From Candidatus Omnitrophota bacterium (GTDB lineage: Bacteria; Omnitrophota; Gorgyraeia; JAHJTE01): a DNA stretch of 64,000 nt. Within the stretch, counting starts at the first letter, position 1, and each line of letters opens with the position of its first letter. Shown here piece after piece: positions 1 to 64,000 of this stretch. The stretch is from assembly GCA_040753675.1 (NCBI GenBank), contig JBFMEB010000003.1:1715-65714 (forward strand), written 5' to 3'. The notes beneath the pieces were generated by a model that worked only from the letters and a program-made list of their open reading frames with translations, did not search any database and had not been told where the DNA came from. Position numbers and translations under genes: made by a program.

Positions 1-385
1 TATTTCCAATTTTCGAAAATAGATTTAGAGCAGAATTGACCAGCGCTAAGTCTTCCTGCAACGCAGCAATATCTTTGCCTTTTGGCTCGCCTTGGTGCTC
101 CACGTGTAAAAGCCCCAGCAAACGCAAGTGCTTTACTGTAGCCTCTGCATCACTTGAGCGCACAATAATTGCTACTTTTTTCATCGGTACAATCATGTTA
201 AATGAGCACATAACTTACGGAGCCATTGTTTTACCTTAGCGACGTAAGTTATAAGTGCGAATTTAACCCAGCACTTATTTTACTAAAAAGCTGGGTAGTA
301 AAAATTAAGATTTTATTCGAAGAAAATTTATTTTATTTCAACTTAAAGCCTGGCAGTAAAATAAGTGCTGGGTAAGTTCAGCCAA

Positions 386-417
386 ACAACTTATGCTGCT
401 ATCGCCTCATAAGTTGT
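386..417 (-). terminator. ATAACTTATG-type palindromic hairpin overlapping the atpD stop codon
   Basis: acaacttatg-12 nt-cataagttgt. The same 10-bp stem sequence family occurs at 209..253 and 8361..8393. Confidence 0.35.
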
Positions 418-1014
418 GGCTTCACTTATTTTTCTCTTGGCAATTTTACTTCTTCCTACGGCGTTAGCCATCTGATCGCCTAAATAAATCTTAATAACGC
501 GAATTGCTTCCTGCGATTGTGGTATTTTCACATTCTCAAAAAGATTTACCCTCTGGGTGGTAATGCGTAATTCATGCCTTAAGACCTCAATCTCTTTTTT
601 AATTATTTCCAGCTCTTGCCGTAAGGAAACTATTGCCCTTAAGTGCTCAATAGCAGCATCAACCCATAATGGATAAATAAATAAGTCATATTCGAGTCTA
701 TCAAAATCTACATTAACAAAAACTTCTAAATCTACGCCTGCGATATTTTTCCGGCTCGTCACTATCTTTTTAGGCTTAAGCCATTGGTTTATGTTTATCC
801 CAGAGTCTGCTTTCAATAACCCTGCCCAACTCTCATAGGAAAGTTTTTTGTCTTGCTCCTCTTTGGTTTTTTGCTCAAGCAAAGCTAACTGATGCAAAAT
901 TTCAATCTGCAATTGTTGCTTCTTAAGCAAAAGAGTTGGCAGGTATCGCAGATACTGGCTTAAACTATCGCGTTGTCTTTTTAGTTCGCCTTTTGTTAAT
1001 TTTATCTTAGCCAT
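391..1014 (-). CDS. atpD: V-type ATP synthase subunit D
   Basis: 207 aa coiled-coil protein directly downstream of the A and B subunits in the operon. The N-terminal pattern [13 protein letters not shown] is typical of V/A-ATPase D subunits. Confidence 0.7.
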
Positions 1015-2311
1015 TTTTAGGTTTTGGCCAATGTTTCTCTATCATTGATTTTTTTATGCCCGTTTCTTCCGGGCTAAAACACTCGCAGAGAATTTCCCAG
1101 CCTAAATCTAACGCCTTTTCGAGCGGAATATTCACTTCTAAAGACATCATTTGTTTCTCGAAAATTCTGCCGTATTTAAGCAGTTTCTTGTCCCAGTTGC
1201 TCATGGCAAATCCCATTGCTTGTTTTTCTACTGTCTCCCTGAAATTAGCAAATAATTGAATCATAGTATCCATAATAGTGCGGTGGTCATCGCGTGTCTT
1301 GCCGTTTACCTGCTGCTTTAGTCGACTCAATGAACCAAACGGTTCAATAACCCTGTCTTTAAGATAAAATTGGCCTTCGGTAATGTAACCAGTATTGTCT
1401 GGCACCGGATGAGTAACATCATCTCCTGGCATAGTAGTAACTGCAAGGATAGTAATTGAACCTGCTCCTTCAAAGTCAACTGCCTTTTCATAACGGCTGG
1501 CTAATTGGCTATACAAATCTCCAGGATAGCCACGGTTTGAAGGCACATGCTCCATAGTAATGGAAATCTCTTTTAAGGCGTCAGAAAAATTGGTCATATC
1601 AGTTAACAAAACCAAAACACGTTTTCCAGCCAAGGCAAACTGTTCAGCCACAGCCAAACTTATGTCCGGAACAAGCATGCACTCTACAACAGGGTCAGAA
1701 GCAGTGTGTATAAAAAATACTGTGCGCGATAATGCGCCTTGCTCCTCTAAGGTATCTCTAAAGAAAAGGTAGTCATCATGCTTTAAGCCCATACCTCCTA
1801 AAATAATCACATCAACTTCTGCCTGTATGGCAATCCTTGCCAATAGTTCATTATACGGCTCGCCAGCAATGGAAAATATGGGCAGCTTCTGAGACACAAC
1901 TAAAGAATTAAAAACATCAATCATCGGAATGCCAGTGCGAATCATTTTGTTTGGTATTATCCTTTTCACCGGATTAACTGGCGGCCCACCAATATCAATA
2001 ATATCTTGAGATAAAGCCGGGCCCTTATCCAAAGGCTCGCCGCTGCCATTAAATATGCGGCCCAATAGGCTATCTCCACTGGCAATATGCATTGGATGGC
2101 CTAAGAAGCGTACCTTATCACCTGTTGAAACGCCTTTGCTCCCGGCAAAAACCTGCAAAGATACTCTTTCACCTTCCAGGCGTATTACCTGGGCAAGAGA
2201 AACGCCACGCCTTGTAGTCACCTGCGCTATCTCAGCATTGCCAACAGCCTCTGCCTCAACTGTAATAACATCACCTGCAATCTCCACTATATTTGTATAA
2301 ATTTTATACAT
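1007..2311 (-). CDS. atpB: V-type ATP synthase subunit B (regulatory)
   Basis: 434 aa with an alpha/beta ATPase fold and no canonical Walker A motif. Adjacent to, and overlapping, the A subunit gene. Confidence 0.85.
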
Positions 2312-4070
2312 CTATAATCTCACTTTCAGATTTAATCTTTTCCTTTTCTGTAGCAATAATTTCTTTTTCAATGGCTTTAAATTCTTCTGATTGCCAGGGG
2401 CTTGAATTCCAACCTCGAAAAAGCTGCCTTAAGCTCTGGAAAAAGTGCAAAGCCTCTTCTTTGCTATCAAGTTTAAATTCTTGCTCTAAAATGTTTTGGT
2501 AGATAAAATTAAATGTATATTTTTGCCTTTCTTCGGATGTCGCCTCATCAACTGGGTCAAATGCATTCTGCTGCAGATAAACAAAATCAAAAAACTCACC
2601 CTTTAAATAATCTATGTAATCCGCTAAAGATGTTCCTTCTTCTCCCACAACCTTCATCATCTGCGCCACGTCAAAACTTTTTCGTAAGATTTCATGGCCT
2701 TTTTTTGCCTGTCTCTCATCTATAAAACTCTTATATTTGCTCCAGCTTATCAGTGGATCAATGGCAGGATAACGCCTTGCATTTGCGCGTTGGTTTGATA
2801 ATCCATGAAATGCGCCAACTACTTTTAAGGTGGCCTGGGTAACTGGCTCATCGAAATTTCCTCCAGCAGGGCTTACTGTCCCACCAATAGTTACAGAGCC
2901 CATTGAGCCGTCGTGTAATTTAACAATGCCGGCCCGTTCATAAAAAGAAGCGATGCGCGACTCTAAATAAGCAGGGAATGCCTCTTCACCGGGTATTTCT
3001 TCTAAACGGCCTGACATCTCGCGCATTGCCTGTGCCCAACGAGAGGTTGAATCTGCAAGAAGCAAAACATTTAATCCCATTTGTCGGTAATATTCGGCAA
3101 TTGTTACAGCAGTATAAACTCCTGATTCTCGTGCTGCTACTGGCATAGAACTGGTATTACACATTATCACTGTACGGTCACTCAAGGGTTTATTTGTGCG
3201 CGGGTCAATCAAATGCGGGAATGTTTTAAGAGTTTCCACTGCCTCACCTGCCCGCTCGCCGCATGCAGCAACGACAACAATGTCTACCTCAGCGTGGCGG
3301 CTGGTTAATTGTTGTAGCACAGTTTTACCAGAGCCAAATGGTCCTGGGATACAAAAGGTTCCACCTAAGGCAACTGGAAACAAGGAATCGATTAATCGCA
3401 TTTTGGTAACTAAAGTGCCCTGGGGTTTTAATTTTTCAGCATACGCAGAAATAGGAACCTTGACTGGCCAAACTTGTCTTAAAAAAACTTCATGAATCTT
3501 TCCCTGTGCATCTTTTAACTTTGCAATCGCTTGTTCTAAATTATATCTTCCTGGATTTGCTATCTGGACAACTTCAAGATTGCCCTTTAAGCTAAAAGGC
3601 GCCATAATAAAGTGCTTAAAAATCTTCTCTGGAACAAAGCCTAATTTTGCTCCGGCAAAAACAAAATCGCCAACTTTAGCAATAGGCGTAAAATCCCACT
3701 CGCTTTGTGAAGGAAGCGCCTGGATATAAACACCCCTTTTTAAAAAGAAACCATGATCTTTAGCCAAATCTGGCAAGGGATTTTGTAAGCCATCAAATAT
3801 CTGGCCTAAAAGACCAGGCCCGAGTTCTACGCAAAGAAGCTCTCCCGTAAACTCCACTTCTTCTCCTACTTGAAGGCCAGAGGTATTTTCAAATACCTGC
3901 ATCTCAGCCTGCCTTGCGCGAATTCGTATAACCTCAGCTTTTAGCTGCTCTTTGCCATGCAAGACAAAAGCAACCTCATTCTGAATTATATTGTCCTCTG
4001 TTTGCGCAGATACCATATTGCCAATAATTTTTGTAATCCGGCCTTCCCTTTTCTCTCTCATATTCATCAA
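2304..4070 (-). CDS. atpA: V-type ATP synthase subunit A (catalytic)
   Basis: 588 aa with Walker A GPFGSGKT and a non-homologous insert region typical of V/A-type A subunits. Confidence 0.9.
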
Positions 4071-4074
4071 CCTT

Positions 4075-4602
4075 TCAATGCACCTTTAAGGCTTCTTCTA
4101 AAACTTGCTTCTTATCCGAGATATTGATTCTTTCCCAACGCTCTAAAATCAACAATTTAAGGCAATAGATAATTAAAAAATCTAAATCAAAATAATGACC
4201 AAAACAAAAGTCATCTAAGGCCTGCCATCTGGCAAGGTCTAAAATTTTTTCTGCCTCTAAGATAGATGAACTGCGCAAAGCAGTTATGGCAATATTGGTA
4301 ATAAACGCTTCTGGAAATCTATCCTTGCGCAAATAACGGCCAGGGTCGATATGCATTCGTTGGGCACGGTTCTTAACCAATTCATTTCTTAATGTGCTAT
4401 CAAAATCCTGCCATTTTTTTAGGGTAGCTTGGACAATAGTAGAGTAATCTCCTGAAATCGAGAGCTTTTTTAGAATCTGGATATCAGCATCAGGAATAAA
4501 TCTCTGACAATATATAATAAATTCTTTAAAACTAAAAGGAGGCTTTGTGCCAAACTGAAGAGAAGGCAAACTCGAAATTAAATAAGTATAAAAATAGGAC
4601 AT
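4075..4602 (-). CDS. hypothetical protein embedded in V-ATPase operon (possible accessory subunit)
   Basis: 175 aa ORF between the E and A subunit genes. No recognisable motif, so the call rests on position only. Confidence 0.3.
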   Translation of the reverse strand: MSYFYTYLISSLPSLQFGTKPPFSFKEFIIYCQRFIPDADIQILKKLSISGDYSTIVQATLKKWQDFDSTLRNELVKNRAQRMHIDPGRYLRKDRFPEAFITNIAITALRSSSILEAEKILDLARWQALDDFCFGHYFDLDFLIIYCLKLLILERWERINISDKKQVLEEALKVH

Positions 4603-4610
4603 TGCGTCTA

Positions 4611-5207
4611 CTATTTTAATAGTTTAGCTAATTCTGGTTTAAGATATTGACTGATGTAGTCTGCCAGTGCCTCTTCGGTAAAATCAAAATGCGATTTACC
4701 CTCATCAAAACTAATAAGAAACCCCGCACTAATATCTTCTGATGATTTAAGGGTAATTTCCTTTTTTATCTCTTGTTTTAATTGTGCTAAAAAACCTTTT
4801 TCTAATTTCTCTACATCATCCTTATTGAGCGAAATTATAATATTGCCTTTGTTCTGTTTGGCTGTCTCAATAATAAGTGAATGTAAAATTTTAGATAGTA
4901 AAGCTGGGGTGAGCGTCTCACGGGCTGATAAAAGCACAATTTTATCAAGTAGGGAATTTATTTCTTCTTTTAAACTAATAAGCATGTTTCTTCCTGCCTG
5001 TTTGAGGGCGCTCTTTGAGGTATCTTGCATTTTATTGATTTTTTCTTGAGCCTCGCCAATCAGTTTTGCGCTTTGTGTTTTTGCGTTATTAATAATTTGC
5101 TCTGCGAGCTCTTTAGCCTCCATTTCAATTCGGCGCGCCTTGTCTTCGGCAACTTTAATGCCTTCATTCTGAATTTTTGCTATTAAATCTCTAATTTCCT
5201 CTGCCAT
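4611..5207 (-). CDS. atpE: V-type ATP synthase subunit E
   Basis: 198 aa charged, coiled-coil-rich protein that is the first gene of the operon. Similar to V/A-ATPase E stalk subunits. Confidence 0.6.
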   Translation of the reverse strand: MAEEIRDLIAKIQNEGIKVAEDKARRIEMEAKELAEQIINNAKTQSAKLIGEAQEKINKMQDTSKSALKQAGRNMLISLKEEINSLLDKIVLLSARETLTPALLSKILHSLIIETAKQNKGNIIISLNKDDVEKLEKGFLAQLKQEIKKEITLKSSEDISAGFLISFDEGKSHFDFTEEALADYISQYLKPELAKLLK

Positions 5208-5299
5208 AACATTCTCCTACGTTTTTCTAAAACAGCTATCTGCTGTCTGGTATTTCAGTATGCTTTATACTGCTTTATCTGCTAAGTAATGCTACTATA

Positions 5300-5405
5300 T
5301 TTATATCAAATATTAAAAATTAAATATTAAAATTACATATCAAAGTTTAAAAATTTTAAATTTTACATTGTCATTTTGATTTTTACATTTTGATTTTTGC
5401 ATTAA
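5300..5405. repeat. AT-rich AAAATGACAATG-core palindromic repeat (copy R1, inverted)
   Basis: ttttacattgtcattttgatttttacattttgatttttgcatt. Core (RC) at 5366..5377. Confidence 0.6.
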
Positions 5406-5433
5406 AGCGTTATTTATTTAAGAAAACATTATA

Positions 5434-6123
5434 CTAACTTATTATTTGCTTCAGCGCTAAAACCGGGTCTTTTGCTTCTAATATGGGTCTGCCAATAATT
5501 AAGAAATCGCTGCCTGCCTCAATAGCTTCTCCTGCGCTTGCCACTCTTTCCTGGTCATGGCTCAGCGCGCCTTTCGGCCTTATGCCAGGAGTAAAAATTA
5601 AAAAATTCCTTTTAATATTTTTTCTTAAAGCCCTTGCTTCTTTCGCTGAACAAACCACTCCGTCTAAACCGCAGCGCAGAGCAAGTTTTGCCAATTTCAA
5701 TACCCTGCCCGAACTTGCTTTTTGGCTGGTTAAAACCGTGACACCGATTAACAAAGGCCTGCGGTGATTTAGCCGCCGGGATTCCTCTTTTGCTGCCTTG
5801 ACTGCTGCTCTAAGCATTTCATCTTCGCCTTGAATATGGAGAGTAACCATCTTTACTTTTAAACGCACTGCCTGGCGCACTGCATTTCTAACTGTATTAG
5901 GGATATCGAAGAATTTTAAATCCAAAAAAACCTGGCCGCCTTTTTTTTGAATAAATTTAATTATGTCCGGGCCGGCTATGGTAAAAAGCTGCAATCCCAC
6001 CTTGAATATTTTTATTTTTGGATAAAGCCTGTTTACAAAATATTTGGCCTTCTTTAGACTATCGACATCTAAGGCGAGAGTCAATTTAGTTTTCAGTTGT
6101 CGGTTTTCAGTTGTCGGATTCAT
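5434..6123 (-). CDS. pyrF: orotidine 5'-phosphate decarboxylase
   Basis: 229 aa with DLKFFDIPNTV and DVD motifs characteristic of OMP decarboxylase. Confidence 0.85.
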   Translation of the reverse strand: MNPTTENRQLKTKLTLALDVDSLKKAKYFVNRLYPKIKIFKVGLQLFTIAGPDIIKFIQKKGGQVFLDLKFFDIPNTVRNAVRQAVRLKVKMVTLHIQGEDEMLRAAVKAAKEESRRLNHRRPLLIGVTVLTSQKASSGRVLKLAKLALRCGLDGVVCSAKEARALRKNIKRNFLIFTPGIRPKGALSHDQERVASAGEAIEAGSDFLIIGRPILEAKDPVLALKQIIS

Positions 6124-7049
6124 TCTTTTAGCGTTCCGATAAGATTTTTAATATTACTGATATTATTTTCTTTGAGATATTTTTTTATACCAGAAAGGAT
6201 TTCTTTGCTAGCGTTGAGATTGACAAAGTTTACTGTCCCTAAGGATAAGGCAGACGCACCACAGAGCAGATACTCAATTGCATCCTGGCTATTCATTATG
6301 CCGCCGCCTGCAATGATCTGTAATTTAACTGCACAAAATGTCTTATATGTTGCAAAAAGCCCTAATGGCTTTATTGCTGGACCGCTTAAGCCGCCAGTTA
6401 TATTTGCCAGGACAGGTTTTCTTTTATCAATATCTACTGCTAAACCAAAATATGTATTAACCAGAGAAACTGCGTCTGCGCCTGCTTCTTCGCTTGCAAG
6501 TGCAATTTCAGAAATATCAGTAACGTTGGGGGTAAGTTTTACGATTAGCGTCTTCTTGGTTAGCTTGCGTACTGATTTTACAACTTCGAAAGTTGATTTA
6601 GCATCCTGGGAAAACATCGTTTGACCGTGGACTTTTTTGATGTTTGGACAAGATATGTTTATCTCAATAGCTTTCAAACTAGAAATCTTATCTAAACGCT
6701 TTGTCAGTTGCGCAAATTCCTCGATACTTTCTCCCCCGATACTGACAATAACCGGAATTTTTAGCTTTGCTAAATACGGCAATTTTTCATCTAAAAAAGC
6801 ATCGATACCAGGATTATCTAAACCAATAGAATTGAGAAGCCCGCATGGAGTTTCGACTAAGCGTGGAGGAGGATTGCCTGGCCGCGGCTTTACTGTTATT
6901 GTCTTTGTGGTAATAGCGCCAAAATATTTAAGATCAACGAGACCTTCTAATTCCTGTGCATATCCAAAAGTCCCTGATGCAGCGATGAGAGGAGAAATAA
7001 GAGACAAATTGCCGATGCGAGTGGATAAATTTTTTTGCTTAGTTGTCAT
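6120..7049 (-). CDS. pyrD: dihydroorotate dehydrogenase catalytic subunit (class 1B type)
   Basis: 309 aa with TIM-barrel DHOD motifs (ASGTFGY, NSIGLDNPG, IIAGGGI). A PyrK-like electron-transfer subunit is encoded nearby. Confidence 0.85.
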   Translation of the reverse strand: MTTKQKNLSTRIGNLSLISPLIAASGTFGYAQELEGLVDLKYFGAITTKTITVKPRPGNPPPRLVETPCGLLNSIGLDNPGIDAFLDEKLPYLAKLKIPVIVSIGGESIEEFAQLTKRLDKISSLKAIEINISCPNIKKVHGQTMFSQDAKSTFEVVKSVRKLTKKTLIVKLTPNVTDISEIALASEEAGADAVSLVNTYFGLAVDIDKRKPVLANITGGLSGPAIKPLGLFATYKTFCAVKLQIIAGGGIMNSQDAIEYLLCGASALSLGTVNFVNLNASKEILSGIKKYLKENNISNIKNLIGTLKE

Positions 7050-7051
7050 AT

Positions 7052-7576
7052 TTATTGAAACTGTTCCTTAACTTTAGGCCGGGTGAAAAAGAAGATTATA
7101 GAAATATACCAAATCAAGGCAAGTGACCAGAAGACAACCATAATAATTGGCAATATCTTAATTATTGAATTATACCGCGATTCATAATCATTTCTGATTT
7201 GTTCCTGGTATTCTGGCTTATACATTTTAAAATTCTCTTGCATTGCCGCATCAAATACCTTCTTCAATTCTTGCTTTCCATCTACAGAAGTAATCATCTT
7301 ATTTATTTGGCTAAAACCCAAAAAACTAGGAATAAATAAAACTATCAATGCTAATCTTAAAATAATCTCTAATTTTCTCGCCCATTCCTTAAGCTGTAAA
7401 ATAAATATGCCGGCTACTAATCCTAAACCAGAAGACACTAAAGAAAACAGGGGCCTTGAATATGAGCTAACAGCTGAAACGCTCACTGAGTAAACTGAAC
7501 TTAATAAGCCTAACAATCCGGCAATTATAAAAATTATTCCAAATAGTGTCACGCCTTTTGACCTTTGCTGCCCCAT
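7052..7576 (-). CDS. integral membrane protein, function unknown
   Basis: 174 aa with multiple hydrophobic helices. Confidence 0.4.
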   Translation of the reverse strand: MGQQRSKGVTLFGIIFIIAGLLGLLSSVYSVSVSAVSSYSRPLFSLVSSGLGLVAGIFILQLKEWARKLEIILRLALIVLFIPSFLGFSQINKMITSVDGKQELKKVFDAAMQENFKMYKPEYQEQIRNDYESRYNSIIKILPIIMVVFWSLALIWYISIIFFFTRPKVKEQFQ

Positions 7577-7624
7577 CTCTTACCTCTCTGTTACGTACTT
7601 CGGTTTTTAGTAGTTACCACAAAT

Positions 7625-8287
7625 TCAATATTTAAATTTGCCAGATGATAAATGTAAATGCTTTATATCAATTATTTCTTTAGGTTTACTGAAATCCCAG
7701 CGTTCAATTTTTCTGTCGTCAAATATAAAGATTTGAAGCGATTCATCATTAACTACCTGAAAAATCAGCCACTTATCAAAAGATAATCTTATATCAAGTG
7801 GCACTTCAGGTGTATAGCGATTTGGAGAAAAACTTACCTCATATTCATGTTCGCCTTCTCGACATATTGTTATTACTTTATACGCGAATGCTGATTTTAT
7901 TTTGTCTTCATACTGCTTATAAATTGGAAGATTCTCAATAAAGTTAATTAATTTCTTGACGTCGCTAATGGTACGAAAATTACGATATATTATATACGAG
8001 CTGTTCGCTCTTAGTGAAATAAACAGCGGATATATATTCCCCTTTTGACTCATAATATCAATATAAGCTAAGCTAATGAAATATTCATCCCCCTCTTTCG
8101 AACAACCATGGATACTAGTGTTAAATGTATTTAGATTAGCACCTATGGCAATCTGAAAGCGATTTTCTAATTGAGATGGGCAAGGCACAAAAGGTCTATC
8201 TGCAAAAGCATAATTCAGTGAATAATAAGTCAATAAAATAAATAAAAAACTTAGAAATAATATCTTTCTCATTTGCTTACTTCTCAA
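7625..8287 (-). CDS. secreted hypothetical protein
   Basis: 220 aa with an N-terminal signal peptide and several Cys residues. Confidence 0.4.
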   Translation of the reverse strand: MRSKQMRKILFLSFLFILLTYYSLNYAFADRPFVPCPSQLENRFQIAIGANLNTFNTSIHGCSKEGDEYFISLAYIDIMSQKGNIYPLFISLRANSSYIIYRNFRTISDVKKLINFIENLPIYKQYEDKIKSAFAYKVITICREGEHEYEVSFSPNRYTPEVPLDIRLSFDKWLIFQVVNDESLQIFIFDDRKIERWDFSKPKEIIDIKHLHLSSGKFKY

Positions 8288-8360
8288 TTATCCCAAGCCT
8301 AAAAGTCAAGCAGGAAGTGAACCCTTGACATCTTTGATGTCAAGGGTGAGTTCGGACAAA

Positions 8361-8393
8361 ATAACTTATGTTCACTTACGTTCCATAAGTTAT
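8361..8393 (-). terminator. ATAACTTATG-type palindromic hairpin 9 nt downstream of the glycosyltransferase gene
   Basis: ataacttatg-13 nt-cataagttat. Confidence 0.35.
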
Positions 8394-8401
8394 GTCCTCA
8401 C

Positions 8402-9550
8402 TCAAAAACTCGGTTCCACGCATAATATCTTATATTTCCAAAACCCTTTTAAACCACCCTGGATAAAACTTAGATTTGTAAGATATTTCATTAAACACCA
8501 AACACAAAATTTATTTTTCGGCTCCATGCCAAAATTCCATTTGACAAACTGAAAGGCAAAATAAAGTGCAAAAACAAGAGAGGCCAAAGCAAAGAGTTTT
8601 ATCCATAAAGCGGTTAGGATAAAACTTAAAATTGCTCCTATCAAAAACAAAAAAGAGAATAAATGCATCAGATGAAAATTACCTATATAAATAAACCCTT
8701 TCATCGGAAAAGGCATAAAAAATGAGGGGTTGCCTTTTAAAAATTGTAGTATAATCTCAAGGCCTTTTTTCTTAACGTATTTATCAACTAAAGGCATATG
8801 CGCTGCGCCATAAGTAACCCATACTTTGCGCAAAGATTTTAAATCTGCCTGATGCATATGATCAATCTTTGCCGCAGGCGCAAAATAGAATTTCCAACCC
8901 TTAGACCGATGCTGATAACTTAAATCCATGTCTTCGCCAGTGGGTCTGTCCCAGAACTTAGCACCGATTTCTTGCATTGCGCTCTTTCGATAAGCAACGT
9001 TGCAAGTGCCAAAAAAATAACCTTTGTGTCCTACGATTTCAGTCGGCCTTGGCTCTTTTGGAAAATCAGGAAAATATCCTTCTTTAATAAATCCATATCT
9101 TGGGCTAACCATATTAAATCTAAAATGTTCGCACCAGGCCTCAACAAGATTGTCTTTATTCACGCGTAAGGTATATAGTTCTCCGCCAACTGCTGCGATT
9201 TTTTCATCTCTTTGAAAAATCTTAAGTATCTGCCATACCCAGTCAGGCGCAGGAGCACAATCTCCGTCAGTAAAAAAGAGGAATTCACCTTTAGCCACTT
9301 CTAATGCCTTATTGCGGGCAAAGCCAGGCGAAGGACAGTTGGGAATCTCTACTAATTTTATAAAAGGATATTTCACTTGCCAGTCTTTAATTACATTAAC
9401 TGTTTCATCAGAGCTACCGCCATCAGCAATAACAATCTCTAAATTCTCTCTTGGGTAATCAATACGAAACAGGTAATTAAAAGTGGTGGGCAATGTCCGG
9501 GCAGCATTACGGACAGGGATTATTATGGAAATAAAAGGTGTCGGACTCAA
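8402..9550 (-). CDS. family 2 glycosyltransferase with C-terminal transmembrane segments
   Basis: 382 aa. The N-terminus IIIPVRNAARTL...ADGGSSDETV is a GT-A/GT2 signature, followed by the DGD motif. The C-terminus is hydrophobic. Confidence 0.7.
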   Translation of the reverse strand: MSPTPFISIIIPVRNAARTLPTTFNYLFRIDYPRENLEIVIADGGSSDETVNVIKDWQVKYPFIKLVEIPNCPSPGFARNKALEVAKGEFLFFTDGDCAPAPDWVWQILKIFQRDEKIAAVGGELYTLRVNKDNLVEAWCEHFRFNMVSPRYGFIKEGYFPDFPKEPRPTEIVGHKGYFFGTCNVAYRKSAMQEIGAKFWDRPTGEDMDLSYQHRSKGWKFYFAPAAKIDHMHQADLKSLRKVWVTYGAAHMPLVDKYVKKKGLEIILQFLKGNPSFFMPFPMKGFIYIGNFHLMHLFSFLFLIGAILSFILTALWIKLFALASLVFALYFAFQFVKWNFGMEPKNKFCVWCLMKYLTNLSFIQGGLKGFWKYKILCVEPSF

Positions 9551-9571
9551 TTTAATTTAAAATTAGACTTT

Positions 9572-9847
9572 TTAAAGCCTTATACTGATAATCAATAAAA
9601 TTAATGATAGTAACAGGGTAACCACTCCGGCTAACACTCTGGCTTGCATAATGATAGAGGTAATATCGAATTCCTTTTCTAAGGCTAATCTCAGCTTATC
9701 TGTAGAAATCTTTTTATTAAGAAAATTATTTAGCCTTAACACCTGCTCTGGGAACAAAATCAGACCCAAAGAAAGTAATGCCCCGATTACACCAAACACA
9801 GAACCGCCGATTCTTAACAAGTCTGTCAAGGTAAAAATATTCTCCAT
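9572..9847 (-). CDS. small membrane protein
   Basis: 91 aa with two predicted transmembrane helices. Confidence 0.3.
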   Translation of the reverse strand: MENIFTLTDLLRIGGSVFGVIGALLSLGLILFPEQVLRLNNFLNKKISTDKLRLALEKEFDITSIIMQARVLAGVVTLLLSLILLIISIRL

Positions 9848-9875
9848 CCTAACCTCCTTTTTAAATTAGTTTATT

Positions 9876-10730
9876 CTACCACTCTATAACACTTAAGTCA
9901 AATACAGGCCCATCTTTACAAACCCGTTTATATCCTGCTTTGGTAAGCACAGCACAACCAAAGCAAGCACCTGTGCCACAAGCCATATATTCTTCTAATA
10001 AGCCAAAGCAACTAATCTTATTTTTTTTGGATATTTCTGCTACTCTCTTTAGCATGGGTTTGGGGCCGCAAGCGTAAATAGTTTGTAGTTTGTCCCTCGA
10101 CTTCGCTCGGGATCCTGAGCTTGTCGAAGGATAGTTTGTAGTTTGTAGTTTGTTTAGTAGTAAATCGGCAACTGTACCTTTGAATCCTTTTGAGCCGTCG
10201 TCTGTAGCTACTTTTACCTCATAGCCAAAATCTTTAAACTCTTCTTCGCATAGAATATGGCGTTTTGTCTTAGTGCCTATTAAAACAATTTGGCTTTGGG
10301 CTGTGCCTGCCGGCCGGCAAGGCAGTGGCTTTGGGTTATGGACTAACTTCTTTGCTAAAAATAAAAGCGGTGCCACACCTATCCCACCAGCAACGAGTAT
10401 CGAGCATCTAGCATCAAGTATTGAGTGCTCAAATCCATTCCCTAACGGTCCTAAGACATCAACATACTGTCCCTTTTGCTTCTCTGATAAAATTTTTGTC
10501 CCTTCTCCGACAACTTTGTATAAAATCTCTATAGATTTTTTATTATCACTTACATTATGAATTCCCAGGGGTTTTCTCAATAACGGCTTATAAATATAAT
10601 TAATTTTAATATTCAAAAATTGGCCTGGTAAGGCTACTTTCGCAATCTCTGGTGCATCAATCTGCATTTTATAGAAATTATCTATGATTTTGTTATTTGC
10701 AATTATTTTTGCCATTAAAACCATATTCAT
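9876..10730 (-). CDS. pyrK: dihydroorotate dehydrogenase electron transfer subunit (carries an in-frame repeat insertion)
   Basis: 284 aa with an FAD/NAD-binding ferredoxin-reductase fold and the C-terminal 2Fe-2S motif CGTGACFGCAV. It carries an inserted segment TNYPSTSSGSRAKSRDKLQT flanked by a duplicated KLQT. Confidence 0.8.
   Translation of the reverse strand: MNMVLMAKIIANNKIIDNFYKMQIDAPEIAKVALPGQFLNIKINYIYKPLLRKPLGIHNVSDNKKSIEILYKVVGEGTKILSEKQKGQYVDVLGPLGNGFEHSILDARCSILVAGGIGVAPLLFLAKKLVHNPKPLPCRPAGTAQSQIVLIGTKTKRHILCEEEFKDFGYEVKVATDDGSKGFKGTVADLLLNKLQTTNYPSTSSGSRAKSRDKLQTIYACGPKPMLKRVAEISKKNKISCFGLLEEYMACGTGACFGCAVLTKAGYKRVCKDGPVFDLSVIEW
10081..10160. repeat. palindromic mini-insertion with flanking direct repeats inside pyrK
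   Basis: gtttgtagtttgt direct repeats flank a GC-rich imperfect palindrome centred on ggatcc. Heptad tagtttg repeats follow. Confidence 0.6.
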
Positions 10731-10740
10731 ATCTTATTTC

Positions 10741-11385
10741 TTATTTAAAAATCTCCCCTGTCTCCGTGCTCCAAAAAAGCAAATCTAGATGGCTAGGGGG
10801 GATCTTTACCTTTTGACAGAATTTCTTTAACTTGTGTTCTGTCTCTAAATATAATCTTTTTGTTAAAGTCTTTGGCAATTCTTTGATAACCCCAAACTTT
10901 TTTAAATTCCTTAAGATATGAATATCTAATATTGCCAAATTATCCCCAAGCCCAATGTTTCTTAAAAAATGGCTTGCTTCCTTATAGCCAATGCCTTTTA
11001 TATTTCCTACCAGCCATTCTCTCGTAGATAAAATATCTTTATTAACCAACCTATTCTTCATGCAAAGTCTGCCATTATTTTTAAAAAAATTTCGGCATTC
11101 TACTAAGTATCTGGATTTATTTTTATAAAATCTTGCCTTTTTTAGAAAAGGCCTGATTTTTTTAACATTACCTTTAAAAAGTAACCTGTTCTTCTTTAGA
11201 TTATTTATTATAGAGTCGCAAACTTTTGCCTTGGATTGCGGGGTGAGTATGCAGAAACATAATTCAGAGAAAATTTCTTCGTCGCTTTTGGCCCAAACCT
11301 TTTTAAAATCATCCAAGCGCTTTAGGATTTCTTGCCTTTTGGCTTTATATATCTTTTTTAATTGATTTATTTGTTTTTGTTGCAT
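10741..11385 (-). CDS. Ogg2/archaeal-type 8-oxoguanine DNA glycosylase (HhH-GPD)
   Basis: 214 aa with a helix-hairpin-helix GIGYKEASHFLRNIG motif followed by the catalytic Asp region. Size and motif fit the Ogg2/TM1821 family. Confidence 0.6.
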   Translation of the reverse strand: MQQKQINQLKKIYKAKRQEILKRLDDFKKVWAKSDEEIFSELCFCILTPQSKAKVCDSIINNLKKNRLLFKGNVKKIRPFLKKARFYKNKSRYLVECRNFFKNNGRLCMKNRLVNKDILSTREWLVGNIKGIGYKEASHFLRNIGLGDNLAILDIHILRNLKKFGVIKELPKTLTKRLYLETEHKLKKFCQKVKIPPSHLDLLFWSTETGEIFK

Positions 11386-11392
11386 TTATAAT

Positions 11393-11821
11393 CTATTGTT
11401 CTTTTTCTTTTGTAATTCGCGCGCCGATAAGTGCTCCCAAAAATCCACTCATCAACACTACAATCGCAAAATAATATTGTAACTCTTTAATTAAAGGCAA
11501 CCTCCATAACCGCAAGAATAAGAACTCGAGACCTATGCCAAGTTCATAACCAACTAAAGCTCCAATGCTTAGGAAGAGAAGTGGAATCTTTGTTTTTATA
11601 AGCATCTTAGCTAATCTTGCGCCAAGATAAGACCCAAATATTGCTGCAATTGGAATAATAATAAATACTTCAAAGCCAGCTGGTATTTTGAGAATTGAAA
11701 GGTTTGTTATAACGCTAATCCGCTTAAATAGATAATAAATTATAGTGGTTAAAATAACAAATCCCATCGGTGCAGAAAGAGCAAGCAAAACTTGCTTGTC
11801 AACTTTATTCATTATTTTCAT
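11393..11821 (-). CDS. membrane protein
   Basis: 142 aa with four hydrophobic helices. Confidence 0.4.
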   Translation of the reverse strand: MKIMNKVDKQVLLALSAPMGFVILTTIIYYLFKRISVITNLSILKIPAGFEVFIIIPIAAIFGSYLGARLAKMLIKTKIPLLFLSIGALVGYELGIGLEFLFLRLWRLPLIKELQYYFAIVVLMSGFLGALIGARITKEKEQ

Positions 11822-11834
11822 TTTTTCACCTCGC

Positions 11835-12233
11835 TTATGAATTGGTTATTGTTTTAATCCAAATCTGCCTCGAACGCGGACCGTCAAACTCGCAAAAATA
11901 TATGCCCTGCCATGTGCCTAACAGCAACTTGCCATCTTCAACAAAAATATTTAATGACTGGCCAACCAGAGAAGACTTTACATGGCTATCTGCGTTGCCC
12001 TCTGTATGCGAATAACTAGCCTCTTCTGGCACGATTTTCTCTAAACTATTAATGATATCACGCCTGACAGAGGGATCTGCATTTTCATTTATACTTAAAC
12101 CTGCTGTGGTGTGCGGGCAAAATACAATGCAAAGGCCATTCTTTACTTTATTTTTCTGCACAATTTCCTGGATTCTCTCAGTAATATCTACTAACTCATT
12201 GCGCTTAGTGGTTTTTAAAGTTAATTGGTCCAT
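11835..12233 (-). CDS. YjbQ/UPF0047 family secondary thiamine-phosphate synthase-like protein
   Basis: 132 aa with the CPHTTAGL motif of the YjbQ family. Confidence 0.7.
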   Translation of the reverse strand: MDQLTLKTTKRNELVDITERIQEIVQKNKVKNGLCIVFCPHTTAGLSINENADPSVRRDIINSLEKIVPEEASYSHTEGNADSHVKSSLVGQSLNIFVEDGKLLLGTWQGIYFCEFDGPRSRQIWIKTITNS

Positions 12234-12363
12234 ATTTAATGAGAATTCGAGAAGGTTAAATGACTAATTCCTAAATCCGAATGCCTAATTAATTTTTTAA
12301 TTCTTTAATGTCTAATTTAAAATTAGTCATTGGGAAATTTAAGAATTTATTCGACATTAGACA

Positions 12364-12852
12364 TTAGGAATTAGAAATTTTTAAAAGTCTTATAACTTGT
12401 TTTATTGCCTCATCAACTGTTTGCGCCCTAATAACTCCCGGCACATCCCAAGATCCCAGGCTTATAACCGGTATGCCAAATTGCAGACAGTATGCTATCT
12501 CTGAAAGCGTACCCGCTTCACCTGGAAGAGCTATAACCACATCAGCGCTCTTTACCACCAGTACGTTTCTAGCCAAGCCTAACCCAGTTGGAATTACAAT
12601 ATCCACATATTTATTAGCATATTTTTTGTTGTAACTTGTTATAATTCCTATTGTTATGCCATTTCCATACTTAAAACCTTTACAAACTGATTCCATTACT
12701 CCACTTAAACCGCCACAAACAATAAAATCAACCACTTTAGCCAATTTTTTACCTAAATTTATGGCAATTTGCTCCACTTCTTTAGTACAGCTATGACCGC
12801 CTATAACTCCTACAATCTTCTTTCTCATCTCAAAAATAGTAGCGAGTAGCAA
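12364..12852 (-). CDS. TIGR00725/LOG-like Rossmann-fold nucleotide-binding protein
   Basis: GGxxGVMES and PGGxGTLSE motifs of the LOG/lysine-decarboxylase-like family. The true start is probably the internal Met at about 12828, because the first codons overlap a palindromic repeat element. Confidence 0.6.
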   Translation of the reverse strand: MLLATIFEMRKKIVGVIGGHSCTKEVEQIAINLGKKLAKVVDFIVCGGLSGVMESVCKGFKYGNGITIGIITSYNKKYANKYVDIVIPTGLGLARNVLVVKSADVVIALPGEAGTLSEIAYCLQFGIPVISLGSWDVPGVIRAQTVDEAIKQVIRLLKISNS

Positions 12853-12910
12853 GTAGAGAGTAGAGAGATTTTTTCTCGCTACTCGTTGCTCGCTACTCTC
12901 TACTTAACAT
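12836..12910. repeat. GTAGCGAG-type palindromic repeat element, copy A
   Basis: Hairpin-forming arms (agtagcgagtagcaagtagagag / ctcgctactcgttgctcgctactctctact). A near-identical copy in inverted orientation lies at 34343..34422. Confidence 0.7.
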
Positions 12911-12932
12911 GCTAATTAACTATATCTTTATT

Positions 12933-13020
12933 GCCCCTGACAGGAATCGAACTCGCTCACTGCGTTCGCTCTCAATAGGGGCTCTGCCCCTCTTGTGGTC
13001 AGCCGACTATACGTCGGCTT
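12933..13020 (-). other. tRNA-like remnant: duplicated 3' half (T-arm plus acceptor) of the adjacent tRNA-Arg
   Basis: The 21 nt tgcccctgacaggaatcgaac is identical to the 3' end of tRNA-Arg at 13092. The remaining sequence does not fold into a canonical cloverleaf. Confidence 0.35.
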
Positions 13021-13091
13021 CCCGGTCACCCCGAAAACGTGGGGAAAATTCTTTCCCCACACCCCTTTGGTTCGATTCCTAAATATGATTA

Positions 13092-13163
13092 TGCCCCTGA
13101 CAGGAATCGAACCTGTACAGCTAGCTCCGGAGGCTAGTGCCCTATCCGTTGGGCTACAGGGGC
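13092..13163 (-). tRNA. tRNA-Arg(CCG)
   Basis: Manual cloverleaf fold: acceptor GCCCCTG/CAGGGGC, anticodon loop CUCCGGA, T-loop TTCGATT. Confidence 0.8.
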
Positions 13164-13181
13164 GCTGATTCTTCAAGTATT

Positions 13182-13802
13182 TTATTTCTCCAACCCTCTT
13201 ATCCAATCAAAATATTTATTAAATGAAGCGTTTATGCCTAAAATGAGTCCAGACCACATAAATACTTTAAATATTATTATATTTCTTAAGCGGAATATGG
13301 CGTCGGGTAATTCAACTTTCTGTATCATATCCAAAAATACTAATATAATTATAAAAAATAACCATGCCAATATTGAAAGTGCTATGAATAAGAGAATAGG
13401 TTTAATATTTCTGATATCCTTAAGCCTATCTTTTGGTTTTTCGCTATAATAATCTTTGTTTGAGAATTGTTTAAGCGATTGCTTAGAGTAATATTTCATA
13501 ACAATTTCACCTACTAAAAAATAAATTAAAAAACCAATTAAAGCTGGATAGAAAATAATCATTTGAACAATTAGGGGAAATTTTAATCTATTTAAGATTA
13601 TAAATGTTATAGAAATGGCTGCTAAAACAATTATTATGCTAAAAATATCCGTTATTTTAGCAATGCTTAACATTGTATCTTTTTTATAAAACCTTTTTAG
13701 CTCTGTTTGCCGTCGAGCTTCATTGATTGTATTTAAACAAGTTGCGCAGGCATACAGATTATTATCTGATACATTTCCGCAACCTAAACATCTTTTAGTC
13801 AT
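13182..13802 (-). CDS. zinc-ribbon membrane protein, hypothetical
   Basis: 206 aa. An N-terminal CxxC...CxxC motif is followed by several transmembrane helices. Confidence 0.4.
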   Translation of the reverse strand: MTKRCLGCGNVSDNNLYACATCLNTINEARRQTELKRFYKKDTMLSIAKITDIFSIIIVLAAISITFIILNRLKFPLIVQMIIFYPALIGFLIYFLVGEIVMKYYSKQSLKQFSNKDYYSEKPKDRLKDIRNIKPILLFIALSILAWLFFIIILVFLDMIQKVELPDAIFRLRNIIIFKVFMWSGLILGINASFNKYFDWIRGLEK

Positions 13803-13834
13803 AACACCTTTCCTTATCTGTGATCATCTGTGGC

Positions 13835-16348
13835 CTAGAAGAGGCTCAACTGCTCTTCTTGTTTTTTATCTTCGTTTTCGTCAAATATCTTAATAGTGCC
13901 ATACTCTCCGTCGTAGCCAGCTAATATTTTAACTCTTCCCTCGCGCACTCTTAAGATTCCTTCAGCTATGCGTGGGTTAAGAGATTTCTTTAACTCTTCT
14001 TTTGGCACATTAACTAATACCTCAAACTCAGTTTTGAATTTACTTATAATAGAAAAATATTCTTTTTCAACTGTCTGACTAACTTTTCCTACGCCTTTTG
14101 CCTCGGCAATTATTTCATCTAATGGTATTAAATTCTTGAAGGCAATTGCATTTTCTGGATTAAAGCCTTCAGGCCTATCTGCCAATTGTCCTACTCTATT
14201 CATAACCCCTATAGTTACTGGCTTGCCACATTTAGGGCATTTGCCATTATGCTGCTTAGTCTCTTTCGGTGAAAGTCTAATCTGGCAAAGGCGGTGACCG
14301 TCATAATGATATTTTCCCTCTTCGGGGAAAAATTCTATTGTGTAGAGAAATCTCTTTTTATCTTTTGTTTTTAAAACTTCACTGATGGTGTGATAGTCTA
14401 ACTCGCAGTCAAAAACATTTGCTTCCCGGCCAATTCTCGACGGAGAGTGACTATCTGAATTGCTGATCAGGGTAAATCTATCTAAGGCGCTCAGGCGCCA
14501 GTTCATAGATGGATCAGACGATAAACCGCTCTCAAGAGCAAATATTTTTGAAGTTTGTTCTTCAAAGCAGTATTCAATTTTATCAAAACCAGACATTGAA
14601 CCAAAAAGACTAAACCAAGGGGTCCAGCAATTATGAACAGTAGCGAATTCACATACATAAGAATTATCGTCTTCCACTTCTAAATTATAAACAGCTCCTT
14701 TATACTTTTCTTTGAGAATACTTCTAATCGGAAGATATGCATATTTATCATCTATCCAACCATGTCTCGATGGTGATTTTGTTCGAAATTTTCTAAGATT
14801 GCTTTCTTTTAATAAACCAAACTTGTCCTCAAAGAAAGATAGATTGTTGAAATGAAATATATTATGCCGAGCTGATATTCTCCTTAATCCTATAAAATGT
14901 TTACCACGATTTTCATATCCATCTGTAGAATCTATGCCGATGGAAGGAATTATGCCCAATCTTAAGAATATTGCTTTCATTTGATTCATCAAAGTTCGAG
15001 AAACAGTATATCCTCCATCTCCGCGCCACCAACCCTTTACAATCTCTACTTGTTTTTCAAGAGATAATTCTAACATCCATTCTGGCAAACACTTAGTATG
15101 AGCTTTCTTTATTTTTGTATTTATATAGAATAGCCTGCCGAACAATTTACATAAAACCTTGGAATAGAAAATTAACTCTGCTCCTTTCGTATCTTTTTTA
15201 ATGCGCATCTTTGATAAATCGGCATCAAAGATTTTTTTCATTAAATTTATTACATCTTTAATATATCCCTTTTCATTGCTGGAAAAACAAAATGAAACAC
15301 AATCTCTGTTATTTGTATACCCTTCAGAAACAAAATATCCTACTAATCTACAAAAATCCTTATTAATATCAATATCATTATTGATAAAATTCACTTTTGA
15401 GCCTCTATATGCGATTTTATTTCTTTTTAAAATTAATTTTTCTGGCAATAGTTTATTTATTTGCAAACTAACCCTCTCTTTAATTTGATTATTAAACCTG
15501 GGGAAAATTAAAATATCATTGATTTCGAGGTCTTTGGCTTGCACCCATTGTGGGCAATATTGGTTAAAAAATCTTCGGCTGCATCCTTTATATTGCAATT
15601 GAGAACATTTTGGCATACAAAAACTACCCCTCGAACGACAATTCTTATATGATTTTATTATATAAAATGGATGTTCTGGAGTAGTTTTTATGCCCTCTCT
15701 AAAATAATAAGGTTTTATATGAAATAATTCTCCCGTGTATTCTCTTCTAAATGATTTATTAACTTCTCTAAATCGCATTTTATGAGTATATACATAATCA
15801 TTCTTTGCGATATCTTGTATCAGTTTCAATCCATTAGAAGTATGCACAAAAGTATCTGGCAGGAGACAATGCGCTGGAACAATCATGCACTGCGGCGAGA
15901 TATCAAATACAATTTTTGCCAAATCCCGTGCATCCAGGCCTAATATCGGCCTGCCGTCTGAGGCAAGATTGCCAATGCCGGAAAGATGTTGGTTTATCTC
16001 ATCTACAATTTTAAACGATGGCGCAATGATAAGGTTATGTATCCGATAAGTCCTGCCTTTTTTAGAATATATACTGCTTACCTCTGCGGTGAGTATAAAA
16101 TAAATGCCCTTTCCTCCAGAATCCGTAGCGGACCCGCCGCTCTTTGTGGCGGGATGTATAAACAGGCCATTGCCTAAATCTTCTAAATTATGCTTTAATT
16201 CTTCAAGCCACAAGTGATGAGTAAAATCACCCGTCCCCATTAGAGTAATGCCCTTTAACTTAGCCCAGTCAGCAATATGTTTTACATCCATATCCTTGCT
16301 GGTAGCGCGAGAGTATTTTGAATGAATGTGGAAGTCGGCGATAAACAT
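13835..16348 (-). CDS. EndoQ-like PHP-domain nuclease (TIGR00375 family) interrupted by an intein
   Basis: The N-terminal PHP domain FIADFHIHSKYSRATS...GTGDFTHH and the C-terminal zinc ribbon CPKCGKP match endonuclease Q-type proteins. A 413 aa intein separates the extein halves. Confidence 0.65.
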   Translation of the reverse strand: MFIADFHIHSKYSRATSKDMDVKHIADWAKLKGITLMGTGDFTHHLWLEELKHNLEDLGNGLFIHPATKSGGSATDSGGKGIYFILTAEVSSIYSKKGRTYRIHNLIIAPSFKIVDEINQHLSGIGNLASDGRPILGLDARDLAKIVFDISPQCMIVPAHCLLPDTFVHTSNGLKLIQDIAKNDYVYTHKMRFREVNKSFRREYTGELFHIKPYYFREGIKTTPEHPFYIIKSYKNCRSRGSFCMPKCSQLQYKGCSRRFFNQYCPQWVQAKDLEINDILIFPRFNNQIKERVSLQINKLLPEKLILKRNKIAYRGSKVNFINNDIDINKDFCRLVGYFVSEGYTNNRDCVSFCFSSNEKGYIKDVINLMKKIFDADLSKMRIKKDTKGAELIFYSKVLCKLFGRLFYINTKIKKAHTKCLPEWMLELSLEKQVEIVKGWWRGDGGYTVSRTLMNQMKAIFLRLGIIPSIGIDSTDGYENRGKHFIGLRRISARHNIFHFNNLSFFEDKFGLLKESNLRKFRTKSPSRHGWIDDKYAYLPIRSILKEKYKGAVYNLEVEDDNSYVCEFATVHNCWTPWFSLFGSMSGFDKIEYCFEEQTSKIFALESGLSSDPSMNWRLSALDRFTLISNSDSHSPSRIGREANVFDCELDYHTISEVLKTKDKKRFLYTIEFFPEEGKYHYDGHRLCQIRLSPKETKQHNGKCPKCGKPVTIGVMNRVGQLADRPEGFNPENAIAFKNLIPLDEIIAEAKGVGKVSQTVEKEYFSIISKFKTEFEVLVNVPKEELKKSLNPRIAEGILRVREGRVKILAGYDGEYGTIKIFDENEDKKQEEQLSLF
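14630..15868 (-). mobile_element. intein with LAGLIDADG homing endonuclease domain inside the EndoQ-like gene
   Basis: Splice junctions are PAH/CLLPDTF at the N-terminal end and TVHN/CWTPW at the C-terminal end. Internal LAGLIDADG-like motifs are LVGYFVSEGY and GWWRGDGGY. The upper coordinate is uncertain by 1-2 nt. Confidence 0.7.
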
Positions 16349-16390
16349 AATTAAATTGTTTAACTGCTAAATGGCTACATTGTTAACAAT

Positions 16391-16849
16391 CTAACAATTT
16401 GACAATTTAGCAATGGTTTCTTTGACGTTCCCCCAATGCGTGCCTTGCCAGTAAATCCGTGCACAATTTGGGCAGGTAACAAACTTGTTATTAGTATTGT
16501 AAACAAATTCTGGCACCTTCAATCTAACCGCCTCTTTTTCTATTGGCCTTAATGCTTCATTACAAATAATGCAGCGGCTAAACATCTTATTCTCTTCGAC
16601 AGGAAAGTTTAACTCCTTGAAAATTTCTCTTAACTGCTCAGCCAAAAAATCACTCTCAATTTTTAAGATTCTTAAACCAGCATGCCTTCCTATCTTCGAG
16701 TTCCTTGTTAAAATAATGCGGTTTTCCCGTAGCGCTGCAATTAATAAACTGCTTAGATTAGTAGAGGTGTAATATTCTGTATCAAATCCAAAAATGCGCA
16801 GCCACTTTGCGAGCCTGCCTAATTCTTTTGTCACGATGAATTTGTGCAC
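16391..16849 (-). CDS. Mut7-C RNase domain (DUF82) protein with C-terminal zinc ribbon
   Basis: 152 aa. LGRLAKWLRIFGFD is a PF01927-like motif, and CIICNEAL...CPNCARIYWQGTHW forms a Zn ribbon. Confidence 0.55.
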   Translation of the reverse strand: MHKFIVTKELGRLAKWLRIFGFDTEYYTSTNLSSLLIAALRENRIILTRNSKIGRHAGLRILKIESDFLAEQLREIFKELNFPVEENKMFSRCIICNEALRPIEKEAVRLKVPEFVYNTNNKFVTCPNCARIYWQGTHWGNVKETIAKLSNC

Positions 16850-18117
16850 TTATAAACAATTTTCCCGGCAAGAATAGTGTATTCAACCATGCCTTTTAAT
16901 TTCTTGCCTAAAAAGCATGAATTTTTGGACTTAGACAAAATGCTGCTTTTATCAACTACCCACTCTTTTTCAGGAGAAACTATAATTATATCTGCATCTT
17001 TGCCTTTACTCAACATGCCTTTATCTATATTTAAAATTTTAGCAGGCTTGACACATAATTTCTTAACAAGTTGTGGCCAGGTTAATAAACCGCGCCCAAC
17101 CAATTCTAAATTACTAACTGCTAATTCAGTTTCTAAGCCGATAGTACCGAACTCTGCGCGATCAAACTCTACCATCTTTTCGTTTTCTGTATGAGGCGCG
17201 TGGTCAGAAGCAATACAATCAATCGTGCCATCCCGCAAGCCCTGCTTAAGCGCATCAACATCATCTTTTGTCCTTAATGGCGGGTTTACCTTCAAATTGG
17301 TATCGTAGCCAGAGAGAGCATCTTGGCTGTAATAAAAATAATGCGGCGCGGTTTCTGCGCTGACTTTAATTCCTTTTTTCTTTGCCTTGGCTATCAATTC
17401 CACAGACTCTTTAGCGCTTACATGAGCAATATGAATTGGGGCATACGCCTTCTCTGCCAAACCAATATCTCTCTCAACTCTTTTATATTCTGCTTCTTTC
17501 GAAACACCTCTTAACCCTAAGCGCGTTGAAATAATACCCAAATTAACCACTCCGTTTTTAGATAACGCCTTATCTTCACAATGGCAAACCACTAAGACTT
17601 TGTTTTTCTTGGCTTCTTTAAGTGCTTTTAAGAATATTTTTTCATCGTCAACAGAATTGCCGTCGTCGGTAATGGCAACCACGCCTTCTTTTCTTACTTT
17701 ATCAATATCAACCAGTTCTCTGCCTAAACGCCCCTTTGTAATTGAACCAGCAATAAACACATTAGCGACAGCAGATCTTTTAATAATATCTTTTAACAGC
17801 TTAACGCTACCTACGCAATCCATGGCAGGCTGGGTATTCGGCATAGCAAGAACAGTTGTAACCCCTCCTTTTAGAGCTGCTTTTGTTCCAGTACAAATCG
17901 TCTCTTTGTCTTCTCTGCCAGGCTCGCGTAAGTGTACATGCATATCTACAATGCCTGGCATAACAATCTTTCCAGTAGCGTCGATTATCTTTTCTACCTT
18001 TTCATTGATATCCTTGGCAACCTTGGATATCTTAAGGCCATCAACTAATACATCTCGAATTTCATCGATATTATTAGCCGGATCAACTACACGGCCATTT
18101 TTTATTAACAATTTCAT
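16831..18117 (-). CDS. pyrC: dihydroorotase
   Basis: 428 aa with the DMHVHLREPG metal-binding motif and conserved Asp near the C-terminus. Confidence 0.9.
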   Translation of the reverse strand: MKLLIKNGRVVDPANNIDEIRDVLVDGLKISKVAKDINEKVEKIIDATGKIVMPGIVDMHVHLREPGREDKETICTGTKAALKGGVTTVLAMPNTQPAMDCVGSVKLLKDIIKRSAVANVFIAGSITKGRLGRELVDIDKVRKEGVVAITDDGNSVDDEKIFLKALKEAKKNKVLVVCHCEDKALSKNGVVNLGIISTRLGLRGVSKEAEYKRVERDIGLAEKAYAPIHIAHVSAKESVELIAKAKKKGIKVSAETAPHYFYYSQDALSGYDTNLKVNPPLRTKDDVDALKQGLRDGTIDCIASDHAPHTENEKMVEFDRAEFGTIGLETELAVSNLELVGRGLLTWPQLVKKLCVKPAKILNIDKGMLSKGKDADIIIVSPEKEWVVDKSSILSKSKNSCFLGKKLKGMVEYTILAGKIVYKCTNSS

Positions 18118-19055
18118 TTCTTTTTTCTTCCTTGGGCTACTAAAAACAATACAGCCATTCTGACAGCAATGCCATTAGTAACCTGTTCTAATATAACTGA
18201 TTTTGGCCCGTCAGCAACATCGCTGGCTATCTCAATGCCGCGATTTAACGGCCCAGGATGCATAACTAAGATGTTCTTTTTTGCCTTTTCCAAACGCTCC
18301 CGGGTAATGCCAAAATTCTTAAAATATTCTAATTGTTTTGGAAAGGCGTCTTGAGAATCGCGCTCAAATTGCATACGCAGAACATTTACTGCGTCGGCAT
18401 TTTTTAAGGCGTGTTCTATATCAGACGTCACAGTAACCCCCATTTCTTCTATTGCCGGTGGGATAAGCATCTTAGGAGCGCAAACTATTGCCTTGGCACC
18501 TAATTTAGTTAGGCCCCAGATATTTGAACGGGCAACGCGGGAATGCGCAATGTCACCTACAATGCTCACCGTTAAACCCTCTATACGACCAAACTTCTCT
18601 TTTAAGGTAAAAATATCTAATAGAGCCTGGGTAGGATGTTCATGCCAACCATCTCCTGCATTCACTACGCTAATATCAACGTTACGCGCTAACAAAACTG
18701 CAGCCCCGGAAAAGCTATGCCTTAACACAATTATATCTGCTTTTAATGCTTGGATGTTTCTGCCAGTATCAATTAAGGTTTCACCTTTTATTATGCTAGA
18801 GCTCTCAGCCACAATATTGATTACATCTGCAGATAATCTCTTGGCAGCCACCTCAAAAGAAACTCGCGTCCTGGTAGACGGCTCGTAAAACAAATTAACC
18901 ACTGTCTTGCCGCGTAATGCAGGGACCTTTTTAATATCTCGAGTTGAAACTTCTTTAAATGAGTCAATAGTGGTTAAGATAAATTCTAACTCTTCACGGC
19001 TTAAGTCTTCTAATCCTAATAAATCTTTTCTCGCCCATATAGACTTTTGAGTCAT
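18114..19055 (-). CDS. pyrB: aspartate carbamoyltransferase catalytic subunit
   Basis: 313 aa with STRTR and HPxQ motifs. Confidence 0.9.
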   Translation of the reverse strand: MTQKSIWARKDLLGLEDLSREELEFILTTIDSFKEVSTRDIKKVPALRGKTVVNLFYEPSTRTRVSFEVAAKRLSADVINIVAESSSIIKGETLIDTGRNIQALKADIIVLRHSFSGAAVLLARNVDISVVNAGDGWHEHPTQALLDIFTLKEKFGRIEGLTVSIVGDIAHSRVARSNIWGLTKLGAKAIVCAPKMLIPPAIEEMGVTVTSDIEHALKNADAVNVLRMQFERDSQDAFPKQLEYFKNFGITRERLEKAKKNILVMHPGPLNRGIEIASDVADGPKSVILEQVTNGIAVRMAVLFLVAQGRKKK

Positions 19056-19606
19056 TATCCGCGCTCCAATATAACTACTTCATCCTTGCCATCTATTTCT
19101 TGAAAACGCACTTCTACTGTCTCTAATAATGAAGTGGGAATGTTTTTGCCAACATAATCAGGCCGGATAGGCAACTCTCTATGACCGCGGTCAATCAACA
19201 CTGCTAACTGTATAATTTTAGGCCTGCCAAAATCTATCAACTCATCCATGGCTGCTCTGATGGTCCTGCCTGAAAATAGCACATCATCAACCAAAACCAC
19301 TCTTTTTCCCTGTATCTCGAAGTCAATTTCTGTTTTACGCACAACCGGCCCAGGACCGATCAGAGTTAAATCATCTCTGTAAAGGGTAATATCTAGAATT
19401 CCTAACGCAAGAGGATAACCAATAATCTTCCCTATTTCATTATTGATTCTTTGAGCAACATAGACTCCGCGCGTGCGAATCCCCACTAAAGATAAGTTAC
19501 CTACATCAGGTTTATTCTTCTCAATAATTTCGTTTGCCAGACGGGCAAAAATCCTAGCCATAATCTGGCTATCCATTATCTTTGCTTTTTCTTTAAATAT
19601 TTCCAT
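19055..19606 (-). CDS. pyrR: bifunctional pyrimidine operon regulator / uracil phosphoribosyltransferase PyrR
   Basis: 183 aa with the PRTase motif VLVDDVLFSGRT. Its position ahead of pyrB and pyrC supports the call. Confidence 0.9.
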   Translation of the reverse strand: MEIFKEKAKIMDSQIMARIFARLANEIIEKNKPDVGNLSLVGIRTRGVYVAQRINNEIGKIIGYPLALGILDITLYRDDLTLIGPGPVVRKTEIDFEIQGKRVVLVDDVLFSGRTIRAAMDELIDFGRPKIIQLAVLIDRGHRELPIRPDYVGKNIPTSLLETVEVRFQEIDGKDEVVILERG

Positions 19607-19630
19607 AACAAGACCTTATATTTAGCCAAC

Positions 19631-19751
19631 AAAAAACCCTTGGACTTTTTGCCTATTTCCGTTTTTGGGTTTAGGCACGTAAAAATACCAAGGGTAAGTT
19701 CGTTTATATATAGACATTTTTATATTACCTTGCCAGCCTCTCTGAGCCAGC
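19631..19751 (-). promoter_or_regulatory. PyrR-binding attenuator (binding loop plus intrinsic terminator) in the pyr leader
   Basis: The minus-strand RNA contains GCUGGCUCAGAGAGGCUGGCAAGG, matching the PyrR box CAGAGAGGCU-GCAAGG (plus 19728..19751). Downstream, a hairpin cccuugg...ccaaggg is followed by U6 (plus 19631..19694). Confidence 0.6.
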
Positions 19752-19931
19752 TTAAAGGTATTTGTCAATATAACATCCTAACAAATAGTTGTCAAGAAAA
19801 ATCCACCTGCGTACATCCTTACTGAAGAGGATTTTTCTTGATCTTGAGGAGCAGAGCGACGAAAGATCTTTTAATCTAGTTACAAAACACATTGACGGAT
19901 TGCCAATATTATTATATTATAAATTAATTAT

Positions 19932-21368
19932 ATGGTTAAATATAAATTTTCATTTATTATCGCCTTTAGCGCTCTGATAACTATTAACTCCGCCTATTAT
20001 GGCCTGGCTGCCTCTATCGATACTACAGAAGAACAAAAACTTATTGAAGAGGAAAACAGGCGGGAATTAAAAGATATTCCTATAAAGCCGCCTGTTAAAG
20101 AAAAAGTTTTCTCTCTAAGATACGGCGGATGGTTTACAACCCTTTTCAGGGATTATGCTGATTTAGATAATGATGCCGGCGTAAAAGACCTTACTTCCTG
20201 GATCTTAACTGAAGACCTAAGGCTTTGGTCGCAAATAAATTACAATAATGAATATATCCTATATGCGAGGCTTAAACACCTCTATACCCGTCGGGACATA
20301 AGCTCTCTTTCAACTAATTATCGTAGCGATTATGATGGGCCGCATTTAGATATGGCTTATCTTAATATTAATAAGCCAAAGTGGAAGGTGCCGGTTGATT
20401 TAACCGTCGGCAGACAATATCTTTTTATCGGCAGAGGCATTGCTTATAGCGATGTTAACTATGGCGTAAAATTCAAGACAAATATCGGCCGCAAGGCTTA
20501 TATTAAAAGTTTTATCTCGCAGTCTGATGAAAACGAAGACAATATCGATGAAAGCGTGCCAAATTATAAAAAAACCGGAAGCCGCCTCTTTGCTGGGGCA
20601 GAACTTGCTTATTCTGGCTTAAAGGATAATTTAATATATGGATTTGTATTGATCCAGAAGGATAAAAATCCGCGCTTCCCGCCTGAAACACCGACTCAAA
20701 GCTACCGATATAACAGCGAATATTATGGCCTGGGTTTACAAAGCATAAATCCTAAGAGTAAGTTAAGTTATTGGCTTGAAGCTATAAATGAACAAGGTAA
20801 GAGCCATACTGATACAGCTTCAGTTGATTTAGATGAAAAAAATATTAATGCCTGGGCAGTTGATGCGGGATTGAATTATAAAATTAACTTGCCGCTAAAG
20901 CCAGGATTTGAATTTGAGTATGCTTACGGCTCGGGCGACAAAGACCGCACCAGCGTCACGGATACCCGCTCAGGCGGCAACCTCTATGGAGATGACACGA
21001 ATTTCTTGTACTTTGGAAGCTTTTTTTCCGGCTATGCCCTGGCGCCACGGCTATCAAATTTGCATATCTACAAATTAGATTTTTCATTAAGGCCTTTTGA
21101 AAAAATTAAACTTTGGAAAAATATAGTCTGCGGAGTTAAATATTTTAAATACCGCAAGGATAAAAAAAGTGGCGGCATATACGATACTGAAGCTACACTA
21201 AGTAGCCTTGATGTTGGCCAAGAAGCAGATGCCTATTTTTATTGGCAAGTAAAGAAAAACATCTATTGGTCAAGTCGATTTGGCATATTCTTACCTGGTG
21301 ATGCCTACCCCTCCACAACCAACGACAACACTAAATACTTCTACAGCCGGTTAATGATAACCTTTTAA
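19932..21368 (+). CDS. putative outer-membrane beta-barrel protein
   Basis: 478 aa with a signal peptide, alternating amphipathic beta-strand pattern, an aromatic-rich sequence and a C-terminal Phe. Confidence 0.4.
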   Translation: MVKYKFSFIIAFSALITINSAYYGLAASIDTTEEQKLIEEENRRELKDIPIKPPVKEKVFSLRYGGWFTTLFRDYADLDNDAGVKDLTSWILTEDLRLWSQINYNNEYILYARLKHLYTRRDISSLSTNYRSDYDGPHLDMAYLNINKPKWKVPVDLTVGRQYLFIGRGIAYSDVNYGVKFKTNIGRKAYIKSFISQSDENEDNIDESVPNYKKTGSRLFAGAELAYSGLKDNLIYGFVLIQKDKNPRFPPETPTQSYRYNSEYYGLGLQSINPKSKLSYWLEAINEQGKSHTDTASVDLDEKNINAWAVDAGLNYKINLPLKPGFEFEYAYGSGDKDRTSVTDTRSGGNLYGDDTNFLYFGSFFSGYALAPRLSNLHIYKLDFSLRPFEKIKLWKNIVCGVKYFKYRKDKKSGGIYDTEATLSSLDVGQEADAYFYWQVKKNIYWSSRFGIFLPGDAYPSTTNDNTKYFYSRLMITF

Positions 21369-21444
21369 TAACCATTTAAAAATCAATGAGTTACAATAAT
21401 AAAATTTTTTGTTTTTCCAGCATAATTATGTTATACTTATATTG

Positions 21445-21677
21445 ACAAGAAACGTATAAGCACGAAAAGGCAAACTCTCCGTAAGGAGTAGGGCGTCAGC
21501 CACAAAGCGTGGCTGACCCTCCGAAGCTAAACACGGAGTTCGCGAAAGCGAACAAAGTTTTTTAGCGTAGGACGGGCAAAACTATAGGGCCCCGGAATTT
21601 TGAGGCAGCCAGTTACCGAATGCGAAATGTAACATTAAACCTATTCTTTACGAGAATAGGTTTTTTGTTTGAGGTAC
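21445..21677 (+). ncRNA. structured 5' leader / candidate riboswitch with intrinsic terminator
   Basis: A sigma70-like promoter (TTGTTT-17-TATACT, 21409..21437) precedes the leader. The roughly 230 nt GC-enriched leader contains GGCAAAC, a GUAA-capped hairpin, a GAAA-capped hairpin and the terminator cctattctttacgagaatagg+T6 (21640..21666) immediately before the start codon. Confidence 0.35.
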
Positions 21678-21680
21678 AAA

Positions 21681-22169
21681 ATGAAAAAGACTATTATTAT
21701 GCTAACGCTCATTATAGCTCTATTTATTACCTCCTCTAGTTATGCAGACTGGGTTGAGAGATCAGAATCTAGCTGCAATGATTTGGAGTTTTTATCAGAA
21801 GTACAACATGAAAAGCTCGCGCAACAAAAGGAAGAGAAGGAGAAATTGGAGACATTTTCATCTACTGCTGATAATGAAACATCTTCTACAAGTACTTCGA
21901 CTGCTAGTGATAACGGCAGTGACAGCGACAGTGACGGCTCAGGGAACTCTGGTGGCGGTACAGGTAGTTTAGGTGGTAGCAATGATGAAGATGAGGGGGA
22001 TGGTGGCGGTGGCACGGAAAAAGTGGGCGTGGCTTTTGAGGAAAGTACTACAGCAGGTGTCACTACTATTACTGGTATAGGCGAAACTGGTACAGATGGA
22101 ACGAAAGATGATGCTAACACAGGCTCACTTCAAGGCGATGTGAGCAACAAACTAAAAGTTCTGCAATAA
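21681..22169 (+). CDS. secreted acidic Gly/Ser/Thr/Asp-rich low-complexity protein
   Basis: Signal peptide MKKTIIMLTLIIALFITSSSYA followed by a disordered STSTSTASDNGSDSDSDGSGNSGGG region. The track ORF begins at an upstream TTG (21669). Confidence 0.5.
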   Translation: MKKTIIMLTLIIALFITSSSYADWVERSESSCNDLEFLSEVQHEKLAQQKEEKEKLETFSSTADNETSSTSTSTASDNGSDSDSDGSGNSGGGTGSLGGSNDEDEGDGGGGTEKVGVAFEESTTAGVTTITGIGETGTDGTKDDANTGSLQGDVSNKLKVLQ

Positions 22170-22192
22170 CCAAAAATAATTTCTGCTTAGAA

Positions 22193-22236
22193 AAACCATG
22201 GGCAAAATCAAATTTGTCTATGGTTTTTTATTTTTT
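22193..22236. terminator. bidirectional intrinsic terminator
   Basis: aaaaaccatgg...ccatggtttttt hairpin between convergent genes. Confidence 0.5.
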
Positions 22237-22926
22237 GCTGGTTTTGCCAATAACAATAACAAATTCTCCGCGTGACGGTGTTTTGGAAAAATGATGAAGA
22301 GACAAACTAACCTTCTCTCTTCTTATCTCTTCAAATTTTTTAGTCATTTCTCTTGCCAAGCAAATTTCTATATCTCCAAAAATCTCTAAAATATCATTTA
22401 ATGTCTTAAGAATTCTGTGTGGCGCTTCGTAAAATACAACAGTGGTTTTTAATTTTTTTAACTCTTCAAGCTGCCTCTTGCGCCGATTAGCCTTACTGGA
22501 TAAAAAGCCGCAAAAATAAAAATTATCCGAAGGAAAACCTGAAGCACTTAAAGCAGCGAGCAGGGCGCTTGGCCCTGGAATAACGCTAATATCAATGCCT
22601 GCCTCAATAGCCTGGCTTATTAGTAAAGACCCGGGATCGCTTACCCCAGGCGTGCCTGAGTCGCTAACCAAAGCACCTGACTGGCCACTTTTAAGTTTTT
22701 CTATTAATAAATTACCTTGCTGTAATTTATTATAGCTATGATAACTAATTAAAGGCTTCTGTATGTTATAGCGGCTAAGGAGCCTTGCAGTAACCCTTGT
22801 ATCTTCGCAGGCAATAAAATCAACTGACTTTAATACCTCAAGCGCACGTAAGGTTATGTCTTTTAAATTTCCTATGGGCGTGGAGACGATATAAAGAGCC
22901 ATAAAATTCCAATATCCAATATACAA
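22228..22926 (-). CDS. rsmI: 16S rRNA (cytidine1402-2'-O)-methyltransferase
   Basis: 232 aa. YIVSTPIGNLKDITLRALEVLK...CEDTR is the tetrapyrrole-methylase-fold RsmI signature. Confidence 0.85.
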   Translation of the reverse strand: MYIGYWNFMALYIVSTPIGNLKDITLRALEVLKSVDFIACEDTRVTARLLSRYNIQKPLISYHSYNKLQQGNLLIEKLKSGQSGALVSDSGTPGVSDPGSLLISQAIEAGIDISVIPGPSALLAALSASGFPSDNFYFCGFLSSKANRRKRQLEELKKLKTTVVFYEAPHRILKTLNDILEIFGDIEICLAREMTKKFEEIRREKVSLSLHHFSKTPSRGEFVIVIGKTSKK

Positions 22927-23044
22927 ATTACAAACAATATCAAAATCCCAATAATAAAATTACAAACAAAAAATATTTTTAATCATTGTTTATTTGAAAT
23001 TGTAATTTGTTTGTGATTTGGGATTTGTAAATTGTAATTTATCT

Positions 23045-24880
23045 TTATTCAACTGTTACGCTCTTTGCTAAATTCCTGGGCTGGTCTACATCACAGCCAC
23101 GACGGACCGCAATGTGGTAGGCGATTAATTGTAAGGGCATTGCCACTAAAAGCGGAGAGATTAATTCGTCAACCCTGGGAATATAGATCACTTCTTTAGA
23201 TAAATTCTTTATCTCATAATCGCGGTCGCTGGCGATAACGATAATCTTTCCCCGGCGGGAACGAATCTCCTGGATATTAGAAATCATCTTTTCATAAATA
23301 GGAGAGTTGACTGCAATACAGACAACAGCCCTATACTCATCAATCAGGGCAATGGGACCGTGCTTCATTTCTCCTGCAGCATAACCTTCTGCTGGGATAT
23401 AAGAAATCTCTTTTAATTTTAAGGCCCCTTCCAAAGCAGAAGGAAAATTTATATTTCTGCCTAAAAATAAAAATGAGCCAAAATGAGAATGTTTTTTGGC
23501 TATTGAGCGGATATGGCTGTCTGCCTTTAATAATTCCTCTTGCAAAGAGGGAATTATGCGCAAGACATCTATTAATTCTTTTGAATATTCTACTGAAACA
23601 GTTTCTTTAATATTTGCCAGGTAAATCCCTAAAAGATATAAAGATAAAAGTTGAGCAGTATATGCCTTTGTAGAAGCAACACCTATTTCTGGGCCAGCTA
23701 AGGTGTAAATTACTGCATCTGAATCCCGGGTCAGGGATGAGCCCACCACGTTACAAACCGCAAGCACCGGCGCTCCTTTATCTTTGGCAAGCCTTGCTGC
23801 TGCCAATGTATCAGCGGTCTCACCTGACTGGCTTATAGCAATAACCAGGCTATCAGCTCCTAAAACTGGCTCACAATAGCGAAACTCACTGGAAAGGCTT
23901 ACGCTGACCGGGATGCGAGTCAGTTTTTCAAATATATATTTAGCCACTAATCCAGCATGGTAGGCAGTGCCGCAAGCAATGATGTGAATTGACTGGATGT
24001 TCTTTAATTTAGACTTGGATAATTGCATCTCCTCAAAACTAACCTCGCCGGTTTCATTTATTCGGCTAGAAATAATTTGGCGGGAAACTTGCGGCTGTTC
24101 GTGTATTTCTTTAAGCATAAAATACTCAAAACCTCCCCGCTGGGCATCCGCTATATCCCATTTAATAGTAGAAGTTAACTTTGTCTTCTGGTTGCCTTTT
24201 AGGTCGCTTACTTGGATATTATCTTTGCTGATTACTGCCATTTCTCCGTCATCAAGATAAATCACTTCTTTGGTGTGATTAAGCAGCGGAGTTACGTCTG
24301 AGGCGATGAAATTAGCGCCGTTGCCCTTTCCGATGACCAGGGGCGAATTAAGGCGGGCAACAAAGATTTTATCAGGCTCATAAGAGCTAATGATTGCCAA
24401 GGCATAAGAGCCCCTTAAAGCTGCCAGGCTTAATCTTACGCTTTGAAAAAAATCTTTGCTTTCTTTAAATTTGTCTTCGATTAAATGGGCAATAACTTCA
24501 GTGTCGGTTTGAGAACTAAATTTATAATTCTTTTTTATTAACTCCTGCTTAATTTCGGAAAAGTTTTCAATAATGCCATTATGAACCAGGGCAATGGTGG
24601 CAGAATTATTTAAGTGAGGGTGGGCATTTATATTGCTGGGTTCACCGTGTGTTGCCCAACGGGTGTGAGCAATGCCAACGGTTGCTTTTGGTGTACGGCT
24701 GCGGCTCAAAAGATGTTCTAAATCTATAATTTTACCGCGCCTCTTTTTGACAAGAATCCGGGAGTTGCTTATTAGAGCGACCCCTGCTGAATCGTAGCCG
24801 CGATATTCCAGCCGCTTAAGGCTCTCCAGAAGAATTGGCTGGGCAAGCTTTTCTCCGATATATCCAACAATCCCACACAT
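23045..24880 (-). CDS. glmS: glutamine--fructose-6-phosphate aminotransferase
   Basis: 611 aa with an N-terminal MCGIVGY Ntn-amidotransferase domain, two SIS domains and C-terminal KSVTVE. Confidence 0.95.
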   Translation of the reverse strand: MCGIVGYIGEKLAQPILLESLKRLEYRGYDSAGVALISNSRILVKKRRGKIIDLEHLLSRSRTPKATVGIAHTRWATHGEPSNINAHPHLNNSATIALVHNGIIENFSEIKQELIKKNYKFSSQTDTEVIAHLIEDKFKESKDFFQSVRLSLAALRGSYALAIISSYEPDKIFVARLNSPLVIGKGNGANFIASDVTPLLNHTKEVIYLDDGEMAVISKDNIQVSDLKGNQKTKLTSTIKWDIADAQRGGFEYFMLKEIHEQPQVSRQIISSRINETGEVSFEEMQLSKSKLKNIQSIHIIACGTAYHAGLVAKYIFEKLTRIPVSVSLSSEFRYCEPVLGADSLVIAISQSGETADTLAAARLAKDKGAPVLAVCNVVGSSLTRDSDAVIYTLAGPEIGVASTKAYTAQLLSLYLLGIYLANIKETVSVEYSKELIDVLRIIPSLQEELLKADSHIRSIAKKHSHFGSFLFLGRNINFPSALEGALKLKEISYIPAEGYAAGEMKHGPIALIDEYRAVVCIAVNSPIYEKMISNIQEIRSRRGKIIVIASDRDYEIKNLSKEVIYIPRVDELISPLLVAMPLQLIAYHIAVRRGCDVDQPRNLAKSVTVE

Positions 24881-24900
24881 CGAACACCTTTAATTAAAAG

Positions 24901-24974
24901 CGACCCCAACCGGATTTGAACCGGTGTCGAGAGCTTGAAAAGCTCTTGTCCTAACCAGGCTAGACGATGGGGTC
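24901..24974 (-). tRNA. tRNA-Glu(TTC)
   Basis: Manual fold: acceptor GACCCCA/TGGGGTC, anticodon loop UUUUCAA, T-loop TTCAAAT. Confidence 0.8.
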
Positions 24975-24981
24975 AAAATTT

Positions 24982-27411
24982 TTATTCTTCTTCTGCCACT
25001 ACCGGCGCCATACAGGCAACCTTGTCTTTCGCCTCTAATTTAATCAAGCGCACGCCTTGGGCTGCCCTGCCTGTGGCGCGGATATCCTTAACGCTGCAAC
25101 GCACAATCATGCCATTTTGAGTAATGGTCATAATTTCGTCTTTGTCAGTTACAGACAATAAATTCACTGCCGGGCCATTTTTATTTGTTACCTTTATATT
25201 GATAATGCCTTTACCTGCCCTTGATTGCAGCCGGTATTCTTTCGCCGAAGTCCTTTTTGCAAAACCCTGTTCAGTCACAGTAAGGAATGTGTCTTCCTTA
25301 TCCGGAATTTCCATTGCAATAACATTATCGTTTTTGCCTACAGAAATTCCTTTAACTCCCTTGGCAGCCCTGCCCATTTCCCTGACATGTTTTTCTGGGA
25401 AGCGCACTGCCTTGCCAAGCCGGGTTGCCAGTAGAATTTCTTGTTTGCCGTCGGTAACCTTAACGCTTATTAGTTGATCATTTTTTTCTAAGGTTAAGCC
25501 GATAATTCCGCCTTTGCGCGGGTTGCTAAACGCATCCAGCCGGGTCTTTTTAATCAGGCCGTTTTTCGTAGCCATAACCAAAAATTTATCTGCGCTAAAC
25601 TCTTTAACCGGGATGCAGGCGCTTATCTTTTCTTGGCCCTTAAGCTCTAATAAATTAACTATTGCCTTGCCTTTTGACATGCGGCTTGCCTGGGGAACCT
25701 CGTGCACCCTTAGCCAAAGAACCCTGCCTGAATCTGTAAAGCAAAGGATGTAATCATGAGTGGAGGCAACAAAAAGATGCTCGATAAAATCCTCTTCTTT
25801 GACCTCTGCGCCAGTAACCCCCTTGCCGCCTCGATGCTGTTTGCGGTAACTGGAAACCGGCAATCTCTTGATGTAGCCAGTATGGCTTATGGTAATTACC
25901 ACATCTTCTTCGGCAATCAAATCTTCTATGTCTAACTCCTGGACTTCGCCAACAATCTCGGTCCTGCGTTCATCAGAATATTTTTTCTTTAGCTCTGACA
26001 GTTCTTCTTTTATGAGTGCCTCGACCTTTTTTTCAGACGCCAATATCGAACGCAAAATTTCTATTCTCTTAATTAGCTCCAGATACTCGGCCTCAATCTT
26101 ACTTCTTTCCAAGGCAGTCAAACGCTGCAATTGCATCTCTAAAATTGCCACTGCTTGCTCTTCGGAAAGCTTAAAGTTTTTCATTAACGCCTGTTTTGCC
26201 TCAGGAACGCTCTTTGATTGCTTAATCGTCTTGATTACCGCATCTAAATATTTTAAGGCGATCTTTAAGCCCTCTAAAATATGGGCTCGTTTTAATGCCT
26301 TATCTAATTCGAACTGGGTCCTGCGCCTGATAATCTCTTTTCGGTGAAGAATAAAATAATGCAGCGCCTGTTTTAGATTCAAAACTCGGGGCCGGTTTTC
26401 TACCAAAGCCAGCATAATAATCCCAAAGGTGGTTTCCATCTCTGTATGTTTAAATATTTGATTTAACACCACCTGGGATTCGGCATCGCGTTTTAACTCT
26501 ACCACAATGCGTATACCATCTTTATCTGACTCATCCCGAATATCGCTTATTCCTTCCAGTTTTTTATCTGTAACTAATTGTGCAACGGATGTGATAAGAT
26601 TTGCTTTGTTAACCTGATAGGGCAGCTCTGAGATTACAATGGAATCTTTACCGCCTTTATGTTTTTCAATCTGAGCCCGGGCGCGGACAGTTACTTTACC
26701 TTTTCCGGTTTCATAGGCCTCTTTTATGCCTTTTCTGCCGCAGATTATCCCGCTGGTCGGAAAATCTGGCCCTTTGATATGTTTCATTAAATCTTTAACC
26801 TCGCAATCAGGGTTATCGAGCAAATAAGTAACTGCGTCGCAAACCTCGCCTAAATTATGAGGTGGGATGTTGGTTGCCATGCCTACCGCTATGCCACTTG
26901 AGCCGTTAACTAAAAGATTTGGCAAGCTTGCTGGTAATAATACTGGTTCGGTTAATGAGCCGTCAAAATTAGGAGAGAAATTTACCGTTTCCTTTTCGAT
27001 ATCTGCCAGCATCTCAGACGAGATAGCAGCCATCCTTGCCTCAGTATACCTCATCGCTGCCGGAGAATCTCCATCAATTGAACCGAAATTCCCCTGACCT
27101 TCTATTAGTGGATAACGCATAGAAAAATCCTGAGCCATACGCACCAAGGTGTCATACACCGCAACATCACCGTGAGGATGGTATTTTCCTAAAGTTTCGC
27201 CCACGATACGAGCGCTCTTTTTATAGGGTTTAGTATGGTCGAGACTAAGTTCGTGCATAGCAAACAAAATCCTTCTATGCACTGGCTTTAAGCCGTCACG
27301 CACGTCAGGCAATGCCCTGCCAACAATAACGCTCATCGCATAGGAAATGTAAGAATCCTTCATTTCCTCTTCAATATAAATCGGGACTATTTTTTCGCCT
27401 TGTGTGTACAT
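24982..27411 (-). CDS. gyrA: DNA gyrase subunit A
   Basis: 809 aa with the active-site Tyr region [10 protein letters not shown] and C-terminal beta-pinwheel repeats. Confidence 0.95.
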
Positions 27412-27590
27412 CTACTCCTCGCTTTCGCTCGTCGTAATTACAAATTTCAAATATTACCAAATCCCAAAACAAATCCAAAATCCTAAACAAACACCCAAAA
27501 ATAAAAGATAAATAATATAGCCTATTTTAGTTGGGATTTTGAAATTGGGATTTATTTGGTAGTATTGGTAATTGGAATTTTGTCATTTTG

Positions 27591-31280
<3,690 letters not shown>

Positions 31281-31294
31281 TTATTCCTCCATAA

Positions 31295-31597
31295 TTATCT
31301 GCGCTCGTCTGCGATTTTACCAATACGTAATCTGATATCTCTAAGCTCGTTGTCTATCTTTTTAAGTTTATCTAAGACCTGTGCTTTTTTTAAGCGCAGC
31401 ATATACATCCAGGCTGAACTGTCAACATTAATTATCAAGATACCATTTCTTAGTTGAACCGGTTCGGAGTGTTTAGCACAAGAGTTACCTACTAAATTTT
31501 TCCATTTATCTAATATTTTTTTTGTCGTATTGTGCTGGCCTAAATTTATCCGTTTGATTATATTTTGGATTGATTCAGGCTGTTGTTGTATATGCAT
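31295..31597 (-). CDS. DUF721 (RemB/DciA-like) protein
   Basis: 100 aa basic protein between dnaN and gyrB. This is the conserved position of yaaB/remB (DUF721) in Firmicutes-like origin regions. Confidence 0.4.
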   Translation of the reverse strand: MHIQQQPESIQNIIKRINLGQHNTTKKILDKWKNLVGNSCAKHSEPVQLRNGILIINVDSSAWMYMLRLKKAQVLDKLKKIDNELRDIRLRIGKIADERR

Positions 31598-31603
31598 ATT
31601 ATC

Positions 31604-32704
31604 TTACAGCCGCATTGGCAAAACAACATATTGGTAGTTAGGCTCTTTTAAAACCGCTGGTTTTTCAGGGTCGCTTATTTCAATATTAATTTGTCCAGTG
31701 GTTAAATTCTTCAATGCCTCTATAAGATAATAAGGATTAAACCCAATTACAGTTTCCTTACCATTATATTGCATTGGAATCTCTTCTCTTGATTCACCCA
31801 AGTCAGGAGTAGATTTAGAAACTACCATTTTATTTTTAAATAACTCCAACCTTACTGCCTGATAATCGCTTGTCGCCAATAGGCTTGCCCGTCGTAATGC
31901 TGCCAAAAAAGCCAGGCGTTCAATTTGTATCGTATAGGGATTATTCGTAGGTATAACCTGTTTATAATTAGGAAATTCTCCTTCAATTAGACGTGACACA
32001 ACACTGGTTTGGCCCATTTCAAAAAGCACTTGGTTTTCCGATATAACCATAGCTATTTCTTCATCGCTTTGATTAATACTGCGCATTAATTCCTGTATAG
32101 TTTTTGCCGGAATAATCATACTTATTTTTTTTGAGGCGTTTCCATAGACAATATCTTTTGAAATTATTGCCAGGCGCCTACCATCAGTAGATACCAACCT
32201 TAAGTTTGTTCCTTCTATTTCAAAAAGAATACCATTTAAAACATAACGCGTCTCATCTTTAGACATGGAAAATGATGTCAATTCTAACATTTTTGCTAAC
32301 TCAACAGGATCTATTTTAAGCACGTCTTTATTTTTAAAATCAGGTAGTTGCGGGAATTCTTCTTTTGGTAGTCCCATCAACCTAAAACTACACTCTTTAC
32401 ATTCAATATTAATAGAATTGTTTTTCTTTACCATAATCTTCACTTCTTCTTCTGGAAATTCCCGAATAATTTCTGAAAATTTCTTTGCTGGTATAGTTAT
32501 TGCTCCAGATTCATTTATTAGTGCCGGAACTAAAGTGGTAATACCAATATCTAAATCAGTGGCGGATATTTTTATTTTAGAATCAATACTTTCTATTAAA
32601 ATATTAGAAAGGATTGGTAAGTTTGTTTTAGGATTAATGACATTTAAAACTTTTAAAATGGCTTCTAAAAAAAGTTCTTTTTTAATAGAAATTTTCATTA
32701 ACAA
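31604..32704 (-). CDS. dnaN: DNA polymerase III subunit beta (sliding clamp)
   Basis: 366 aa with a three-domain beta-clamp pattern, located downstream of dnaA. Confidence 0.9.
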   Translation of the reverse strand: MLMKISIKKELFLEAILKVLNVINPKTNLPILSNILIESIDSKIKISATDLDIGITTLVPALINESGAITIPAKKFSEIIREFPEEEVKIMVKKNNSINIECKECSFRLMGLPKEEFPQLPDFKNKDVLKIDPVELAKMLELTSFSMSKDETRYVLNGILFEIEGTNLRLVSTDGRRLAIISKDIVYGNASKKISMIIPAKTIQELMRSINQSDEEIAMVISENQVLFEMGQTSVVSRLIEGEFPNYKQVIPTNNPYTIQIERLAFLAALRRASLLATSDYQAVRLELFKNKMVVSKSTPDLGESREEIPMQYNGKETVIGFNPYYLIEALKNLTTGQINIEISDPEKPAVLKEPNYQYVVLPMRL

Positions 32705-32862
32705 CTCCTTTTATTAACTACTTAAGTATAATTTAAAAAAGCAGTAGTATTTAGTAGTATTGTTGAAATTTATAAAAATTATCTTAACCTTTTTCATTTA
32801 AAGCAATTATTCTTTATTTATATTTTTAATAAATTCTTTATAACCTGTTGATAAATATTAAA
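32705..32862. promoter_or_regulatory. candidate oriC / DNA unwinding element (AT-rich dnaA-dnaN spacer)
   Basis: 158 bp of more than 80% A+T with a DnaA-box-like ttatcaaca (complement at 32846..32854). This is the classical oriC position between dnaA and dnaN. Confidence 0.4.
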
Positions 32863-34197
32863 TTATTGTTTAATGTTTTTTAATATGGTTGCTACAAAAG
32901 AATTTACCTGTTTGTTTTTTACCATCTCAACCTTGATTTTATTACAGGCATATAAAACAGTGGTATGATCTTTTCCGCCAAATGCCTGGCCGATTTCAGG
33001 TAATGACTGGTTGGTTAATTCTCTTGATAGGTACATGGCGATCTGCCTTGGTAAAATGACATTTTTATTTCTGCGATGCGAACGTAATTCATTTACAGTT
33101 ACATTAAATACATTGGCTACCTCTTTTTGAATTTGGTCTATTGTAATAATTTTAGCAGATTCAGTCAACATATCCCTCAGAACTTCTTGCGTTAGACTTA
33201 AGGTTATTTGTTTATCTTCGAGAAGCGAATAGGCAATAACCCTAATCAACGCCCCCTCTAATTCCCTGATATTTGTCTTTATCAAATCGGCAATAAAATA
33301 AATTACATCCTCCGGAACCTTAATTGGTTCGTTTTCTATTTTCTTCTTTAAAATTGCAATGCGGGTTTCAAAATTTGGCGGCTGGATATCGGTAATCAAG
33401 CCCCATTGAAACCTGGAAAGTAACCTTTCTTCCAGATTAGATATTTCGCGCGGAGGCCGGTCAGATGAAACTACAATCTGCTTATGGTGATCGTAGAGCT
33501 CATTAAAGGTGTGGAAAAATTCTTCCTGGGTTGATTCTTTGCCGGCTATAAATTGGATGTCGTCGATTAATAATATATCCACGTTGCGGTATTTTTCCCT
33601 GAAGGTTGAGGTTGAGCGGTGCTGTATTGCGCTGATAAGCTCATTTGTAAATTTTTCACTGGGCATATAAACAATTTTAGTAAGCGCGTTCTTATTTAGA
33701 ATAAAATGAGCTACTGCCTGCATCAGGTGAGTTTTGCCTAGCCCGACCCCGCCATATATGAATAAAGGATTATATGCCTTTGCCGGGGCCTCAGCCACTG
33801 CTAAGCTAGCAGCGTGGGCAAAGCGGTTCGAAGGTCCAATTACGAATTGCTCAAAGGTAAACCTGCTGTTTAACTTTAGGTTGGTAGCTTGACGGGGTTG
33901 AAGCCGTTGGCTAAAATCAGCGAAACGAGCTTGCTCTGTTTTTTTAAAAGACTGGTTGTTAACACTGATTTCTATTTCTTTATTAAAAGAAGGTTCGCTT
34001 TCTAATAGAGAGTTTTTAATCAAATCAAGGTAATGTTGGATTACCCAGTCTTTGAAAAATTCATCAGGGACTTCCAAAATAAACTTGTTTTCGGCAAGCT
34101 TAACTTGGATTGGCGCAAACCAAGTTTCAATAGCAGTCTGGCCTACCACCCTTTTTATTTTTTCTAAAGCAAGACCCCAAAGGCTTACAGCATCCAT
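32863..34197 (-). CDS. dnaA: chromosomal replication initiator protein DnaA
   Basis: AAA+ Walker A GGVGLGKTHL and a C-terminal DNA-binding domain. The track start (34254) is probably too far upstream. Met20 (MDAVSLW, plus 34195..34197) is more likely and leaves the DnaA boxes outside the CDS. Confidence 0.85.
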   Translation of the reverse strand: MDAVSLWGLALEKIKRVVGQTAIETWFAPIQVKLAENKFILEVPDEFFKDWVIQHYLDLIKNSLLESEPSFNKEIEISVNNQSFKKTEQARFADFSQRLQPRQATNLKLNSRFTFEQFVIGPSNRFAHAASLAVAEAPAKAYNPLFIYGGVGLGKTHLMQAVAHFILNKNALTKIVYMPSEKFTNELISAIQHRSTSTFREKYRNVDILLIDDIQFIAGKESTQEEFFHTFNELYDHHKQIVVSSDRPPREISNLEERLLSRFQWGLITDIQPPNFETRIAILKKKIENEPIKVPEDVIYFIADLIKTNIRELEGALIRVIAYSLLEDKQITLSLTQEVLRDMLTESAKIITIDQIQKEVANVFNVTVNELRSHRRNKNVILPRQIAMYLSRELTNQSLPEIGQAFGGKDHTTVLYACNKIKVEMVKNKQVNSFVATILKNIKQ

Positions 34198-34227
34198 TTT
34201 ATAGATTAATACGAAGAGTTTTACACA

Positions 34228-34247
34228 GTATCCACAGCTTATCCACA
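34228..34247. promoter_or_regulatory. tandem DnaA boxes upstream of dnaA
   Basis: gTATCCACA (34228..34236) and consensus TTATCCACA (34239..34247). Confidence 0.55.
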
Positions 34248-34342
34248 GATTCAATAACCAGGCTTTTACAACAGGTAGTTATTATATACCAGAGAAATTT
34301 GTTTTTGCAAGAGAAATCTTTTTACACAGATGAGCACAGACT

Positions 34343-34422
34343 ACTTAAAGTAGAGAGTAGCGAGAAACGAGTAGCGAGAAAAATGAAAAATCTCTCTACT
34401 TGCTACTCTCTACTCGCTACTT
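34343..34422. repeat. GTAGCGAG-type palindromic repeat element, copy B
   Basis: agtagagagtagcgagaaacgagtagcgag...ctctctacttgctactctctactcgctact. Reverse-complement match to copy A at 12836..12910. Confidence 0.7.
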
Positions 34423-34500
34423 AATAATGAAAATCAGCAGTTATCTGGGCTTGCCAAATCTTCTTGACTAAAAGACTTAATATGTTATAATTGGAAAACT

Positions 34501-34638
34501 ATGAAAAAGCATCTTAAGACGCCGACAAATTTAAAAGGTAAGCGAAAACACGGTTTTCGTCGAAGAATGCGTTCTCTCGGCGGGAGAAAGGTACTTAAAA
34601 GACGTAGAGCAAAAGGCCGCCATCGTCTGACAATATAG
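34501..34638 (+). CDS. rpmH: 50S ribosomal protein L34
   Basis: 45 aa [45 protein letters not shown]. Not in the ORF track because it is under 60 aa. Confidence 0.85.
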
Positions 34639-34641
34639 TTT

Positions 34642-34854
34642 ATGAAAATAGTCTTTATCCGACTGATAAAACTTTATCAGATGGTTTCAGCCCGGCTTTC
34701 GCCCGTCCCCACCTGCCGCTTTTCCCCTAGTTGCTCAGATTATGCCATCAGTGCCATAAGAAAATATGGTTTTTTTTATGGGCTGTGGAAAAGCCTGAAG
34801 CGGCTTCTGCGTTGCCATGGGCTTTCTGCAGGCGGTTTTGATCCGTTAATTTAA
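34642..34854 (+). CDS. yidD: membrane protein insertion efficiency factor YidD
   Basis: 70 aa with the CRFSPSCSDYAISAIRKYG signature. It directly follows rpmH, and no rnpA lies in between. Confidence 0.8.
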   Translation: MKIVFIRLIKLYQMVSARLSPVPTCRFSPSCSDYAISAIRKYGFFYGLWKSLKRLLRCHGLSAGGFDPLI

Positions 34855-34863
34855 AAGGAAATT

Positions 34864-36390
34864 ATGGATTTACAAAAAAGAACTTTTATCGCTGTTGTAT
34901 TATCTATTGTAATAATAATTATCTATTCTTCATGGGTTTCTAAATTCTATCCTACTGTAAATAAAGAAGTTATAGAAAAATCTTCAATTACTTCTTCAGG
35001 CGAGACTGTAGCGCAGCCGCAGACTGCTAAAGTAGCTCCACCACAAAAAGTAAAAACTCAGACAAACCCGCCTCTTATCCAATATGAGACTGAAAAAGTA
35101 ACTTATAAATTTACTCCACTTGGAGGAAATCTAATTTCAGCGAGATTTAAAGATTATGCATATGAAGCTCCGGCTCTTGCGTTGTTGGCAATCCAAGAAT
35201 GGCAGGATTTGGAATTTTCTCATGAACTCGGGCCTGAAGAAGCAGTTTTTAGATATAAAGATGCTAACAAAGAGATTACTAAGCAATATAAATTTTCAGA
35301 AAAAGGATATTATATTAATTTTGAGATAACTTATAATAACTTAACTTCTTCTGCCGCAAGCTGTTACTATAATTTTAATTTGGAATTTAAACATTCTCCT
35401 GCTGAACGATACAGAGATACAGTAGTGTTCTTTAATGATAGTAACTTGCTCTATCTAAATAACTTACGAAATAAACCAGGATTTATTAGGGAGCTTAATA
35501 AGTCAATAAAATGGATTGGGTTACGTGACAAATATTTTGCCTACATATTAAGCCCTATTTCTAACAAAAATGAATTAGGCAAAATTGAGAAAAGCCTTGA
35601 TGGGTCAGACATATTGAGTCTGCATCATAAAGATGAGGCCATTAGTGCAGGCTCGATGCAGACTGCCTCATTTTTGTATTACTGCGGCCCGCAAATTGAT
35701 AATTTGTTAGTAAAATCAGGCGTTGGGTTTGAGTACATTCATAATTTTGGGAAATTAGATGTTTTTGTTAAATTATTGTTAAAGACTTTAATAAATATAA
35801 ACAAATTTGTGCATAATTGGGGAGTTTCCATTATTGTGCTGTCTGTTGTTATTTATTTATGCCTTTATCCGTTATCGCTTAAGTCGATGCGATCAATGAA
35901 AAAGATGCAAGTTCTCCAACCAGAAGTTGAAAAAATAAAACAACAATATAAAAATGATGTTCAGAGGCAAAATAAAGAGGTTATGGAGCTTTATAAGAAA
36001 CACAATTATAACCCCTTAGGCGGATGTATGCCTATGTTATTACAACTTCCGATATTCTATGCTTTGTTTTTAGCTTTATCCAGAGGGATTGAATTTAAAG
36101 GTGCTAATTTCCTTTGGATAAAAGACCTGTCAGAGCCAGACAGGTTCCCCATATTTGCTGGAAAGCACATTAATATATTGCCTATTTTGATGATTATTGC
36201 TATGTTTTTCCAGCAAAAGATGTCAATGTCCAATTTACCAAGTTCGCAAAGCGAGCAACAAAAAATGATGTTATGGATGATGCCCGCTCTATTTGGCATT
36301 ATGTTTTATAATATGCCTTCAGGCCTGGTATTATATTGGGTTTTAAACAGCAGTTTAACCATGGTAAGTCAATGGAAAGCATTGAAATAG
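34864..36390 (+). CDS. yidC: membrane protein insertase YidC
   Basis: 508 aa with an N-terminal TM plus periplasmic domain and the C-terminal five-TM YidC/Oxa1 core. Confidence 0.85.
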   Translation: MDLQKRTFIAVVLSIVIIIIYSSWVSKFYPTVNKEVIEKSSITSSGETVAQPQTAKVAPPQKVKTQTNPPLIQYETEKVTYKFTPLGGNLISARFKDYAYEAPALALLAIQEWQDLEFSHELGPEEAVFRYKDANKEITKQYKFSEKGYYINFEITYNNLTSSAASCYYNFNLEFKHSPAERYRDTVVFFNDSNLLYLNNLRNKPGFIRELNKSIKWIGLRDKYFAYILSPISNKNELGKIEKSLDGSDILSLHHKDEAISAGSMQTASFLYYCGPQIDNLLVKSGVGFEYIHNFGKLDVFVKLLLKTLININKFVHNWGVSIIVLSVVIYLCLYPLSLKSMRSMKKMQVLQPEVEKIKQQYKNDVQRQNKEVMELYKKHNYNPLGGCMPMLLQLPIFYALFLALSRGIEFKGANFLWIKDLSEPDRFPIFAGKHINILPILMIIAMFFQQKMSMSNLPSSQSEQQKMMLWMMPALFGIMFYNMPSGLVLYWVLNSSLTMVSQWKALK

Positions 36391-36554
36391 AGGGTAAAAA
36401 CCCAGAATCAGCTATAAGAAAAGCTCTTAAGATCCTTAATGTTGCGCGCAAAGACGTAGAGATTAAAATACTGTCTGAAGAGAAAAGGGGCCTTTTTGGC
36501 ATGGAAGGCGGCAAGCCGTCCAGGGTCAGAGTGACTGTAATTAAGAAAAAATAG
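36372..36554 (+). CDS. small Jag-N/KH-like RNA-binding protein (truncated Jag/KhpB?)
   Basis: About 60 aa starting MESIEIEGKNPESAIRKALKILNV. Its position after yidC is where jag normally lies, but the Jag KH and R3H domains are absent. Confidence 0.3.
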   Translation: MESIEIEGKNPESAIRKALKILNVARKDVEIKILSEEKRGLFGMEGGKPSRVRVTVIKKK

Positions 36555-36605
36555 TTGATTTTGCTTAAGATCCCTCGGCAGAGCTCGGGATCAAGCAAAA
36601 TCTAA
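36555..36605 (+). terminator. long perfect-stem hairpin downstream of the jag-like gene
   Basis: gattttgcttaagatccc-tcggcagagctc-gggatcaagcaaaatc, a 16-17 bp stem. Confidence 0.45.
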
Positions 36606-36756
36606 GCGCCAGAGACAGATTTTGCTTGACACTTTTGTTTAATTTGCTATTATAATTGCATAAATTATTTAAGTATTCAAGGCAGGTGTTTCACGGGAAA
36701 ACGTTTCAATTGAAACATTTTCATGTGGAACATTATTATGATAGCAAATAATTAAA

Positions 36757-37206
36757 ATGTTAAATCCATGGTTTGTTACGGGTTTTTGCGCTGGCGAGGG
36801 AGCTTTTACTTATAGTCGGCAAGGAGAAAATTTTAATTTATACTTTGCTGTTAAATTAAACCAAGACGAGGAAGAGATTATTATACAACTACAAGATTTC
36901 TTTGGGGTAGGAACAATTTATAAAATCAAAGCAAGCCCTCCAAAAAGATACAGCGGTTTTACACAACCAGCTTTATATTATAGAGTTAGTAAGATTCCGG
37001 AATTAGAAAGAATTGTTGAACATTTTGATGAATTTCCTTTGATAGGTAAAAAACTAAAATCTTACAATATTTGGCGAGCAATGTTTGAAGAGAAAAAGAA
37101 GTTTCGCAAGCCCGATAATATTAAACTAGAAGCATTCGCAATGTCTCTTTCAAACTTAAGCAATAAGAATGCTAAATTAAGGCTGTCGAAGCAAATTGAT
37201 GGCTAA
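36757..37206 (+). CDS. free-standing LAGLIDADG homing endonuclease (single-motif type)
   Basis: 149 aa. WFVTGFCAGEGAF is a LAGLIDADG motif with the catalytic acid, in an I-CreI-like size class. Upstream lies TTGACA-17/18-TATAAT-like promoter sequence. Confidence 0.7.
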   Translation: MLNPWFVTGFCAGEGAFTYSRQGENFNLYFAVKLNQDEEEIIIQLQDFFGVGTIYKIKASPPKRYSGFTQPALYYRVSKIPELERIVEHFDEFPLIGKKLKSYNIWRAMFEEKKKFRKPDNIKLEAFAMSLSNLSNKNAKLRLSKQIDG

Positions 37207-37984
37207 GATTATAACTATTTGCAATCAAAAGGGCGGCACAGGCAAGACAACAACAGCCATTAACCTGTCAACTTATCTTGCTGTTGCAAATAAAAAAGTG
37301 CTATTGGTGGATATAGACCCTCAAGGCAATTCTACCAGCGGCATAGGCATAGATAAAAATTCCTTAGAGTTTTCTATATATCATTGCCTGCTCGGCCAAA
37401 ATAAATTACAAGAGGCAACAAAGAAGACTTCTGTTTCTAATTTGGATATTGTGCCGTCTAATGTAGATTTAGTTGGCTTAGAAGTAGAATTGGCCAACGT
37501 AGAAAACAGGGAATTCAGATTACGAGAAGCGATTGCTCCGATAAGGGAAGTTTACGATTATATTTTTATTGATGCTCCGCCGTCGTTAGGTTTACTTACG
37601 CTTAATGGCCTTACTGCGGCGGATTCTGTTTTAATCCCGCTTCAGTGTGAGTATTATGCTCTCGAAGGGCTTTCCCAGCTTTTAAAATCAATAGAATTAG
37701 TTAAACAAGCACTTAATCCTTATTTGGTGATAGAAGGTGTTTTATTAACTATGGCAGATTACAGAACTAATTTAACCCAGGAGATAATAAGGGAGGCAAG
37801 AGAATTTTTTAAGGATAAAGTTTTTCAGACAATTATTCCAAGGAATGTCCGGCTTAGTGAGGCGCCGAGTTTTGGCAAGCCGGTTTTATTTTATGATAAA
37901 AATTCTCTGGGTGCAAAAATGTACGAATCATTAGCCAAGGAATTTTTAGGCCAAAATTTATCACAACTAATTGAAAATAAATAA
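37196..37984 (+). CDS. parA: chromosome partitioning ATPase ParA/Soj
   Basis: Deviant Walker A KGGTGKTTT. Confidence 0.9.
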   Translation: MMAKIITICNQKGGTGKTTTAINLSTYLAVANKKVLLVDIDPQGNSTSGIGIDKNSLEFSIYHCLLGQNKLQEATKKTSVSNLDIVPSNVDLVGLEVELANVENREFRLREAIAPIREVYDYIFIDAPPSLGLLTLNGLTAADSVLIPLQCEYYALEGLSQLLKSIELVKQALNPYLVIEGVLLTMADYRTNLTQEIIREAREFFKDKVFQTIIPRNVRLSEAPSFGKPVLFYDKNSLGAKMYESLAKEFLGQNLSQLIENK

Positions 37985-38029
37985 GATACAGTAATTAATA
38001 GTGATTAGTAAAAAACAATTAGTTTTAAA

Positions 38030-38132
38030 TGCAAAAATCAAAGTGCAAAAATCAAAATGACAATGTAAAATTTAAAATTTTTGAATTTTTATATGTAATT
38101 TTGATATTTAATTTTTGATATTTGATTTTAAT
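38030..38132. repeat. AT-rich AAAATGACAATG-core palindromic repeat (copy R2)
   Basis: Nearly identical to 45736..45836. Core 12-mer at 38054..38065. Confidence 0.7.
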
Positions 38133-38146
38133 TTGAGAGGAATATT

Positions 38147-39010
38147 ATGGTTAATAAGGTATTGGGAAGGGGCTTGGCAGCTTTAATTCCGGAAAAAACA
38201 AAGACTGTAACAAAGGCATCTCTGGAAATAGACAATATTGATATTGGTCAGATAAAATCAAGTTCTTATCAACCGAGGGAAAGTTTTGCCGACGATAAAT
38301 TAACTGATTTAGTCGCCTCAATAAAGGAGAAAGGTATTTTACAGCCGCTGATAGTGCGTAAAACTAGTGGCGGCTATGAATTGATTGCTGGGGAACGCAG
38401 GTTGCGGGCAGCCAAGATATTAAAATTGCCGCAGGTTCCTGCAATTATCAAAGACGTAGACAACAAGGGCTCTTTAGTTTTGTCCATAATTGAAAATATT
38501 CAGCGCGAACAATTAAATGCCATAGAAGAGGCGCATGCTTTTAAGCGGCTGATTAACGAATTTAATCTTTCTCAGGAGGATGTTGGTAAGGCAGTGGGCA
38601 AGGACAGGGTAACTGTTTCAAATACCTTGAGGCTTTTAAACCTGCCGAAAGAAATCCAGGAACAAGTAAGCAAGGGGAAAATTACCCAGGGCCATGCCCG
38701 GGCATTATTGGCCTTAGGAGAGACAAAGGAGCAGATTGAGTTCTTTGAAAAAATTTTAAAAGACTCATTAAGTGTAAGAGAGTTAGAGCGCTTAATCCAG
38801 GAAAGTCCAAAGAGAAAGAAGTCAAGTCAGGCTTTGGCAGCAAAGAGAGCCAGAAAAGATCCTCATGTCTTGGCAGTAGAAGAAGAATTGCAACACAAAA
38901 TCGGTTCGAAAGTACGCATAAATATAAACAAGAAAAACAAAGGTACCATCGCTATTGAATTTTATAATTTAGAGGATTTAGAGCGTATTGTGGAGCTATT
39001 GAAAAAATGA
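38147..39010 (+). CDS. parB: chromosome partitioning protein ParB/Spo0J
   Basis: ParB box GERRLRAAK, an HTH and a C-terminal dimerisation domain. Confidence 0.9.
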   Translation: MVNKVLGRGLAALIPEKTKTVTKASLEIDNIDIGQIKSSSYQPRESFADDKLTDLVASIKEKGILQPLIVRKTSGGYELIAGERRLRAAKILKLPQVPAIIKDVDNKGSLVLSIIENIQREQLNAIEEAHAFKRLINEFNLSQEDVGKAVGKDRVTVSNTLRLLNLPKEIQEQVSKGKITQGHARALLALGETKEQIEFFEKILKDSLSVRELERLIQESPKRKKSSQALAAKRARKDPHVLAVEEELQHKIGSKVRININKKNKGTIAIEFYNLEDLERIVELLKK

Positions 39011-39543
39011 ATACACAAGAAAAAAAGAAAAACCAGGCCACGCTTATTTTGATTAAGCCCGACGGGCTTAAAAAATCCTTAACCGGAAATATTTTGACCC
39101 GGCTTTCCGAGACAAAGTTGGAGATTGTGGCTGCAAAGGTTATTAGAGTAAGTAGGAAGCTGGCAGAAGAGCATTACCACCATCTTAAAGATAAGCCGTT
39201 CTTCGGCGAACTTATCAAATACCTTACCGGAGAGCTGCACGATCGCAAAAAAGTTTTGGCATTAGTATATTGGGGGCCGCAGGCAATAACAAAATGCCGC
39301 GAACTTGCCGGTGCCACCAATCCCGAGGAGGCAGACCCGACAAGCATCCGTGGCTCATACGGCAGGATAACCACACGAGGGTTGTACGAAAACGTAATAC
39401 ATGTTTCTTCTAACGAGGATGAAGCAAATAGAGAAATAAATCTCTGGTTTAGCCCAGAAGAGATAATTGTTGATTTAGAAAAAGGCGTTTATAAAGGCCC
39501 GCAAGACCCGACTAGCCTTAGGCAAGAGAAGGAGAAAGCATGA
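39007..39543 (+). CDS. ndk: nucleoside diphosphate kinase (with C-terminal extension)
   Basis: ATLILIKPDG and the active-site His region NVIHVSSNE. Confidence 0.9.
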   Translation: MNTQEKKKNQATLILIKPDGLKKSLTGNILTRLSETKLEIVAAKVIRVSRKLAEEHYHHLKDKPFFGELIKYLTGELHDRKKVLALVYWGPQAITKCRELAGATNPEEADPTSIRGSYGRITTRGLYENVIHVSSNEDEANREINLWFSPEEIIVDLEKGVYKGPQDPTSLRQEKEKA

Positions 39544-40370
39544 TTAAAGGTATGTCTGGCTTTGGCCAGGCTGAAAGTGAAAATAGTAAATTCAAAGCCA
39601 CGGTACAAGTGCATAGCTTAAACCACCGCTATTTAGATGCATCAGTTTATTTGCCTGAGTATCTTCGCTCGTTGGATAACTACATAAAATTAATAATTAA
39701 AAAGAAGCTCAAAAGAGGCAAGGTAAATGTTTCCATAAATATTTTTACAAAAGGAGCTATAAAACCTCATTTAAATCCAGACATCGTAGGAGCTTATGTG
39801 CACCTTGCGGCTAGACTTAATAGGCAATTCGGGATATCTAAGGATATTGCATTTTGGCAGTTGCTTAATTTGCCGTCGGTATTAATAGAAAAAGAAAAGC
39901 CGCCGATTGACGAAGTTGAAGCAAAGCGGCTTTTAACTCCTTTAGTCAATAAGGCGCTTGAGAAATTATTAGTGATGCGCCAGAAGGAAGGCATAGCAAT
40001 CTATAAAGATTTACAGAAACGCTCAAGGATTGTTAGCTCGAAAATAAAATATATCGAAAATAAATTGCCAAAGGTTTTTGAGCGCTTAAAGGCGAAACTT
40101 TCCCACGAAGAATTAGGTGCCTTTATGCGCAACTGCGACGTAAGCGAGGAGATTGTAAGATTAAAATTTCATATTGCTAATCTTTGTCAGGTGGCCACCA
40201 ACACAAAGGGAGAGTCAAGCGGCAAAGAGTTGGATTTTATTTGCCAAGAGTTACAGCGCGAAGCTAACACCCTGGGGGCAAAAGTTCCGGACAAATATAT
40301 TTCATTTGCGGTAGTGAAAATAAAAAGCCAATTAGAGAAATTAAGAGAGCAATTGCAAAACGTAGAGTGA
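39540..40370 (+). CDS. yicC: YicC/YloC family stress-induced protein
   Basis: 276 aa with an N-terminal MIKGMSGFG motif (YicC_N) and a C-terminal DUF1732-like region. Located upstream of gmk as in many bacteria. Confidence 0.7.
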   Translation: MIKGMSGFGQAESENSKFKATVQVHSLNHRYLDASVYLPEYLRSLDNYIKLIIKKKLKRGKVNVSINIFTKGAIKPHLNPDIVGAYVHLAARLNRQFGISKDIAFWQLLNLPSVLIEKEKPPIDEVEAKRLLTPLVNKALEKLLVMRQKEGIAIYKDLQKRSRIVSSKIKYIENKLPKVFERLKAKLSHEELGAFMRNCDVSEEIVRLKFHIANLCQVATNTKGESSGKELDFICQELQREANTLGAKVPDKYISFAVVKIKSQLEKLREQLQNVE

Positions 40371-40379
40371 GGATTTGAT

Positions 40380-41003
40380 ATGAAAAAGAAAAAAGGGAGA
40401 ATTTTTATCGTATCCGGGCCGTCGGGATCTGGCAAAACTACCTTGTGCAAAATGTTAATGGCGATTGAAGAGATGCGGCAAAAAATCGTGCGCTCTATTT
40501 CGTTTACCACTCGGCCAATACGCTTAGGTGAGGTGGATGGCAGAGATTATTTTTTTGTCAGCGACGAAATCTTTAACCGCTATGTAAAAAAGCGCTGGTT
40601 ATTGGAACACAAAAATGTTTTGGGGTATAACTATGGCACGCCATTGAAATTTGTTAAAGACATTATTAAAAAAGGAAAAGACATGTTGCTTTGCGTTGAT
40701 ATTGCTGGTGCGCGCAGGATAAGAGCGAGCAGATTTAAAAAAGGCATAGTGGGTATTTTTATCATGCCTCCGAATTTAAAAATTTTAGAAGAGCGGCTGC
40801 GCCTTCGCTCGACTGAAACAGAGCGGGCGATCCAGGATAGATTAAAACTTGCTCAAAAAGAGATAAAGGCAGCGAAAGAATACGATTATATAATTATTAA
40901 TGACAATGTTGATTGGGCGACTCAAGAATTAAAAGGAATAATATTGGCTGAAAATTGTCGGAGAAAATATGCAATACATTCCATTAGAAAAATTAATAGA
41001 TAA
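40380..41003 (+). CDS. gmk: guanylate kinase
   Basis: P-loop GPSGSGKTT. Confidence 0.85.
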   Translation: MKKKKGRIFIVSGPSGSGKTTLCKMLMAIEEMRQKIVRSISFTTRPIRLGEVDGRDYFFVSDEIFNRYVKKRWLLEHKNVLGYNYGTPLKFVKDIIKKGKDMLLCVDIAGARRIRASRFKKGIVGIFIMPPNLKILEERLRLRSTETERAIQDRLKLAQKEIKAAKEYDYIIINDNVDWATQELKGIILAENCRRKYAIHSIRKINR

Positions 41004-41181
41004 AACAGGAAATAGTCTGTATAAGTTAGTGGTTATGGCTTCAAAGCGGGCATTCGAGATTGCAGAGGGCGCTCCCGCGCTTGTTGAAAAAAGCGAAATT
41101 GCAAAGCCTGGGACTATTGCCCTTGAGGAAATAGCTCAAGGGAAAATAAAAATGAAGCAACTCAGAGAAAAGAAGAGCTAA
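40969..41181 (+). CDS. rpoZ: DNA-directed RNA polymerase subunit omega
   Basis: 70 aa, LYKLVVMASKRAFEI, in the conserved gmk-rpoZ arrangement. Confidence 0.6.
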   Translation: MQYIPLEKLIDKTGNSLYKLVVMASKRAFEIAEGAPALVEKSEIAKPGTIALEEIAQGKIKMKQLREKKS

Positions 41182-41182
41182 A

Positions 41183-41728
41183 TTGGCTAAAAAACAAAAA
41201 AAGACCATCATTCTGGGCGTAACAGGTAGCATTGCTATATATAAGGCCTGTGAATTAGTGCGTTTATTAAAAGAAGCCAACACAGAAGTAATAGTGGTGA
41301 TGACAAAAGAAGCTCAGGAACTTATTCGGCCTATTACCTTTGCCCATTTATCGGAAAATCCTGTTTATACGGATTTATTTCCAAAGGAACTAAACTGGGA
41401 TTCTTATCATATTTCATTGGCTAGGGAAGCAGACTTGATTGTTGTTGCACCGGCAACGGCAAATATAATAGCTAAATTAGCGAGCGGCTTATGCGACGAT
41501 TTATTAACTTCAACTATTATTGCCAGCAGAGCAAAGGTTTTGATTGCGCCTGCAATGCATGAGACAATGTATATACATCCTGCGACCCAAGAGAATATAG
41601 AGAAATTAAAAAATATCGGCTATCAATTTATTGGCCCGGCAAAAGGAAAACTTGCTTCAGGTGAGGTTGGCATAGGCAGGTTCGTCGAGCCTGAAGAGAT
41701 TTTAAAAAAGATTAAGCAAATATTGTAA
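41183..41728 (+). CDS. coaC: phosphopantothenoylcysteine decarboxylase (flavoprotein, CoaC)
   Basis: IILGVTGSIAIYKA flavoprotein signature. The CoaB half is absent. Confidence 0.75.
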   Translation: MAKKQKKTIILGVTGSIAIYKACELVRLLKEANTEVIVVMTKEAQELIRPITFAHLSENPVYTDLFPKELNWDSYHISLAREADLIVVAPATANIIAKLASGLCDDLLTSTIIASRAKVLIAPAMHETMYIHPATQENIEKLKNIGYQFIGPAKGKLASGEVGIGRFVEPEEILKKIKQIL

Positions 41729-41735
41729 ATTTTTT

Positions 41736-41807
41736 GGCGACGTAGCCAAGTGGCAAGGCAGCGGTCTGCAAAACCGCTATTCAGCGGTTCAAATCCGCTC
41801 GTCGCCT
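41736..41807 (+). tRNA. tRNA-Cys(GCA)
   Basis: Manual fold: acceptor GGCGACG/CGTCGCC, anticodon loop CUGCAAA. A downstream hairpin (41809..41830) acts as terminator. Confidence 0.8.
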
Positions 41808-41968
41808 TGAATTTTGCTTTAGCAAAATTCACCCCGAGCTCTTATAGAAAATTTTCATATGTTTAGCGAGGGGCTGTAATTAAACTGTTAAATTGTTAAA
41901 CTGCTAAATTGAAAAACAATATGGCAATTTAGCAATATAGCAATCAATTTCGAAGGGCAAGTGGTGGA

Positions 41969-42631
41969 ATGGCAGCTCCAAGAAAAGAGTTAAAAATTAG
42001 CGGCCGAAATCTTTGGTATTTAGTGGGCTTAATTACCAGCGACGGCTGTTTGTCAAAAGACGGAAGGCATATTGATATAACGTCTAAAGACTCTCAGTTA
42101 CTAATCAGCTTGACAAAAGAATTAGGCCTTAGTAACAAAGTTGGGGTTAAAAACAGAGGTGCTAAGAATCAGGCATATCATATCCAAATTGCAAATAAAA
42201 ATTTTTATGATTTTCTTTTATCCATTGGTTTAACGCCGAATAAATCTCTTACTTTAAAGAAAGTTGAGGTTCCAGTAATTTATTTTGTCGATTTTTTACG
42301 TGGTCTGGTTGATGGCGATGGAGGCATACAAAGATGGATTCATCGGCCAAATAGAAGAGAGCAGTGGAATTTAAGGATAGCTTCTGGCTCAAAAAGCTTT
42401 TTGGCTTGGCTCAAGAATGAAATTGAGAAGAATATAAGAGCTAAAGGCAGATTATATTCTGAGGGCAAAAACAACTTTAGGTTAAAATATGGCAAAATGG
42501 CTGCCAGAGAAATCGCCAGGAGATGTTATTACGAGAGCTGTCTTGGTTTACAAAGAAAAACAACACTTGCAAGAGATTGCATAACTTCTTATGAAGGCTG
42601 GACTAAAAGTAAAACAGTTCATTTGAATTAA
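41969..42631 (+). CDS. free-standing double-motif LAGLIDADG homing endonuclease
   Basis: 220 aa with two LAGLIDADG motifs (LVGLITSDGCL and FLRGLVDGDGGI). It sits between tRNA-Cys and tRNA-Leu. Confidence 0.75.
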   Translation: MAAPRKELKISGRNLWYLVGLITSDGCLSKDGRHIDITSKDSQLLISLTKELGLSNKVGVKNRGAKNQAYHIQIANKNFYDFLLSIGLTPNKSLTLKKVEVPVIYFVDFLRGLVDGDGGIQRWIHRPNRREQWNLRIASGSKSFLAWLKNEIEKNIRAKGRLYSEGKNNFRLKYGKMAAREIARRCYYESCLGLQRKTTLARDCITSYEGWTKSKTVHLN

Positions 42632-42639
42632 TAATTATT

Positions 42640-42723
42640 GCCGGGATGTTGGAACTGGTAGACAATGGGGACTTAAAATCCCCCGCTCGTAAGAGCGTGA
42701 GGGTTCAAATCCCTCTCCCGGCA
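42640..42723 (+). tRNA. tRNA-Leu(TAA)
   Basis: 84 nt with a long variable arm and anticodon loop CUUAAAA. Confidence 0.8.
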
Positions 42724-42856
42724 CATTAGTAATATTAAAGATTAAATATCAAAAATAAAATATTAGCGAACGACTCAGGTTCGCAGGCTGTTATCCGTGG
42801 TATTTATTTTGGATTTTGATATTTGACATTGGGATTTGCGAACGTAAGTGAGTTTC

Positions 42857-42931
42857 GGGCTCATAGCGTAGCCTGGTTAGCGCGTCTCCTTGACATGGAG
42901 AAGGTCAGAGGTTCAAATCCTCTTGGGCCCA
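42857..42931 (+). tRNA. tRNA-Val(GAC)
   Basis: Manual fold with anticodon loop UUGACAU. A genomically encoded CCA follows. Confidence 0.8.
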
Positions 42932-42939
42932 CCATAAAA

Positions 42940-43043
42940 TAAAATGCAAAAATCAAAAATCAAAAGTCAAAAATACAAATCAAAATTCAAAATTTTACAT
43001 TTTGCATTGTCATTTTGCATTTTGCATTTTGATATTTGAATTT
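42940..43043. repeat. AT-rich AAAATGACAATG-core palindromic repeat (copy R3)
   Basis: Near-perfect palindrome aaatgcaaaaatcaaaa...ttttgatatttgaattt. Core (RC) at 43011..43022. Confidence 0.6.
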
Positions 43044-43049
43044 ACTGTT

Positions 43050-44768
43050 ATGGATTTAGATACTCTTAGACATTCTTGTTCTCACGTTTTAGCCAAGGCA
43101 GTTAAAGAGCTTTGGTCAGACGTAAAATTAGGCATTGGCCCTTCGATAGAAGACGGCTTTTATTATGATTTTGAAAAAGATCCGCCGTTTTCCGAAGAGG
43201 ATTTAGAAAAAATCGAAAATCGTATGCAGCAGATTATTAAGCGCAACGAAAAGTTTACGCGCTTGGATTTGTCTAAAGATGAGGCAATAAGGATTTTTAA
43301 GAGACTCGGCGAGCATTACAAGTTAACCCTGTTGTCAGAGATTCCAGAAGCCCAGGTTTCGCTTTATAAGACAGGCGATAATTTTGTCGATTTATGCCGC
43401 GGGCCACATGTTGAATCTACTGGCCAGATTAAGGTTTTTAAATTGCTCTCATTAGCCGGTGCTTACTGGCACGGCATAGAGACTAACCCCATGCTTCAGA
43501 GAATTTATGGCACTGCTTTTCCAGATAAGAAGTCCTTAGATGAAGATTTAAAGCGCAGGGAAGAGGCAAAGAAAAGAGACCACAGAAAATTAGGTCCTGA
43601 ACTGGGGTTCTTTGATATTTATTATGAGCAGGCAGGCGCAGGTCTTGTGTTTTATCATCCCAAAGGAGCAATGTTACGCAAAATCATAGAAGATTTTGAG
43701 AAAGAAGAACATTTGCGCCGGGGCTATCAGATGGTGATAACACCACACTTATTAAAGCAGGATCTTTGGATTCAATCCGGACATTTTGAATATTACCGCG
43801 ATAATATGTTTGTGTTAGATATCGACGAGAGAGAGTATGCAGTAAAACCCATGAATTGCCCAGGCCATATTTTAATATACAAATCAAAATTGCGCAGTTA
43901 CCGGGAATTGCCTCTGCGGTTTTTTGAGCTGGGCACAGTGTATCGCTATGAAAAAAGCGGAGTTTTGCATGGTCTTTTGCGCGTGCGAGGGTTTACTCAA
44001 GATGATGCACATATTTTTTGTCGGCAAGAAGAATTAAAAGACGAAATTAAAAATGTTATTGATTTTGTGCTGGATACAATGAAGGTATTTGGCTTTTGCG
44101 ACATGCATATTGAATTAAGCACCCAGCCAGAAAAACACATCGGCCTGCCTGAACAGTGGCAGGCAGCAACAACTGCATTAGAAGATTCATTAAAAGAAAG
44201 AAGATTGCCCTATGTTATCAATATCGGAGAAGGCGCATTTTATGGGCCTAAAATAGATATCAAATTAAAAGATGCCTTAAAACGCACATGGCAGTGCGCA
44301 ACTATTCAATGCGATTTTACTCTGCCTCACAGGTTTGATTTAACCTATGTGGATAAAGATGGCAAGCAAAAACAACCGATTATGCTGCATCGTGTCCTCC
44401 TTGGCAGTTTAGAGAGATTTATCGGCGCCTTAATTGAACATTATGCCGGCGCCTTGCCTTTGTGGCTTTCACCGGTTCAAGTTATAATTTTGCCGTTAAA
44501 AGATTCGGTTAATGCCTATAGCCAGAAACTGCAACAGCGGCTAATCAACGAAGGTTTGCGTTGCGAGATTGATTTAGAAAATCAGACTTTGAATAAAAAA
44601 ATCCGCGAAGCAGAGACACAGCGAATTCCTTACATATTGATTGTCGGGGAAAAAGAGGTCGAAAAAGAAGAGGTTTCTGTAAGGAAACGCTCTGTCGGCG
44701 ATCAAGGCGCTATGAAAGTAAGCGAATTTATAAAAAGGGTTAAGAAAGAGATAGAAGAGAAAAAATAG
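43050..44768 (+). CDS. thrS: threonine--tRNA ligase
   Basis: Class II aaRS motifs, an N2/editing region and a C-terminal anticodon-binding domain. The start is probably MDLDTLRHSCSH at 43050. Confidence 0.9.
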   Translation: MDLDTLRHSCSHVLAKAVKELWSDVKLGIGPSIEDGFYYDFEKDPPFSEEDLEKIENRMQQIIKRNEKFTRLDLSKDEAIRIFKRLGEHYKLTLLSEIPEAQVSLYKTGDNFVDLCRGPHVESTGQIKVFKLLSLAGAYWHGIETNPMLQRIYGTAFPDKKSLDEDLKRREEAKKRDHRKLGPELGFFDIYYEQAGAGLVFYHPKGAMLRKIIEDFEKEEHLRRGYQMVITPHLLKQDLWIQSGHFEYYRDNMFVLDIDEREYAVKPMNCPGHILIYKSKLRSYRELPLRFFELGTVYRYEKSGVLHGLLRVRGFTQDDAHIFCRQEELKDEIKNVIDFVLDTMKVFGFCDMHIELSTQPEKHIGLPEQWQAATTALEDSLKERRLPYVINIGEGAFYGPKIDIKLKDALKRTWQCATIQCDFTLPHRFDLTYVDKDGKQKQPIMLHRVLLGSLERFIGALIEHYAGALPLWLSPVQVIILPLKDSVNAYSQKLQQRLINEGLRCEIDLENQTLNKKIREAETQRIPYILIVGEKEVEKEEVSVRKRSVGDQGAMKVSEFIKRVKKEIEEKK

Positions 44769-44906
44769 CTAATTTATCCTCCTATGCTAAATACTACGTC
44801 GCTTTGCTCCTTTGTGTTTAGCTTCGGAGAGATTAAATTCCGGCTTACAAGTTATCTCGCCCATTGGGCTCCATAACTTGTGCCGTCATTTAAGGAGGTG
44901 GTAGAT

Positions 44907-45461
44907 ATTCGAAAATTTATTCGAATAAACAACAATATTCGCGCAAGTCAGATTCGTCTTATTGGTCCTAACAGCGAACAATTGGGAATCGTGCCTTTGG
45001 CAAAAGGCTTGGAGCTTGCGAGCCAGCACGAACTGGATTTGGTGGAAGTGGCAGCAGAAGCAAGGCCGCCGGTCTGTCGCATAATGGATTTTGCAAAATT
45101 TAAATACGACCAGGAGAAAAAAGAAAGAGAGGCCAAACGCCACCAGAAACAGGCTCAGATTAAAGAGATTCGGGTAAAGCCAAATATCGAGGAGCACGAC
45201 TACCAGATTAAATTACGCCATGCCAGAGAATTTTTAGAAGAAGGCAACAAGGTTAAGATTAATCTCTTTTTCCGCGGTCGGGAAATGACCCACAAAGAGC
45301 TTGGCAAGCGCATACTGGACCAATTTATAACTGATCTGTCTATCAAGGGACAGTTGGAAAAGGCACCTATGCTGGAAGGCAGGACAATGAGCATGGTGTT
45401 TGCGCCAAATAATAAGCCGGCAAAACAGCAGGTTAGCGTTCAGAAGACAGATAATACTTAG
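44907..45461 (+). CDS. infC: translation initiation factor IF-3 (non-canonical ATT start)
   Basis: [29 protein letters not shown] matches the IF3 N-terminus. A strong SD AAGGAGG is placed 8 nt before the in-frame ATT. The track ORF begins upstream at GTG 44880. Confidence 0.75.
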
Positions 45462-45508
45462 ATAAATTTTTAAATTGTCATTATATCTTTAATAAAAAGA
45501 GGGCTTCC

Positions 45509-45712
45509 ATGGGTAAATTTAAATTAAAGACTAATAAATCTTTTGCAAAAAGAGTAAGAATTACAAAAAGCGGTAAAATAAAAAGAGGCCGTGCTTGTAA
45601 ACACCATATCTTAACAAAAAAAAGTTCTGACCGCAAAAGGCGCCTAAGAAAACCTGACTTTGTAAGTAGCGTCGATCTTAAGATGGCCAGGCGGCTACTG
45701 CCGTATGGGTGA
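45509..45712 (+). CDS. rpmI: 50S ribosomal protein L35
   Basis: 67 aa basic protein [26 protein letters not shown]. Confidence 0.85.
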
Positions 45713-45735
45713 AATAAACTAGCGAGGCTTTTTAA

Positions 45736-45836
45736 TTCAAAAATCAAAGTGCAAAAATCAAAATGACAATGTAAAATTTAAAATTTTTGAATTTTGATAT
45801 GTAATTTTGATATTTAATTTTTGATATTTTATTTTC
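45736..45836. repeat. AT-rich AAAATGACAATG-core palindromic repeat (copy R4)
   Basis: About 95 bp nearly identical to 38030..38132. Core 12-mer at 45760..45771. Confidence 0.7.
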
Positions 45837-45879
45837 TAACGATTTCCTATTTTTTGGTTAGTAAATACAGGAGAAAAAT

Positions 45880-46227
45880 ATGCCAAGATCAACTCGTAGT
45901 CCAGCAACACATAAAAGAAAAAAGAAAATACTTAAATTAGCAAAGGGGTATTGGGGAGACCGCAGCAAACGCTATAGACATGCGCGGATTACAGTCGAAC
46001 GCGGTATGGTTTTTGCCTATCGCGACAGAAAGGTGCGCAAGCGCGATTTTCGTGCTCTATGGATTGCCAGGATTAATGCTGCTTGTCGGCTGAACAATAT
46101 CACCTACAGCCGTTTTATGCACGGGCTTCTAAAAGCGAAAATCGCCTTGGATAGAAAGATGCTTGCTGAGTTAGCTGTAAGCGATCCAAAGGCTTTTGGG
46201 CAATTAGTCCAAATTAGCCAGCAATAG
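45880..46227 (+). CDS. rplT: 50S ribosomal protein L20
   Basis: 115 aa, [15 protein letters not shown]...[21 protein letters not shown]. Confidence 0.9.
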
Positions 46228-46253
46228 TTAAAATTTTAAGGCAAGGATAAAAT

Positions 46254-46898
46254 ATGTATATAATAATTATTGGTTGTGGTAGAGTAGGCTCGGAATTATC
46301 AAAGCTTTTATCGCAAGAGGGCCATAATGTGGTTGTAATTGATAAAAGCGCTGATTCTTTTAACCGATTGGGCAATACCTTTAACGGTATCACTATGGTG
46401 GGCAATGGTTTTAAGTTAGAATTGTTGCGCCAGGCAGGCATTGAAAAGGCAGACGCGTTTTGTGCAGTCACTAACGGCGATAATACAAATCTTATAGCCG
46501 CACAGGTAGCCAAAAAAATATTCAAAGTCCCAAAGGTATTTGCTCGGGTATATGACCCCCAGCGCGCAAATATTTATACAGCATTGGGCTTGGATATAAT
46601 AAGCGGGACAATACTTTTTGCTGCAATGTTACGCGATAAAATTATAGAGAGCCGTTTTTCCAGTTACCTGATTGAAACAAAGGATTTAGGAGTTATTGAG
46701 ATTGAGGTAAAAAATTCTCTTGTGGGAAAAACCATCAAAGAGATAAATATCCCACATGATTTTTTAGTAGTAGCAATAAGAAGATTAGACGGAGTAATTA
46801 TCCCTGAGCAGGATACGGTTTTAAAAGAAAAAGATATTTTGATGGCTGTGGTAAAAGTAATCAGCCTTAAGAAAATAAAAGAGAAGTTTGATTTATAG
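46254..46898 (+). CDS. trkA: Trk/Ktr potassium uptake NAD-binding subunit (TrkA-N plus TrkA-C)
   Basis: Rossmann GxGxxG IIIGCGRVGSELS. Confidence 0.8.
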   Translation: MYIIIIGCGRVGSELSKLLSQEGHNVVVIDKSADSFNRLGNTFNGITMVGNGFKLELLRQAGIEKADAFCAVTNGDNTNLIAAQVAKKIFKVPKVFARVYDPQRANIYTALGLDIISGTILFAAMLRDKIIESRFSSYLIETKDLGVIEIEVKNSLVGKTIKEINIPHDFLVVAIRRLDGVIIPEQDTVLKEKDILMAVVKVISLKKIKEKFDL

Positions 46899-46922
46899 TA
46901 GTTTCGAACGGAGTGAGGGTAT

Positions 46923-47585
46923 ATGTATATCTTAATCGCAGGTGCGGGTAAAGTCGGTTTCTTTTTAGCAAAACGCCTCTGTGCGGCAAGACATACTGTA
47001 AGCATCATGGATAAAGATAAGCAAAGATGCGAAGAGATAGCTAAAGAATTAGGGGCCATGGTGGTTAATGGCGATGCCTGCGACCCTGAAGTTTTAGATG
47101 AGGCAGGAGCCAGGCGTGCTGAGGTTATAGCAGCAGTTACAGGAGAGGACGAAGACAACCTTATTATCTGCCAGTTAGCCAAGGAAAAATTTAATACAAA
47201 GAGAACAATTGCCAGAGTCAATGATCCTGATAATGAACAAATATTTTCTGAATTAGGAGTGGATGTACCGGTTGACTCAACCCGTATTATAGCCAAGATT
47301 GTCGAAGAAGAAGTGTCTTTCTCTGATATTGTAAACTTGATGAGTTTTAAGCGCGGTAAACTTGCTATTGTTAGGGTAGATTTACCAAAAGATTCTCCTG
47401 TAATTAATAAAGAGGTCAAGGATATTATATTGCCCGAGGATTCTGTTTTGGTTTCTATTGTCAGAGGCGAGGAAGTAGTGGTGCCAAAAGGTAATACTGT
47501 GCTTATGCCTGGCGATGACATTATCGCCCTTACGTTGGTTGGCAATGAATCAGAATTATTAAATCTCTTGTTAGGGAAGATATGA
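46923..47585 (+). CDS. trkA: second Trk/Ktr NAD-binding subunit paralogue
   Basis: ILIAGAGKVGFFLAKRL Rossmann motif plus a TrkA-C domain. Confidence 0.8.
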   Translation: MYILIAGAGKVGFFLAKRLCAARHTVSIMDKDKQRCEEIAKELGAMVVNGDACDPEVLDEAGARRAEVIAAVTGEDEDNLIICQLAKEKFNTKRTIARVNDPDNEQIFSELGVDVPVDSTRIIAKIVEEEVSFSDIVNLMSFKRGKLAIVRVDLPKDSPVINKEVKDIILPEDSVLVSIVRGEEVVVPKGNTVLMPGDDIIALTLVGNESELLNLLLGKI

Positions 47586-47682
47586 TAATTAAGCCAACTT
47601 CTAATATAATTTTAGGCATTGCTACGGAAATTTTATATGCATTACTTATAATCCTCACTGGATTCTTAATCTGTCTAATCTA

Positions 47683-49188
47683 ATGATCCTCAGACCCCGG
47701 ACAGAAGACTTAAAAACAATTGGCTATTATTTAGGGAAAATAATAATCGGCTTAGGCCTTATTATGCTTTTGCCATTTGTATTAGCGATATTATTCAACG
47801 AGATAAATCCTGGCTTGGATTTTTTAATAAGTTCTGGGATAAGCCTTTTGATTGGGCTATTACTTAGCAGGCTATGTTTTACCAATAAGGACTTAAACTG
47901 GATGCAAGGAATGATTGTGATTTCTTTTTCTTGGCTGGTAGCAATGTTATTAGGGGCGATACCATTAAATTTAAGCGGTCATTGGAAATCTTATTTAGAT
48001 GCCTGTTTCGAAGCTATGTCAGGATTTGCTACAACAGGCCTTACTCTGGTGCAGGACCTTGATCATCTTTCCTATACGCATAATCTCTGGAGGCATCTGG
48101 GCCCATTTATCGGAGGCCAGGGAATTGCGATTGTTGCGCTCTCATTTTTTGTAAAAGGTACATCCGGAGCATTCAAAATGTATGTTGGAGAAGCCCGTGA
48201 AGAGAGGTTATTGCCAAATGTTATTCATACTTCAAGATTTATTTGGCTAATAAGCATAACCTATTTAATATTAGGCACCCTTGTCTTAGGAATAATTGGA
48301 ATTTTAATCGGCATGAAGCCAGTTAATGCCTTTTTTCACGGCGTCTGCATTTTTATGGCTGGATTTGACACTGCAGGCTTTGCTCCACAGTCTCAAAATG
48401 TCCTTTTTTATCACAGTCTCACTTTTGAAATAGCAACGATTATTATAATAATTCTTGGTTCGCTTAATTTTAATCTGCATTATCAGTTGTGGGTGGGCAG
48501 GCGAAAAGAAATATTTAAAAACATTGAGACCAAGGTATTTTTTACCAGTATAATGCTGGCCTTTTTAATTGTTGTCATCGGGTTGAATCGATTGGGAGTT
48601 TATCCGAAGGCAATAATTTTATTGCGCAAAGGATTCTTCCAACTGATATCCGGTCATACTACAACTGGTTATGCAACTATTTATGCACGTCAGTTTATTA
48701 GCGATTGGGGAAATTTAGCTTTAGTAACCTTAATCGCTGCCATGGGCTTAGGCGGTTGCGCTTGTTCAACTGCCGGCGGTATAAAGATGTTACGCCTCGG
48801 CATTATATTTAAGGCGCTAAAAGAAGACATCAAAAGAATAATACTTCCGGAAAAGGCAATTGTTACTGTAAAATTTCACCACATGAAAGAAGTCCTTTTG
48901 GAAGACAAAGCAGTAAGGGCAACCCTATTAATAACTTTGTCCTATTTAACTCTGTATGGGATAGGAGCGCTTATCGGAACTTTTTTTGGCTATCCGTTTT
49001 TAGATTCTTTATTTGAGTCTACCTCAGCTGCAGCTAACGTTGGTTTTTCTTGCGGTATTACCGATGCTGGGATGCCGGCAGTATTGAAACTTACCTATAT
49101 ATTTCAGATGTGGGCAGGCAGGCTGGAATTTATGTCTATATTTACCTTAATCGGATTTTTGGTAGCAGCGATAAGAGGGAAGAAATGA
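47683..49188 (+). CDS. trkH: TrkH/KtrB family potassium transporter
   Basis: 501 aa polytopic membrane protein with repeated pore-loop GxG motifs (TTGLT, IGGCACSTAGG). Confidence 0.8.
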   Translation: MILRPRTEDLKTIGYYLGKIIIGLGLIMLLPFVLAILFNEINPGLDFLISSGISLLIGLLLSRLCFTNKDLNWMQGMIVISFSWLVAMLLGAIPLNLSGHWKSYLDACFEAMSGFATTGLTLVQDLDHLSYTHNLWRHLGPFIGGQGIAIVALSFFVKGTSGAFKMYVGEAREERLLPNVIHTSRFIWLISITYLILGTLVLGIIGILIGMKPVNAFFHGVCIFMAGFDTAGFAPQSQNVLFYHSLTFEIATIIIIILGSLNFNLHYQLWVGRRKEIFKNIETKVFFTSIMLAFLIVVIGLNRLGVYPKAIILLRKGFFQLISGHTTTGYATIYARQFISDWGNLALVTLIAAMGLGGCACSTAGGIKMLRLGIIFKALKEDIKRIILPEKAIVTVKFHHMKEVLLEDKAVRATLLITLSYLTLYGIGALIGTFFGYPFLDSLFESTSAAANVGFSCGITDAGMPAVLKLTYIFQMWAGRLEFMSIFTLIGFLVAAIRGKK

Positions 49189-49694
49189 TACATAAAGTTT
49201 ACAGTTTACAGTTTACAGTTTACAGGATTTTTCTAATTCTGTTCACTGTTCACTGTTCACTGTTCACTGTTGCTTATGCTCAAGTAATTTCGAGTACAGA
49301 GCTTATTAATAATGCCAAACAATATGACGGCCAAGTTGTTACATATTCCGGCGAAGTTATCGGCGATGTGATGAAGAGAGGAAACTTTGCCTGGTTGAAT
49401 GTTAACGACGGGGCAAATGCCATCGGCATCTGGATAGAAGCCTCTTTAACCAAAGATATTTTATATACAGGTAGTTTTAAATCCAAAGGGGATTTGATAG
49501 AAATAACCGGCATATTCAATCGCGCCTGCCCAGGGCACGGCGGAGATTTAGATATACACGCCAGGGAAATAAAAAAAATACAAGTAGGCAACAAACTATA
49601 TGAAAAACTCGATATTAATAAAAGAAATTTTGCGATTGCGTTGTTTATAATTTTGGGCCTAATATGGATATTAACTCGATTAAAAACCAGATAG
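49185..49694 (+). CDS. YgiW/YdeI-like OB-fold (BOF) secreted protein with C-terminal TM anchor
   Basis: The start MIHKVYSLQ overlaps the trkH stop (ATGA). The signal peptide is encoded by tandem heptamers. The OB-fold pattern is VISSTELINNAKQYDGQVVTYSGEVIGDV...FAWLNVNDGANAIGIWIE. Confidence 0.5.
   Translation: MIHKVYSLQFTVYRIFLILFTVHCSLFTVAYAQVISSTELINNAKQYDGQVVTYSGEVIGDVMKRGNFAWLNVNDGANAIGIWIEASLTKDILYTGSFKSKGDLIEITGIFNRACPGHGGDLDIHAREIKKIQVGNKLYEKLDINKRNFAIALFIILGLIWILTRLKTR
49197..49266 (+). repeat. tandem heptanucleotide repeats (gtttaca)x3 and (ctgttca)x4-5 inside the signal-peptide coding region
   Basis: Direct tandem 7-mers at 49197..49217 and 49232..49266. Confidence 0.8.
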
Positions 49695-50689
49695 ACTTAG
49701 ACTTAGAGAATATCAACTCTTCAAAGGAATTGGAAGAGTTGCGCATAAAATATTTAGGCAGAAAAGGTCTTATAGCAGAGTTATTTGATCAGATGAGAAG
49801 TGCTAAAGAAGAGGAAAGGCCGGCTTTGGGCAAGGCATTAAACAGTTTAAAGATTGAAGTAAGCCAAAAATTAGATGAGAAATCAAAAAACCTTTCGCAA
49901 AGCACCCCATCTCAGGCAGAGTCAATAGATATAACTTGCGACGGAATTTTACCGAAGTTAGGCAAACAACATATATTAAATCAAACTATACAAGAGATCT
50001 GTGGCATATTTAAAACAATCGGCTTTGAGGTTGTAAATGGCCCGGAGATAGAAACAGAATTTAATAATTTTACAGGTTTAAATATTGCCTTGGAACATCC
50101 CTCTCGGGATACATTCGACACATTTTACCTGGGCAAGTCACCAAGCCAACGTGGTCAAAAGTTATTATTACGAAGCCATACTTCGCCTGTGCAAATCCGA
50201 GTAATGAAAAGCCGTAAGCCGCCTTTAGCAGTGGTTGTGCCGGGCAAGGTCTATAGGCCAGACGCAACTGATGCATCGCATTCGTTTATGTTCCATCAGG
50301 TTGAAGGATTTATGGTAGATGAAACAATAAGATTTTCTGATCTTAAAGGCACATTGGAATTATTTGCTAAGAGCGTTTTCGGCGAAGATATAAAAATGCG
50401 TTTTAGGCCGCATTACTTTCCCTTTACAGAGCCATCAGCAGAAGTGGATATTTCCTGCATAATATGTAAAGGCGAGGGTTGCTCTGTTTGCGGCAGAAAA
50501 GGTTGGTTGGAAGTATTGGGTGCGGGCATGATTCATCCCAATGTCTTTAAGAATGTGGGTTATCCAGCTGGACGTTACACTGGTTTTGCCTTTGGTATGG
50601 GTATTGAGCGTATCGCGATGTTAAAATACGGCATTGAAGATATCAGACTATTTTTTGAAAACGATTTGCGTTTTTTAAGTCAGTTTTGA
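49664..50689 (+). CDS. pheS: phenylalanine--tRNA ligase alpha subunit
   Basis: Class II motifs 2 and 3 (FRPHYFPFTEPS, GFAFGMGIERIAM). Confidence 0.9.
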   Translation: MDINSIKNQIDLDLENINSSKELEELRIKYLGRKGLIAELFDQMRSAKEEERPALGKALNSLKIEVSQKLDEKSKNLSQSTPSQAESIDITCDGILPKLGKQHILNQTIQEICGIFKTIGFEVVNGPEIETEFNNFTGLNIALEHPSRDTFDTFYLGKSPSQRGQKLLLRSHTSPVQIRVMKSRKPPLAVVVPGKVYRPDATDASHSFMFHQVEGFMVDETIRFSDLKGTLELFAKSVFGEDIKMRFRPHYFPFTEPSAEVDISCIICKGEGCSVCGRKGWLEVLGAGMIHPNVFKNVGYPAGRYTGFAFGMGIERIAMLKYGIEDIRLFFENDLRFLSQF

Positions 50690-50692
50690 AAT

Positions 50693-52807
50693 ATGAAAGT
50701 ATCTTATAATTGGTTAAAAGATTTTGTCGAAATAAATGAGCCGGTCGAATCCCTGCGTCAGAAATTGACAATGGCAGGCGTGGAAGTTACTGACTGTCAG
50801 AAGAAGTCAGGAGATTCTGTGTTGGAAATAGAAATAACTTCAAACCGGCCTGATTGGTTAAGCCATATTGGGGTTGCTAGGGAGATTGCAGCAATAACAA
50901 AATCAAAAATCAAAAATCAAAAATTAAATATTAAAAATAAAGACCAAAAAAATAATCTTCTTGTGAAGATTACAATTGAAGACAAAAAAGATTGTCCACT
51001 ATATACAGGGATGATTATTGACAACATCTCTATTAATAAACCAGACCCAATAATAGCAGAGCGTCTGGCTATTCTTGGTTTACGGCCTATCAGCCCGATC
51101 GTTGATATTACAAACTACATTTTGCTTGAAACTGGCCAGCCCATGCATGCTTTTGATCTGGATAAAATTACTGCCAGGTCACCAAGTCACCAACTTGCCA
51201 AGTCACATGTAGAGATTAGTATACGTCGGGCAAAGCAGGAAGAAAAAATTATAACCATAGACAATGTTGAACGCACATTAAGCTCGGACATTTTGGTTAT
51301 CGCAGATTCGGATGGCCCGATTGCAATTGCTGGAGTTATGGGCGGCAAAGACACAGAAGTAGATAATTCTACAAAGAGAGTATTATTAGAAAGTGCATAT
51401 TTTGATCCGATAACTGTGAGAAGGAGCAGGCAAAAATTAGGAATAACCACTGAGTCTTCTTATAGATTTGAACGTTCAGTGCATATGCCTACTGTGTTAA
51501 AAGCGCAAGAACGCGCAGGTAATTTGATAAAAACAATTTCTCCCGGCGCTAACTTCTCAAAAATTTATTCTAACGGCTCTATTTCTAAAAGAGGAAAAAA
51601 TATAAGCCTGAAGTTGGATATTAATTCTTTAAACCAGACATTGGGGATAGATTTGGCTGGCAATGAAGTTGTGAGTATTTTAAAAAGGCTCCAATTTGGC
51701 ATTGGCCGCACATCCGGTGGCAAACGTTTAAAAGTAAATATCCCGGATTTTCGCTCTGATATAAATTTGCCAGAAGATATTTTTGAAGAAGTAGCCAGAA
51801 TATATGGCTATGATAATATACTGGTCAGTCTTCCTAAAATTTGCATGCAGGGACAAAAGAAGCCCGCAGCTGACATTGACGAAGTAACAGATCTTATTAA
51901 TAAGACGCTTTGTGCCTGCGGTTTTTTTGAGGTAATTACTTATAGTCTGATGAGTCGAGATAAGGTTACGATATGCCCAGATGAGTCAATAATACCAATA
52001 GCCAACCCTTTAAGCAAAGAACAAGAGATTTTGCGTCCCAGTTTATTGCCCGGGCTTTTAGAAGCAGCTGCGTATAACTTTAATCATTCACAGGATGATG
52101 TGAAAATTTTTGAAATGGGAGGGATTTTCGAGCATCTAAATAATAAGACAAAAGAAGGCTTAAACTTAGGTATCTTAAGTTGCGGTGAAAAAATCTGCGA
52201 TTGGCACAGGCAAGCAATATTAAAAGAAAAAAATGCGGTTAACTTTTTTGATTTAAAAGGGGTGGTAGAAAGTATTTTGTCAGAGTTGGGCATAGAGTAC
52301 GAAAAGGTTAGTTTTAGAGAAGGGGATTTGCCAATTTATGCGCCTGGAGAAACAGCTAATATTTTTATTAACGAAAAAGAAATTGGTTCGCTAGGGAAAG
52401 TAAACTCGCAATTATTAAATAAATGGGATATAAGAAAACAGAATTTGTTTGCGAGCTTAATTGACCTTGAGGCATTGCTTGAATTTGTAGATTTAAAAAA
52501 GAATTTCAAGAAATTTTCTTCTTTTCCGGCTGCAGAGCGCGATTTAAGTTTTATCATAAAAGAGAACATTAGCGTAAAAGAGATTAAGGAGGCAATTAAT
52601 AAAGAAGGCATAAAATTTTTAGAAAATATTTCACTATTCGACGAATACAAGGGGAAAAATATACCTAAAGGTTTTCGCAGTTTATCGTTTTCGTTTAAAT
52701 TCTCTGGCGAAAACCACACGTTAAAAGAGGAAGAGATAAATAATTCGCTAGCCAAGATTAAGACTACCTTAATGGATAAATTTTCTGTATCAATGCGCGA
52801 GAATTAA
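50693..52807 (+). CDS. pheT: phenylalanine--tRNA ligase beta subunit
   Basis: 704 aa with B3/B4, B5 and FDX-ACB domains. It contains an in-frame AT-repeat-encoded insertion (ITKSKIKNQKLNIKNKDQKNN). Confidence 0.9.
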   Translation: MKVSYNWLKDFVEINEPVESLRQKLTMAGVEVTDCQKKSGDSVLEIEITSNRPDWLSHIGVAREIAAITKSKIKNQKLNIKNKDQKNNLLVKITIEDKKDCPLYTGMIIDNISINKPDPIIAERLAILGLRPISPIVDITNYILLETGQPMHAFDLDKITARSPSHQLAKSHVEISIRRAKQEEKIITIDNVERTLSSDILVIADSDGPIAIAGVMGGKDTEVDNSTKRVLLESAYFDPITVRRSRQKLGITTESSYRFERSVHMPTVLKAQERAGNLIKTISPGANFSKIYSNGSISKRGKNISLKLDINSLNQTLGIDLAGNEVVSILKRLQFGIGRTSGGKRLKVNIPDFRSDINLPEDIFEEVARIYGYDNILVSLPKICMQGQKKPAADIDEVTDLINKTLCACGFFEVITYSLMSRDKVTICPDESIIPIANPLSKEQEILRPSLLPGLLEAAAYNFNHSQDDVKIFEMGGIFEHLNNKTKEGLNLGILSCGEKICDWHRQAILKEKNAVNFFDLKGVVESILSELGIEYEKVSFREGDLPIYAPGETANIFINEKEIGSLGKVNSQLLNKWDIRKQNLFASLIDLEALLEFVDLKKNFKKFSSFPAAERDLSFIIKENISVKEIKEAINKEGIKFLENISLFDEYKGKNIPKGFRSLSFSFKFSGENHTLKEEEINNSLAKIKTTLMDKFSVSMREN

Positions 52808-53026
52808 TTATCTTAAGCCCTTGCAATTTTGTTGTCGCTATGATATACTTACTCTGCGAATATAGCCCTGCAGTGTTCGTTGGATAGATTGGATATTTTT
52901 TGAACCAACACAATCTTAAAGGGAGCTCGACTTCATCTGTGCTTGCGGGCAGGATGAGAGGCGCCCACGTGTAACAACAACGGTTCAGATTGCCCTATCC
53001 GACGACACAAGCGGGGTTTTTTATTT

Positions 53027-53154
53027 GCCCCGTTAGAGATAGGTCGCCTAAAGGCGACCGTAAATAGAAAAGATAACCTTTTAATTAGAGCTTTATCTCT
53101 TTTAGTGGGTATAAATCTCTTTAGAATATTTTTTAGAGTACATCTCTAACGGGG
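53027..53154. repeat. TIR-bounded about 128 bp element X1 (CCCCGTTAGAGATAG ... ATCTCTAACGGGG) in the rarA leader
   Basis: 13-14 bp terminal inverted repeats with an internal hairpin ggtcgcc-taaa-ggcgacc right after the left end. A second copy lies at 55156..55282. Confidence 0.65.
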
Positions 53155-53165
53155 TGGAGTTACTT

Positions 53166-54533
53166 ATGAGAAATAGCCAGTCAAAAGACTTATTTTTAGA
53201 TACAGAACTTAGCAGCAATTTTGATAAAGACAGGCCGTTAGCTGTTCGTATGCGGCCAGTTAGTCTCGATGAGTTCGTAGGCCAAGAGCATATCTTGGCA
53301 AAGGGGCGCTTACTGCGTAGGTCTATTGAAGCAGACAGGCTGACCTCTGTTATTTTTTATGGCCCGCCCGGGACAGGTAAGACTTCCCTTGCCTATTGCA
53401 TAAGCAAGGTAACCCAGGCACATTTCGAACCGATTAACGCAGTTGATTCTAACGTAAAAGAATTGCGCAAGGTTACCCAGGCAGCAAAACTGCGCCGAAG
53501 AAACTCCGGTAAAAAAACTATCCTCTTCATAGATGAAATCCATCACTTCACAAAACCGCAGCAGGATGTTTTAAATCCTTTTGTTGAAGACCAGACAGTT
53601 ATCTTAATCGGCTCTACTGTTTTTAATCCTTTCTTTTCTCTAAACAGCGCTCTTTTATCCCGGTCATTAGTATTCAGTCTTAATCCTTTAACTGAAAAAG
53701 AGATAACTAAAATTATCCAGAGAGCACTCTCTGATAAGAAACGCGGATTAGGCGAATTAGATGTAGTTTTAGAAAAAGGTGCCCTTGATTTTATCTCTAA
53801 AATTTCAGAAGGTGATGCGCGCAGGGCGTTAAATGCGTTAGAGGTTGCAGTTCTTAGCACAGAAACTGATAAATATGGTAAAATTACTTTAACGCTTTCC
53901 ATAATGGAAGAGTCAATACAGAGAAAGGCAGTTGTTTACGACAGGGACGGCGATGCGCATTATGATTCAATCTCCGCATTTATAAAATCAATGCGTGGCT
54001 CTGACCCGGATGCAACTCTTTATTGGCTGGCAAAGATGTTATATGCAGGCGAGGACCCGCGTTTTATTGCCCGCAGAATCTTTATCTGCGCTGCAGAAGA
54101 CGTTGGCAATGCCCAACCTCAGGCGCTTATTTTAGCAAATGCAGCAGCCCAGGCAGTGGAGTTTATAGGTATGCCTGAAGCGAGGATTGCCTTGGCCCAG
54201 GCAGCAGTTTTTGTTGCCTGCTCGCCGAAATCAAATGCCTCTTATATGGGTATTGAAAAGGCGCTGGAAGATGTTAAATCAGATAGAACCATGGAGGTGC
54301 CTAAGCATCTGCGCGATGCAAACTATCCCGGAGCTAAAATATTAGGCCACGGAAAAGATTATAAATATGCTCACGACTATGAAAAACATTTTGTAGAGCA
54401 GGATTATATACCAGAAAAAAAACAATACTATGTTCCGACTGTTATGGGTTATGAGGCAAAGATAAAACAGTGGCTGGAGGAGTTAAAGAGGGAAGAGAAA
54501 GATGATAGTAAGCAAAAAAAAGCCGATATCTGA
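53166..54533 (+). CDS. rarA: replication-associated recombination protein A (RarA/MgsA AAA+ ATPase)
   Basis: Walker A GPPGTGKTS, Walker B ILFIDEIH and a C-terminal MgsA-specific domain. ATG 53166 is the likely start, because the track start is GTG 53154 inside the repeat. Confidence 0.85.
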   Translation: MRNSQSKDLFLDTELSSNFDKDRPLAVRMRPVSLDEFVGQEHILAKGRLLRRSIEADRLTSVIFYGPPGTGKTSLAYCISKVTQAHFEPINAVDSNVKELRKVTQAAKLRRRNSGKKTILFIDEIHHFTKPQQDVLNPFVEDQTVILIGSTVFNPFFSLNSALLSRSLVFSLNPLTEKEITKIIQRALSDKKRGLGELDVVLEKGALDFISKISEGDARRALNALEVAVLSTETDKYGKITLTLSIMEESIQRKAVVYDRDGDAHYDSISAFIKSMRGSDPDATLYWLAKMLYAGEDPRFIARRIFICAAEDVGNAQPQALILANAAAQAVEFIGMPEARIALAQAAVFVACSPKSNASYMGIEKALEDVKSDRTMEVPKHLRDANYPGAKILGHGKDYKYAHDYEKHFVEQDYIPEKKQYYVPTVMGYEAKIKQWLEELKREEKDDSKQKKADI

Positions 54534-55164
54534 TATTTTAAAGTCACTTCATAATTACAATAAGATATTTATTATTGGTTGCGGGACTTGTTCAACTACC
54601 TGCAAAAGCGGCGGAGAGGCGGAGGTTAATTGGATAAAAGACGAACTCATCAGGGCAGGCAAAACCGTTACCGGCTCAACAGTTATTGAATCACCTTGCA
54701 TTGCATCCCAGGTTAAGGTTGACTTTGCTAAAAATAGAAAATTGCTTAGCCAGTCTCAGGCAATTCTGGTAATGGCCTGCGGTTCAGGCGTGCAGTCAGT
54801 GCTTGAGAATGACAGATTGTCTTTAAGGGTTTTGCCCGGATGTGATACTCTCTTTGCTGCGGCAATCGACGCTAGTAACGCATTTCGTGAATATTGTTCT
54901 CATTGTGGCCAATGCGTGTTGGATATTACCGGCGGCATTTGCCCGGTTACTCGCTGCGCAAAAGGTCTTCTTAACGGGCCTTGCGGAGGAATGAATAAAG
55001 GCAAATGCGAAGTGGATAAAGACCAGGATTGCGCCTGGGTGCTTATTTATAAACAGGCAACTAAACAAAATAATCTCGAGGCTGTTAAGGCAATTCAGCC
55101 GCCAAAGGATCATTCAAAGACAATAAAACCGCATAAGCTTATATTGGAGAATAAACCCCGTTAG
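54502..55164 (+). CDS. Cys-rich protein resembling the methylenetetrahydrofolate reductase C-terminal (MetV-like) domain
   Basis: 220 aa with multiple Cys clusters (CGTCSTTC, CSHCGQC, CPVTRC, NGPCGG). The LNGPCGG motif is recalled from MTHFR_C-type proteins. Overlaps the rarA 3' end. Confidence 0.4.
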   Translation: MIVSKKKPISDILKSLHNYNKIFIIGCGTCSTTCKSGGEAEVNWIKDELIRAGKTVTGSTVIESPCIASQVKVDFAKNRKLLSQSQAILVMACGSGVQSVLENDRLSLRVLPGCDTLFAAAIDASNAFREYCSHCGQCVLDITGGICPVTRCAKGLLNGPCGGMNKGKCEVDKDQDCAWVLIYKQATKQNNLEAVKAIQPPKDHSKTIKPHKLILENKPR

Positions 55165-55282
55165 AGATAGTCCGCCAAATTTATTTAGCGGACGTAATGG
55201 GGTAGTATTTGGAATTAAACTTTTTCTTATAGAAGCGAATTAGATATTAAGAATATATTTTGTAACAAATCTCTAAACGGGG
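55156..55282. repeat. TIR-bounded about 127 bp element X2 upstream of iscU
   Basis: Same termini as X1 (ccccgttagagatag ... atctctaaacgggg). Internal hairpin gtccgc...gcggac. The stop codon of the preceding gene lies inside the left terminus. Confidence 0.65.
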
Positions 55283-55291
55283 TAAATAATC

Positions 55292-55702
55292 ATGCAGCCA
55301 TACAGCGATAAAGTTATGGATCATTTTTTGCACCCAAGGAATGTTGGAGAAATCTCAGATGCTGACGGCATAGGTAATGTAGGCAACCCAGTATGTGGTG
55401 ACGTCTTAAGATTGTATTTAAAAATAAAAGATGGCATTATTAGTGAAGCGAAATTTAAAACCTTTGGCTGTGGTGCTGCTATTGCAACCAGTTCAATGGT
55501 TACAGAGTTAGTGAAAGGCAAGACAGTTCAAGAGGCATTAAACATATCTAATAAGGCAGTTGCCGAGGCATTGGGCGGCTTGCCAAAGATTAAGATGCAT
55601 TGTTCGGTCTTGGCTGAAGAGGCGTTAAAAGCAGCAATAGAAGATTATCAAAAAAAGTTATCTCCAAATGAAAAAACAGACGCTAAGAAAAATAATGCGT
55701 AA
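55292..55702 (+). CDS. iscU: Fe-S cluster assembly scaffold protein IscU/NifU-like
   Basis: NPRNVG, GNPVCGD, FKTFGCGAAIATSS and HCSVLAEEAL motifs. Confidence 0.85.
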   Translation: MQPYSDKVMDHFLHPRNVGEISDADGIGNVGNPVCGDVLRLYLKIKDGIISEAKFKTFGCGAAIATSSMVTELVKGKTVQEALNISNKAVAEALGGLPKIKMHCSVLAEEALKAAIEDYQKKLSPNEKTDAKKNNA

Positions 55703-56216
55703 ACGTCTTAAAAATCAGAAGGAGGTTTATAGACGTAAAAAAAGTGGTATAATTAAAAATAAGTTATTTAAATTAAACGAATTCAAAAAAGCAAAGACAG
55801 TGATGCTTTATGCGTCATTTGATGGTGAGGTAGATACGTTTAAGATGATTAAAGGGGCTATTAAAGAAGGCAAAACAGTTATTTTGCCTGCTATAGCAAA
55901 GAGAAAGAAGAGATTGATTCCCCGGGCAATTGAGACACTTCGTGATTTAGAAAAAGGCCCATTCGGCATATTGGAGCCGAGAAAGGCTTGCTCGCGGGTT
56001 ATTAGTAAGAAGAATTTAGACTTAGTCATTGTTCCAGGCTTGGCTTTTGATAAGGAAAATTTTCGTTTAGGCAGAGGGCTTGGTTTTTATGACCGTTTTT
56101 TAGCCGGGCTGCCTAGAAAGACCCAGGCAATTGGGCTTTGTTTTGATTTCCAAATCGTCTCTTCAGTCCCTCGCTTTTCCTCTGATCTACCTGTCAGTAA
56201 AGTCATCAGCGCATAA
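55668..56216 (+). CDS. 5-formyltetrahydrofolate cyclo-ligase
   Basis: 182 aa with MTHFS-family motifs (YASFDGEVDT, ILEPR, LDLVIVPGLAFDKENFRLGRGLGFYDRFL). Confidence 0.7.
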   Translation: MKKQTLRKIMRKRLKNQKEVYRRKKSGIIKNKLFKLNEFKKAKTVMLYASFDGEVDTFKMIKGAIKEGKTVILPAIAKRKKRLIPRAIETLRDLEKGPFGILEPRKACSRVISKKNLDLVIVPGLAFDKENFRLGRGLGFYDRFLAGLPRKTQAIGLCFDFQIVSSVPRFSSDLPVSKVISA

Positions 56217-56327
56217 AAATTAGCTGCGCGCGCAAAGATAAATCCTTGCGCAAATTTCTAGTCAATAATATAATAACAATTTGACACTTTACTTAAGCTT
56301 TGGTGTCATCAGGAGGGAGGTTTATAA

Positions 56328-57899
56328 ATGTCAGGTGGCTCAAGTATATTAATGTTTTTAATCGGCCTGGCTGGAGTTGCCTTTAGTGTCTACGCAGGTT
56401 TTCTGATTGCAAATTATATATTAAAACGCAGATTAGCCCTGAATAAACAGAAGAGCCAGCAGATGTTAGAAGAGGCAAAACAGGAGGCAGAAAAGATTCG
56501 CAAAGATGCGCAGTTAGAGGCAAAAGACTTGCTATATCGGCTACGCATTGATTTTGAGAAAGAGACAAAAGACCGTCGGCAAGAATTAAGCAACATGGAA
56601 AAGCGTATGCTCTCCAAAGAAGAAAATATTGACCGGCGGGTGGAGTTGTTAGAAAGAAAAGAGAAAGAAGTTGAGTCTAAACAGAATGCAGTGCACAGCT
56701 TAGAAAACAATCTGCGCGTTAAAGAGCAGCACTTAGATGGCTTGGTCAAGGAAGAAAAAGAAAGATTGCAGAGGATTTCTTCCCTTACCCCGCAACAGGC
56801 AAGAGAGTTGTTGCTTTCCCGCTTGGAACAGGAATTAAGCAATGAAAAGGCGGTTTTGTTAAAAAATATGGAAGACCAAATAAAAGAAAACGCTGCAAAA
56901 AAAGCCCAGGAAATAGTTGCCTTGGCAATTCAGCGCAGCTGCGTAGAGCATACTACAGAATCTACGGTAAGTGTAGTTGCACTGCCTAATGATGAAATGA
57001 AAGGCAGGATAATAGGCAGAGAAGGCAGGAATATTCGGGCTTTTGAAATGGCTACTGGCATTGACGTAATTATTGATGATACGCCAGAGGCAGTGATTCT
57101 ATCCGGATTTGACGTAGTGCGCAGAGAAGTTGCGCGGGTTGCCTTGGAAAAATTAATCTCCGATGGCCGAATACACCCAGGCAGGATTGAAGAGATAGTT
57201 GAAAAAGCCAAAAAAGACATGGAGATTAATATTCGCGAAGAAGGAGAGAAAGCAGCTTTTGATATCGGCATTCACGGCCTTCATCCGGAGCTTATTAAAC
57301 TTTTGGGCCGATTAAAATATCGCACTAGTTTTGGTCAGAATGCCCTGCAGCATTCTAAAGAAGTGGCTTATCTTATGGGAGTGATGGCGTCGGAGTTGGG
57401 TGCAGATTTTAAGCTAAGCCGGCGCATAGGCCTGCTTCACGATATTGGGAAGGCAGTAGACCAGGATGTTGAAGGAACGCATGCAAAAATCGGAGCAGAA
57501 CTGGCAAAAAAATTCGGCGAATCCAATGAGGTGGTTAACGCCATTGCCGCCCATCATGAAGAAATAGAATTGAATTCATTTTATTCTGTTCTTTCTGCTG
57601 CGGCAGATGCTATCAGCGCTGCCAGGCCAGGCGCCCGGCGCGAAACTCTGGAGACTTACGTAAAACGTTTAGATAAACTTGAATCAATAGCCAATGTATT
57701 TCCTGGAGTAGAGAAAGCGTTTGCAATTCAGGCTGGCCGCGAGGTCAGGATTATTGTCCAGCCGGAGAAAATTACCGATGCAGAGGCGGTTAATCTTGCG
57801 CGCGATGTTCGTAAGAAGATAGAAGAAGGAATGGAATATCCCGGACAGATCAAAGTAACAGTTATCCGCGAGACCAGGGCGATAGAGATCGCTAAATAA
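56328..57899 (+). CDS. rny: ribonuclease Y
   Basis: N-terminal TM, a coiled coil, KH domain ([13 protein letters not shown]) and HD domain (LLHDIGKA). Confidence 0.9.
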
Positions 57900-57902
57900 A
57901 TT

Positions 57903-57992
57903 TAAATATCAAATTGCAAAATGTAAAATGACAATGTAAAATTTTAAATTTTTATTTGTAATTTTGATATTTGATTTTTGATATTTGATTTT
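57903..57992. repeat. AT-rich AAAATGACAATG-core palindromic repeat (copy R5)
   Basis: atgtaaaatgacaatgtaaaat...ttttgatatttgatttttgatatttgatttt. Core at 57926..57937. Confidence 0.6.
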
Positions 57993-58763
57993 ATGAGAGT
58001 ACTATTTATAGGCGATATAGTAGGCAGGCCAGGCAGAGAGACAATTGCCAAGCTTCTACCAGGGCTAAAGAAAGAATTTAATCTGGATTTGATTTTAGCC
58101 AATGCTGAAAATGCTGCCGGGGGCTCCAGCATCACTGCCTCAGTTGCTAATGAATTATTTAGTGCTGGCGTTGATGCCTTAACCAGCGGCGACCATATCT
58201 TCAAAAAGAAAGAAGTTTTTGAGATTATTGCTCATCCTAGGATCTTGCGTCCGGCAAACTTTCCTGAAAATGTCCCTGGCAAAGGCCATATTTTAATAAA
58301 CAAAGACAGCAATAAAGTTTTAATTATAAACTTGCAGGGAAGGGTTTTTATGAGCCCTATAGATTGCCCCTTTAGGGTAGCGCGCAATATCTTAGCTGGT
58401 GTAGAGGATACCAAGATTATTATTGTGGATATGCATGCTGAGGCAACCAGCGAAAAGATAGCCCTTGGCTGGTTTTTAGATGGTAAGGTAAGCGCGATAT
58501 TCGGGACTCATACTCACGTTCAGACAGCGGATGAGTGTATTTTGCCCGAGGGGACTGCTTTTATAACTGATGTTGGCATGACCGGCTCTTGCGCTTCTGT
58601 TATTGGCAGAAAAAAAGAGCAGATTATCGAACGTTTCCTAAGCGGGATTCCAACCCGTTTCGAATTAGCCAAAGGCGATGAACAGTTGCAAGGTGCAGTA
58701 GTAGATATCGACGAGAAAACTGGTAAGGCAAGGTCGATTGAGAGAATAAAGCGCAAAGCATAG
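57993..58763 (+). CDS. ymdB: YmdB-like TIGR00282 metallophosphoesterase (2',3'-cyclic-nucleotide phosphodiesterase)
   Basis: MRVLFIGDIVGRPGR...ANAENAAGG...GDH motifs. Conserved position downstream of rny. Confidence 0.8.
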   Translation: MRVLFIGDIVGRPGRETIAKLLPGLKKEFNLDLILANAENAAGGSSITASVANELFSAGVDALTSGDHIFKKKEVFEIIAHPRILRPANFPENVPGKGHILINKDSNKVLIINLQGRVFMSPIDCPFRVARNILAGVEDTKIIIVDMHAEATSEKIALGWFLDGKVSAIFGTHTHVQTADECILPEGTAFITDVGMTGSCASVIGRKKEQIIERFLSGIPTRFELAKGDEQLQGAVVDIDEKTGKARSIERIKRKA

Positions 58764-58942
58764 TAAGACTCTAAACACCAAACTCTAAATCCTAAATAAA
58801 CCAAAAATCCAAATGTTTAAAATTAAAAGTTTTATTATCGGGACTATAAATTTAAGATTTTATGCTTTGAGTATTTGAGTTTGTTTAGAGTTTAGGGTTT
58901 TGAATTTAGGGTTTAAATGTATAATTTAAAGGAGGGTAGATT

Positions 58943-59317
58943 ATGTGGGATGGGATTAATCGTCGCCGGTTTCCCCGAGCTGATTATCCATGCCTAATTA
59001 AGATTCGAAAGAAGAAAGGCAAAGAAACCCTTGCGGCGAAAACCGAAAATCTTGGTTGCGGCGGCATCTGCGCTATCTTAGAGAAAGACTTAGGGCTGTT
59101 CTCAAGCGTGGATATAGAGCTTGACCTTCAAGACGGGGCAGCGCCAATTAAAGCCGAAGGCACTGTTGTTTGGGTAGTTAGGCGCCATGAGATTAAAAAA
59201 GACAGGGCTGGATATTTTGATACTGGTATAGAGTTCAAAGACTTAGACAGCAAGAATATTGAGAGGATTGAAAAGATAGTTGATAAATGCCTACAGACCG
59301 ATCAGACAAAAGGCTAA
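58943..59317 (+). CDS. PilZ domain protein (putative c-di-GMP receptor)
   Basis: 124 aa with RRRFPR (RxxxR) and NLGCGG (D/NxSxxG-like) motifs spaced as in PilZ. Confidence 0.5.
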   Translation: MWDGINRRRFPRADYPCLIKIRKKKGKETLAAKTENLGCGGICAILEKDLGLFSSVDIELDLQDGAAPIKAEGTVVWVVRRHEIKKDRAGYFDTGIEFKDLDSKNIERIEKIVDKCLQTDQTKG

Positions 59318-60474
59318 TTCTGACCGTCAGCCAGCTGACGAAAGATATAAAATTAATCTTAGAAAATTCACTGCCAGAAGTATGGGTAAGCGGTGAAATT
59401 TCCAATCTAAGCATTCCCGCCTCAGGCCACATCTATTTTACACTTAAAGATGAACTTGCTCAGATTAGGGCTGTGTTTTTTAAAGACCAGAATAGATTAT
59501 TAAAATTTCAACTTAAGGATGGAATGTCAGTTGTCTGTTTAGGCAGGATAGGCGTATATGAAAAAACAGGCAATTATCAGCTTTACCTTAAACTCATTGA
59601 GCCAAAAGGCATAGGTGCATTGAGTCTTGCCTTTGGACAGTTAAAAGAGAAACTTTCCAAAGAAGGTTTGTTTGATGAGGCGCGAAAAAAACCTATCCCT
59701 GCTTTTCCAAAACACCTTGCTTTTATTACTTCCAGAAGCGGTGCAGTAATTTCCGATATGCTAACTATCCTTAAACGCCGCGCCAGCCAGGTGGAAGTTA
59801 GCCTTTTTAGCGTTCAGGTCCAGGGAGAAGTTGCAGCAGAGCAAATTTCGCAAGCTATTAAATTAGCTGATAAATTTTATGAAGAATTCGATTGTTTAGT
59901 GCTTGCCCGGGGCGGAGGAAGTTTAGAAGATTTATGGCCATTTAATGAAGAGAAAGTGGCGCGTTCAGTTTTTAGTTGTCGCATTCCTACGGTTAGCGCG
60001 GTTGGCCATGAAATAGATTGGACCATATGCGATTTTGTTGCTGATATGCGCGCGCCTACACCCTCTGCTGCTATAGAAATGCTTATTCCCTCCAGAGAGG
60101 AATTGCGCAAATCCCTCCTTGATTTAATCAGGCGCTTAGAAAGATATATAGAGGATTTAGTCCCTCAAGCTAAACAGCGGCTGGACGAATTAACGATGGC
60201 ACTGTCGCTCAGCCTAAGACAAATGGTCGAGTTAAGAAATGAGAAAATCGTTGGCATATTAAATAGATTAAAATCTTTAAGCCCTTTGAATATTTTAGCA
60301 CGGGGTTATAGTGTCACCTTTGATAAAAACACAGGAAAAGTGATTAAGAATATTCAGGACATAAATATCGGGAGAGAAACTTTAACGCTTCTGGCAAAAG
60401 GAAGTTTTGAAAGCGCGGTAACTAAAATCCGAGAGAAAGGACTTGATAATGACAACAAAAAAGATCGATTTTGA
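59287..60474 (+). CDS. xseA: exodeoxyribonuclease VII large subunit
   Basis: 395 aa with an N-terminal OB fold and a catalytic central domain. The small subunit gene follows. Confidence 0.85.
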   Translation: MPTDRSDKRLILTVSQLTKDIKLILENSLPEVWVSGEISNLSIPASGHIYFTLKDELAQIRAVFFKDQNRLLKFQLKDGMSVVCLGRIGVYEKTGNYQLYLKLIEPKGIGALSLAFGQLKEKLSKEGLFDEARKKPIPAFPKHLAFITSRSGAVISDMLTILKRRASQVEVSLFSVQVQGEVAAEQISQAIKLADKFYEEFDCLVLARGGGSLEDLWPFNEEKVARSVFSCRIPTVSAVGHEIDWTICDFVADMRAPTPSAAIEMLIPSREELRKSLLDLIRRLERYIEDLVPQAKQRLDELTMALSLSLRQMVELRNEKIVGILNRLKSLSPLNILARGYSVTFDKNTGKVIKNIQDINIGRETLTLLAKGSFESAVTKIREKGLDNDNKKDRF

Positions 60475-60682
60475 AAAGGCACTACACCAACTCCAAACAA
60501 TAGTGGAAGAGTTAGAGACAGGCGAATTGCCCTTGGATGAGGCAATTAAAAAATTTAAAATCGGCTCTGCTTTAGCCAAACAATGTTTAGAGATGTTGGA
60601 CTCGATAAAAGTTAAAGTAGAAGAAGTGGTTGGCGAAGAAAAAGGAAAATTAAAAAGGAAGCCATTTAAGCCCGAAAACTAA
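60443..60682 (+). CDS. xseB: exodeoxyribonuclease VII small subunit
   Basis: 79 aa helical protein with FEKALHQLQTIVEELETGELPLDEAIKKF. Confidence 0.8.
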   Translation: MIMTTKKIDFEKALHQLQTIVEELETGELPLDEAIKKFKIGSALAKQCLEMLDSIKVKVEEVVGEEKGKLKRKPFKPEN

Positions 60683-60683
60683 A

Positions 60684-62549
60684 ATGTTACTCGAAAGTAT
60701 TAATAGCCCCCAGGATCTTAAAAAAATACCTATAGCACAATTGCCGGTTTTAGCAGGCGAAATCCGCGCGCTTATTATTGATATTGTTTCTAAGGCTGGC
60801 GGCCATTTGGCAAGTAGTTTAGGGGTAGTGGAGCTTTCGATTGCTCTTCATTATTGTTTTAATGCGCCAGAAGACATTATTGTCTGGGATGTGGGTCATC
60901 AATGCTATACTCATAAAATCCTGACCGGTAGAAGAAAGGAATTTTCTACTTTGCGCCAGTTTAAAGGTATTAGCGGATTTCCGTTGAGAGAAGAATCGCC
61001 TTATGACATGTTTAGCGTGGGCCATGCCTCAACAGCAATTTCACTTGCCTTGGGATTTGCTGTAGCTCGGGATTTAAAAAAAGAGCAAAAAAAGATTGTG
61101 GCAGTAATCGGAGATGGTTCATTAAGCGGGGGGATGTGTTTTGAGGCCTTAAATAACGTAGGCCATTTAAATACAGATATCCTTATTATTCTTAATACTA
61201 ATGAGATGAGTATCTCTCCAGTGGTAGGGGCATTAAGCAATTATATGAATAAAATAATTTCAGCCCCCATTTACAACCGATATAAAACAGCACTTAAGCA
61301 ATTTATTGCACAACGCGTTCCGCGCATAGGACGCAGATTAGTAAAACTTGCCATACATTTTGAAGAAGTTCTAAAAGGGCTTATTGTCCCGGGTATATTT
61401 TTTGAAGAATTGGGATTTCGTTATTTTGGCCCACTCGACGGGCACAACCTAACTAAGCTAATCGAAACTATTAATAATTTAAAGTCAATCAAGGGGCCGA
61501 GGTTATTGCACATCACTACCAAAAAAGGCAAAGGTTATGCTCCGGCAGAGAAGGAACCTGAGAAATTTCACGGCGTTGCAAAATTTAGCCAAGATGTTTT
61601 AGAACCTCAGGTGCTATCCGATAAAAAAACACCGAGTTTTACCGAAATTTTTAGCAACAAACTGATTGAATTAGGAGAAGAAGATAATTCCATTGTTGCA
61701 ATTACAGCTGCAATGCCAGAAGGCACTGGCTTAGATAAATTTGCTAAAAAATTCCCTGGCAGATTTTTTGATGTTGGCATTGCTGAAGAGCATGCAGTTG
61801 CATTTGCTTGCGGTTTAGCCTCTAATGGCTTAAAACCAGTGGTTGCGATTTATTCGACATTTTTACAGCGCTCTTATGACCAACTAATGATTGATTTGGC
61901 GCTCCAGAATTTTAATGTTGTAATTGCAATTGACCGTGCCGGCATTGTGGGAGCGGATGGGGTTACCCATCAAGGGATTTTTGATATCGCGTTTTTACGC
62001 ACCATACCAAATATGATTATTTTAGCGCCAAAAGATGCTAAAGAATTAGAAGCATGCTTAGAATTTAGCTTTAAGCAAAATTGCCCTGTAGCAATACGCT
62101 ATCCTAAGGCAAATATATTTGAATTTCCAAAGGGATATGAGTCAGATCAGAATGTTTTAAAACCTCAAACACTAAAGTCAGTTAAAGAAATTTCACTTAT
62201 TGCTCTGGGTAGTATGGTTAAAGAAGCTTTTCAGGCATCAGAGGTTTTAGAAAAGCAAGGCATAGAAGTTGGCTTGATAAATGCTCGTTGTGCAAAGCCG
62301 TTAGACGAAGCATTTTATAAGAACATAGGAGCAAAATGTAAATATATATTTGCTATTGAAGAAGGTATTCTCGACGGAGGTTTTGGTAACGCGCTGAGGT
62401 GCCTGATAGATGCTAAAACAATTGTTAAAACATTAGGTCTGCCCACAGAATTTATCCAGCACGGCCAACGCGAATTTCTATTAGATATGTATGGCCTAAG
62501 TCCACAGAAGATTGCCGAAGTTGTGAAAACTACCTTAAGCAAGAAATAA
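60684..62549 (+). CDS. dxs: 1-deoxy-D-xylulose-5-phosphate synthase
   Basis: 621 aa with the TPP-binding GDGSLSGGM motif and transketolase-like domains. Confidence 0.95.
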   Translation: MLLESINSPQDLKKIPIAQLPVLAGEIRALIIDIVSKAGGHLASSLGVVELSIALHYCFNAPEDIIVWDVGHQCYTHKILTGRRKEFSTLRQFKGISGFPLREESPYDMFSVGHASTAISLALGFAVARDLKKEQKKIVAVIGDGSLSGGMCFEALNNVGHLNTDILIILNTNEMSISPVVGALSNYMNKIISAPIYNRYKTALKQFIAQRVPRIGRRLVKLAIHFEEVLKGLIVPGIFFEELGFRYFGPLDGHNLTKLIETINNLKSIKGPRLLHITTKKGKGYAPAEKEPEKFHGVAKFSQDVLEPQVLSDKKTPSFTEIFSNKLIELGEEDNSIVAITAAMPEGTGLDKFAKKFPGRFFDVGIAEEHAVAFACGLASNGLKPVVAIYSTFLQRSYDQLMIDLALQNFNVVIAIDRAGIVGADGVTHQGIFDIAFLRTIPNMIILAPKDAKELEACLEFSFKQNCPVAIRYPKANIFEFPKGYESDQNVLKPQTLKSVKEISLIALGSMVKEAFQASEVLEKQGIEVGLINARCAKPLDEAFYKNIGAKCKYIFAIEEGILDGGFGNALRCLIDAKTIVKTLGLPTEFIQHGQREFLLDMYGLSPQKIAEVVKTTLSKK

Positions 62550-62567
62550 ATACACAGAAATTAAAGG

Positions 62568-62602
62568 CTTGACAAACATTATATATAGGTTATAATCTAT
62601 AT
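62568..62602 (+). promoter_or_regulatory. sigma70-like promoter upstream of the abiEii-like gene
   Basis: TTGACA - 16 nt - TATAAT, followed by alternating TA-rich sequence. Confidence 0.4.
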
Positions 62603-62643
62603 ATATATAGTTTATAGTCTATATAAGAGATGAGAAACCAGCT

Positions 62644-63357
62644 ATGGATATAAAGATTAGAGAAGCACAAGAGCGAGTTTTAAAAGTTTTTTCAAAAGAG
62701 GCTAAGGTCTTTGCACTAGCAGGAGGAACAGCACTCGAGCTATATTATTTACATCACAGGTTCTCTGCAGATTTAGACTTTTTTTCACCAAAATATGATA
62801 CTATTGAGATAAATAAATTGATTAGTGTTTTTAAGAAGCATATAAATAAAAAAATTAAATTGGGGTCAGAGTTTATTGCAAGGGGCAGGGCCAAGGTCAG
62901 GTTTTACACCATACCAATTAAGGGTTCACAGAGGCCTTTAAAGATTGACCTTGTCGAGGACACTGTTATTGAAAGCCCAAAAATTAAAAAAGTTGGCGGA
63001 GTGCGTGTTTATAGCATAGAAGATTTATATTTACATAAGATTAGTGCTATTTCCGGCACAGAGCCGCAAGTGGATGAGATTGGCAGACAGGTTATAGAAG
63101 GCCGTAAGCAGGCTCGTGATGCGTTTGATGTCTATATGCTTTCAAAGAAAATACAACCCTTGCACATATTTTTGAAAAATGTTTCTTCGCGATTTCAAAG
63201 GGGTATGATTCATTGGTATAGGACATTTTCTCGCCAGGAACTAAAATTAGCGCTTTTAGATTTGGATATTTATGAGCCAAAATTTGACTCTAAAGAAATG
63301 ATTGATTATTTGGAAAATGAGATCAAGCAATTCGCAAAAGGGGTTATTGGAGAATGA
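62644..63357 (+). CDS. AbiEii/AbiGii-family nucleotidyltransferase (type IV toxin-like, DUF1814)
   Basis: The GGTALELYY...RFSADLDFF N-terminal motif is diagnostic of AbiEii NTases. Confidence 0.7.
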   Translation: MDIKIREAQERVLKVFSKEAKVFALAGGTALELYYLHHRFSADLDFFSPKYDTIEINKLISVFKKHINKKIKLGSEFIARGRAKVRFYTIPIKGSQRPLKIDLVEDTVIESPKIKKVGGVRVYSIEDLYLHKISAISGTEPQVDEIGRQVIEGRKQARDAFDVYMLSKKIQPLHIFLKNVSSRFQRGMIHWYRTFSRQELKLALLDLDIYEPKFDSKEMIDYLENEIKQFAKGVIGE

Positions 63358-63857
63358 TTCAGAAATACTTTTGGGATTTAAATAAAGAGGCATTAAAGGA
63401 AACAGAAAGGGCTATTAAGGATATTAAACATCCTAAATTTTTGATGCGCATGGTAACATTATTGTCTCGGTGCGATAAACCAAAAGAACTATTTTCCATA
63501 ATTTCTAAGAAAGATTTTATTAAAATTTGGCCAAAGATTAAAACTTATTGGTTAAAGGTTGAGCGGATATCAGATTTCAGAGATTGGTGGGAAACTATAT
63601 ACGAGCAACTTTTAGAGAAATACCAGCATAAATATAAAAATGCTAAAGGGTTAAGCCCTGATTTTTTCCTAAATTTTGGCAAATCAATTAGGCAGGCGAG
63701 AATCAGCAAAGGTTTAAGTCAAAAACAGCTGGCTCTTAGCATAGGTATGAAGCAGCCGGATATTTCTAAGATTGAAGAAGGCAAGAAAAACATTACTTTA
63801 TATACCCTGATGCGCCTTAGTAAAATTCTAGAACTCAAGAGAATAGACATTAGTTAA
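63354..63857 (+). CDS. XRE-family HTH protein (C-terminal HTH) with an unknown N-terminal domain, translationally coupled to the upstream NTase
   Basis: ATGA start/stop overlap with the upstream gene. The C-terminal LSQKQLALSIGMKQPDISKIEEGKKNITLYTLMRLSKIL is an HTH_XRE. Confidence 0.6.
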   Translation: MIQKYFWDLNKEALKETERAIKDIKHPKFLMRMVTLLSRCDKPKELFSIISKKDFIKIWPKIKTYWLKVERISDFRDWWETIYEQLLEKYQHKYKNAKGLSPDFFLNFGKSIRQARISKGLSQKQLALSIGMKQPDISKIEEGKKNITLYTLMRLSKILELKRIDIS

Positions 63858-63881
63858 CAAAAGATTAGCCTTAACAAAAAA

Positions 63882-64000
63882 ATGCCAAAGATTAAAATTG
63901 ATAAAAAGAGATGCAAAGGTTGTGAGTTGTGTATTATATTTTGTCCTTTGGGCCACATTAAGAATTCTAATTCTCTAAATAAATCAGGCCACAGGCCAGC
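63882..64000 (+). CDS. partial CDS, 4Fe-4S ferredoxin-type domain protein (N-terminus only)
   Basis: MPKIKIDKKRCKGCELCIIFCP cluster-binding motif. The CDS runs off the window. Confidence 0.35.
   Translation, partial: MPKIKIDKKRCKGCELCIIFCPLGHIKNSNSLNKSGHRP

Follow-up and report, generated by a model that had tools for sequence, protein, structure and literature searches.

Background

Selfish insertions in essential genes are normally tolerated through splicing, with introns being removed from the RNA and inteins from the protein. In the intronless homing of phages, such as that of T4 SegF/gene 56 and MobE/nrdB, an allele lacking the homing endonuclease gene (HEG) is cut, the donor is resistant by virtue of sequence differences, and repair co-converts the flank. 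Synthetic cleave-and-rescue (ClvR) gene drives are engineered systems in which a nuclease, Cas9, destroys an essential gene while a linked, recoded copy that cannot be cut rescues the carriers; they operate in diploid insects and spread by killing non-carriers. The T4 enzyme SegB is a free-standing GIY-YIG homing endonuclease that is encoded within a phage tRNA gene cluster, recognises a tRNA motif, and by homing spreads its own gene together with neighbouring tRNA genes, erasing the markers of the recipient (PMC2330249).

The locus described here lies in an Omnitrophota genome, in a stretch of 64,000 nucleotides that was analysed as a whole and is referred to as the window. From comparison with related loci we consider it quite probable that positions 41955-42724 form a two-gene mobile cassette, which destroyed the resident tRNA-Leu(UAA) gene and spreads by the cut-and-copy mechanism proposed below. 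The putative cassette consists of a free-standing LAGLIDADG gene, named HEG1, and a tRNA-Leu(UAA) gene, and is situated within a cluster of tRNA-Cys, tRNA-Leu and tRNA-Val genes.

The logic proposed for the cassette is the same as that of SegF/gene 56 and MobE/nrdB. However, SegF and MobE adjoin their target gene and leave it intact, whereas at the HEG1 locus the resident gene is broken, as fossils of it attest, and the cassette brings a second, complete copy. Introns of tRNA-Leu(UAA) are, like the cassette, selfish elements that insert into this gene, whose function must survive; they preserve it by RNA splicing, while the cassette, in which no ribozyme was found, carries a whole spare gene. 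With ClvR the proposed cassette would have in common that an essential gene is destroyed while a rescue copy is linked closely to the nuclease, yet it would presumably propagate by being copied in during repair once bacteria have exchanged DNA. SegB and HEG1 are both free-standing nuclease genes within a tRNA cluster, and the recognition site of SegB lies in tRNA gene sequence, as that of HEG1 probably does. They differ in that SegB is a GIY-YIG enzyme of a phage genome which recognises the common TpsiC motif and acts in co-infection (PMC2330249), whereas HEG1 encodes a LAGLIDADG protein of bacterial chromosomes, and its element appears to be dedicated to a single tRNA gene, which it disrupts and for which it provides a substitute allele. 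The cassette adds a new variant to free-standing (‘intronless’) homing, and its natural break-and-replace design has apparently not been reported before. It appears to represent a third solution beside the splicing of introns and inteins, namely that a complete spare copy of the broken gene is carried along.

The nuclease gene and the surrounding tRNA cluster

The features of the locus are as follows.

41736..41807, plus strand: tRNA-Cys(GCA), host gene 5' of the element (ARAGORN; Rfam tRNA, 68.5 bits)
41808..41831, plus strand: perfect 11-bp hairpin, TGAATTTTGCT tt AGCAAAATTCA, directly 3' of tRNA-Cys (inverted repeat)
41880..41944, plus strand: imperfect palindrome of 8-nt tandem repeats in the native Cys-Leu spacer (repeat search)
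41955..41974, plus strand: fossil of the 5' end of the resident, broken tRNA-Leu(UAA), type-A nt 1-20, GGGCAAGTGGTGGAATGGCA (blastn-short)
41969..42631, plus strand: HEG1, free-standing, single-chain LAGLIDADG homing endonuclease gene (ORF, profile, structure and homologue comparison)
42020..42046, plus strand: LAGLIDADG motif 1, LVGLITSDG (motif search; homologue alignment)
42296..42322, plus strand: LAGLIDADG motif 2, LRGLVDGDG (motif search; homologue alignment)
42640..42724, plus strand: tRNA-Leu(UAA) of the ‘type B’ allele, GCCGGGATGTTGGAACTGG... (ARAGORN; Rfam tRNA, 52.3 bits)
42857..42934, plus strand: tRNA-Val(GAC), host gene 3' of the element (ARAGORN; Rfam tRNA)

HEG1 was called as an ORF of 220 aa with an ATG start on the plus strand. 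A preliminary description of this DNA had recognised two LAGLIDADG motifs and a monomeric type, and HEG1 is confirmed as a gene of the single-chain, double-motif LAGLIDADG homing endonuclease type by the two motifs, by a match to Pfam PF14528 (LAGLIDADG_3) in two stretches (37.2 bits, where the cut-off is 22.5) and by its predicted fold. The AlphaFold (AF2) model (pLDDT 87, pTM 0.86) contains two repeats, each of a helix and four strands, in the pseudo-dimeric alpha-beta-beta-alpha-beta-beta-alpha arrangement. Its best Foldseek matches, with a probability of 1.00, were I-Tsp061I, I-AniI, I-DmoI and I-OnuI-type enzymes or variants, and I-Tsp061I (2dch) was the top PDB match by sequence (E = 2e-8). 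HEG1 is like I-Tsp061I, I-DmoI, I-AniI and the I-OnuI family in its fold, with two LAGLIDADG helices bearing a catalytic Asp each, and in its size, which falls in their common range of ~200-250 aa. Unlike HEG1, however, they are products of rRNA or mitochondrial introns; identity with them is just 12-21%, and the HEG1 family has a conserved C-terminal segment of its own, KYGKM..CYY..C..GW.KSKT.

Across 25 diverse homologues, D25/G26 of motif 1 and D117/G118 of motif 2 show no variation, D115 of motif 2 is likewise invariant in the family, and the copy in the window has every family-invariant residue. The preliminary description had left room for a protein lacking acidic residues in both motifs; both catalytic Asp are in fact invariant. 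Homologues number ~770, are very uniform in length, share 58-71% identity and are found in conserved housekeeping synteny, and dN/dS across the family is 0.07-0.3. Relatives at E <= 1e-30 fall into 153 representative clusters. The invariance of the Asp residues, the dN/dS values and the confidently predicted LAGLIDADG fold together provide evidence for a function that has probably been retained. HEG1 is without Hint/intein domains, and the Pfam search found neither an HTH nor a further domain.

On its 5' side the element is preceded by a tRNA-Cys(GCA) gene which, compared with other loci, belongs to the type widespread in Omnitrophota (GGCGACG...). The hairpin that follows it had been taken for a terminator. 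The hairpin is real, but having no T-tract it is not a canonical terminator, and a consensus terminator scan called nothing there on the plus strand. Equivalent hairpins occur at the same position both at loci that are empty, i.e. without the nuclease gene (L078, L055, L047, L009, L021 and L054; loci are given by L numbers), and at loci that contain it, hereafter HEG+ (L033 and L065). Because it is present at empty sites too, the hairpin is a feature of the host spacer and not part of the element. The palindromic motif noted upstream of the gene was borne out: four copies of TTAAAYTG (41880-41911) stand opposite three inverted copies of CAATWTRG (41917-41944), giving 20-nt arms that are 85% complementary. 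On the 3' side the type-B tRNA-Leu(UAA) begins 8 nt past the HEG1 stop codon; TTA and TTG account for 61% of the Leu codons in the window.

Fossils of a broken tRNA-Leu(UAA) gene

HEG1 had been placed in the gap between the tRNA-Cys and tRNA-Leu genes. It lies not in an intergenic gap but inside the broken remains of a tRNA-Leu(UAA) gene, of which nt 1-20 persist at 41955-41974. This fossil is 100% identical over 20 nt to the type-A tRNA-Leu(UAA) of empty sites and overlaps the first two codons of HEG1, the ATG included; at up to 3 mismatches it is unique in the window, with 0 occurrences expected by chance. Matching 5' fossils are present in L001, L056, L115 and L125/L128. In L001 both ends of the tRNA gene have been preserved: A(1-20) lies upstream, and A(59/60-83) follows its type-B tRNA-Leu at a distance of 18 nt. 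Fossils of the 3' end also remain in L012, which keeps A(53-83), and in L094, which keeps A(30-83).

Fossils of the 5' end are present in 15 of the 96 HEG+ loci, the other 81 being fossil-free. At many HEG+ loci the ATG is located just 5-11 nt past tRNA-Cys, and where these are fossil-free either the fossils have been deleted or the copies arrived via recombination in the flanks. The insertion coordinate can only be bracketed, with 5' fossils stopping at nt 20, 24, 25 or ~35 and 3' fossils beginning at nt 30, 53 or 59; because these ends vary, the centre of the recognition site can be given only roughly. Additionally, L106, L147 and L126/L145 carry 5' fossils of non-A types, so that specificity is more complex than a sensitive type A and a resistant type B.

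Several further similarities were rejected. Apparent 3' fossils in L065, L088, L096, L100, L106, L110, L112, L125, L128 and L131 are matches to the T-arm of tRNA-Val or another tRNA. A derivation of the HEG1 ATG from the tRNA D-loop is probably only apparent: L033, L101 and L132 start with the usual ATGCCA 3-4 nt past a longer fossil, and for the ATGGCA junction that the window shares with L001, L056 and further loci, a deletion between the similar sequences AATGGCA and AATGCCA is the better explanation. The opening ~10 codons also resemble the anticodon arm of the tRNA (GAAGGA..TTAAAA), but this added only 5-7 alignment points and was judged not significant.

Occupancy of the locus and exchange between hosts

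The locus was sampled via a neighbouring gene in 68 Omnitrophota species. A selfish insertion at the tRNA-Cys/tRNA-Leu locus, which the preliminary description had suggested along with a comparison of relatives, is upheld by patchy occupancy, by remnants and by the low synonymous divergence (pS) of the gene. Far from being universal, HEG1 is absent from 51 of the 68 species: empty sites are in the majority (48 species), with 13 intact genes and 4 decayed remnants. At empty sites tRNA-Cys is followed after 7-25 nt, or a longer spacer, by tRNA-Leu. The decayed copies, with internal, 5' and 3' deletions, are those of L020, L049, L061 and L070, and a marginal trace is found in L023.

Occupancy is scattered over the host tree, here a rough NJ tree of two proteins. 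Identity between HEG1 copies correlates poorly with host identity (rho 0.25-0.39), while two host genes correlate with each other at rho 0.83. HEG1 copies have also been exchanged recently between hosts: synonymous divergence of the gene in close pairs is 2-3 times below that of flanking host genes, as in L008-L038 (pS 0.21 vs 0.53 and 0.63) and L008-L012 (0.33 vs 0.60 and 0.68), evidence which comes from few close pairs, most pairs being saturated at synonymous sites. A recombinant tract inside the gene is 93-98% identical between flanks of 70-88% identity. L038 (HEG+) and L069 (empty) have flanks that are 90-100% identical, the segment from tRNA-Cys to tRNA-Leu having been replaced and near-identity starting again at tRNA-Val(GAC). 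Apparently, then, HEG1 is a selfish and mobile homing element. Concerning a phage vector, relatives of the HEG1 family were not found in viral contigs.

Linkage to tRNA-Leu alleles

In 80 further loci from metagenomes the gene upstream of the ORF varies, being tRNA-Cys, Val(GAC), Val(CAC), Gly or Thr. Despite this variation, tRNA-Leu(UAA) is located directly 3' of the ORF, within ~5-12 nt, in 79 of the 80. At empty sites the tRNA-Leu(UAA) gene is a near-invariant allele, type A (GGGCAAGTGGTGGAATGGCATACACGACAGACTTAAAATCTGT...). The exact type-A 27-mer is present at 42 of 48 empty sites and in none of 96 nuclease-linked tRNA-Leu genes; within the neighbour-sampled genomes alone the figures are 0/13 HEG+ against 42/48 empty (Fisher p = 4e-9). 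The smallest differences between type A and linked alleles are located in the D-loop, where GGCAT is changed to GGTTT or GGCTT. As a falsification test, HEG remnants were compared with the adjoining alleles: all of them adjoin a non-A tRNA-Leu, and long spacers next to type A contained zero trace of the gene.

As a control, identities between HEG+ and empty genomes were compared across the cluster, giving 68% for tRNA-Leu but 84% for tRNA-Cys and 82% for tRNA-Val. These values and the tract replaced between L038 and L069 indicate co-conversion of a flanking marker with the nuclease gene. Hyper-diversity of the HEG-linked tRNA-Leu genes, as the signature of an arms race, was considered and rejected, their mean pairwise identity of 76% being near the 80-82% of tRNA-Cys and tRNA-Val in the same genomes. 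A new finding is that the mobile unit appears to comprise the ORF and the downstream tRNA-Leu(UAA). As judged from these associations, the downstream tRNA-Leu is cargo of the element and a functional replacement allele rather than a host neighbour, and the type-B cargo is presumably resistant to the nuclease.

A second lineage at tRNA-Cys

A second LAGLIDADG lineage, HEG2, is located directly 5' of tRNA-Cys in Omnitrophota. The same lineage occurs in Patescibacteria with ~48% identity, in unrelated neighbourhoods yet again 5' of tRNA-Cys. The pairing of HEG2 with tRNA-Cys, as of HEG1 with tRNA-Leu, is evidence for what would be a parallel case. Among 9 HEG2 loci searched, no tRNA-Cys fossils were found above noise.

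Alternative explanations

The uniform homologues and their synteny were at first read as a vertically inherited host gene, i.e. a LAGLIDADG protein domesticated for a host function (a WhiA-like regulator or an RNA maturase) and lost many times within Omnitrophota; strong purifying selection, and a divergence resembling that of the neighbouring flavoprotein, fit such a history as well. This reading was rejected because neighbour-gene sampling gave mostly empty sites, and these are clean. Occupancy is patchy even in near-identical relatives (L038 vs L069), decayed copies are common, synonymous divergence of the gene falls below that of the host flanks, and the gene is always accompanied by a non-A tRNA-Leu. 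With the catalytic Asp kept, in contrast to WhiA, and no added domain identified by Pfam, domestication is improbable. Still less probable is a remnant of a group I intron that once carried its homing ORF inside tRNA-Leu(UAA) and whose ribozyme has been lost or become unrecognisable. The gene is a classic site of bacterial group I introns, certain uncultivated phyla frequently have introns in their tRNA genes, and some 5' fossils (L101, L132) reach to about the anticodon loop. Yet a search for introns at the neighbouring tRNA genes, as had been proposed beforehand, yielded zero matches to Rfam intron families in 41600-43100 even at E <= 1, by which a group I or II intron was rejected. In the flanking fossils the central part of the tRNA is missing, and no functional tRNA could be spliced from them; the downstream tRNA-Leu is complete by itself with a different acceptor stem, and the 8 nt between stop codon and tRNA leave no space for a ribozyme core.

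A free-standing homing endonuclease might also have some other target, such as a generic tRNA motif in the manner of SegB, the spacer, or another gene. Linkage to tRNA-Leu would then result solely from a dependence of the ORF on the signals by which that tRNA is transcribed and processed, and the alleles would differ as a passive by-product of co-conversion, which by itself could account for a linked foreign tRNA allele. T4 SegB does recognise a TpsiC motif common to tRNAs rather than a single gene (PMC2330249), the ORF with its 5-11 nt gaps clearly depends on transcription of the tRNA cluster, and non-A fossils exist. We nevertheless regard another target as rather unlikely. It is tRNA-Leu(UAA) specifically that adjoins the ORF while the upstream tRNA changes, and the fossils demonstrate that this gene itself was interrupted. 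Even nuclease-linked alleles with an A backbone have D-loop changes that are absent from 42 of the 48 empty sites, and the second lineage is equally specific for tRNA-Cys in two phyla.

Proposed mechanism of spread

For the cassette reading, cleavage of the tRNA-Leu gene is inferred from the anatomy of the locus and the allele association; the fossils, the counts of type A at linked and empty loci and the restriction of remnants to non-A alleles support such a target strongly, though indirectly. The exact recognition site, the immunity of the cargo tRNA, the repair-mediated copying and the mode of expression are inferences as well. The nuclease would recognise ~20 bp in the 5' half of the type-A tRNA-Leu(UAA) gene, from the D-loop to the anticodon arm, and cut there. 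The break would be repaired from cassette-bearing DNA using the homology of the conserved flanking tRNA genes, with tRNA-Cys(GCA) at 41736..41807 likely to be the upstream and tRNA-Val(GAC) at 42857..42934 the downstream arm, so that the ORF is copied in with its own tRNA-Leu. This cargo gene would restore the tRNA function lost through the insertion and, since its sequence deviates from type A where the nuclease binds, would escape cutting. The ORF would have to be transcribed with the tRNA cluster and released by tRNA processing, because an ATG 5-11 nt past tRNA-Cys, as in most loci, leaves no room for a promoter. Later decay of the ORF by deletion would leave a locus that is free of the nuclease but still contains a non-A tRNA-Leu.

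We lean, though only slightly, towards the broader view that HEG1 and HEG2 represent a natural cleave-and-replace class. Its members would be LAGLIDADG nucleases each addressed to one essential tRNA gene, tRNA-Leu(UAA) or, in the sister lineage of Omnitrophota and Patescibacteria, tRNA-Cys(GCA). They would destroy the resident gene and install themselves with a resistant substitute, driving turnover of tRNA alleles across uncultivated phyla, and the non-A fossils hint at repeated retargeting, which would amount to an arms race of nuclease specificity with tRNA sequence.

If cleavage of the tRNA gene is true, the cassette would be a natural counterpart to engineered cleave-and-rescue gene drives, and intronless homing would be extended from phages to the bacterial chromosomes of two large uncultivated phyla. 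Homing nucleases would then be able to influence how the sequences of core tRNA genes evolve, which would explain the unexpectedly foreign tRNA-Leu or tRNA-Cys alleles of some genomes, and the family would be a source of related single-chain meganucleases, numbering in the hundreds, whose targets vary naturally. In annotation, tRNA genes adjoining such ORFs may be horizontally acquired and are therefore unreliable markers.

Other homing elements in the window

The preliminary description counted four homing-type elements in the 64 kb, adding to HEG1 two inteins and another LAGLIDADG gene. A second free-standing LAGLIDADG gene was not found in the window, either with motif regexes or with the family HMM on six-frame ORFs. 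Both inteins stand, the GyrB intein (27591-31280) and that of a TIGR00375-family protein (13835-16348), which has a LAGLIDADG_3 domain, and together with HEG1 they make three such elements.

The LAGLIDADG ORF and its protein

The window, assigned to a Candidatus Omnitrophota MAG by a 100% protein match, spans the replication-origin region (dnaA, gyrB, gyrA, yidC, parAB). The LAGLIDADG ORF lies within a tRNA cluster whose members were located with ARAGORN and Rfam:

41736-41807, tRNA-Cys(GCA)
41969-42631, + strand, LAGLIDADG ORF (ATG start, 220 aa)
42640-42724, tRNA-Leu(UAA)
42857-42934, tRNA-Val(GAC)

The position and length of the ORF agree with the preliminary description, as do its two LAGLIDADG motifs, LVGLITSDG and LRGLVDGDG. 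The protein matches Pfam LAGLIDADG_3 in two stretches (37.2 bits, cut-off 22.5), and among solved structures the nearest in sequence is I-Tsp061I, an archaeal intron enzyme (2dch, E = 2e-8). A confident AlphaFold model built from 25 homologues (pLDDT 87, pTM 0.86) contains a helix-plus-four-strand unit twice, and its Foldseek neighbours are single-chain LAGLIDADG nucleases, namely I-Tsp061I, I-AniI, I-DmoI and the I-OnuI family. Approximately 770 homologues were found, labelled by NCBI as ‘LAGLIDADG family homing endonuclease’; lengths among the top 120 are almost always 219-222 aa, identities are 58-71%, and the named proteins in this set are from Omnitrophota. Residues D25/G26 and D115/D117/G118 are invariant among homologues. 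In intact copies dN/dS is 0.07-0.3, which indicates purifying selection.

In several loci (L056, L064, L086, L087, L100, L133, L156, L157 and L160-L164) the nuclease ORF has no stop before tRNA-Leu and runs 30-140 nt into or through it, giving products of 230-270 aa.

Occupancy and mobility

Three divergent homologues share the housekeeping block of the window (ParA-ParB-NDK-YicC-Gmk-RpoZ-flavoprotein-tRNA-Cys-ORF-tRNA-Leu-tRNA-Val...ThrRS-IF3-L35-L20-TrkA), and conservation of the ORF approximates that of the adjoining flavoprotein. Homologue number, synteny and conservation first suggested an old, fixed and domesticated gene. This was rejected on finding that empty-site alleles are the majority. 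An unbiased sample of the locus, taken through the flavoprotein rather than the ORF, comprised 80 species-level genomes, 68 of which had both tRNAs resolved and form the basis of the counts. Empty sites, in which the distance from tRNA-Cys to tRNA-Leu(UAA) is 7-25 nt and sometimes reaches about 250 nt, account for 48/68 loci. An intact ORF was found in 13/68 and truncated or frameshifted remnants in 4/68, while the remaining 3/68 have another LAGLIDADG ORF, located on the opposite side of tRNA-Cys. The preliminary description had read the ORF as a selfish insertion, and this reading holds, the gene being far from universally present.

Occupied and empty loci are intermixed on the host tree (a rough two-protein NJ tree), including within short-branch sister pairs. 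Pairwise identity of the ORF correlates weakly with that of host genes (Spearman 0.25-0.39, versus 0.83 between host genes). Clear evidence for recent transfer comes from the few pairs unsaturated at synonymous sites, in which the ORF is younger than the surrounding genes: its pS is 0.21 in L008-L038, where the genes either side have 0.53 and 0.63, and 0.33 in L008-L012, where they have 0.60 and 0.68. When L008 and L038 were aligned, identity reached 93-98% only within the ORF, over its 5' two-thirds, and the flanks were at 70-88%. Occupied L038 and empty L069, with flanking genes 90-100% identical, differ from the flavoprotein stop codon through the end of tRNA-Leu and regain near-identity from tRNA-Val. 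Decayed copies carry internal, 5' or 3' deletions. Together, patchiness, transfers, purifying selection and decay constitute the classical homing endonuclease gene life cycle. The ORF family was absent from the viral contigs searched.

Association with tRNA-Leu alleles

Among 80 further occupied metagenome loci, 79 contain the ORF followed by tRNA-Leu(UAA), usually after 5-12 nt, and one has no downstream sequence. The gene upstream varies (tRNA-Cys, tRNA-Val(GAC), tRNA-Val(CAC), tRNA-Gly or tRNA-Thr). The ORF tracks tRNA-Leu(UAA) and not the Cys/Leu spacer.

Alignment of all tRNA-Leu(UAA) genes gave two sharply distinct classes. Empty sites carry a near-invariant allele, type A (GGGCAAGTGGTGGAATGGCATACACGA...), whereas occupied sites carry others, most of which differ from it in the acceptor stem (GCCGGGrTG..., type B, the class found in the window). 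Some occupied sites have an A-like backbone with a changed D-arm, the smallest differences being D-loop GGCAT to GGTTT (L015) or GGCTT (L092). The exact type-A 27-mer is present in 42/48 empty sites versus 0/96 ORF-linked genes; within the neighbour-sampled genomes alone the figures are 42/48 empty versus 0/13 occupied (Fisher p = 4e-9). This is not a host-clade effect: when occupied genomes are compared with empty ones, identity is 68% for tRNA-Leu, against 84% for the adjacent tRNA-Cys and 82% for tRNA-Val. Every recognisable ORF remnant adjoins a non-A tRNA-Leu, and long spacers beside type A gave no trace of the ORF with a protein HMM in three frames or a DNA HMM. The tRNA-Leu itself belongs to the mobile element.

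Fossils of the resident tRNA-Leu gene

Positions 41955-41974, made up of 14 nt ahead of the ATG plus the opening 6 nt of the ORF, are identical to type A nt 1-20, a unique match where none is expected by chance. The same 5' fossil, a leftover of the broken resident gene, is found over 20-24 nt at 100% in L001, L056, L115 and L125/L128, and in longer, degraded form in L033, L101 and L132. At the other end, L001 holds the type-A 3' end (nt 59/60-83) 18 nt past its type-B tRNA-Leu, and 3' fossils occur in L012 (nt 53-83) and L094 (nt 30-83). The cassette of ORF plus complete tRNA-Leu therefore sits inside a split resident tRNA-Leu gene. A 5' fossil is present in 15/96 occupied loci, and most occupied loci have lost their fossils. 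Fossils in L106, L147 and L126/L145 are not of type A; specificities therefore probably differ between sublineages.

Two of these loci contain additional sequence. About 760 nt of unassigned sequence separates the cassette tRNA-Leu of L094 from its long 3' fossil (L094:2825-3591), and a search of this stretch with the family HMM was negative for LAGLIDADG ORFs. In L012, tRNA-Leu to tRNA-Val measures around 1.7 kb (L012:5398-7099), compared with <300 nt in most loci.

A second lineage at tRNA-Cys

A second LAGLIDADG lineage, HEG2, is ~27% identical to the protein of the window and is located directly upstream of or overlapping tRNA-Cys(GCA) in L023, L066, L136, L142, L143 and L145, with a partial copy overlapping tRNA-Cys in L040. 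HEG2 and tRNA-Leu cassettes stand in tandem in L136, L142 and L145. HEG2 positions are as follows:

L023:4388-5230
L066:822-1592
L136:1291-2013
L142:1649-2428
L145:973-1695
L166-L169:2001-~2740

HEG2 has ~1,000 homologues, some of them Patescibacteria proteins with ~48% identity. The HEG2 end lies <=16 nt from tRNA-Cys(GCA), or overlaps it, on a further Omnitrophota contig and on three from Patescibacteria whose gene neighbourhoods are unrelated. The 228-nt flavoprotein-to-tRNA-Cys spacer of L069 (L069:4541-4768) is what remains of a HEG2 copy after internal deletion, 96-97% identical to that of L066 (97% across its initial 153 nt and 96% across its final 82 nt). Both loci carry a variant tRNA-Cys (GGCGTGGTACCC... 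instead of GGCGACGTAGCC...), and HEG2-linked tRNA-Cys in Omnitrophota is a variant allele. No tRNA-Cys fossils were found upstream of HEG2 in nine loci; adjacency to tRNA-Cys and the linked variant allele suggest that replacement occurs in this lineage also.

Fragments of the 3' end of common-type tRNA-Cys lie between a complete variant tRNA-Cys and the nuclease ATG in L003 (4884-4905 and just upstream of 5001), L015 and L064 (4740-4755). These may be fossils of earlier tRNA-Cys replacement.

Proposed mechanism and alternatives

Most likely, the nuclease recognises the 5' half of type-A tRNA-Leu(UAA). Fossil ends bracket the insertion at about nt 20-35, and the D-loop is the sole region altered in every linked allele. 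Cassette-bearing DNA would serve as the repair template for the cut, the conserved tRNA genes on either side supplying homology, and repair would install the ORF together with its own tRNA-Leu. A replacement would be needed because the resident gene is lost on insertion and 61% of leucine codons in the long ORFs of the window are TTA or TTG. An uncut spare tRNA-Leu would provide rescue and immunity at once. Most loci have 5-11 nt between tRNA-Cys and the ATG, and in the window no promoter-like or terminator-like site was found on the + strand from tRNA-Cys to tRNA-Leu. Expression of the ORF would have to depend on transcription of the tRNA cluster, presumably with RNA processing. Anatomy, allele association, polymorphism and transfers are thus observed directly in the sequences; cleavage target, cargo immunity, copying by repair and RNA processing are inferred from them.

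An intron element at the locus is ruled out, because no intron family match was obtained in the region even at E <= 1 and the tRNA-Leu fossils cannot splice into a tRNA. Empty sites, transfers and retained catalytic residues contradict a domesticated host gene. The serious rival gives the nuclease a target other than the tRNA-Leu gene, with linkage serving expression only. For T4 SegB the recognised motif is generic to tRNAs (PMC2330249). The tRNA-Leu fossils, and two lineages each specific for one particular tRNA, speak against this rival.

Neither the nuclease family nor the homing logic is new, and intronless homing by free-standing nucleases is well documented in T4-like phages. What appears to be new is a break-and-replace design acting on essential tRNA genes of bacterial chromosomes in two phyla. 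Our literature search, of partial coverage and so possibly missing an earlier mention, returned neither a LAGLIDADG gene paired with a replacement tRNA gene nor a homing endonuclease in Omnitrophota.

Other features of the region

Where a terminator had been noted 3' of tRNA-Cys there is a hairpin (41808-41831), not a canonical terminator, having no T-tract and no terminator-like + strand site. This A/T-rich hairpin (AATTTT-N-loop-N-AAAATT) also occurs in L009, L021, L033, L047, L054, L055, L065 and L078. It comes directly after tRNA-Cys in long-spacer loci, with or without the nuclease gene, and stem letters vary while pairing is kept. Because empty sites have it too, it is a host feature, and may be a processing or termination signal. 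The palindrome described upstream of the ORF was recovered at 41880-41944 in the Cys-Leu spacer. It is imperfect, with 20-nt arms, and consists of 8-nt tandem repeats (TTAAACTG TTAAATTG TTAAACTG CTAAATTG) opposite inverted copies (CAATATGG CAATTTAG CAATATAG). Between tRNA-Val and the thrS start (42935-43040) lie low-complexity A-rich repeats (caaaaatcaaaaatcaaaagtcaaaaatacaaatcaaaattcaaaa) and then ttttgcatt repeats, where the sole + strand promoter-like matches of the region fall.

A second free-standing LAGLIDADG gene had been claimed, and none was found in the window using motif patterns or the family HMM on six-frame ORFs. Two inteins were verified. That of gyrB (27591-31280, - strand) is ~430 residues, at about residues 430-863 of the 1228-aa product. 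The other, an intein with a LAGLIDADG_3 domain (residues ~266-572), is in an 836-aa TIGR00375-family protein (13835-16348, - strand), the host family profile matching the C-terminal part only. Just past tRNA-Val in the same tRNA cluster, L003 (5912-6187) and L004 contain a 91-aa GIY-YIG domain ORF, possibly a further nuclease gene of homing type.

Follow-up and report, generated by a model that had tools for sequence, protein, structure and literature searches.

In the 64-kb window (the whole stretch of DNA analysed, 64,000 nt), a 6S RNA gene (52862-53021; Rfam RF00013, 53.7 bits) was followed by rarA (ATG at 53168), a gene for a Cys-rich protein and iscU (ATG at 55292). Two repeats, X1 and X2, bracketed the rarA and Cys-rich gene pair. 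The first-pass annotation had described paired elements with terminal inverted repeats and an adjacent hairpin, and these proved to be real, each measuring 127 nt with 13-nt arms. X1 (53028-53154, minus strand, i.e. that of the ancestral GIY-YIG ORF presented below; delimited by its termini and the family HMM) displayed a hairpin-side terminal inverted repeat, CCCCGTTAGAGAT (53028-53040, plus strand, by sequence match), a subterminal hairpin (53042-53059; GGTCGCC, loop TAAA, GGCGACC) recognised from sequence, RNA folding and family covariation, and a second terminal repeat, ATCTCTAACGGGG (53142-53154, plus strand), which is the exact reverse complement of the first. X2 (55156-55282, minus strand, likewise delimited by termini and HMM) had the same orientation and was composed of CCCCGTTAGAGAT (55156-55168, plus strand, by sequence match), a subterminal hairpin GTCCGC ... 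GCGGAC (55170-55193; sequence and RNA fold) and a second repeat with a one-base insertion, ATCTCTAAACGGGG (55269-55282, plus strand, by sequence match). Its flanks were two copies of TAAA (55152-55155 and 55283-55286), assigned as target-site duplications from the sequence and, for the right copy, also from the family statistics given below; at X1, no direct flank repeat was present (TTTG vs TGGA). The stop codon of the Cys-rich ORF was indeed located within the left terminus of X2 (TAG, 55162-55164). The 'cgggg' at 53012, once read as an extra right-end remnant, belongs to the terminator stem of the 6S RNA gene and is unrelated.

The four X1/X2 termini had no further match in the 64 kb at up to two mismatches, and four such matches were never encountered in shuffled sequence (0/100 shuffles). 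The family profile HMM detected two copies only, with E values of 4.6e-14 (X1, minus strand) and 7.6e-8 (X2). Identity between them was 0.67, against a family background of 0.58, and their interiors could not be aligned. Neither contained an ORF, and no GIY-YIG gene was found in the window. A scan for promoters and terminators yielded nothing beyond shuffled expectation and no intrinsic terminator within the elements. Exact-protein look-ups with the IscU and Cys-rich proteins of the window indicated that neither is on record.

The termini of X1 and X2 also bound more than 120 elements of about 120 nt in other genomes, retrieved by exact 12+12-nt termini lying 85-115 nt apart; terminus conservation and the two size classes reported here are partly imposed by such exact patterns and two fixed gap ranges. 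Hosts comprised Patescibacteria, Omnitrophota, Planctomycetota, Elusimicrobiota and others (at least eight phylum-level groups), and several mini-elements could occur in one genome (e.g. four in Paceibacterota SMAG_U8125). In the family alignment, conservation stopped at -5/+5, the subterminal hairpin was present and interiors were variable; the inner positions of the termini changed on both arms. Compensatory changes in the hairpin, reported earlier from the two local copies, were confirmed, with 89 distinct perfect stems among 112 family copies. Covariation of the hairpin and of the matched arms is also expected from a DNA hairpin and from matched transposon ends. A perfect 4-bp direct repeat surrounded 61 of 111 mini-elements (about 0.4 expected), and the two central positions of the TNNA flanks were identical as a direct repeat in 68/111 copies (about 7 by chance) and as an inverted repeat in 8/111. 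A sizeable class of family members displayed inverted rather than direct 4-nt flanks, which is unexplained by a simple staggered-cut model. Neither size class had matches in viral contigs (IMG/VR), and no match was obtained among PLSDB plasmids by tblastn or with PADLOC defence models.

X1 and X2 had initially been preferred as a functional RNA or cis-regulatory leader, i.e. as structured leaders or small RNAs for rarA and iscU in which the long closing stem and the covarying hairpin would form a functional fold. Several observations speak for it: both copies lie on the sense strand just upstream of a start codon (13 nt for X1, 9 nt for X2), RNA folding predicts highly stable structures for both (-50.4 and -35.5 kcal/mol, z -7.0 and -4.0, respectively) and the hairpin covaries throughout the family. 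Yet, the family adjoins unrelated genes in both orientations, its members are accompanied by target-site duplications, stem arms are conserved in sequence beyond what pairing alone demands, and the unalignable interiors do not suggest a shared leader. Rfam recognised only the neighbouring 6S RNA; over X1 and X2 there was no family at gathering score in a search of the whole window, nor at E values up to 10 in a search of the region. The hairpin is rather the subterminal hairpin of a mobile element, so that its covariation need not point to a leader RNA. Moreover, two syntenic relatives from Omnitrophota (L128 and L129, the former with 81-89% nucleotide identity to the window) kept the gene order and lacked both X1 and X2 at the orthologous positions. 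In one of them, the stop of the Cys-rich gene overlaps the iscU start, and deleting X2 together with one TAAA from the window sequence gives ..GAGAATAAATAATCATG, a tight gene junction resembling that of L129. The leader reading is thus already largely refuted, and we regard it as highly improbable. The same relatives also dismiss X1..X2 as a mobile two-gene cassette, since in them the genes and their order are unchanged although neither element is present. Many copies with target-site duplications had been named beforehand as the outcome favouring a MITE, the second option of the first-pass annotation, and this is what was found; taken as a whole, that interpretation was partly supported.

A longer partner with the same termini was found in metagenomes, where at least 120 elements of about 277 nt (termini 240-270 nt apart; lengths 272-289 nt, mode 277) were bounded by 14-nt inverted repeats YCCCGTTAGAGAT ... 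ATCTCTAACGGGR. Each full-length element encodes a single 86-aa, single-domain GIY-YIG nuclease and no other gene (Pfam GIY-YIG PF01541 over residues 1-69, E 1.5e-16). Relatives of this protein formed 4587 protein clusters, mostly of 86 aa, with 74-91% identity across phyla. The nearest sequence match in the PDB was UPF0213 protein BH0048 (1ZG2, E 6e-10), 1YWL, also UPF0213, being among the nearest as well. The ORFs end with ..RFLSLT(G), and the C-terminus ..KRFLSLTG is encoded by the subterminal hairpin and the terminus, the hairpin-side end specifying ..SLTG on the opposite strand. Perfect 4-bp duplications occurred in 33/89 full-length elements, and filled and empty site pairs were found for such copies. 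Hairpin covariation at synonymous sites of full-length copies was not significant (p 0.24).

When mini-elements were compared with the full-length profile, matches were confined to both ends, as for X1, which matched only at profile positions 3-19 and 259-286. Two loci linked the size classes: a complete GIY-YIG ORF lies between mini-element termini in L097, and the mini-element L019 kept the first 23 nuclease codons, as a deletion intermediate. Since their termini are common to the 277-nt GIY-YIG elements, X1 and X2 are best described as MITE-like derivatives that have lost the interior, in antisense orientation relative to the ancestral ORF. They share with MITEs a short non-coding sequence, terminal inverted repeats, occurrence of the family at many unrelated sites, target-site duplication (in X2 and in the family), a longer coding partner and absence from orthologous sites.

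Insertion precisely at a host start codon, with ATGAA as target, is common in the family. In these cases the flank repeat both provides the stop codon of the nuclease and rebuilds the host ATG. The junction rebuilt the start codon of an ORF of at least 60 codons in 35/75 full-length elements and in 45/104 mini-elements, with a further 15 mini-elements in the opposite orientation. A small ORF running across mini-elements from the host ATG to the rebuilt one was considered and rejected, the frame stopping internally in 30/30 cases. The earlier idea that the termini supply translation signals was only partly borne out: the GGAG of rarA sits in the flank, outside X1, while, throughout the family, the end of the element and the duplicated target together restore the start codon of the host gene and, in X2, the terminal GGGG roughly occupies the former place of the displaced GGAG.

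We conclude, with a probability of about 0.85, that X1 and X2 derive from a tiny GIY-YIG mobile element of about 277 bp, as miniature forms without coding capacity, and are insertions rather than leaders of rarA and iscU. The target of both forms appears to be a T-N-N-A tetranucleotide, usually (A)TGAA or TAAA, and a 4-bp direct duplication is left in most copies; surviving insertions would lie at gene boundaries because the target holds the letters of start and stop codons. X2 probably entered a TAAA at the stop/start junction of the Cys-rich gene and iscU, and X1 probably entered downstream of the 6S RNA terminator, ahead of the ribosome-binding site of rarA. We infer that the nuclease of a full-length copy located elsewhere recognises terminus and hairpin in trans and mobilises the mini-elements, possibly acting on folded single-stranded DNA by analogy with the related Ssn nucleases. 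X1 and X2 would then be passengers in the window with incidental effects: two additional residues and a new stop codon for the Cys-rich protein, and two very stable stem structures of 127 nt within the operon transcript. On this account a false regulatory lead is removed from the window, the repeats being insertions, which account for the unusual C-terminal end of the Cys-rich protein and for the length and structure of two spacers in the 6S-rarA-iscU operon.

The mini-elements might instead be MITEs mobilised by a conventional transposase (e.g. of the DDE type) encoded elsewhere, the GIY-YIG ORF being cargo or a hitch-hiker. Their CCC... termini and 4-bp TNNA duplication may resemble piggyBac/IS1380-type ends, and GIY-YIG nucleases are hydrolytic enzymes, none of which is known to perform strand transfer. 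However, across 1.6 Mb of collected loci, a retrieval-biased set, the sequence between paired termini never exceeded about 290 nt. Furthermore, thousands of protein clusters show a nuclease whose final residues are specified by terminus and hairpin, and the target duplication provides the stop codon of its gene; such integration of the nuclease with ends and target would be unexpected for cargo, and we consider a conventional transposase unlikely.

If the nuclease moves its own element, the parent may represent an undescribed class of prokaryotic transposons and the smallest autonomous one known (about 277 bp), self-mobilised by an 86-aa GIY-YIG nuclease, with (A)TGAA/TRAA targeting and near-harmless insertion. 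We put this forward tentatively, at somewhat less than even odds. The substrate of the enzyme would be the terminus and hairpin in folded form, probably single-stranded DNA. The element would borrow the ribosome-binding site and start codon of the host, obtain a stop codon through the target duplication and restore the host ATG within an overlapping ATGA, so that insertion would be nearly harmless. This would explain the spread across CPR, Omnitrophota, Planctomycetota and Elusimicrobiota at the protein identities given above. The smallest insertion sequences known measure about 700 bp; the coding member is about 2.5 times shorter, and a GIY-YIG nuclease takes the place of any known transposase. 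Should the nuclease move the element, this would constitute a new enzymatic route to DNA transposition, give the recently described Ssn-type nucleases mobile relatives and offer a compact, sequence-defined pair of nuclease and site as a possible tool. Start-codon targeting with translational coupling would exemplify how a parasite persists in the compact genomes of ultra-small bacteria. A search for identical copies, as a trace of recent independent transposition, gave a single pair (L145), which lies inside a larger duplication and was discarded as proof.

This very abundant, cross-phylum family appears to be undescribed in the searchable literature. Searching by terminus sequence returned chance primer matches only, and a search for GIY-YIG proteins with inverted repeats or MITEs returned the Ssn study as sole relevant paper. 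The Ssn/NTS GIY-YIG single-strand nucleases are the closest published system: in Ssn, hairpin repeats with many further copies in the genome enclose the gene for a single-domain GIY-YIG protein of about 94 aa, an architecture called IS-like by the authors (Chenal et al. 2025, PMC11893778). Common to that system and to the partner element, located outside the window, are a GIY-YIG-only nuclease of about 90 aa, a gene bracketed by a directional hairpin-forming repeat and many gene-less copies of the repeat, mostly outside genes. Differences concern the organisation of the ends, since here 14-nt terminal inverted repeats pair mutually and are accompanied by one subterminal hairpin, and the terminus specifies the C-terminal residues of the nuclease. 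Neither 4-bp duplications nor empty sites nor targeting of start codons, all observed here, were encountered in the sections of PMC11893778 consulted or by a term search of its text.

From this likeness comes the suggestion that the copies are domesticated recognition sites, comparable to the NTS/SRM repeats of neisserial Ssn, for a host GIY-YIG single-strand nuclease, marking X1-rarA-CysRich-X2 and modulating recombination of incoming single-stranded DNA instead of being selfish only. A small nuclease of comparable type is combined with a directional terminus plus hairpin, two copies in direct orientation bracket two genes, and the NTS-gene-NTS layout alters transformation in the Ssn system (PMC11893778). 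Against such a role, the published SRM motif (HGTCWY..YYVSBRH..WNVSBRG..RNCYNB) was found in 0/212 elements (0/89 full-length and 0/123 mini-elements) and at no site in the window, which holds no nuclease gene and two copies only in 64 kb; recent insertion is indicated by the duplicated targets and by the lack of the elements in relatives. It is very doubtful, though slightly less so than the leader reading.

Mini-elements further resemble the Correia elements of Neisseria, being non-coding, about 100-150 bp long, with terminal inverted repeats and short target duplications, inserted at gene boundaries and transcribed within operons as long stems. Correia elements are usually attributed to conventional transposases and display a TA duplication. 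Here, by contrast, a GIY-YIG nuclease is the product of the partner with the same ends, targets are duplicated as TNNA, and near-identical termini extend over many phyla. With IS200/IS605 and REP/RAYT elements, the family has in common its very small size, a subterminal hairpin, insertion beside a specific tetra- or pentanucleotide, gene-less derivatives that were amplified and, by analogy, a small nuclease that may act on single-stranded DNA. Those systems rely on HUH (Y1) enzymes, lack terminal inverted repeats and do not duplicate their target, whereas the partner ORF here is GIY-YIG, with both inverted repeats and duplication present, so that membership was rejected. The seg homing endonucleases of phage T4 likewise place a GIY-YIG gene between host genes as a selfish unit; unlike the elements described here, GIY-YIG homing endonucleases possess additional DNA-binding domains, propagate through repair of the cut allele at one locus and show neither inverted repeats nor target duplications. 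Finally, integron attC sites (RYYYAAC ... GTTRRRY) were dismissed, since the order of the cores is reversed in the present termini (GTTAGAG ... CTCTAAC) on either strand.

Elements X1 (53028-53154) and X2 (55156-55282), located upstream of rarA and iscU, respectively, were each 127 nt long. Both opened with the 13-mer CCCCGTTAGAGAT (starting at 53028 and 55156) and closed with its reverse complement, which was exact at 53142-53154 and carried one inserted A at 55269-55282. At up to two mismatches, neither the 13-mer nor its complement occurred again in the window; four matches were reached in none of 100 shuffles. Two bases after the left terminus, each element displayed a GC-rich hairpin (53042-53059 in X1, 55170-55193 in X2); the two were unlike in sequence and perfectly paired in both cases. 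RNA folding gave -50.4 kcal/mol (z -7.0) for X1 and -35.5 kcal/mol (z -4.0) for X2. The two-element layout described in the first-pass annotation agreed with the region's sequence, as did the stop codon placed within the left terminus of X2, where the preceding Cys-rich ORF (Pfam PF12225, MTHFR C-terminal-like) ends at a TAG. The GGAG preceding rarA, previously assigned to the element, belongs to the flank, and the 'cgggg' at 53012, taken for an extra right end, is the terminator stem of the 6S RNA gene (52862-53021, plus strand; RF00013, 53.7 bits), directly upstream of X1. The X1 site is situated between this terminator and the rarA Shine-Dalgarno sequence.

The family containing X1 and X2 is very widespread. 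A scan of one genome per species for CCCGTTAGAGAT, 85-115 bases and then ATCTCTAACGGG yielded at least 120 loci; those listed occurred in Patescibacteria (Saccharibacteria, Paceibacterota, Nomurabacteria and others), Omnitrophota, Planctomycetota, Elusimicrobiota, Ratteibacteria, Ignavibacteria and one Clostridia MAG. With the hairpin on the left, the 124 elements extracted for comparison consisted of a TNNA flank, the terminus Y-CCCGTTAGAGAT followed by AG, a perfect hairpin (median 7 bp, loop mostly 3-4 nt) followed by GT, about 70 nt of AT-rich, unalignable interior, the terminus ATCTCTAACGGG-R and a second TNNA flank. Y and R were complementary (T with A or C with G) and are thus part of the inverted repeat; conservation ended five bases outside the 12-mers. 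Within the window, the family profile matched only X1 (E 4.6e-14) and X2 (E 7.6e-8). Their interiors were no closer to each other (identity 0.67) than to copies from other phyla (0.65-0.68), against a background of 0.58.

A coding partner was found in a Ratteibacteria contig (L097), where the family termini enclose 277 nt encoding an 86-aa protein (MFYTYILKSEKDGGWYTG...KRFLSLTG) matching Pfam GIY-YIG (E 1.5e-16). Among solved structures, UPF0213 protein BH0048 was the best match (1ZG2, E 6e-10) and Slx1 a weak one. A protein search with this nuclease returned 4587 clusters, the best matches (74-91% identical) occurring in Omnitrophota, Planctomycetota, Elusimicrobiota, WOR-3, several CPR lineages and a Flavobacteriales MAG. 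Homologues were mostly exactly 86 aa long, and 15 of the 20 inspected displayed ..FLSLTG. A metagenome scan for family termini 240-270 nt apart uncovered at least 120 full-length loci, with elements of 272-289 nt (mode 277); since retrieval required exact termini at one of two set spacing ranges, part of the terminus invariance and of the split into two size classes comes from the search itself. Elements of about 190-235 nt, either variants or intermediates, also occur, and no terminus pair enclosing more than about 290 nt was found in 1.6 Mb of fetched loci. Mini-elements matched the full-length profile only at about positions 1-30 and 250-287. A 134-nt element (L019) kept the first 23 codons of the nuclease and is therefore a deletion intermediate. 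As the hairpin and adjoining terminus encode the nuclease C-terminus, X1 and X2 are antisense to the ancestral ORF; no GIY-YIG gene was found in the window. As local features they are ordinary, and they are probably inert passengers. The family they revealed is unusual; no description of it was found in the searchable literature, and paywalled work could hold one.

Family members are insertions. The inner two flank bases matched as a direct repeat in 68 of 111 copies (about 7 expected) and as an inverted repeat in only 8, and a perfect 4-bp duplication was present in 61. A TAAA lies on either side of X2, and the flanks of X1 differ (TTTG left, TGGA right). The window's host is an Omnitrophota genome, and two related genomes, L128 and L129, displayed the same gene order (pheS, pheT, 6S, rarA, Cys-rich gene, iscU, 5-formyl-THF cyclo-ligase, rny, ymdB). 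Nucleotide identity of L128 to the window was 81-89% over aligned segments from rarA to ymdB and 70-86% over pheS-pheT segments, with a 92% identical Cys-rich protein; that of L129 was about 70%. Neither X1, X2 nor any family-profile match was found in L128 and L129, and the place of X1 was taken by other, shorter sequence. The Cys-rich gene of L129 has a stop codon that overlaps the start of iscU (TAATG). Taking X2 together with one TAAA out of the window leaves ..TTGGAGAATAAATAATCATG, a junction as tight as that of L129 and aligning across it, in which the Cys-rich protein would end ..LENK with its stop two bases before the iscU ATG. Insertion of X2 thus gave this protein Pro-Arg and a new stop. 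The first-pass annotation had favoured a leader RNA, on the grounds of compensatory changes in the hairpin, and named a MITE as alternative. Given the 4-bp duplications and the lack of X1 and X2 in both related genomes, the leader is unsupported, whereas the MITE reading is sustained and can be specified much further. Independent identical copies proving recent movement were not found. In locus L145, two variant elements (2132-2410 and 7873-8151; ORF end ..KFFFSDL, stop inside the terminus) were 100% identical; the duplicated segment around them is larger, with flanks only about 93% identical, and the identity of the two elements may reflect gene conversion. At exactly the position of X2, L128, the closest relative, carries an unrelated palindromic filler (5652-5783, about 130 nt) with GTCATA/TATGAC repeats, and its iscU (5784-7316) an intein with a LAGLIDADG domain.

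The commonest configuration was ATGAA / T-CCCG...CGGG-A / TGAA. An A preceded the left copy in 47 of 48 TGAA duplications, so the target is ATGAA, a start codon plus AA. The last element base and the duplicated TG rebuild an ATG or GTG, which opened a host ORF 60 codons or longer in 35/75 full-length copies and 45/104 mini-elements (plus 15 in opposite orientation). The nuclease ORF has no stop of its own and takes that of the right-hand duplication (TGA or TAA), which shares bases with the rebuilt ATG in an ATGA. Of 24 full-length copies at start codons, 15 had the host's original ATG and the nuclease ORF in one reading frame across the terminus (M-N-P-V-R-D..), so that the element can use the host translation start. 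The full-length element of L097 (2566-2842, minus strand) was inserted in a prepilin leader; its junction rebuilds K-G-F-T, thereby keeping the prepilin peptidase motif, and the nuclease ORF continues in frame into the pilin (..FLSLTG then FTFLEISLVILVIG). The start and stop codon positions pointed out earlier for X1 and X2, like gene-boundary location in general, would stem from start and stop codon letters in the target together with selection against intragenic insertions in compact genomes.

Structure rather than sequence is maintained in the hairpin: 112 mini-elements displayed 89 different stem sequences, every one perfectly paired. In full-length copies the equivalent stem is formed by K-R and K-R-F codons, and excess pairing at synonymous sites was not seen there (p 0.24). 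Sub-families varied at three inner terminus positions, both arms together (GAGAC/GTCTC, GAAAT/ATTTC, GAGGC/GCCTC). These patterns are consistent with a small nuclease recognising the folded terminus and hairpin, and fit selection at the DNA and RNA levels alike. Ssn, described in PMC11893778, was the closest published system found. Ssn proteins, about 94 aa long, consist of one GIY-YIG domain; they bind to a directional hairpin repeat (NTS/SRM) and cleave only single-stranded DNA, just upstream of it; the repeat occurs on both sides of their genes, and the authors remarked on a resemblance to insertion sequences. The SRM pattern as published matched none of 212 elements, which were therefore not assigned to the Ssn family. 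Our preferred reading is that they would work in an Ssn-like way. A substantial minority of element copies displayed inverted instead of direct flanks (e.g. TTYAC...GTRAA, CTTGC...GCAAG), among them a full-length sub-family with CTTG...CAAG (L205, L178 and L201 compared with L180 and L149; L183 with L243). Relative to empty paralogous sites, filled sites had gained four bases, the reverse complement of the target tetranucleotide across the element (CCTCAA^CAAGGAA becoming CCTCAA-CTTG-[element]-CAAG-GAA). Such flanks are not produced by an ordinary staggered cut; speculatively, a fold-back, filled-in single-stranded intermediate might yield them.

With the 6S RNA gene directly upstream of X1 and the 5-formyl-THF cyclo-ligase gene (55668-56216, plus strand) 2.6 kb downstream, the region shows the pairing known as ssrS-ygfA in E. 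coli, here separated by rarA, the MTHFR_C-like Cys-rich gene and iscU. Another repeat family, also intergenic, consisted of AT-rich palindromes of about 107 nt made up of CAAAAAT-like heptamers and the complementary sequence; copies lie at 38023-38129 and 45729-45835, with weaker ones at 5298-5404, 42938-43044 and 57886-58000, and two copies are 96% identical. Long hairpins, in which tandem AGTAGMG heptamers pair with complementary ones, occupied two separate intergenic sites (12835-12910 and 34345-34425), and a perfect 19-nt inverted repeat, ACCCAGCACTTATTTTACT, occurred once (266-284 / 355-373), its arms 70 nt apart.

Follow-up and report, generated by a model that had tools for sequence, protein, structure and literature searches.

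How does a nucleotidyltransferase of the AbiEii type operate when the gene that canonically precedes it is absent, and what takes the place of its antitoxin? This question is raised by a pair of adjacent genes in the window, the whole stretch of 64,000 nucleotides of Candidatus Omnitrophota DNA that was analysed. An earlier note, based on the sequence alone, had described the pair as an AbiEii-like nucleotidyltransferase coupled to a downstream helix-turn-helix (HTH) protein and had suggested an atypical toxin-antitoxin layout. Here, we follow this suggestion through the two proteins, their promoter, their homologues and their closest counterparts among known systems.

Organisation of the locus

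Both genes lie on the forward strand. Gene 1 (62644-63357) encodes a protein of 237 aa, an AbiEii/DUF1814-family nucleotidyltransferase and putative toxin. Gene 2 (full ORF, 63354-63857) encodes a protein of 167 aa, the putative antitoxin and autorepressor. The stop codon of gene 1 and the start codon of gene 2 overlap in the sequence ATGA (63354-63357, forward strand), which is consistent with translational coupling. Both ORFs and their overlap were thus found where the earlier note had placed them. Its second observation, that the sole partner of the nucleotidyltransferase lies downstream and not upstream, also holds. Gene 1 is preceded by dxs (60684-62549), and the 94-bp spacer between the two contains no ORF, only a promoter and two operators. 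Because this spacer is devoid of ORFs, there is no AbiEi-type gene ahead of gene 1.

A search of positions 62300-64000 against Rfam returned nothing at E≤1 and thus no indication that the locus encodes an RNA antitoxin or a riboswitch. In two homologous loci (L001 and L002), a 300-aa ORF overlaps the stop codon of gene 2. It was considered as a third conserved gene and rejected, as the other inspected loci differ downstream.

Gene 1 is an AbiEii/DUF1814 nucleotidyltransferase

Gene 1 matches the Pfam family PF08843 (AbiEii) with an E-value of 1.4e-19 and 71.4 bits, where the cut-off is 22.5 bits, and is also matched by 21 PADLOC AbiEii models. The signature GGTAL...RFSADLDFF, from which the family had originally been recognised, is present. 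Together, these sequence matches identify gene 1 as a bona fide AbiEii/DUF1814 nucleotidyltransferase. The "type IV" label that had been attached to it is under revision to type VII (2026 preprint).

The motifs of AbiEii have been defined as hG[G/S]...R...DhD, a Lys among hydrophobic residues with a downstream Arg, and +DxxD (PMC3985639), and mutagenesis showed that all four are needed for toxicity (Dy et al. 2014, PMC3985639). In gene 1, motifs I and II (A26-G27-G28, R39, D43-L44-D45) as well as motifs III and IV (K132, R154, R158-D159-A-F-D162) are invariant among 25 homologues. The catalytic acidic residues, whose presence the earlier note had left to be checked, are all retained and show the same invariance. 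Serine 41, located in the sequence R-F-S-A-D-L-D two residues ahead of the first catalytic Asp, is conserved in 25 of 25 homologues, and distant toxin-first relatives retain the corresponding Ser. The position is equivalent to that of the phosphoacceptors T39 of MenT1, S78 of MenT3 and T65 of AbiEii.

In a profile search against the sequences of the PDB, the nearest solved structure was JHP933 (4o8s; E=2e-6), a plasticity-zone protein of Helicobacter pylori (4o8s/4ok0) whose alignment with gene 1 spans motifs I-IV. JHP933 was the sole match, and the search did not reach the MenT toxins. Gene 1 showed no match to NTP_transf_2, and neither product matched HEPN.

Gene 2 combines an XRE-type HTH with an undescribed helical domain

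The XRE/Cro-C1-type HTH that the earlier note had recognised at the C-terminus of gene 2 (aa 108-162; 63675-63839, forward strand) was recovered as HTH_3 at aa 112-161 with E=3e-12, and is putatively operator-binding. Its nearest solved relatives are controller proteins of R-M systems and HipB. A search against NCBIfam gave weak, sub-threshold matches to the HTH regions of HipB, HigA and MqsA, and PHROGs match gene 2 in the HTH region only.

The N-terminal domain (aa 1-100; 63354-63653, forward strand), putatively toxin-neutralising, belongs to no described family. At E≤1, neither Pfam nor NCBIfam offered a credible match for residues 1-105; the one Pfam entry to align there, DASH_Ask1, fell below the cut-off. 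The domain is therefore unmatched as originally proposed, but with about 100-105 aa it is somewhat shorter than the 110 aa first estimated. Structure prediction was run on gene 2 and modelled the domain as an all-helical unit of five helices and about 100 aa, with no convincing fold match among solved structures. Similarity to any known antitoxin was not detected. The AbiEi families of Pfam matched neither of the two products at E≤1. Because there is no AbiEi match, the N-terminal domain is predicted to be all-alpha and no solved fold resembles it, gene 2 is not an AbiEi. Its homologues (n=437) are uniform in length and architecture. The N-terminal domain, which is uncharacterised, merits definition as a protein family in its own right.

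A consensus promoter overlaid by paired palindromes

The spacer between dxs and gene 1 carries a sigma-70-type promoter (62569-62596, forward strand), consisting of a -35 hexamer TTGACA (62569-62574), a 16-nt spacer and a -10 hexamer TATAAT (62591-62596). All 12 hexamer positions match the sigma-70 consensus, which bears out the strong promoter that had been proposed here. Two 16-bp palindromes accompany it. Operator 1 (ATAG-GTTATAAT-CTAT; 62585-62600) contains the -10 hexamer, and operator 2 (ATAG-TTTATAGT-CTAT; 62607-62622) is located just 3' of it. The two are spaced 22 bp apart, equal to two helical turns, and together span the -10 box and the DNA immediately beyond.

Promoter and double operator were found again in most homologous loci. 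Among 119 distinct upstream regions, TTGACA is present in 95 and an exact ATAG-N8-CTAT in 92, where the background in the remainder of the same loci is 0.003 occurrences per 120 nt. Precisely two copies occur in 71 of the 119 regions, and their spacing is always 22 or 23 bp. In loci with both motifs, operator 1 nearly always starts 16-17 nt past the start of TTGACA. Some clades possess another paired palindrome, and in these clades the region of the recognition helix in the gene 2 HTH has different residues.

Conservation and asymmetric decay of the pair

Gene 2 directly follows gene 1 in all 78 assessable metagenome loci anchored on gene 1 (drawn from the best 80 of 177 hits), and gene 1 directly precedes gene 2 in 68 of 78 genome loci anchored on gene 2. 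A 4-nt overlap of the ATGA type joins 104 of 115 distinct homologous pairs. More than 100 independent loci have the two genes with this junction, far more than chance would produce. The layout is unchanged in distant relatives of gene 2 (profile E=4e-7 and 2e-4). A survey of the neighbourhoods of gene 2 homologues, which had been suggested as a check, found an AbiEii nucleotidyltransferase to be syntenic essentially everywhere, including relatives at E-values of about 1e-4 to 1e-7. The identities of gene 1 and gene 2 to the window copies correlate across loci (r=0.80). Both proteins are unusually well conserved, with about 60-75% identity across phyla, and the mean column identity in the two homologue alignments is 73% and 56%.

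Where the pair has decayed, it has done so in one direction. Gene 1 is deleted or truncated in 10 of 78 loci anchored on gene 2, and in several of the deletion loci gene 2 still stands behind its promoter and operators. Gene 1 was never found without gene 2 (0/78 versus 10/78; Fisher p=0.0014), in a comparison of two samples that were built differently, since the gene-1 search required intact N-terminal motifs and covered the best 80 of 177 hits. Loss of gene 1 with retention of gene 2 is the pattern that a toxin-antitoxin pair should show.

Distribution and genomic context

The pair is found in uncultivated Omnitrophota, Nitrospirota, Elusimicrobiota and others, and the subfamily comprises hundreds of clusters at 90% identity, drawn from uncultivated members of at least five bacterial phyla. 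Its occurrence is sporadic across several phyla, with contexts that are unrelated between loci. The neighbours in the inspected loci are mostly housekeeping genes, and recognised defence genes were not enriched beside the pair in these loci. One locus (L001) adjoins RHS toxin/immunity genes and a transposase.

In a related genome with about 70% protein identity, the pair occupies the same site between dxs and POR as in the window. No relative of the gene 2 N-terminal domain was found among the viral contigs of IMG/VR or, by tblastn, among the plasmids of PLSDB. The shared dxs-POR site and the absence from these phage contigs and plasmids mean that the pair partly behaves as stably inherited chromosomal genes.

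Comparison with known systems

The AbiE systems of L. lactis and S. agalactiae have in common with gene 1 a PF08843 toxin, the four motifs and the phosphoacceptor position (PMC3985639, 10.64898/2026.01.19.700257). Both AbiE and the window pair are bicistronic, with overlapping genes and a promoter under two inverted-repeat operators, which in AbiE are bound by the DNA-binding domain of the antitoxin (PMC3985639; 10.64898/2026.01.19.700257). However, the gene order in AbiE is antitoxin-toxin, which is reversed in the window, and the partner in the window lacks the COG5340/AbiEi domain of the canonical antitoxin. AbiEi has an N-terminal winged HTH, whereas gene 2 has a C-terminal XRE HTH, and the predicted all-alpha N-terminal domain shows no detectable relation to the C-terminal domain (CTD) of AbiEi. 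The operators also differ, being 23-bp inverted repeats spaced by 3 bp in AbiE and 16-bp palindromes 22 bp apart here.

In MenT1 and MenT3 of M. tuberculosis, the Ser/Thr that precedes the catalytic Asp by two positions is phosphorylated, and the unrelated antitoxins MenA1 and MenA3 each induce this auto-phosphorylation (PMC7450476, PMC10435456, PMC11375011). The toxins of MenAT1 and MenAT3 are DUF1814 nucleotidyltransferases like gene 1, which keeps the equivalent Ser (S41). The two systems differ from the window pair in antitoxin fold and gene order, and phosphorylation of gene 1 is a prediction.

Toxin-first operons are familiar from MqsRA, HigBA and HicAB, in which the antitoxin binds the toxin through its N-terminal part and autoregulates expression through a C-terminal HTH of the XRE type that acts on palindromes in the promoter. 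The likeness is limited to the gene order and the C-terminal position of the XRE HTH in the antitoxin. The toxins of these systems are RNases or kinases (RelE/MqsR/HicA RNase folds), whereas gene 1 is a DUF1814 nucleotidyltransferase, and the N-terminal domain of gene 2 matched neither the zinc domain of MqsA nor the HicB fold.

Modules termed "abiEii-HTH_XRE" and "abiEii-higA" have been counted in P. aeruginosa genomes from TADB predictions and were flagged as unclassifiable by the authors (PMC9424990). In these modules, an XRE-type HTH partner replaces AbiEi, as in the window. These entries are computational counts alone, in which gene order and an additional antitoxin domain are not described (PMC9424990). 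In view of these earlier in-silico pairs, we regard the novelty of the cassette as moderate. Literature searches on AbiEii with NetFlax and on COG2253 with Xre found no papers. The sanaTA and rlegTA systems reportedly go back to Sberro et al. 2013. RlegA is mentioned as lying "downstream" of its DUF1814 toxin in a 2026 preprint, and there may be an earlier toxin-first case in which the antitoxin is of the COG5340 kind.

A look-alike module is present on plasmid 3 of Variovorax sp. WDL1 (WP_068685058/WP_146039601) and in Pseudomonadota MAGs. Here, an AbiEii protein of about 262 aa is joined to its partner by a 4-nt overlap, as in the window. The partner (172-177 aa) has an N-terminal region with the motifs FW... 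and F..xWPxhR, followed by a C-terminal DNA-binding domain that is a winged HTH (weak TrmB/HVO_A0114 matches), where gene 2 has an XRE domain. The module occurs in a toxin-antitoxin island beside PIN and MazEF genes and, on the Variovorax plasmid, beside an integrase. Alignment of the two N-terminal regions with hhalign gave a probability of 20-22% and a P of about 0.001 (single sequence or 26-sequence profile), which is only suggestive of homology. The N-terminal domain family may extend to a wider superfamily with swappable DNA-binding domains, XRE here and winged HTH in Proteobacteria.

Proposed mechanism and alternative explanations

Taken together, we propose that the pair probably constitutes a self-contained, autoregulated DUF1814 (AbiEii/MenT) toxin-antitoxin operon with a non-canonical putative antitoxin. 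As such, it is a variant within a known kind of toxin-antitoxin system and not a new kind of system. By analogy with MenT1, MenT3, MenT4 and S. agalactiae AbiEii, gene 1 would be a toxin that adds nucleotides to the 3' ends of tRNAs. This modification would block aminoacylation and bring translation and growth to a halt. Gene 2 would be the antitoxin, produced by translational coupling right after the toxin, and we infer that its helical N-terminal domain binds the toxin. [quoted passage not shown] That the N-terminal domain represents a new, structurally unrelated class of DUF1814 antitoxin, forcing auto-phosphorylation of S41 as MenA1 and AbiEi/MenA3 do, is a tentative proposal that we consider on balance doubtful. 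Dimers of the XRE HTH would bind both 16-bp palindromes, covering the -10 box and the adjacent downstream DNA, and thereby repress the consensus-strength promoter.

Such a toxin-antitoxin operon might be dedicated to abortive infection, in which a phage is sensed, for example through loss of a labile gene 2 product, and translation is shut down. This would be a functional refinement of the toxin-antitoxin explanation rather than an exclusive alternative, and we consider it rather unlikely. Phage are affected by AbiE of L. lactis as well as by SanaTA and RlegTA, which contain DUF1814, homologues carry the JGI label "nucleotidyltransferase component of viral defense system", and locus L001 lies near RHS toxin/immunity genes and a transposase. 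However, the inspected loci show mostly housekeeping neighbours and no enrichment of defence genes, and AbiE from S. agalactiae gave E. coli no protection from 32 phages, so a defence role should not be assumed for this family.

The pair could also be a regulator and its enzyme, with gene 2 as an XRE transcription factor that has a signal-sensing N-terminal domain and gene 1 as a non-toxic nucleotidyltransferase under its control, whose target during stress could for example be an RNA, a protein or a small molecule. The high conservation of both proteins would also be in keeping with a housekeeping or regulatory function, the dxs-POR position is kept in the related genome, the module was not found in the phage and plasmid collections searched, and the N-terminal domain resembles no known antitoxin. 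We nevertheless hold this explanation to be improbable. The module is sporadic and sits in unrelated contexts across phyla, and a strict 4-nt overlap behind a leading enzyme gene is the usual arrangement for stoichiometric partners, but not for a regulator with its target. Moreover, gene 1 has been deleted repeatedly with promoter and gene 2 left behind, while the opposite was never seen (0/78), and the experimentally studied DUF1814 enzymes with these motifs are all toxic. Scarcely credible, finally, is a reversal of roles as in the type VII HEPN-MNT (HepT/MntA) systems, in which the nucleotidyltransferase is the antitoxin and would here modify a harmful gene 2 product. Apart from this precedent, the antitoxin is often the first gene of its operon. 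Yet HEPN-MNT combines an NTP_transf_2 minimal nucleotidyltransferase with a HEPN RNase, neither of which is present in the pair. Gene 1 belongs to PF08843, gene 2 has an HTH but neither HEPN nor another effector domain, and the decay runs opposite to the prediction, with gene 1 lost and gene 2 kept. Domain content and decay pattern led us to reject this arrangement.

Implications

The DUF1814 (AbiEii/MenT) toxins are a field of active study, to which the toxin-antitoxin operon proposed here would add a well-populated subfamily with a different antitoxin architecture, a reversed gene order, an easily testable operator and a retained phosphoacceptor Ser. Annotation tools that demand AbiEi for an AbiE call will probably overlook such modules or report them as toxins without a partner. 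The cassette also offers a natural way to ask whether DUF1814 toxins share inducible auto-phosphorylation as a general property. If the N-terminal domain forces auto-phosphorylation of S41, it would represent a further independent evolutionary route to the same trick, and the inducible "self-off switch" would be carried by the toxin itself and not by a particular antitoxin fold.

Sequence features of the gene pair

Gene 1 (62644-63357, + strand, 237 aa) and gene 2 (63354-63857, + strand, 167 aa) share the ATGA at 63354-63357 (+). On the 5' side of gene 1 lie a PilZ-like ORF, xseA, xseB and dxs, which ends at 62549. The 94-bp spacer between dxs and gene 1 is without an ORF, so an AbiEi-type gene is absent 5' of gene 1.

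By all sequence criteria, gene 1 belongs to the AbiEii/DUF1814 family, as the earlier note had proposed. It scores 71.4 bits against PF08843 (Pfam cut-off 22.5) and is matched by 21 AbiEii models of PADLOC; NCBIfam returned no model for it. Among solved structures, a profile of 25 homologues reached only the H. pylori JHP933 family (4o8s/4ok0, E=2e-6), in an alignment that covers all motifs. AbiEii toxicity and GTP binding are abolished by mutating any of four motifs (Dy et al., PMC3985639). As defined there, motif I (G27-G28), motif II (R39 and D43-L-D45), motif III (K132 with R154) and motif IV (R158-D159-x-x-D162) are present in gene 1 and invariant in the alignment of the 25 homologues; the catalytic acidic residues, whose loss would have spoken against a nucleotidyltransferase (NTase) toxin, are thus retained. 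Also invariant among homologues is S41, two residues N-terminal of the first catalytic Asp. The equivalent position holds the phosphoacceptors MenT1 T39, MenT3 S78 and S. agalactiae AbiEii T65 (PMC11375011; 10.64898/2026.01.19.700257).

The partner had been described as an unfamiliar N-terminal domain joined to a C-terminal XRE HTH, and the searches bore this out. The only part of gene 2 that matches known families is residues 112-161 (HTH_3, E=3e-12), which below curated cut-offs also match the HTH regions of HipB, HigA and MqsA-type antitoxin models. Among solved structures, restriction-modification controller proteins and HipB come closest to this part. Conservation is highest at residues 1-100, the helical N-domain, which had no credible match in Pfam, NCBIfam, PADLOC or PHROGs. 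Its conserved motifs are KYFWDLN..AL, HPKF, LLSRCDKP.ELFS, F...WP.IR.YW and SDFRDWWETIYEQL. An N-domain-only profile retrieved only 87 cluster representatives from 1.84 billion proteins at E<=0.001; in 18 of 20 scanned, the N-domain is followed by an HTH_3 domain, and the other two proteins (P0263, P0293) had no Pfam match.

Conservation of the pair and its surroundings

Each protein has several hundred relatives at the level of 90%-identity clusters, with 55-75% identity and nearly fixed length (236-238 aa for gene 1, 167-169 aa for gene 2). Among 78 assessable loci anchored on the N-domain (GTDB contigs, one genome per species), 68 have a gene 1 homologue directly upstream on the same strand. 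Conversely, gene 2 lies directly downstream in 78/78 assessable loci anchored on gene 1 (JGI metagenome contigs, best 80 of 177 hits); it is complete in 69 and cut by the contig end in the rest. AbiEii genes likewise precede, with a 4-nt overlap, two remote relatives of gene 2 (profile E=4e-7 and 2e-4). This stop/start overlap is identical in 104/115 distinct pairs, across which the identities of gene 1 and gene 2 to the window copies are correlated (Pearson r=0.80). The hosts are uncultivated and mainly Omnitrophota, with further occurrences in Nitrospirota/Thermodesulfovibrionales, Elusimicrobiota, WOR-1, Ratteibacteria and Firestonebacteria; a few bins are Deltaproteobacteria or Firmicutes. 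Genomic context varies by locus, one copy lying among glycosyltransferase and methyltransferase genes. The layout in the earlier note, an NTase gene first with its only partner downstream, therefore recurs, and because the pair is conserved across loci of differing context, the absence of synteny that would have weakened that reading was not observed.

In the window, the small PilZ-like ORF (58943-59317) overlaps the start of xseA, and xseA-xseB-dxs (59287-62549) lie close together, overlapping slightly or leaving gaps of 1 nt. This order is kept in a related contig (L003), where a PilZ domain is recorded in the counterpart ORF and the pair is flanked, as in the window, by dxs and by a pyruvate:ferredoxin oxidoreductase (POR) operon on its two sides. 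An identical gene 1 product is carried by a Candidatus Omnitrophota MAG record. Downstream of gene 2, a 4Fe-4S ferredoxin-type ORF, probably the POR delta subunit, starts at 63884, 27 nt past gene 2, where the promoter-like match is weak. No terminator-like site was found at 63858-64000, and read-through from the strong promoter of the pair into the POR operon is possible.

Other loci carry additional genes. In L001, an Omnitrophota contig of 1.26 Mb, the region directly upstream of the module (1-3637) holds RHS-repeat toxin genes with DUF4329 tips, Imm-NTF2-2 immunity genes and a Y1 transposase. A 300-aa ORF without a Pfam match overlaps the gene 2 homologue's stop by 4 nt in L001 (5504-6406) and L002 (1895-2797), and may represent a third member of the cassette that is confined to that lineage. 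L168 (3804-5442) and L169 (3096-4734) each carry another AbiEii gene (268 aa), ~1 kb beyond the toxin-first pair on its downstream side. Here a gene for a 275-aa unknown protein comes first, in the canonical partner-first order, so that DUF1814 modules with opposing layouts are neighbours in these loci.

Promoter and paired palindromes

The strong promoter claimed between dxs and gene 1 is confirmed as a sigma-70 match, TTGACA-N16-TATAAT (62569-62596, + strand), that agrees with the consensus at 12/12 positions. The spacer contains a 22-bp unit in tandem duplicate, each with a 16-bp palindrome: ATAG-GTTATAAT-CTAT (62585-62600), which encloses the -10 hexamer, and ATAG-TTTATAGT-CTAT (62607-62622). 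The same arrangement is found in L001, L003 and L006. Across 119 distinct upstream regions, TTGACA occurs in 95 and at least one exact ATAG-N8-CTAT in 92, against a background of 0.003 per 120 nt elsewhere in these loci. Exactly two copies are present in 71/119, always spaced by 22-23 bp, and in regions with both motifs the first palindrome usually begins 16-17 nt after TTGACA.

In an Elusimicrobiota clade (L075, L082, L083, L084; similar in L079), the 120 nt upstream of the NTase gene instead contain ATGTG-N6-8-CACAT, twice, and the HTH recognition region reads M[S/T]QADISR..RG-xNIKL versus MKQPDIS..EGKKNITL. Loci with ATATA-type palindromes have H or N where D136 stands. This co-variation, seen in few independent clades, would be expected from a model in which dimers of gene 2 bind both palindromes and repress the promoter.

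Asymmetric loss of gene 1 and a proposed mechanism

An intact gene 1 is missing in 10/78 gene-2-anchored loci. Six retain only fragments, through internal deletions (L015, L065) or truncations (L016, L044, L066, L068), and four have no gene 1 at all (L024, L055, L081, L087). No gene-1-anchored locus lacks gene 2 (0/78, best 80 of 177 hits). The asymmetry gives a Fisher p=0.0014, for two samples that differ both in source collection and in seed pattern. A first gene that is lost while the second is kept fits the prediction for a toxin–antidote pair and runs contrary to what would be expected if gene 2 were harmful and the NTase protective; we regard such a reversal of roles as highly improbable. 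The NTase-gene deletions and truncations are independent. In L024, L044, L055 and L066, which represent natural 'toxin-less' derivatives, the operator palindromes still lie 5' of gene 2 with a gene 1 remnant between.

We consider it likely that the pair forms an autoregulated toxin–antitoxin operon, with the NTase as toxin and gene 2 as antitoxin. Comparative genomics thus lends support to the variant toxin–antitoxin module suggested in the earlier note. In this model, gene 1 would act as a tRNA-modifying nucleotidyltransferase, an activity shown for MenT1/3/4 and AbiEii (PMC11375011; 10.64898/2026.01.19.700257). Gene 2 would be produced through translational coupling, its N-domain neutralising the toxin and its XRE HTH repressing the promoter. 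To neutralise gene 1, the N-domain may sequester it (type II-like) or induce it to auto-phosphorylate S41 (type VII-like), the latter being an option because the Ser is conserved. A role in phage defence is possible from precedents in the family but finds no backing in these results. Searches of IMG/VR and PLSDB with the N-domain found no relatives on viral contigs or plasmids, and S. agalactiae AbiE gave E. coli no protection.

Comparison with known systems

Judged by gene content and order, the system is not canonical AbiE. The two resemble each other in operon logic, with paired operators over the promoter, but here the antitoxin is without COG5340/AbiEi and the toxin gene comes first. In layout, the pair is closer to MqsRA, HigBA and HicAB, reverse-order type II systems in which the toxin gene also precedes that of an antitoxin with a C-terminal XRE HTH. 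Known partners of DUF1814 toxins are COG5340, COG4861 and MenA1 (PMC11375011, PMC3985639); genes of the first two lie upstream of the NTase gene (Dy et al., PMC3985639). In P. aeruginosa, abiEii–HTH_XRE and abiEii–higA pairs have been counted in an in-silico survey that could not assign them to a class (PMC9424990), so AbiEii–XRE pairing as such had already been noticed. Our literature search found no description of the N-domain family, the fixed toxin-first coupling or the operator. Taken together, comparative genomics provides solid documentation of the putative toxin-first AbiEii–gene 2 system.

Possible relatives in Proteobacteria

The AbiEii closest to gene 1 on PLSDB plasmids (30% identity) is encoded on plasmid 3 of Variovorax sp. 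WDL1. In this module (L174 1881-3181 = NZ_LR594691.1 443335-444635), which adjoins an integrase, the AbiEii gene overlaps by 4 nt the downstream gene of a 172-aa protein, whose C-terminal part weakly matches a winged HTH and whose N-region carries similar FW... and F..xWPxhR motifs. Relatives of this partner are found behind AbiEii genes on MAG contigs, in a TA island with PIN and MazEF genes; modules in L176-L179 (2210-3534) show the same order and overlap. These proteobacterial look-alikes pair an AbiEii of 261-264 aa with a partner of 172-177 aa that has a C-terminal winged HTH. The AbiEii homologue in L176 (2210-3004) has Asn replacing the first catalytic Asp (HRLSYNLDFF); as a toxin it may be inactive or altered.

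Comparison of the Variovorax-type partner with the gene 2 family by hhalign (P=0.001, probability 22%) is only suggestive of a relationship to the N-domain family, and the proteobacterial partners may form a sister family of gene 2. If this relationship is true, the N-domain would be a toxin-specific module, and the DNA-binding domain attached to it would be interchangeable.
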